A stretch of 21,000 nt of DNA. Source: Diplonema japonicum (Eukaryota; Protista; Euglenozoa: Diplonemea). Shown here one piece after another: positions 1 to 21,000 of the stretch. The DNA lies in NCBI GenBank assembly GCA_964019335.1, contig OZ025776.1, positions 1 to 21,000 of the forward strand, given 5' to 3'. Made by a program: the position numbers and the translations under genes. Each line of letters starts with the position of its first letter. Positions within the stretch are counted from its first letter, which is position 1. A model generated the notes under the pieces. That model saw only the letters and a list, made by a program, of their open reading frames with translations. It was not told where the DNA came from and searched no databases.

Positions 1-16
1 CCTAACAGTTATCCTT

Positions 17-34
17 ACGCGCGCGCGCGCGCGT
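17..34. repeat. A(CG)8T perfect 18-bp palindrome; also at 4526-4543, 5294-5311, 10287-10304, 11054-11071, 16155-16172, 16916-16933
   Basis: Read directly: tccttA(CG)8Tgggggatatagcg in all seven copies, in otherwise CpG-poor sequence. Confidence 0.95.
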
Positions 35-47
35 GGGGGATATAGCG

Positions 48-306
48 AGGTAATTTGCATAATTCTTACGTAGTGTCCCACAAGGGTTTCAGGAATTGGA
101 GGGCTACAGGGACGTAGATATTCTCTGGGACGTAGCGGGTTAATTTGCAGAAATCACCCGTAGGAGCCCAGAGAGGTGTCCCAATATTGGAGGGCTACAG
201 GGACGTAAACCATTCCAGGGCTCCTACGGGGTAATTCTACGAATTCACCCGATACAGCCCTGAAGGGGTTCAGGAATCGGAGGGCTACAGGGACGTAAAC
301 CCCTAG
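48..306 (+). repeat. Three degenerate ~90-bp direct repeats with invariant core ggagggctacagggacgta (98-116, 189-207, 279-297); repeated at the start of each unit
   Basis: Core motif spaced 91 and 90 bp; each repeat begins with a (g)taatt block. A single hybrid copy follows the second (CG)8 at ~4544-4635. Confidence 0.88.
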
Positions 307-359
307 CATGCCCCCTTATCCAGCCCTTCTGGGACCCCTCAATATACCCTCCTATTACC

Positions 360-952
360 ACCTATAATACTATCATTACATACTATGTAAGTACTGTGTA
401 TGTATCATATATCTATCCCATGTATACGGGGGATATATGTACATGCATAATACTAGTATTACATAATGATGTACTAACTGTATTAATGGTATCATAACCC
501 TACTCATCCCCTCATGACATCATCCTGGGGATGGGGACCCCTTCTCTAGATCCCAGGATCCCAGGGGTGGAGACCCAACCTCTAGATCCCAGGATCCCTA
601 GCTTGGACCACCATCTCTAGACACCACCACATCCTGAGAGTGTCTGTAGAGATACCTATAATACTATCATTACATACTATGTAAGTACTGTGTATGTATC
701 ATATATCTATCCCATACATACGGGGGATATATGTACATGCATAATACTAGTATTACATAATGATGTACTAACTGTATTAATGGTATCATAGCTCTACTCA
801 TCCCCTCATGACATCATCCTGGGGATGGGGACCCCTTCTCTAGATCCCAGGATCCCAGGGGGTGGAGACCCAACCTCTAGAGATCCCAGGATCCCTAGCT
901 TGGACCACCATCTCTAGACACCACCACATCCTGAGAGTGTCTGTAGAGATAC
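360..952 (+). repeat. Tandem duplication of a ~295-bp palindrome-rich block (360-653, 654-952); also 5637-6226, 11397-11988, 17259-17845
   Basis: acctataatactatcattacatactatgtaag...gtctgtagagat occurs twice per unit. It includes the palindrome taatactagtatta, the hairpin ttacata-c-tatgtaa and repeated gatcccaggatccc. Confidence 0.92.
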
Positions 953-1620
953 CAGCATACTACTTATCATGTAAGTACTCTGTGTAGTAGTACATACAGT
1001 ATATGATATACATGTACTAGCACTAACACAGTGTGTATGCCTACTTATCATAGTAGTAGTATTATCATATCATGGCATGATGGTACATCCTAAGGATGCC
1101 AGCATATCCAGAGAGTGGGGAGAACACACCATCTCTCTAGCCATGACATCATGGAGCATACCACTAACGGTACCATTACCATAGATCATGTCATGCATGG
1201 ATCATGGGATGTACAGAGTAGAGGTATTATCTACTAGAAGAGCAGCTGTGCTCTCTAGCCATACCATCTACAGAGTATGCTGGCAGTATACTCTAGTAAC
1301 CATGTACCTCATATCCTAGTCATGAGGATGGTGGCGGTATACTCTACCAACCATGTACCTCATACTGTAGCTACTCCATTATCCCTAGAGAAGGGAATGG
1401 TGGTGGTGTACATCCTAGGCAACAATGCCTGTGGGAATACCACCAGTACTACAGAGAGTATCTCATACCATATCCTAGTCATGAGGATGATGGTGTGCTC
1501 TCTCTAGGGAAGTACATCCGTAGTACTATCAATAGGATATCCTGTAGTAAGTACAATGGTAAGTACTCATACCATTCCTAGCTAACACAGGAGTATGAGC
1601 ATGGGCACATGCACAGCTAA

Positions 1621-1698
1621 CTACACCAGTAGAGTAGACAGCATGGATACTGTAAGCAGCAGGTATCAGTATCCTCTAGCTCTACAGATGGTGAGTAC
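1621..1698 (-). CDS. Short unique cassette; probable 3'-terminal gene module, tentatively nad1-like
   Basis: Unique sequence at ~1592-1698 between spacer motifs. The minus frame (UGA=W) reads LTICRARGYWYLLLTVSMLSTLLV-stop, a hydrophobic C-terminal helix. A plus frame is also open, so strand and identity are uncertain. Confidence 0.35.
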
Positions 1699-1822
1699 AT
1701 CCTGTCATACTATCAGTAAGTACAGTGGTAAGTACTCATGCCAATGCATGTAGTGCTACCAGTAGTACAGAGAGCACAGGCATGTATATCCTGGGAGTAC
1801 AGACACTGTCTAGCTAACACAG

Positions 1823-1957
1823 TACATCTACACCAATGCAGGGCACCACTGTCATTAGGTTAGTGATGACTGTCAGTGCTCAGTAAGACATGAGCCCTCA
1901 TGGTAGCACATATCCCATGAAGGCAATGCCCATCATGAGTAGCCATGTCAGCACCAG
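1823..1957 (-). CDS. cob: Apocytochrome b gene module (helix C / cd1, Qo site)
   Basis: With UGA=Trp it reads [44 protein letters not shown], matching the cytochrome b signature [23 protein letters not shown]..IPYIG. Missed by the ORF track because of two UGA codons. Confidence 0.97.
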
Positions 1958-2054
1958 CACTGCTACCGTATCTACTGTAGTAAGTACAATGGTAAGTACT
2001 CATGCCAATGCATGTAGTGCTACCAATACTATCAGTAGTATATCCATAGTACTA

Positions 2055-2375
2055 GCTGTAGTATCATACTCATGCTCTGCTGTAGACACATCAATACAGA
2101 TGTAAGTACTCACAGCACTGTACTACCAGGAAGACCAATGCCAGTAGTACTATCAGTAGTAGCTGTAGTGCTGCAGCCACGGGTGTGTGCATGGTGTGGC
2201 TATGCACAGCTGCTATGGAGACACAGCCACTGAAGAGCAGCAGGTCTGTGTTGAGCAGGGTGAGAGTGTTCTGATACACCAGAGCTACTCACTCTACACC
2301 ACCATCACTAACAGAGTATCCTAAGCTATGCAGAGAGCCACTGCTCTTGTGCAATGCATATGCTACGTACTCATA
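2055..2375 (-). CDS. cox3: Cytochrome c oxidase subunit 3 internal gene module
   Basis: Open with UGA=Trp across the cassette: YVAYALH...TLTLLNTDLLLFSGCVSIAAVH...LALVFLVVQCCEYLHLYW, matching Cox3 LLNTxxLLxSG and FxxxQxxEY motifs. Confidence 0.88.
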
Positions 2376-2400
2376 CTATCTCTAGTAGTACAGGAGAATG

Positions 2401-2465
2401 CATGTAGTACTATCAGTACTGTCAGTAGTATATCCTAGCTAAGCAGAGAAGGAGATGCTCCTGCT
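2401..2465 (+). repeat. Representative inter-cassette spacer built from recurring motifs
   Basis: The motifs gtaagtacaatggtaagtactcat(g/a)cca, ttcctagcta(a/g)cacagg, aatgcatgtagt(g/a)cta, tatcagtagta(c/t)atcc and gcagagaagga..ctcctgct recur between cassettes in all four arrays, always in + orientation. Confidence 0.88.
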
Positions 2466-2467
2466 TA

Positions 2468-2689
2468 TGCCACAGCTAAGACAGACACTGCATCCTTGTA
2501 GTAGTACATGAGGAAGGCATCAGCATCTACAGCTGTGCCTGGTGATGTGCTAGCACTGCTTGATCCCATGTAATGAAGGCATAGCAGATGAGCCATCACT
2601 GCTGCTAGCACTACGAAGGGCAGAAGGAAGTGCACTGTGAACATCCTCTGCACTGTGATGGTGGTAATGAAGTAGCCTCCTCAGCAATG
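2468..2689 (-). CDS. cob: Apocytochrome b gene module (helix D heme ligands, Qi site)
   Basis: Reads HCWGGYFITTITVQRMFTVHFLLPFVVLAAVMAHLLCLHYMGS...YYYKDAV, with WGG, HFxLPF, HLxxLH and YYxKD motifs. W in WGG is encoded by UGA. Confidence 0.97.
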
Positions 2690-3059
2690 CTAGGTCATGT
2701 ACACCATGAAAGCATGTAGTACTGTCAGTAGTATATCCAGTAGTAAGTACAATGGTAAGTACTCATGCCATTCCTAGCTAGCACAGGTAATGCATGTAGT
2801 ACTATCAGTAGTACAGAGAGTACAGGCATGTCATATCCTGGGAGTACACACACCAATGCATCCCAAGGATGTGGTGTGCTCTCTAGCCATACCATCTCAT
2901 GAGGATGGTGGCGGTATACTCTACCAACCATGTACCTCATAATGAGGAGAACATGCTGGTAAGGATACTAACTAAGCATGAATACCTCTAAGCAGTACTA
3001 TCCTAAGTATGGGCAGACACACAGAGGATGTATCCCCAATACAGATAGTATGATATCAG

Positions 3060-3840
3060 TAGTACATACCATGGCATAGTACAGAAGGAGATGCCATGTT
3101 AGCTGTGCAGTAGATATCTAGTGGCACCATTCCCTGAGAACACAGGAGTATGGAACCAGTGGAATACCAGGAGTACTAACACAGGTAATGCCACCAATAC
3201 ACTGAGTGTGTGGCATAGAGCATATCCTACCACCAGTACACACACAGTATGCATGAGCATATATCCTGTGTAGTGCTACATGTGCAATGGATGCATGTAG
3301 TACTGTCATAGGTATCATGGCTAGTACATAGTATGACATCAGTAGCACAGGTATCCTGAGAGTGGAGGAACCTGTGGAATACTAGAAGTACTAACTCAGA
3401 GAATACCAGGAGTATGGAACTACACCATCTCTAGCTAACACAGGTAATACCACCAGTAGCTGTGGTGGTGCCATGTACTGTATATGATATCATGCACACC
3501 AACCAATACATACTGTATGTACATAGGGAATACATAGTATGTAGTGCATAGAGCACAGGGGGATACATACTGTGCTAACTATGATATCTAGTGCTGTCAG
3601 TAGTACAGAGGTGTGCAGAGAGGGAATACCAGAAGTAGTGGAATCATGAGAACTAATAAACCGCTAATCTGGAGAAGTACGAAGGATAGGAACAGGGGCA
3701 TATCTAGTAGCACAGGCAATGGCACCAATGCACAGGATGCAGTGCTATGTACTGTATATGATATCATGCACACCAATACATACTGTATGTACATAGGGAA
3801 TACATAGTATGTAGTGCATAGAGCACAATGGAGGCATGTA
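3060..3840. repeat. Variable-length mosaic of repeated blocks in the constant region; also ~8030-9600, ~13905-15470, ~19895->21000
   Basis: Blocks such as atgtactgtatatgatatcatgcacaccaatacatactgtatgtacataggga and cacaggtatcctgagagtggaggaacctgtgg recur in different number and order per unit. Internal periods are 770 bp (13971/14741) and 783 bp (19962/20745). Confidence 0.9.
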
Positions 3841-3979
3841 GTACTACCATAGATAATAGGGTGTCTAGAGGATAGGTCATATGGGGTGATTATGGGCATA
3901 CCCAAATACCACTTTATTGGTAGGTACCTCATTCTATTCGAAGACTCAAGGGAATGGTCCCAGACCAATTCTGAGAAAT

Positions 3980-4046
3980 GATATCCCCTTTTTGGGAAAA
4001 GGCCCGGTGAGCCTCGGACCTCATTTCAGGCCTAAAAGGGGGTATC
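3980..4046. promoter_or_regulatory. Nested inverted repeat (stem-loop) in a compositionally distinct segment; also 9741-9807 and 15609-15674; function unknown
   Basis: gatatcccctttt ... aaaagggggtatc outer arms with inner aggcc/ggcct and tgag/ctca. The 4-5-nt A/T tracts of the constant region are concentrated here. Confidence 0.45.
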
Positions 4047-6937
4047 TAGGTGTATAGGGTATATCTAGTAATATGTAGGTAGTACATTATCCCTTGTATA
4101 CTGTAGTATTAGGGACATGTAGTGCTACCATTAGTACAGACAGTGTAACACAGTGAATATGTTGTTGCACCAGTATTCACACAGTGTATCTAAGTAAGTA
4201 ACTATGGAAGTACATGTTAATAGTAAGTACATCATCCCATAAGGGTGTGGCTATACATCTGGGGATACCTGTGGGGAGCATATACAGGTGGTAGTACAGA
4301 CACACTGTTTAGCTAAGTACCATAACACAGGAACATAGACAGTGTGAAGTACGTAATACCACAGTATGCATGGGATAACAGTAAGTACAGTAACTACACA
4401 TTATCAGAGAACAGCAGAGAGTGTGTAACCCCTGATAACGGGTGTGCTGTACAGAGGTATCCTTAGAAAGGGTGCTTTAACCTGGGGATTAGGGTGTAGA
4501 GACCTGTATATGGACTCATGTCCTTACGCGCGCGCGCGCGCGTGGGGGATATAGCGAGGTAATTCTACGAATTCATCCGTAGTGTCCCACAAGGGTTTCA
4601 GGAATTGCATAGCTACAGGGACGTAAACCCCTAGATTGGGACCCCCTCGGAACCCTTAGATCCTGGGATTAGGGATGCTAGGACCTGTTAGCAGAGGTAC
4701 GGAGGCCTGTGGGGAGTATATCCAGAGGTACTGATATCCATAACATACAAGAGGAAGCACACTGTTTAGCTAAGTACAGTAACACACTACACACTAACAC
4801 AGAGAGTAACACAGACAGTGTGTAGTAATACATGTAGTAGCACAAGCAGTGCTCCAGAAGGGTGTAGCTATACATCTGGGGATAACACCAACTAACAGGA
4901 ACACCAGCAGAAGGGTGTGTTCTCTGGGGGTAGCACAAGTAGGGTGTCTGGTGGTGGTATCTCATAACAGGGGATTCCATAGCAGGGCACGTCTGGGGGC
5001 CTGTAGTAAGTACCTGTTAGCAGGGACACACACTGTTACCAGGGACACACACTGTTAGCAGAGAGTATGTAACCACTGGTATGGGGTAGTACATTATCCC
5101 TTGTATACTGTGGTATTAGCCCCTACACACTGTCTACTAACTAACCCCTTGTCTACACACTGTCTACTAACCCCTATGTATTAGACCCTTATCCTAACCC
5201 CCCCTCTCTGTACCCCCCTTATATTGGGGGTCCTATACCCTACCCCTTTGGGGACACCTTGGGGGGCACCTTACTATCCTAACAGTTATCCTTACGCGCG
5301 CGCGCGCGCGTGGGGGATATAGCGAGGTAATTTGCATAATTCTTACGTAGTGTCCCACAAGGGTTTCAGGAATTGGAGGGCTACAGGGACGTAGATATTC
5401 TCTGGGACGTAGCGGGTTAATTTGCAGAAATCACCCGTAGGAGCCCAGAGAGGTGTCCCAATATTGGAGGGCTACAGGGACGTAAACCATTCCAGGGCTC
5501 CTACGGGGTAATTCTACGAATTCACCCGATACAGCCCTGAAGGGGTTCAGGAATCGGAGGGCTACAGGGACGTAAACCCCTAGCATGCCCCCTTATCCAG
5601 CCCTTCTGGGACCCCTCAATATACCCTCCTATTACCACCTATAATACTATCATTACATACTATGTAAGTACTGTGTATGTATCATATATCTATCCCATGT
5701 ATACGGGGGATATATGTACATGCATAATACTAGTATTACATAATGATGTACTAACTGTATTAATGGTATCATAGCCCTACTCATCCCCTCATGACATCAT
5801 CCTGGGGATGGGGACCCCTTCTCTAGATCCCAGGATCCCAGGGGTGGAGACCCAACCTCTAGATCCCAGGATCCCTAGCTTGGATACCATCTCTAGACAC
5901 CACTACATCCTGAGAGTGTCTGTAGAGATAACTATAATACTATCATTACATACTATGTAAGTACTGTGTATGTATCATATACCTATCCCATGCATACGGG
6001 GGATATATGTACATGCATAATACTAGTATTACATAATGATGTACTAACTGTATTAATGGTATCATAGCCCTACTCATCCCTCATGACATCATCCTGGGGA
6101 TGGGGACCCCTTCTCTAGATCCCAGGATCCCAGGGGTGGAGACCCAACCTCTAGATCCCAGGATCCCTAGCTTGGACCACCATCTCTAGACACCACCACA
6201 TCCTGAGAGAGTGTCTGTAGAGATACCAGCATACTACTTATCATGTAAGTACTCTGTGTAGTAGTACATACAGTATATGATATACATGTACTAGCACTAA
6301 CACAGTGTGTATGCCTACTTATCATAGTAGTAGTATTATCATATCATGGCATGATGGTACATCCTAAGGATGCCAGCATATCCAGAGAGTGGGGAGAACA
6401 CACCATCTCTCTAGCCATGACATCATGGAGCATACCACTAACGGTATCATTACCATAGATCATGTCATGCATGGATCATGGGATGTACAGAGTAGAGGTA
6501 TTATCTACTAGAAGAGCAGCTGTGCTCTCTAGCCATACCATCTACAGAGTATGCTGGCAGTATACTCTAGTAACCATGTACCTCATATCCTAGTCATGAG
6601 GATGGTGGCGGTATACTCTAGTAACCATGTACCTCATACTGTAGCTACTCCATTATCCCTAGAGAAGGGAATGGTGGTGGTGTACATCCTAGGCAACAAT
6701 GCCTGTGGGAATACCACCAGTACTACAGAGAGTATATCCAGTAGAGCAGAGAAGGAGATGCTCCTGCTCATGCCAATGCATGTAGTGCTACTAGTACTAT
6801 CAGTAGTATATCCTGTAGTAAGTACAATGGTAAGTACTCATGCCAATGCATGTAGTGCTATCAGTACTATCAGTAGTATATCCTAGTACTATAGATGATG
6901 TCATACTCATGTAGTGCTCTATCATCATACTCAGGGA

Positions 6938-7165
6938 ATGGTAGCTCTAGCATTAGGTGTAGCTATGATGAGCATAGCTTATGCCCTAGCCAAGAGCACA
7001 GCATCCCTACAGATGCTAGTACATGATGTAAGCAGCTATGATGCAGGGATACCATCTAGCCATCATGCTGGTGGATCACTAGACAGTGGTGCCTTCGTCC
7101 TTCTGTGATACCTGGTGCTCTACGAGATACTGCTCCTGTGAACAGCACCAGCACAGTCACCGTAG
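6938..7165 (+). CDS. nad3: Divergent NADH dehydrogenase subunit 3, probably the 5' module
   Basis: Reads MVALALGVAMMSIAYALA...VSSYDAGIPSS...AFVLLWYLVLYEILLLW (two UGA=W), which follows the ND3 layout TM1 - SxYECG loop - FLxFDLEIxLLxPW. The third TM helix is absent. Confidence 0.68.
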
Positions 7166-7449
7166 TAGTGCTATCAGTACTATCAGTAGTACATCCTAGC
7201 TAAGCAGAGAAGGAGATGCTCCTGCTCATGCTGTGGCTGCATCAGTACTGTCATACTATCAGTAAGTACAGTAGTAAGTACTCATACCATTCCTAGCTAG
7301 CACAGGTAATGCATGTAGTACTATCAGTAGCTACTCCATTATCCCTGTTCTAGGGATGGAGTGGTGGTGTACATCCTAGGCAACAATGCCTGTGGGAATA
7401 CCACCAGTACTGTCAGTAGGATATCCTAGTTAAGCAGAGAAGGAAGTAC

Positions 7450-7647
7450 TGCACTCATGTACATGGAAGCACTAGCTCCTGTGAGTATGTACATCAGTAT
7501 CATAGCTAACATGTACATGGCATAAGCACTTCTGCTGCTCACACTGTGCTGGTGCATGTACCCATAGATAAGCAGGAGCATGACCTCAAAGAGAGCGTAG
7601 AAGACTACGAGGTCATCAAGCACTACTAATAGAGCATAGCAGAGGGA
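7450..7647 (-). CDS. nad4: NADH dehydrogenase subunit 4 internal gene module (TM4-TM6)
   Basis: Reads LCYALLVVLDDLVVFYALFEVMLLLIYGYM...SSRSAYAMYMLAMILMYILTG, matching ND4 DLxxFYxxFE...R..A...Y..G with the conserved TM5 Glu. Confidence 0.88.
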
Positions 7648-10600
7648 AGTACATCCCTGTGCTGTGGATACAATGTAGTGCTACCAGTACTACCAATAGT
7701 ACATCCTGTAGTAAGTACAGTGGTAAGTACTCATACCATTCCTAGCTAGCACAGGTAATGCATGTAGTACTATCAGTAGTACAGAGAGTACAGGCATGTA
7801 TATCCTGGGAGTACACACACCAATGCATCCCAAGGATGTGGTGTGCTCTCTAGCCATACCATCTCATGAGGATGGTGGCGGTATACTCTACCAACCATGT
7901 ACCTCATAATGAGGAGAACATGCTGGTAAGGATACTAACTAAGCATGAATACCTCTAAGCAGTACTATCCTAAGTATGGGCAGACACACAGAGGATGTAT
8001 CCCCAATACAGATAGTATGATATCAGTAGTACATCCTGTAGTACATACCATGGCATAGTACAGAAGGAGATGCCATGTTAGCTGTGCAGTAGATATCTAG
8101 TGGCACCATTCCCTGAGAACACAGGAGTATGGAACCAGTGGAATACCAGGAGTACTAACACAGGTAATGCCACCAATACACTGAGTGTGTGGCATAGAGC
8201 ATATCCTACCACCAGTACACACACAGTATGCATGAGCATATATCCTGTGTAGTGCTACATGTGCAATGGATGCAATGTAGTACTGTCATAGGTATCATGG
8301 CTAGTACATAGTATGATATCAGTAGCACAGGTATCCTGAGAGTGGAGGAACCTGTGGAATACTAGAAGTACTAACTCAGAGAATACCAGGAGTATGAAGT
8401 ACACCATCTCCAGCTAACACAGGTAATACCACCAGTAGCTGTGGTGGTGCCATGTACTGTATATGATATCATGCACACCAATACATACTGTATGTACATA
8501 GGGAATACATAGTATGTAGTGCATAGAGCACAGGGGATACATACTGTGCTAACTATGATATCTAGTGCTGTCAGTAGTACAGAGGTATCCTGAGAGTGGT
8601 GGTAACCCTAAGTTAGGGAAAGTACTAACTCAGAGAATACCAGGAGTATGGAACTAGGGAAGTACGTCATATCCTAGTAGCACAGGCAATGGCACCAATG
8701 CACAGGATGCAGTGCTATGTACTGTATATGATATCATGCACACCAATACATACTGTATGTACATAGGGATACATACTGTGCAGTGCATAGAGCACAGGGG
8801 ATACATACTGTGCTAACTATGATATCTAGTGCTGTCAGTAGTACAGAGGTATCCTGAGAAGGATAGTGATCCCAGAGAAGCAGTGGAATCAGGAGAACCA
8901 CTAACTTGGGGAATCCCTGAAGTACACCATCTCTAGCTAACACAGGTAATACCACCAGTAGCTGTGGTGGTGCCATGTACTGTATATGATATCATGCACA
9001 CCAATACACACAGTATGCATGAGCATATATCCTGTGTAGTGCTACATGTGCAATGGATGCATGTAGTACTGTCATAGGTATCATGGCTAGTACATAGTAT
9101 GATATCAGTAGCACAGGTATCCTGAGAGTGGAGGAACCTGTGGAATACTAGAAGTACTAACTCAGAGAATACCAGGAGTATGAAGTACACCATCTCCAGC
9201 TAACACAGGTAATACCACCAGTAGCTGTGGTGGTGCCATGTACTGTATATGATATCATGCACACCAATACATACTGTATGTACATAGGGAATACATAGTA
9301 TGTAGTGCATAGAGCACAGGGGGATACATACTGTGCTAACTATGATATCTAGTGCTGTCAGTAGTACAGAGGTGTGCAGAGAGGGAATACCAGAAGTAGT
9401 GGAATCATGAGAACTAATAAACCGCTAATCTGGAGAAGTACGAAGGATAGGAACAGGGGCATATCTAGTAGCACAGGCAATGGCACCAATGCACAGGATG
9501 CAGTGCTATGTACTGTATATGATATCATGCACACCAATACATACTGTATGTACATAGGGAATACATAGTATGTAGTGCATAGAGCACAATGGAGGCATGT
9601 AGTACTACCATAGATAATAGGGTGTCTAGAGGATAGGTCATATGGGGTGATTATGGGCATACCCAAATACCACTTTATTGGTAGGTACCTCATTCTATTC
9701 GAAGACTCAAGGGAATGGTCCCAGACCAATTCTGAGAAATGATATCCCCTTTTTGGGAAAAGGCCCGGTGAGCCTCGGACCTCATTTCAGGCCTAAAAGG
9801 GGGTATCTAGGTGTATAGGGTATATCTAGTAATATGTAGGTAGTACATTATCCCTTGTATACTGTAGTATTAGGGACATGTAGTGCTACCATTAGTACAG
9901 ACAGTGTAACACAGTGAATATGTTGTTGCACCAGTATTCACACAGTGTATCTAAGTAAGTAACTATGGAAGTACATGTTAATAGTAAGTACATCATCCCA
10001 TAAGGGTGTGGCTATACATCTGGGGATACCTGTGGGGAGCATATACAGGTGGTAGTACAGACACACTGTTTAGCTAAGTACCATAACACAGGAACATAGA
10101 CAGTGTGAAGTACGTAATACCACAGTATGCATGGGATAACAGTAAGTACAGTAACTACACATTATCAGAGAACAGCAGAGAGTGTGTAACCCCTGATAAC
10201 GGGTGTGCTGTACAGAGGTATCCTTAGAAAGGGTGCTTTAACCTGGGGATTAGGGTGTAGAGACCTGTATATGGACTCATGTCCTTACGCGCGCGCGCGC
10301 GCGTGGGGGATATAGCGAGGTAATTCTACGAATTCATCCGTAGTGTCCCACAAGGGTTTCAGGAATTGCATAGCTACAGGGACGTAAACCCCTAGATTGG
10401 GACCCCCTCGGAACCCTTAGATCCTGGGATTAGGGATGCTAGGACCTGTTAGCAGAGGTACGGAGGCCTGTGGGGAGTATATCCAGAGGTACTGATATCC
10501 ATAACATACAAGAGGAAGCACACTGTTTAGCTAAGTACAGTAACACACTACACACTAACACAGAGAGTAACACAGACAGTGTGTAGTAATACATGTAGTA

Positions 10601-12681
10601 GCACAAGCAGTGCTCCAGAAGGGTGTAGCTATACATCTGGGGATAACACCAACTAACAGGAACACCAGCAGAAGGGTGTGTTCTCTGGGGGTAGCACAAG
10701 TAGGGTGTCTGGTGGTGGTATCTCATAACAGGGGATTCCATAGCAGGGCACGTCTGGGGGCCTGTAGTAAGTACCTGTTAGCAGGGACACACACTGTTAC
10801 CAGGGACACACACTGTTAGCAGAGAGTATGTAACCACTGGTATGGGGTAGTACATTATCCCTTGTATACTGTGGTATTAGCCCCTACACACTGTCTACTA
10901 ACTAACCCCTTGTCTACACACTGTCTACTAACCCCTATGTATTAGACCCTTATCCTAACCCCCCCTCTCTGTACCCCCTTATATTGGGGGTCCTATACCC
11001 TACCCCTTTGGGGACACCTTGGGGGGCACCTTACTATCCTAACAGTTATCCTTACGCGCGCGCGCGCGCGTGGGGGATATAGCGAGGTAATTTGCATAAT
11101 TCTTACGTAGTGTCCCACAAGGGTTTCAGGAATTGGAGGGCTACAGGGACGTAGATATTCTCTGGGACGTAGCGGGTTAATTTGCAGAAATCACCCGTAG
11201 GAGCCCAGAGAGGTGTCCCAATATTGGAGGGCTACAGGGACGTAAACCATTCCAGGGCTCCTACGGGGTAATTCTACGAATTCACCCGATACAGCCCTGA
11301 AGGGGTTCAGGAATCGGAGGGCTACAGGGACGTAAACCCCTAGCATGCCCCCTTATCCAGCCCTTCTGGGACCCCTCAATATACCCTCCTATTACCACCT
11401 ATAATACTATCATTACATACTATGTAAGTACTGTGTATGTATCATATATCTATCCCATGTATACGGGGGATATATGTACATGCATAATACTAGTATTACA
11501 TAATGATGTACTAACTGTATTAATGGTATCATAACCCTACTCATCCCCTCATGACATCATCCTGGGGATGGGGACCCCTTCTCTAGATCCCAGGATCCCA
11601 GGGGTGGAGACCCAACCTCTAGATCCCAGGATCCCTAGCTTGGACCACCATCTCTAGACACCACTACATCCTGAGAGTGTCTGTAGAGATACCTATGATA
11701 CTACTATTACATAATATGTAAGTACTGTGTATGTATCATATATCTATCCCATGCATACGGAGGATATATGTACATGCATAATACTAGTATTACATAATGA
11801 TGTACTAACTGTATTAATGGTATCATAGCTCTACTCATCCCCTCATGACATCATCCTGGGGATGGGGACCCCTTCTCTAGATCCCAGGATCCCAGGGGTG
11901 GAGACCCAACCTCTAGAGATCCCAGGATCCCTAGCTTGGACCACCATCTCTAGACACCACCACATCCTGAGAGTGTCTGTAGAGATACCAGCATACTACT
12001 TATCATGTAAGTACTCTGTGTAGTAGTACATACAGTATATGATATACATGTACTAGCACTAACACAGTGTGTATGCCTACTTATCATAGTAGTAGTATTA
12101 TCATATCATGGCATGATGGTACATCCTAAGGATGCCATCATATCCAGAGAGTGGGAGAACATACCATCTCTCTAGCCATGACATCATGGAGCATACCACT
12201 AACGGTATCATTACCATAGATCATGTCATGCATGGATCATGGGATGTACAGAGTAGAGGTATTATCTACTAGAAGAGCAGCTGTGCTCTCTCTAGCCATA
12301 CCATCTACAGAGTATGCTGGCAGTATACTCTAGTAACCATGTACCTCATATCCTAGTCATGAGGATGGTGGCGGTATACTCTAGTAACCATGTACCTCAT
12401 ATTGTAGCTACTCCATTATCCCTAGAGAAGGGAATGGTGGTGGTGTACATCCTAGGCAACAATGCCTGTGGGGAATACCACCAGTACTACAGAGAGTATC
12501 TCATACCATATCCTAGTCATGAGGATGATGGTGTGCTCTCTCTCTAGGGAAGTACATCCGTAGTACTATCAGTAGGATATACAGTAGTAAGTACAATGGT
12601 AAGTACTCATGCCAATGCATGTAGTGCTACCAGTACTATCAGTAGTACATCCTGTAGAGCAGAGAAGGAAGTACTCCTGCT

Positions 12682-12933
12682 CCTATCACCAATGCTATCA
12701 GTACCACAGGAGGGCTATGCACTGTACTCCTAGCAATAGCACTGATGCTGTCTACATCCTTAGAGGCATCCCTGTGAGACACTCTGCAGACACGAGGTAC
12801 TTCAGTAGTGTCTACTCATGTACGTAGAGCAGTGCTCGTAGGATCTACTAACCTAGACACTGCTAGCAGAGGACAGCTCATGCTACATACCTGTACAGCT
12901 AACAGTATCCGTAGTGGTGTCAGCATGCAGTGC
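12682..12933 (+). CDS. cox1: Probable cytochrome c oxidase subunit 1 3'-terminal module (helix XII and C-terminal tail)
   Basis: Open with UGA=W across the ~250-bp cassette: ITNAISTTGGLCTVLLAIALMLSTSLEASLWDTLQTR...QLMLHTC, resembling Cox1 WNxISSxGSxxS...IWE and the terminal HT motif. Divergent, so moderate confidence. Confidence 0.6.
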
Positions 12934-13019
12934 TATCAATACCACCAGTACTGTGAGTAGTACATCCTGTGAGTAATGCTAGTAGAATATACTCATGCCA
13001 TTCCTAGCTAACACAGGAG

Positions 13020-13259
13020 AGTGCATGAAGCACTCATGTCTGCCATGACTGGTACCAACAGCTGTTGTCCCAGAGTACACCAACTAACATACATCAGCAG
13101 TACCAGCTGTAGAGCATATCATCATCCTACGTAGCAGCACAGCAGCTGTGTGGGTGAGTATGATCATGCAGAGCTACTGTAGCAGAGGGTAGCTGTAGTA
13201 GCTGTAGTACTGACCATGATAGTATACTCAGGTAGTACAGAGAGCACAGCTGCTCTCAT
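13020..13259 (-). CDS. Probable 5'-terminal module of a complex I antiporter-like subunit (nad5 or nad4)
   Basis: Frame open across the whole cassette with UGA=W: MRAAVLSVLPEYTIMVSTTATTATLCYSSSAWSYSPTQLLCCYVGWWYALQLVLLMYVSWCTLGQQLLVPVMADMSASC. The W-x3-G-x9-D-x-S spacing recalls the N-terminal W..G..DxLS region of ND4/ND5. Confidence 0.45.
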
Positions 13260-13384
13260 ACATCCAGTAGTAAGTACAATGGTAAGTACTCATACCATTC
13301 CTAGCTAGCACAGGTAATGCATGTAGTACTATCAGTAGTACATCCTGTAGAGCAGAGAAGGAAGTACTCCTGCTCATGTCATAG

Positions 13385-13585
13385 CTAAGACAGGCATTGA
13401 TCAGTATCATTGCACACTGCTGCTACCATGAGTATAGACAAGGAGCATGACAGCATACTCAGCCTACTCAGTGGAGAGGTGTGCATGGAAGCTACTCCTA
13501 GATCTACCAGTACTCTGAGGAGTGCTCATGGAAGTATCATTACTACCAGGAACACCAGCTGCATCAATACCATCAGTGCTATCAG
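13385..13585 (-). CDS. Unassigned hydrophobic 3'-terminal gene module (possibly last cob module)
   Basis: Reads LIALMVLMQLVFLVVMILPWALLRVLVDLGVASMHTSPLSRLSMLSCSLSILMVAAVCNDTDQCLS-stop (UGA=W), with the stop inside unique sequence. Identical copy in unit 4. Confidence 0.55.
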
Positions 13586-16500
13586 TAAGTACAATGATAA
13601 GTACTCATACCATTCCTAGCTAACACAGGTAATGCATATAGTACTATCAGTAGTACAGAGAGTACAGGCATGTATATCCTGGGAGTACACACACCAATGC
13701 ATCCCAGGGATGTGGTGTGCTCTCTAGCCATACCATCTCATGAGGATGGTGGCGGTATACTCTACCAACCATGTACCTCATAATGAGGAGAACATGCTGG
13801 TAAGGATACTAACTAAGCATGAATACCTCTAAGCAGTACTATCCTAAGTATGGGCAGACACACAGAGGATGTATCCCCAATACAGATAGTATGATATCAG
13901 TAGTACATCCTGTAGTACATACCATGGCATAGTACAGAAGGAGATGCCATGTTAGCTGTGCAGTAGATATCTAGTGGCACCATTCCCTGAGAACACAGGA
14001 GTATGGAACCAGTGGAATACCAGGAGTACTAACACAGGTAATGCCACCAATACACTGAGTGTGTGGCATAGAGCATATCCTACCACCAGTACACACACAG
14101 TATGCATGAGCATATATCCTGTGTAGTGCTACATGTGCAATGGATGCATGTAGTACTGTCATAGGTATCATGGCTAGTACATAGTATGATATCAGTAGCA
14201 CAGGTATCCTGAGAGTGGAGGAACCTGTGGAATACTAGAAGTACTAACTCAGAGAATACCAGGAGTATGGAACTACACCATCTCCAGCTAGCACAGGTAA
14301 TACCACCAGTAGCTGTGGTGGTGCCATGTACTGTATGATATCATGCACACCAATACATACTGTATGTACATAGGGAATACATAGTATGTAGTGCATAGAG
14401 CACAGGGGATACATACTGTGCTAACTATGATATCTAGTGCTGTCAGTAGTACAGAGGTATCCTGAGAAGGGTAGTGATCCCAGAGAAGCAGTGGAATCAG
14501 GAGAACCACTAACTTGGGGAATCCCTGAAGTAGTACATCCCTGGTAACACAGGCAATGGCACCAATGCACAGGATGCAGTGCCATGTACTATATACCATA
14601 TCATGCACACCAATACACAGTATGCATGAGCATATATCCTGTGTAGTGCTACATGTGCAATGGATGCATGTAGTACATCCTGTAGTACATACCATGGCAT
14701 AGTACAGAAGGAGATGCCATGTTAGCTGTGCAGTAGATATCTAGTGGCACCATTCCCTGAGAACACAGGAGTATGGAACCAGTGGAATACCAGGAGTACT
14801 AACACAGGTAATGCCACCAATACACTGAGTGTGTGGCATAGAGCATATCCTACCACCAGTACACACACAGTATGCATGAGCATATATCCTGTGTAGTGCT
14901 ACATGTGCAATGGATGCATGTAGTACTGTCATAGGTATCATGGCTAGTACATAGTATGATATCAGTAGCACAGGTATCCTGAGAGTGGAGGAACCTGTGG
15001 AGGAACCTGTGGAATACTAGAAGTACTAACTCAGAGAATACCAGGAGTATGGAACTACACCATCTCCAGCTAGCACAGGTAATACCACCAGTAGCTGTGG
15101 TGGTGCCATGTACTGTATATGATATCATGCACACCAATACATACTGTATGTACATAGGGAATACGTACTGTGCAGTGCATAGAGCACAGGGGATACATAC
15201 TGTGCTAACTATGATATCTAGTGCTAGGAGTAGTACAGAGGTGTGCAGAGGGAATACCAGAAGTAGTGGAATCATGAGAACTAAATAAACCACTAATCTG
15301 GAGAAGTACGAAGGATAGGAACAGGGCATATCTAGTAGCACAGGCAATGGCACCAATGCACAGGATGCAGTGCCATGTACTGTATACCATATCATGCACA
15401 CCAATACATACTGTATGTACGTAGGGAATACATAGTATGTAGTGCATAGAGCACAATGGAGGCATGTAGTACTACCATAGATAATAGGGTGTCTAGAGGA
15501 TAGGTCATATGGGGTGATTATGGGCATACCCAAAATACCACTTTATTGGTAGGTACCTCATTCTATTCGAAGACTCAAGGGAATGGTCCCAGACCAATTC
15601 TGAGAAATGATATCCCCTTTTTGGGAAAAGGCCCGGTGAGCCTCGGACCTCATTTCAGGCCTAAAAGGGGTATCTAGGTGTACAGGGTATATCTAGTAAT
15701 ATGTAGGTAGTACATTAGTCCCTTGTATACTGTAGTATTGGGGACATGTAGTGCTACCAGTAGTACAGACAGTGTAACACAGTGAATATGTTGTTGCACC
15801 AGTATTCACACAGTGTATCTAAGTAAGTAACTATGGAAGTACATGTTAATAGTAAGTACACCATCCCAGAAGGGTGTGGCTATACATCTGGGGATACCTG
15901 TGGGGAGCATATACAGGTGGTAGTACAGACACACTGTTTAGCTAAGTACCATAACACAGGAACGTAGACAGTGTGAAGTACGTAATACCACAGTATGCAT
16001 GGGATAACAGTAAGTACAGTAACTACACATTATCAGAGAACAGCAGAGAGTGTGTAACCCCTGATAACGGGTGTGCTGTACAGAGGTATCCTTAGAAAGG
16101 GTGCTTTAACCTGGGGATTAGGGTGTAGAGACCTGTATATGGACTCATGTCCTTACGCGCGCGCGCGCGCGTGGGGGATATAGCGGGGTAATTCTACGAA
16201 TTCATCCGTAGTGTCCCACAAGGGTTTCAGGAATTGCATAGCTACAGGGACGTAAACCCCTAGATTGGGACCCCTTGGAACCCTTAGATCCTGGGATTAG
16301 GGATGCTAGGACCTGTTAGCAGAGGTACGGAGGCCTGTGGGGAGTACATCCAGAGGTACTGATATCCATAACATACAAGAGGAAGCACACTGTTTAGCTA
16401 AGTACAGTAACACACTACACACTAACACAGAGAGTAACACAGACAGTGTGTAGTAATACATGTAGTAGCACAAGCAGTGCTCCAGAAGGGTGTAGCTATA

Positions 16501-18667
16501 CATCTGGGGATAACACCAACTAACAGGAACACCAGCAGAAGGGTGTGTTCTCTGGGGGTAGCACAAGTAGGGTGTCTGGTGGTGGTATCTCATAACAGGG
16601 GATTCCATAGCAGGGCACGTCTGGGGGCCTGTAGTAAGTACCTGTTAGCAGAGACACACACTGTTACCAGGGACACACACTGTTAGCAGAGAGTATGTAA
16701 CCACTGGTATGGGGTAGTACATTATCCCTTGTATACTGTGGTATTAGCCCCTACACACTGTCTACTAACTAACCCCTTGTCTACACACTGTCTACTAACC
16801 CCTATGTATTAGACCCTTATCCTAACCCCCCTCTCTGTACCCCTTATATTGGGGTCCTATACCCTACCCCTTTGGGGACACCTTGGGGCACCTTACTATC
16901 CTAACAGTTATCCTTACGCGCGCGCGCGCGCGTGGGGGATATAGCGAGGTAATTTGCATAATTCTTACGTAGTGTCCCACAAGGGTTTCAGGAATTGCAT
17001 AGCTACAGGGACGTAGATATTCTCTGGGACGTAGCGGGTTAATTTGCAGAAATCACCCGTAGGAGCCCAGAGAGGTGTCCCAATATTGGAGGGCTACAGG
17101 GACGTAAACCATTCCAGGGCTCCTACGGGGTAATTCTACGAATTCACCCGATACAGCCCTGAAGGGGTTCAGGAATCGGAGGGCTACAGGGACGTAAACC
17201 CCTAGCATGCCCCCTTATCCAGCCCTTCTGGGACCCCTCAATATACCCTCCTATTACCACCTATAATACTATCATTACATACTATGTAAGTACTGTGTAT
17301 GTATCATATATCTATCCCATGTATACGGGGGATATATGTACATGCATAATACTAGTATTACATAATGATGTACTAACTGTATTAATGGTATCATAACCCT
17401 ACTCATCCCCTCATGACATCATCCTGGGGATGGGGACCCCTTCTCTAGATCCCAGGATCCCAGGGGTGGAGACCCAACCTCTAGATCCCAGGATCCCTAG
17501 CTTGGATACCATCTCTAGACACCACCACATCCTGAGAGTGTCTGTAGAGATAACTATAATACTATCATTACATACTATGTAAGTACTGTGTATGTATCAT
17601 ATATCTATCCCATACATACGGGGGATATATGTACATGCATAATACTAGTATTACATAATGATGTACTAACTGTATTAATGGTATCATAGCTCTACTCATC
17701 CCTCATGACATCATCCTGGGGATGGGGACCCCTTCTCTAGATCCCAGGATCCCAGGGGTGGAGACCCAACCTCTAGATCCCAGGATCCCTAGCTTGGATA
17801 CCATCTCTAGACACCACCACATCCTGAGAGTGTCTGTAGAGATACCAGCATACTACTTATCATGTAAGTACTCTGTGTAGTAGTACATACAGTATATAAT
17901 ATACATGTACTAGCACTAACACAGTGTGTATGCCTACTTATCATAGTAGTAGTATTATCATATCATGGCATGATGGTACATCCTAAGGATGCCAGCATAT
18001 CCAGAGAGTGGGGAGAACACACCATCTCTCTAGCCATGACATCATGGAGCATACCACTAACGGTATCATTACCATAGATCATGTCATGCATGGATCATGG
18101 GATGTACAGAGTAGAGGTATTATCTACTAGAAGAGCAGCTGTGCTCTCTAGCCATACCATCTACAGAGTATGGTGGCGGTATACTCTACCAACCATGTAC
18201 CTCATACTGTAGCTACTCCATTATCCCTAGAGAAGGGAATGGTGGTGGTGGTGTACATCCTAGGCAACAATGCCTGTGGGAATACCACCAGTACTGTGAG
18301 TAGTACATCCAGTAGAGCAGAGAAGGAGATGCTCCTGCTCATACCATGGCTGCATCAGTACTGTCATACTATCAGTAGGATATACTGTAGTAAGTACAAT
18401 GATAAGTACTCATGCCAATGCATGTAGTGCTACCAGTACTATCAGTAGTATATACTGTAGTAAGTACTCATACCATTCCTAGCTAACACAGGTAATGCAT
18501 GTAGTGCTATCAGTAGTACAGAGAGTACAGGCATGTCATATCCTAGTCATGAGGATGATGGTGTGCTCTCTAGGGAAGTACATCCATAGTACTACCAGTA
18601 GATCCATAGCTAAGCAGAGAAGGAGAGGCACTGTTAGCTGTAGTAGTATCATAGCTAGGCAATGGGG

Positions 18668-18856
18668 AATGCATCATGCATTGTCCCTGGTGGCTTACGT
18701 AGTGCTACCTTAGCTCATAGCCTGCATGTGCTATTGGAGTGCATCCATGCCATGACTATGAAGATGGACAGCTTAGTCAATGCTGTTGCTCTACACAGAG
18801 TATGAGCCACTAGACTGACTAGCATTGGAGTGGTGGCTACGCAGGGCACCAGCTCC
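18668..18856 (+). CDS. nad7: NADH dehydrogenase subunit 7 (49 kDa) internal gene module
   Basis: Reads ASCIVPGGLRSATLAHSLHVLLECIHAMTMKMDSLVNAVALHRVWATRLTSIGVVATQ, colinear with Nad7 AAYIRPGGV...IDELE..L..NRIWKQRLVDIGVV. W in RVW is UGA. Confidence 0.93.
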
Positions 18857-19074
18857 TCTTCATACCATGTACTGTACTAGCTACTTGCAAGTAGCCTGCT
18901 CATGCTACCACCAGTACTGTGAGTAGTAGTACATCCTGTAGTAAGTACAATGATAAGTACTCATGCCAATGCATGTAGTGCTACCAGTAGTATCAGTAGT
19001 ACATCCTGTAGTAAGTACTCATACCATTCCTAGCTAGCACAGGTAATGCATGTAGTACTATCAGTACTATCAGT

Positions 19075-19209
19075 ACAGCTGTACATGTAGTAGCTCATGC
19101 AGCCTTCAAGGCCATGCTGTTCATGTGCTTAGGTGTCCTGCTCCATGGAAGTGGTGTACAGGACAGTAGAGCATTACCAGCAGAGCACAGCTACATCATC
19201 CTAAGCCTG
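19075..19209 (+). CDS. nad5: NADH dehydrogenase subunit 5 internal gene module
   Basis: Reads AVHVVAHAAFKAMLFMCLGVLLHGSGVQDSR, matching ND5 FHLxTHAFFKALLFxCxGxIIH....QDIR. Confidence 0.93.
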
Positions 19210-19317
19210 TAAGTAAGTACAATGATAAGTACTCATGCCAATGCATGTAGTGCTACCAGTAGTATCAGTAGTACATCCTGTAGAGCAGAGAAGGAAGTAC
19301 TCCTGCTCATGTCATAG

Positions 19318-19518
19318 CTAAGACAGGCATTGATCAGTATCATTGCACACTGCTGCTACCATGAGTATAGACAAGGAGCATGACAGCATACTCAGCCTAC
19401 TCAGTGGAGAGGTGTGCATGGAAGCTACTCCTAGATCTACCAGTACTCTGAGGAGTGCTCATGGAAGTATCATTACTACCAGGAACACCAGCTGCATCAA
19501 TACCATCAGTGCTATCAG
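19318..19518 (-). CDS. Second copy of the unassigned 3'-terminal module at 13385-13585
   Basis: Base-for-base identical by eye to the unit-3 cassette (offset 5933). Confidence 0.55.
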
Positions 19519-21000
19519 TAGGTACAGTGCTATGTACTCATGCCAATGCATGTAGTGCTACCAGTACTATCAGTAGTATATACTGTAGTAAGTACTCATA
19601 CCATTCCTAGCTAACACAGGTAATGCATGTAGTACTATCAGTAGTACAGAGAGCACAGGCATGTATATCCTGGGAGTACACACACCAATATATCCCAGGG
19701 ATGTGGTGTGCTCTCTAGCCATACCATCTCATGAGGATGGTGGCGGTATACTCTACCAACCATGTACCTCATAATGAGGAGAACATGCTGGTAAGGATAC
19801 TAACTAAGCATGAATACCTCTAAGCAGTACTATCCTAAGTATGGGCAGACACACAGAGGATGTATCCCCAATACAGATAGTATGATATCAGTAGTACATC
19901 CTGTAGTACATACCATGGCATAGTACAGAAGGAGATGCCATGTTAGCTGTGCAGTAGATATCTAGTGGCACCATTCCCTGAGAACACAGGAGTATGGAAC
20001 CAGTGGAATACCAGGAGTACTAACACAGGTAATGCCACCAATACACTGAGTGTGTGGCATAGAGCACATCCTACCACCAGTACACACACAGTATGCATGA
20101 GCATATATCCTGTGTAGTGCTACATGTGCAATGGATGCATGTAGTACTGTCATAGGTATCATGGCTAGTACATAGTATGATATCAGTAGCACAGGTATCC
20201 TGAGAGTGGAGGAACCTGTGGAATACTAGAAGTACTAACTCAGAGAATACCAGGAGTATGGAACTAGGGAAGTACGGAGGTATCCTAGTAGCACAGGTAA
20301 TACCACCAGTAGCTGTGGTGGTGCCATGTACTGTATATGATATCATGCACACCAATACATACTGTATGTACATAGGGAATACGTACTGTGCAGTGCATAG
20401 AGCACAGGGGATACATACTGTGCTAACTATGATATCTAGTACTATCAGTAGTACAGAGGTATCCTTAGAAGGGTAGTGATCCCAGAGAAGCAGTGGAATC
20501 AGGAGAACCACTAACTTGGGAATCCCTGAAGTAGTATATCCCTGGTAACACAGGTAATACCACCAGTAGCTGTGGTGATGCCATGTACTGTATATGATAT
20601 CATGCACACCAATACATACTGTATGTACATAGGGAATACGTACTGTGCAGTGCTACATGTGCAATGGATGCATGTAGTACATCCTGTAGTACATACCATG
20701 GCATAGTACAGAAGGAGATGCCATGTTAGCTGTGCAGTAGATATCTAGTGGCACCATTCCCTGAGAACACAGGAGTATGGAACCAGTGGAATACCAGGAG
20801 TACTAACACAGGTAATGCCACCAATACACTGAGTGTGTGGCATAGAGCATATCCTACCACCAGTACAGACACAGTATGCATGAGCATATATCCTGTGTAG
20901 TGCTACATGTGCAATGGATGCATGTAGTACTGTCATAGGTATCATGGCTAGTACATAGTATGATATCAGTAGCACAGGTATCCTGAGAGTGGAGGAACCT

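Follow-up and report, generated by a model that had tools for sequence, protein, structure and literature searches.

Does a stretch of DNA that carries only pieces of respiratory genes belong to a working genome, or is it the debris of genes that function elsewhere? The window analysed here, the entire contig C132 (21,000 bp) of the Diplonema japonicum mitochondrial genome, raises this question. A preliminary description of the sequence had read it as a diplonemid-type genome, a reading upheld by a shared constant region, by two to four module-bearing cassettes per unit, and by a match to the D. japonicum Nad3 protein at 63 of 64 positions. We consider it very probable that C132 is a D. japonicum mitochondrial contig composed of cassette arrays whose module transcripts are trimmed and ligated into mRNAs. 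Judged by its sequence, the host is D. japonicum YPF1604: the window Nad3 is 98% identical to that of D. japonicum (TaxID 2508216), as compared to ∼60% identity between the window nad7 module and the Nad7 of D. ambulator.

C132 holds approximately 3.6 units of 5.3–6.0 kb, each consisting of a constant region and an array of low-copy blocks. The constant region is 97–100% identical among the units, with repeat spacings of 5277, 5760 and 5862 bp in a self-comparison, and is also present on contigs C124–C130. Its copy between arrays A and B has two tandem repeats, one with 2.5 copies of 91 nt and one with 2 copies of 293 nt, as well as repeat families of 260–790 nt. The variable region accounts for 0.8–1.1 kb per unit. 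K-mer copy counts, taken over C132 and 125 kb of other mitochondrial contigs, delimit 12 low-copy blocks of 110–321 bp in C132, arranged as 4+2+3+3 in arrays A to D and separated by spacers that consist of recurring motifs (Table 1); a further ∼70 kb of mitochondrial contigs was covered by whole-genome searches alone. The 12 cassettes of about 100–330 bp proposed earlier, two to four per chromosome with modular spacers between them, are thus recovered, the latter figure per unit. A tRNA scan of C132 found no tRNA genes, and an Rfam scan found no group I or group II introns or other Rfam families.

Table 1. Modules, low-copy blocks and constant regions of contig C132, in order of position.
Feature	Coordinates	Strand	Array and low-copy block	Basis
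Constant region, 3' part, partial first unit	1..1591	.		97–99% identical to 5278-6845, 11038-12614, 16900-18206
Low-copy block 1, no gene named	1592..1701	.	A, 1592-1701	k-mer copy counts
cob module n, 139 nt, GYVLPWG motif region	1815..1953	-	A, 1807-1964	PF00033 positions 69-150, E 4e-8
cox3 module, 267 nt, COX3 profile positions ∼103-195	2077..2343	-	A, 2076-2396	Pfam COX3 E 3e-4; genome-wide E 2e-3
cob module n+1, 197 nt	2491..2687	-	A, 2466-2711	Pfam Cytochrom_B_N_2 E 5e-8; PF00033 positions 145-189
Constant region, arrays A/B	2712..6886	.		self-comparison
nad3 module 1, GTG start, codons 1-80	6914..7154	+	B, 6887-7164	63/64 identity to UniRef A0A6G5ZVF5, D. japonicum Nad3
nad4 module, variant copy	7451..7672	-	B, 7451-7672	alignment to C130 copies, which reach the PF00361 cut-off (positions 2-72)
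Constant region, arrays B/C	7673..12675	.		self-comparison and k-mer copy counts
Low-copy block, no gene named	12676..12937	.	C, 12676-12937	open frames on both strands
Low-copy block, no gene named	13018..13223	-	C, 13018-13223	80-codon open frame; under code 4 open on the - strand only
Probable atp6 module 1, copy 1	13369..13578	-	C, 13369-13578	ATG-started hydrophobic frame with SPL motif
Constant region, arrays C/D	13579..18626	.		self-comparison and k-mer copy counts
nad7 module	18627..18905 (homology 18668-18835)	+	D, 18627-18905	61% identity to D. ambulator Nad7 residues 149-204, E 7.5e-16
nad5-like module, HAAFKAMLF...QD.R motif	19076..19211	+	D, 19076-19211	PF00361 positions 192-226, E 0.015 only
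Probable atp6 module 1, copy 2, shared block	19302..19533	-	D, 19302-19533	identical to array C block
Constant region, 5' part, up to contig end	19534..21000	.		95.6% identical to 13574-14996

Seven modules were identified in the window, two of cob and one each of cox3, nad3, nad4, nad7 and a nad5-like gene, the nad5 label being weak. They lie on both strands and none of their genes is complete; unrelated genes are interleaved, as had been noted before, with array A running cob, cox3, cob. The gene list of the preliminary description holds for cob, cox3, nad3, nad4 and nad7, and weakly for nad5 (E 0.015). Its probable cox1 is to be removed, as C132 has no match to PF00115 (cox1 pieces matching this profile are found on four other contigs), while a probable atp6 and the location of some modules on the + strand are to be added. 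Searched one by one against Pfam, the stop-free pieces gave no matches beyond those to cob and cox3 and a weak one of nad5 type; most of the pieces are too short and divergent. A phmmer search against PDB sequences yielded nothing for the nad7 piece and antibody noise alone for the 12676-12937 and nad3 pieces.

In the genome-scale profile search the two cob modules have E-values of 4e-8 and 4e-5. Both lie on one strand, with module n+1 upstream of module n, that is, the genomic order is the reverse of the transcript order. Conserved Trp residues of cob (PWG, SYW) coincide with in-frame TGA codons, the cox3 module has an open frame of 88 codons when TGA is taken as Trp, and the code 4 alignment of D. 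japonicum Nad3 passes across a TGA codon. The first block of array A has a 100% identical copy on C130 and is covered in sequencing run X15 above the level of the constant region; it has no Pfam or Rfam match.

Residues 1–80 of Nad3 map to 6914-7153 (tblastn, code 4), and the published protein of 106 aa extends past the 80 codons of this module. The nad4 module of C132 is distinguished from the C130 copies by a 39-nt in-frame deletion between TAGCTA repeats that removes the conserved TYTVLGS stretch. The nad7 module is additionally tied through P0005 to PF00346 (E 3.7e-9). For the nad5-like module, the motif listed in Table 1 would point to nad5 within the nad2/4/5 family.

No block of array C or D has a copy elsewhere in the genome. 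Four of these blocks (12676-12937, 13018-13223, and the nad7 and nad5-like modules) are confined to C132 within the whole assembly, and the remaining pair, 13369..13578 and 19302-19533, are identical over ∼240 nt and occur nowhere else in the genome. The block that the two arrays share is probably atp6-m1, a reading that leans on the report of atp6-m1 on two D. japonicum chromosomes (Kaur et al. 2020, PMC7049700); the ESM Atlas gave no usable match for this presumed atp6 piece. Like nad5, atp6 is a weak label. Read by eye, 12676-12937 resembled the C-terminus of nad7. We dropped this assignment because a local alignment with D. ambulator Nad7 scored z < 1, not above shuffled sequences, and the database searches were empty. 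For 13018..13223, which has no match in a Pfam search, we infer from the GW...W pattern a possible resemblance to the start of nad2/nad5-type subunits.

Run X15, which is RNA-like, joins the two cob modules exactly and in frame. One of its contigs, of 1212 nt, passes from 1953..1815 directly to 2687..2491 with no letters between, bridging 873 bp against the genomic order, and the joint sets the cob ends at 1815 and 2687. The cob frame is continuous across the joint, where the junction codon TA/T bypasses the genomic TAG. The joining of module transcripts, as anticipated in the preliminary description, is thereby observed for one junction with both partners (cob n and cob n+1), and no letters are added there. 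Diplonemid mitochondrial RNA editing comprises a U-appendage at module 3' ends and clusters of C-to-U and A-to-I changes, which contigs do not reveal reliably. In X15 the modules are deeply covered and the constant region only thinly, the opposite of what the DNA runs X2 and X4 show; X15 was classed as RNA by this depth pattern and the joined contig, not by its record, and all runs were examined as k-mer contigs, which break at repeats. X15 likewise gives exact ends for cox3 and nad3 module 1. At the two ends of cox3 the sequence continues into 229 and 214 foreign letters, and at 7154, the end of nad3 module 1, a contig departs from the DNA and continues for 94 letters.

The flanks of just these four end-defined modules have no obvious common motif, except for a 10-mer that follows both cob modules; in shuffled sequences, at least two occurrences of this 10-mer in the window were obtained in 2 of 100 cases. 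At the other side of the joined cob contig there is an odd joint at 1953/2060, where the 5' end of cob n is connected to 56 nt of spacer-like sequence from the opposite strand. We considered this piece as an upstream cob module and rejected it as non-coding because of an in-frame TAG and the lack of cob similarity.

Only the fragmentary look and the 39-nt deletion in the C132 nad4 speak for dead debris, either pseudogene pieces or nuclear copies of mtDNA, with the working genes located elsewhere. We searched the whole 62.5-Mb assembly for such genes with six-frame profile searches (cob, cox1, cox3, nad7, nad2/4/5 and atp6) and found fragments only: no intact copy of cob, cox1, cox3, nad7 or nad2/4/5 exists in it. 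These fragments fall on the mitochondrial contigs C123–C130 and C132, the exception being a sub-threshold cox3 match on C100 (E 0.31). Besides the absence of intact copies, the joined in-frame cob transcript, the 63/64 match to a published Nad3 protein, and the array C and D blocks, which have no other copies in the genome, all argue against debris, and we regard it as extremely improbable.

The arrangement favoured here, cassette arrays with joined transcripts, would operate as follows. A unit comprises a non-coding constant region, common to a chromosome class, and an array of 2–4 cassettes, each cassette providing one module of ∼140–270 nt with a few to ∼50 unique flanking bases and separated from the next by spacers of recurring motifs. 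Modules of different genes, on either strand, would be transcribed and then trimmed to exact ends. The trimmed modules would be ligated end to end with partners from the same or other chromosomes to yield complete mRNAs, which would be translated with UGA as Trp. By analogy with D. papillatum (PMC12699882), the joining would proceed without introns, the 3'-phosphate and 5'-OH ends may be sealed by an RNA ligase of the RtcB type, and the partners would be chosen by protein factors. An RtcB gene is present on contig C36.

Whether the four units form one molecule is a separate matter. There is about an even chance that the A-B-C-D chain is an assembly path, in which the HiFi assembler strung together separate circles of ∼5.3–6 kb, one array each, by way of the 4 kb of near-identical constant region; the number of 2–4 cassettes per unit would be unchanged. 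Other mitochondrial contigs look like a single unit read over several laps: a spacing of exactly 8457 bp recurs three times in C123, and C122, C125, C127 and C131 each hold ∼1.7–2 laps. C130 carries array A in two tandem copies and array B in four. This origin also agrees with the monomeric 6–7-kb circles of the D. papillatum archetype (PMC7049700) and with the assembly procedure (MitoHiFi/hifiasm), for which the genome note mentions no curation of the mitochondrial graph. Against it, HiFi reads average 9.4 kb (genome note), longer than one unit, the A-to-B order is found in two contigs whose sequences differ between arrays (by ∼1 kb of repeats and by the 39-nt deletion), and the tandem B copies on C130 differ from each other. 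The same three observations favour physically linked units, in the form of hetero-multimeric circles or head-to-tail concatemers generated by constant-region recombination, with several arrays per molecule, to which we assign slightly less than an even chance. Also compatible with linkage are the X-Y-X pattern of contig C128, whose period is 11.5 kb, the PCR confirmation of two-cassette chromosomes in D. ambulator, a related species (PMC5658414), and the statement that D. japonicum chromosome sizes are unknown (PMC7049700). Counting against linkage are the k-mer contigs of the runs, broken at repeats, the mostly same-type neighbours on other contigs, which fit lap artefacts equally, and the two ends of C132, which do not overlap in the self-comparison, so that no circle is closed. 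It seems rather doubtful that arrays of different chromosomes are chained through the constant region into real molecules of at least 20 kb, be they hetero-multimers or recombining concatemers; if they were, one small circle per cassette, as textbooks have it, would not apply to D. japonicum. Preferred neighbours, e.g. A then B, are seen in two contigs.

The diplonemid system is among the strangest gene-expression arrangements known. It was already familiar when this contig was analysed, since Kaur et al. 2020 described the D. japonicum mitochondrial genome (PMC7049700), and the novelty that the preliminary description had made dependent on the taxon is therefore not present: the trans-splicing system and its D. 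japonicum version are published, and the window contains no new kind of biology. Its value is descriptive, and lies in full-length units with their constant-region repeats, the exact ends of four modules, two adjacent cob modules in reverse order on one strand, and a nad4 deletion variant. C132 also raises the question, left by the 2020 study, of how large D. japonicum chromosomes are and whether they are physically linked.

Kinetoplastid minicircles resemble these units in layout, being many small molecules that have a conserved region in common and a few short cassettes framed by recurring motifs, and their RNAs are likewise needed for building mitochondrial mRNAs. They differ in that they encode guide RNAs for U insertion/deletion rather than coding pieces and are catenated, and the two do not belong to the same family. 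Closer is D. papillatum (Vlcek et al. 2011, PMC3035467), which likewise combines a constant region with unique cassettes, has modules that bear short unique flanks and are transcribed separately before being joined, reads UGA as Trp and lacks tRNA genes; in contrast to it, D. japonicum units have 2–4 tandem module-bearing cassettes on both strands. In D. ambulator (Valach et al. 2017, PMC5658414) modules of unrelated genes are also grouped per chromosome, with two cassettes per circle confirmed by PCR, but multi-module organization concerns only ∼15% of cassettes, whereas in D. japonicum it is the rule. For D. japonicum YPF1604 itself, Kaur et al. (2020, NAR 48:2694, PMC7049700) reported 30 chromosomes in five classes with 80 modules and a median cassette of ∼1 kb; 23 of the 30 chromosomes are multi-module, the most reported for any diplonemid. 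Chromosome sizes and full constant regions remained unknown in that study because of short reads (PMC7049700). Organism and system are the same, the Nad3 of that work being the one matched by the window, and the long-read contig adds unit lengths of 5.3–6.0 kb, the repeats inside the constant region and the chaining of units.

The contig that forms the whole window (C132) is one of 132 in the 62.5-Mb assembly, of which 11, together ~217 kb, are mitochondrial. Base composition along the window has a periodicity of ~5.8 kb, and comparison of the window with itself revealed a constant region that recurs at spacings of 5277, 5760 and 5862 bp with 97–100% identity. The same constant region is carried by contigs C124–C130; C122, C123 and C131 have versions of it that are more distant. 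It contains repeat families of 260–790 nt (3059–3900, 8038–9660, 13912–15530 and 19903–21000), and unit lengths differ because the copy number of these families varies between units. When k-mer copies were counted over the window and 125 kb from other mitochondrial contigs, exactly 12 low-copy blocks of 110–321 bp remained between the constant regions, grouped 4+2+3+3 (arrays A to D). The preliminary description, made from the sequence alone, had proposed 12 cassettes of ~100–330 bp, two to four per unit, and the counts agree in number, size and grouping. The spacers between blocks (~70–260 bp) are composed of recurring motifs, typically ...GCCAATGCATGTAGTGCTACCAGTACTATCAGTAGTACATCCT(GTAGAGCAGAGAAGGA...) on the left and AGTAAGTACAATGGTAAGTACTCATGCC... 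on the right, whose orientation is constant and independent of module strand.

Low-copy blocks of the window and their assignments; the three listed simply as low-copy blocks are unassigned.
Feature	Position	Strand	Array	Basis
Low-copy block	1592–1701		A	
cob module n	1815–1953	−	A	Profile positions 69–150 (genome-scale profile search)
cox3 module	2077–2343	−	A	Pfam and genome-wide profile matches
cob module n+1	2491–2687	−	A	Profile positions 145–189 (genome-scale profile search)
nad3 module 1	6914–7154	+	B	Match to D. japonicum Nad3
nad4 module	7451–7672	−	B	PF00361 via C130 copies
Low-copy block	12676–12937		C	
Low-copy block	13018–13223		C	
Probable atp6-m1	13369–13578 and 19302–19533		C and D	Block common to both arrays
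nad7 module	18668–18835	+	D	D. ambulator Nad7 homology
ND5-type module	19076–19211	+	D	HA.FKA.LF...QD.R motif, weak Pfam match (E 0.015)

Database searches were run on single pieces, and a joined reading was used solely in a local frame check. The cob pieces of array A match Pfam with E 5e-8. The Nad3 match names Diplonema japonicum (UniRef A0A6G5ZVF5, "NADH dehydrogenase subunit 3", 106 aa): residues 1–80 map to 6914–7153 under code 4, with 63/64 identity over the stop-free part of the module. The nad7 piece is 61% identical to residues 149–204 of D. ambulator Nad7 (E 7.5e-16) and also connects to PF00346 via a 92-aa database protein; a by-eye reading of the array C block at 12676–12937 as nad7 failed a shuffle test and was rejected. 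For nad4, the Pfam cut-off of PF00361 is reached by the copies on C130 (positions 2–72). Compared with one of these (403–669 of the C130 piece L010), the window copy lacks 39 nt, in frame and between TAGCTA direct repeats, which takes out the conserved TYTVLGS stretch. The module is intact in all four C130 copies; the deletion reflects either heteroplasmy with a defective copy or a rare variant picked up by the assembler. The block common to arrays C and D has two copies identical over ~240 nt and none elsewhere in the genome. It is probably atp6-m1, because it is present twice, has a hydrophobic, ATG-started frame with an SPL motif, and Kaur et al. (PMC7049700) place D. japonicum atp6-m1 on two chromosomes; none of the homology tests of this block succeeded.

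Of the gene list given earlier, cob, cox3, nad3, nad4 and nad7 are confirmed by matches and nad5 is weakly supported (E 0.015), while a profile search found no cox1 piece on C132; cox1 pieces lie on C123, C124, C126 and C127. Six-frame profile searches of the whole genome found no intact cob, cox1, cox3, nad7, nad2/4/5 or atp6, and the matches to these genes are fragments on mitochondrial contigs, except for one sub-threshold cox3 match on C100.

Contigs from four public sequencing runs were compared with window positions 1500–7400; these are k-mer contigs that break at repeats. Runs X2 and X4 are DNA-like, with cassettes far shallower than the constant region, and run X15 is RNA-like, with module depth 10–100 times that of the constant region. 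A 1212-nt contig of X15 runs from 1953 to 1815 and then directly from 2687 to 2491, 873 bp backwards on the DNA, with zero letters between. The two cob modules so linked adjoin each other in the protein, and the codon at the joint combines TA of module n with T of module n+1 to give Tyr, instead of TAG in the genomic continuation, so that the frame is kept. The cox3 module is bounded exactly at 2343 and 2077 in X15, continuing into 214 and 229 foreign letters, and another departure from the DNA falls at 7154, the end of nad3 module 1. Module ends in the RNA are exact and two modules are joined in frame, in keeping with the trans-splicing-type joining proposed earlier. Since only fragments were found genome-wide, and X15 holds this joint, the cassettes do not read as debris of genes intact elsewhere, the outcome that the preliminary description had set against its own interpretation. 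In array A (1807–2711) the cob modules, neighbours in the mRNA, lie on one strand in reversed order with the cox3 module in between, so simple cis processing cannot join these same-chromosome neighbours.

Several side observations accompany these comparisons. At its 5' end (1953), module n in the X15 cob contig is joined to 56 nt of opposite-strand, spacer-like sequence (2005–2060, base 2035 missing); rearrangement in a DNA variant, a chimera formed in the library or an artefact of the contig could account for it. This piece was rejected as cob coding (in-frame TAG, not cob); C124 has a near match (4268–4324 of piece L004), placed ~95 nt upstream of a cob module there. The 10-mer CAGTGTCTGT occurs twice in the window (1799–1808 and 2481–2490, − strand), both copies 0–6 nt downstream of cob module 3' ends; this is a post hoc observation with 0.23 occurrences expected and two matches reached in 2/100 shuffles. 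One X4 contig joins 1519 to 2738, 20 other letters replacing all of array A, and probably represents a sister chromosome whose cassette site is empty or different. Runs containing 60–98% of sampled words of 1500–7400 carry nine organism labels from eight studies, and a word share of ~0.72 equals the constant-region share; the other labels may reflect endosymbionts or related strains sequenced alongside the host.

The diplonemid-type interpretation is supported, and the architecture, both as a system and in its species version, is already known, because Kaur et al. 2020 (PMC7049700) used short reads and RNA-seq to describe the mitochondrial genome of D. japonicum: 5 classes with 30 chromosomes and 80 modules, with 23 multi-module chromosomes, more than in any other diplonemid, and a cassette median of ~1 kb owing to the many modules per cassette. 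Chromosome sizes were not determinable in that study. For strain YPF1604 (peDipJapo1.1), the genome note reports 121 scaffolds totalling 62.30 Mb; the multipartite mitochondrial genome comes in addition and was put together by MitoHiFi from HiFi reads with a mean length of 9.4 kb. In D. papillatum, modules are transcribed separately, trimmed and joined without introns, some receiving 3' U additions or C-to-U or A-to-I changes; the current candidate for joining is a mitochondrial RtcB-type ligase that works on ends bearing a 3'-phosphate and a 5'-OH, and partner choice is ascribed to unknown protein factors (PMC12699882). The modules described here would likewise be transcribed separately, trimmed and joined without introns, with the candidate RtcB-type ligase performing the joining and protein factors picking the partners; an RtcB gene lies on C36.

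The only reading with some novelty is that different arrays may be physically linked, on molecules larger than one unit. The window holds four different arrays in the order A-B-C-D, and C130, in the same orientation, reads A-A-B-B-B-B with slightly different B units. Array A followed by B is therefore seen in two contigs, which differ between these arrays by ~1 kb of constant-region repeat (longer after array A on C130) and by the 39-nt nad4 deletion. The recurring order is a hint that these two chromosomes are preferred neighbours or have very similar constant regions. The array chains may be real molecules or may be assembler paths through the common constant region. Other mitochondrial contigs resemble a single circle simply read over several laps, such as C123, with an exact 8457-bp spacing three times. 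On C128, proton-antiporter-type modules occur in the order X-Y-X (1992–2318, 7789–8094 and 13537–13863) with an 11.5-kb period, an arrangement that would be compatible with a circle carrying two cassette arrays, as class C chromosomes do in D. ambulator.
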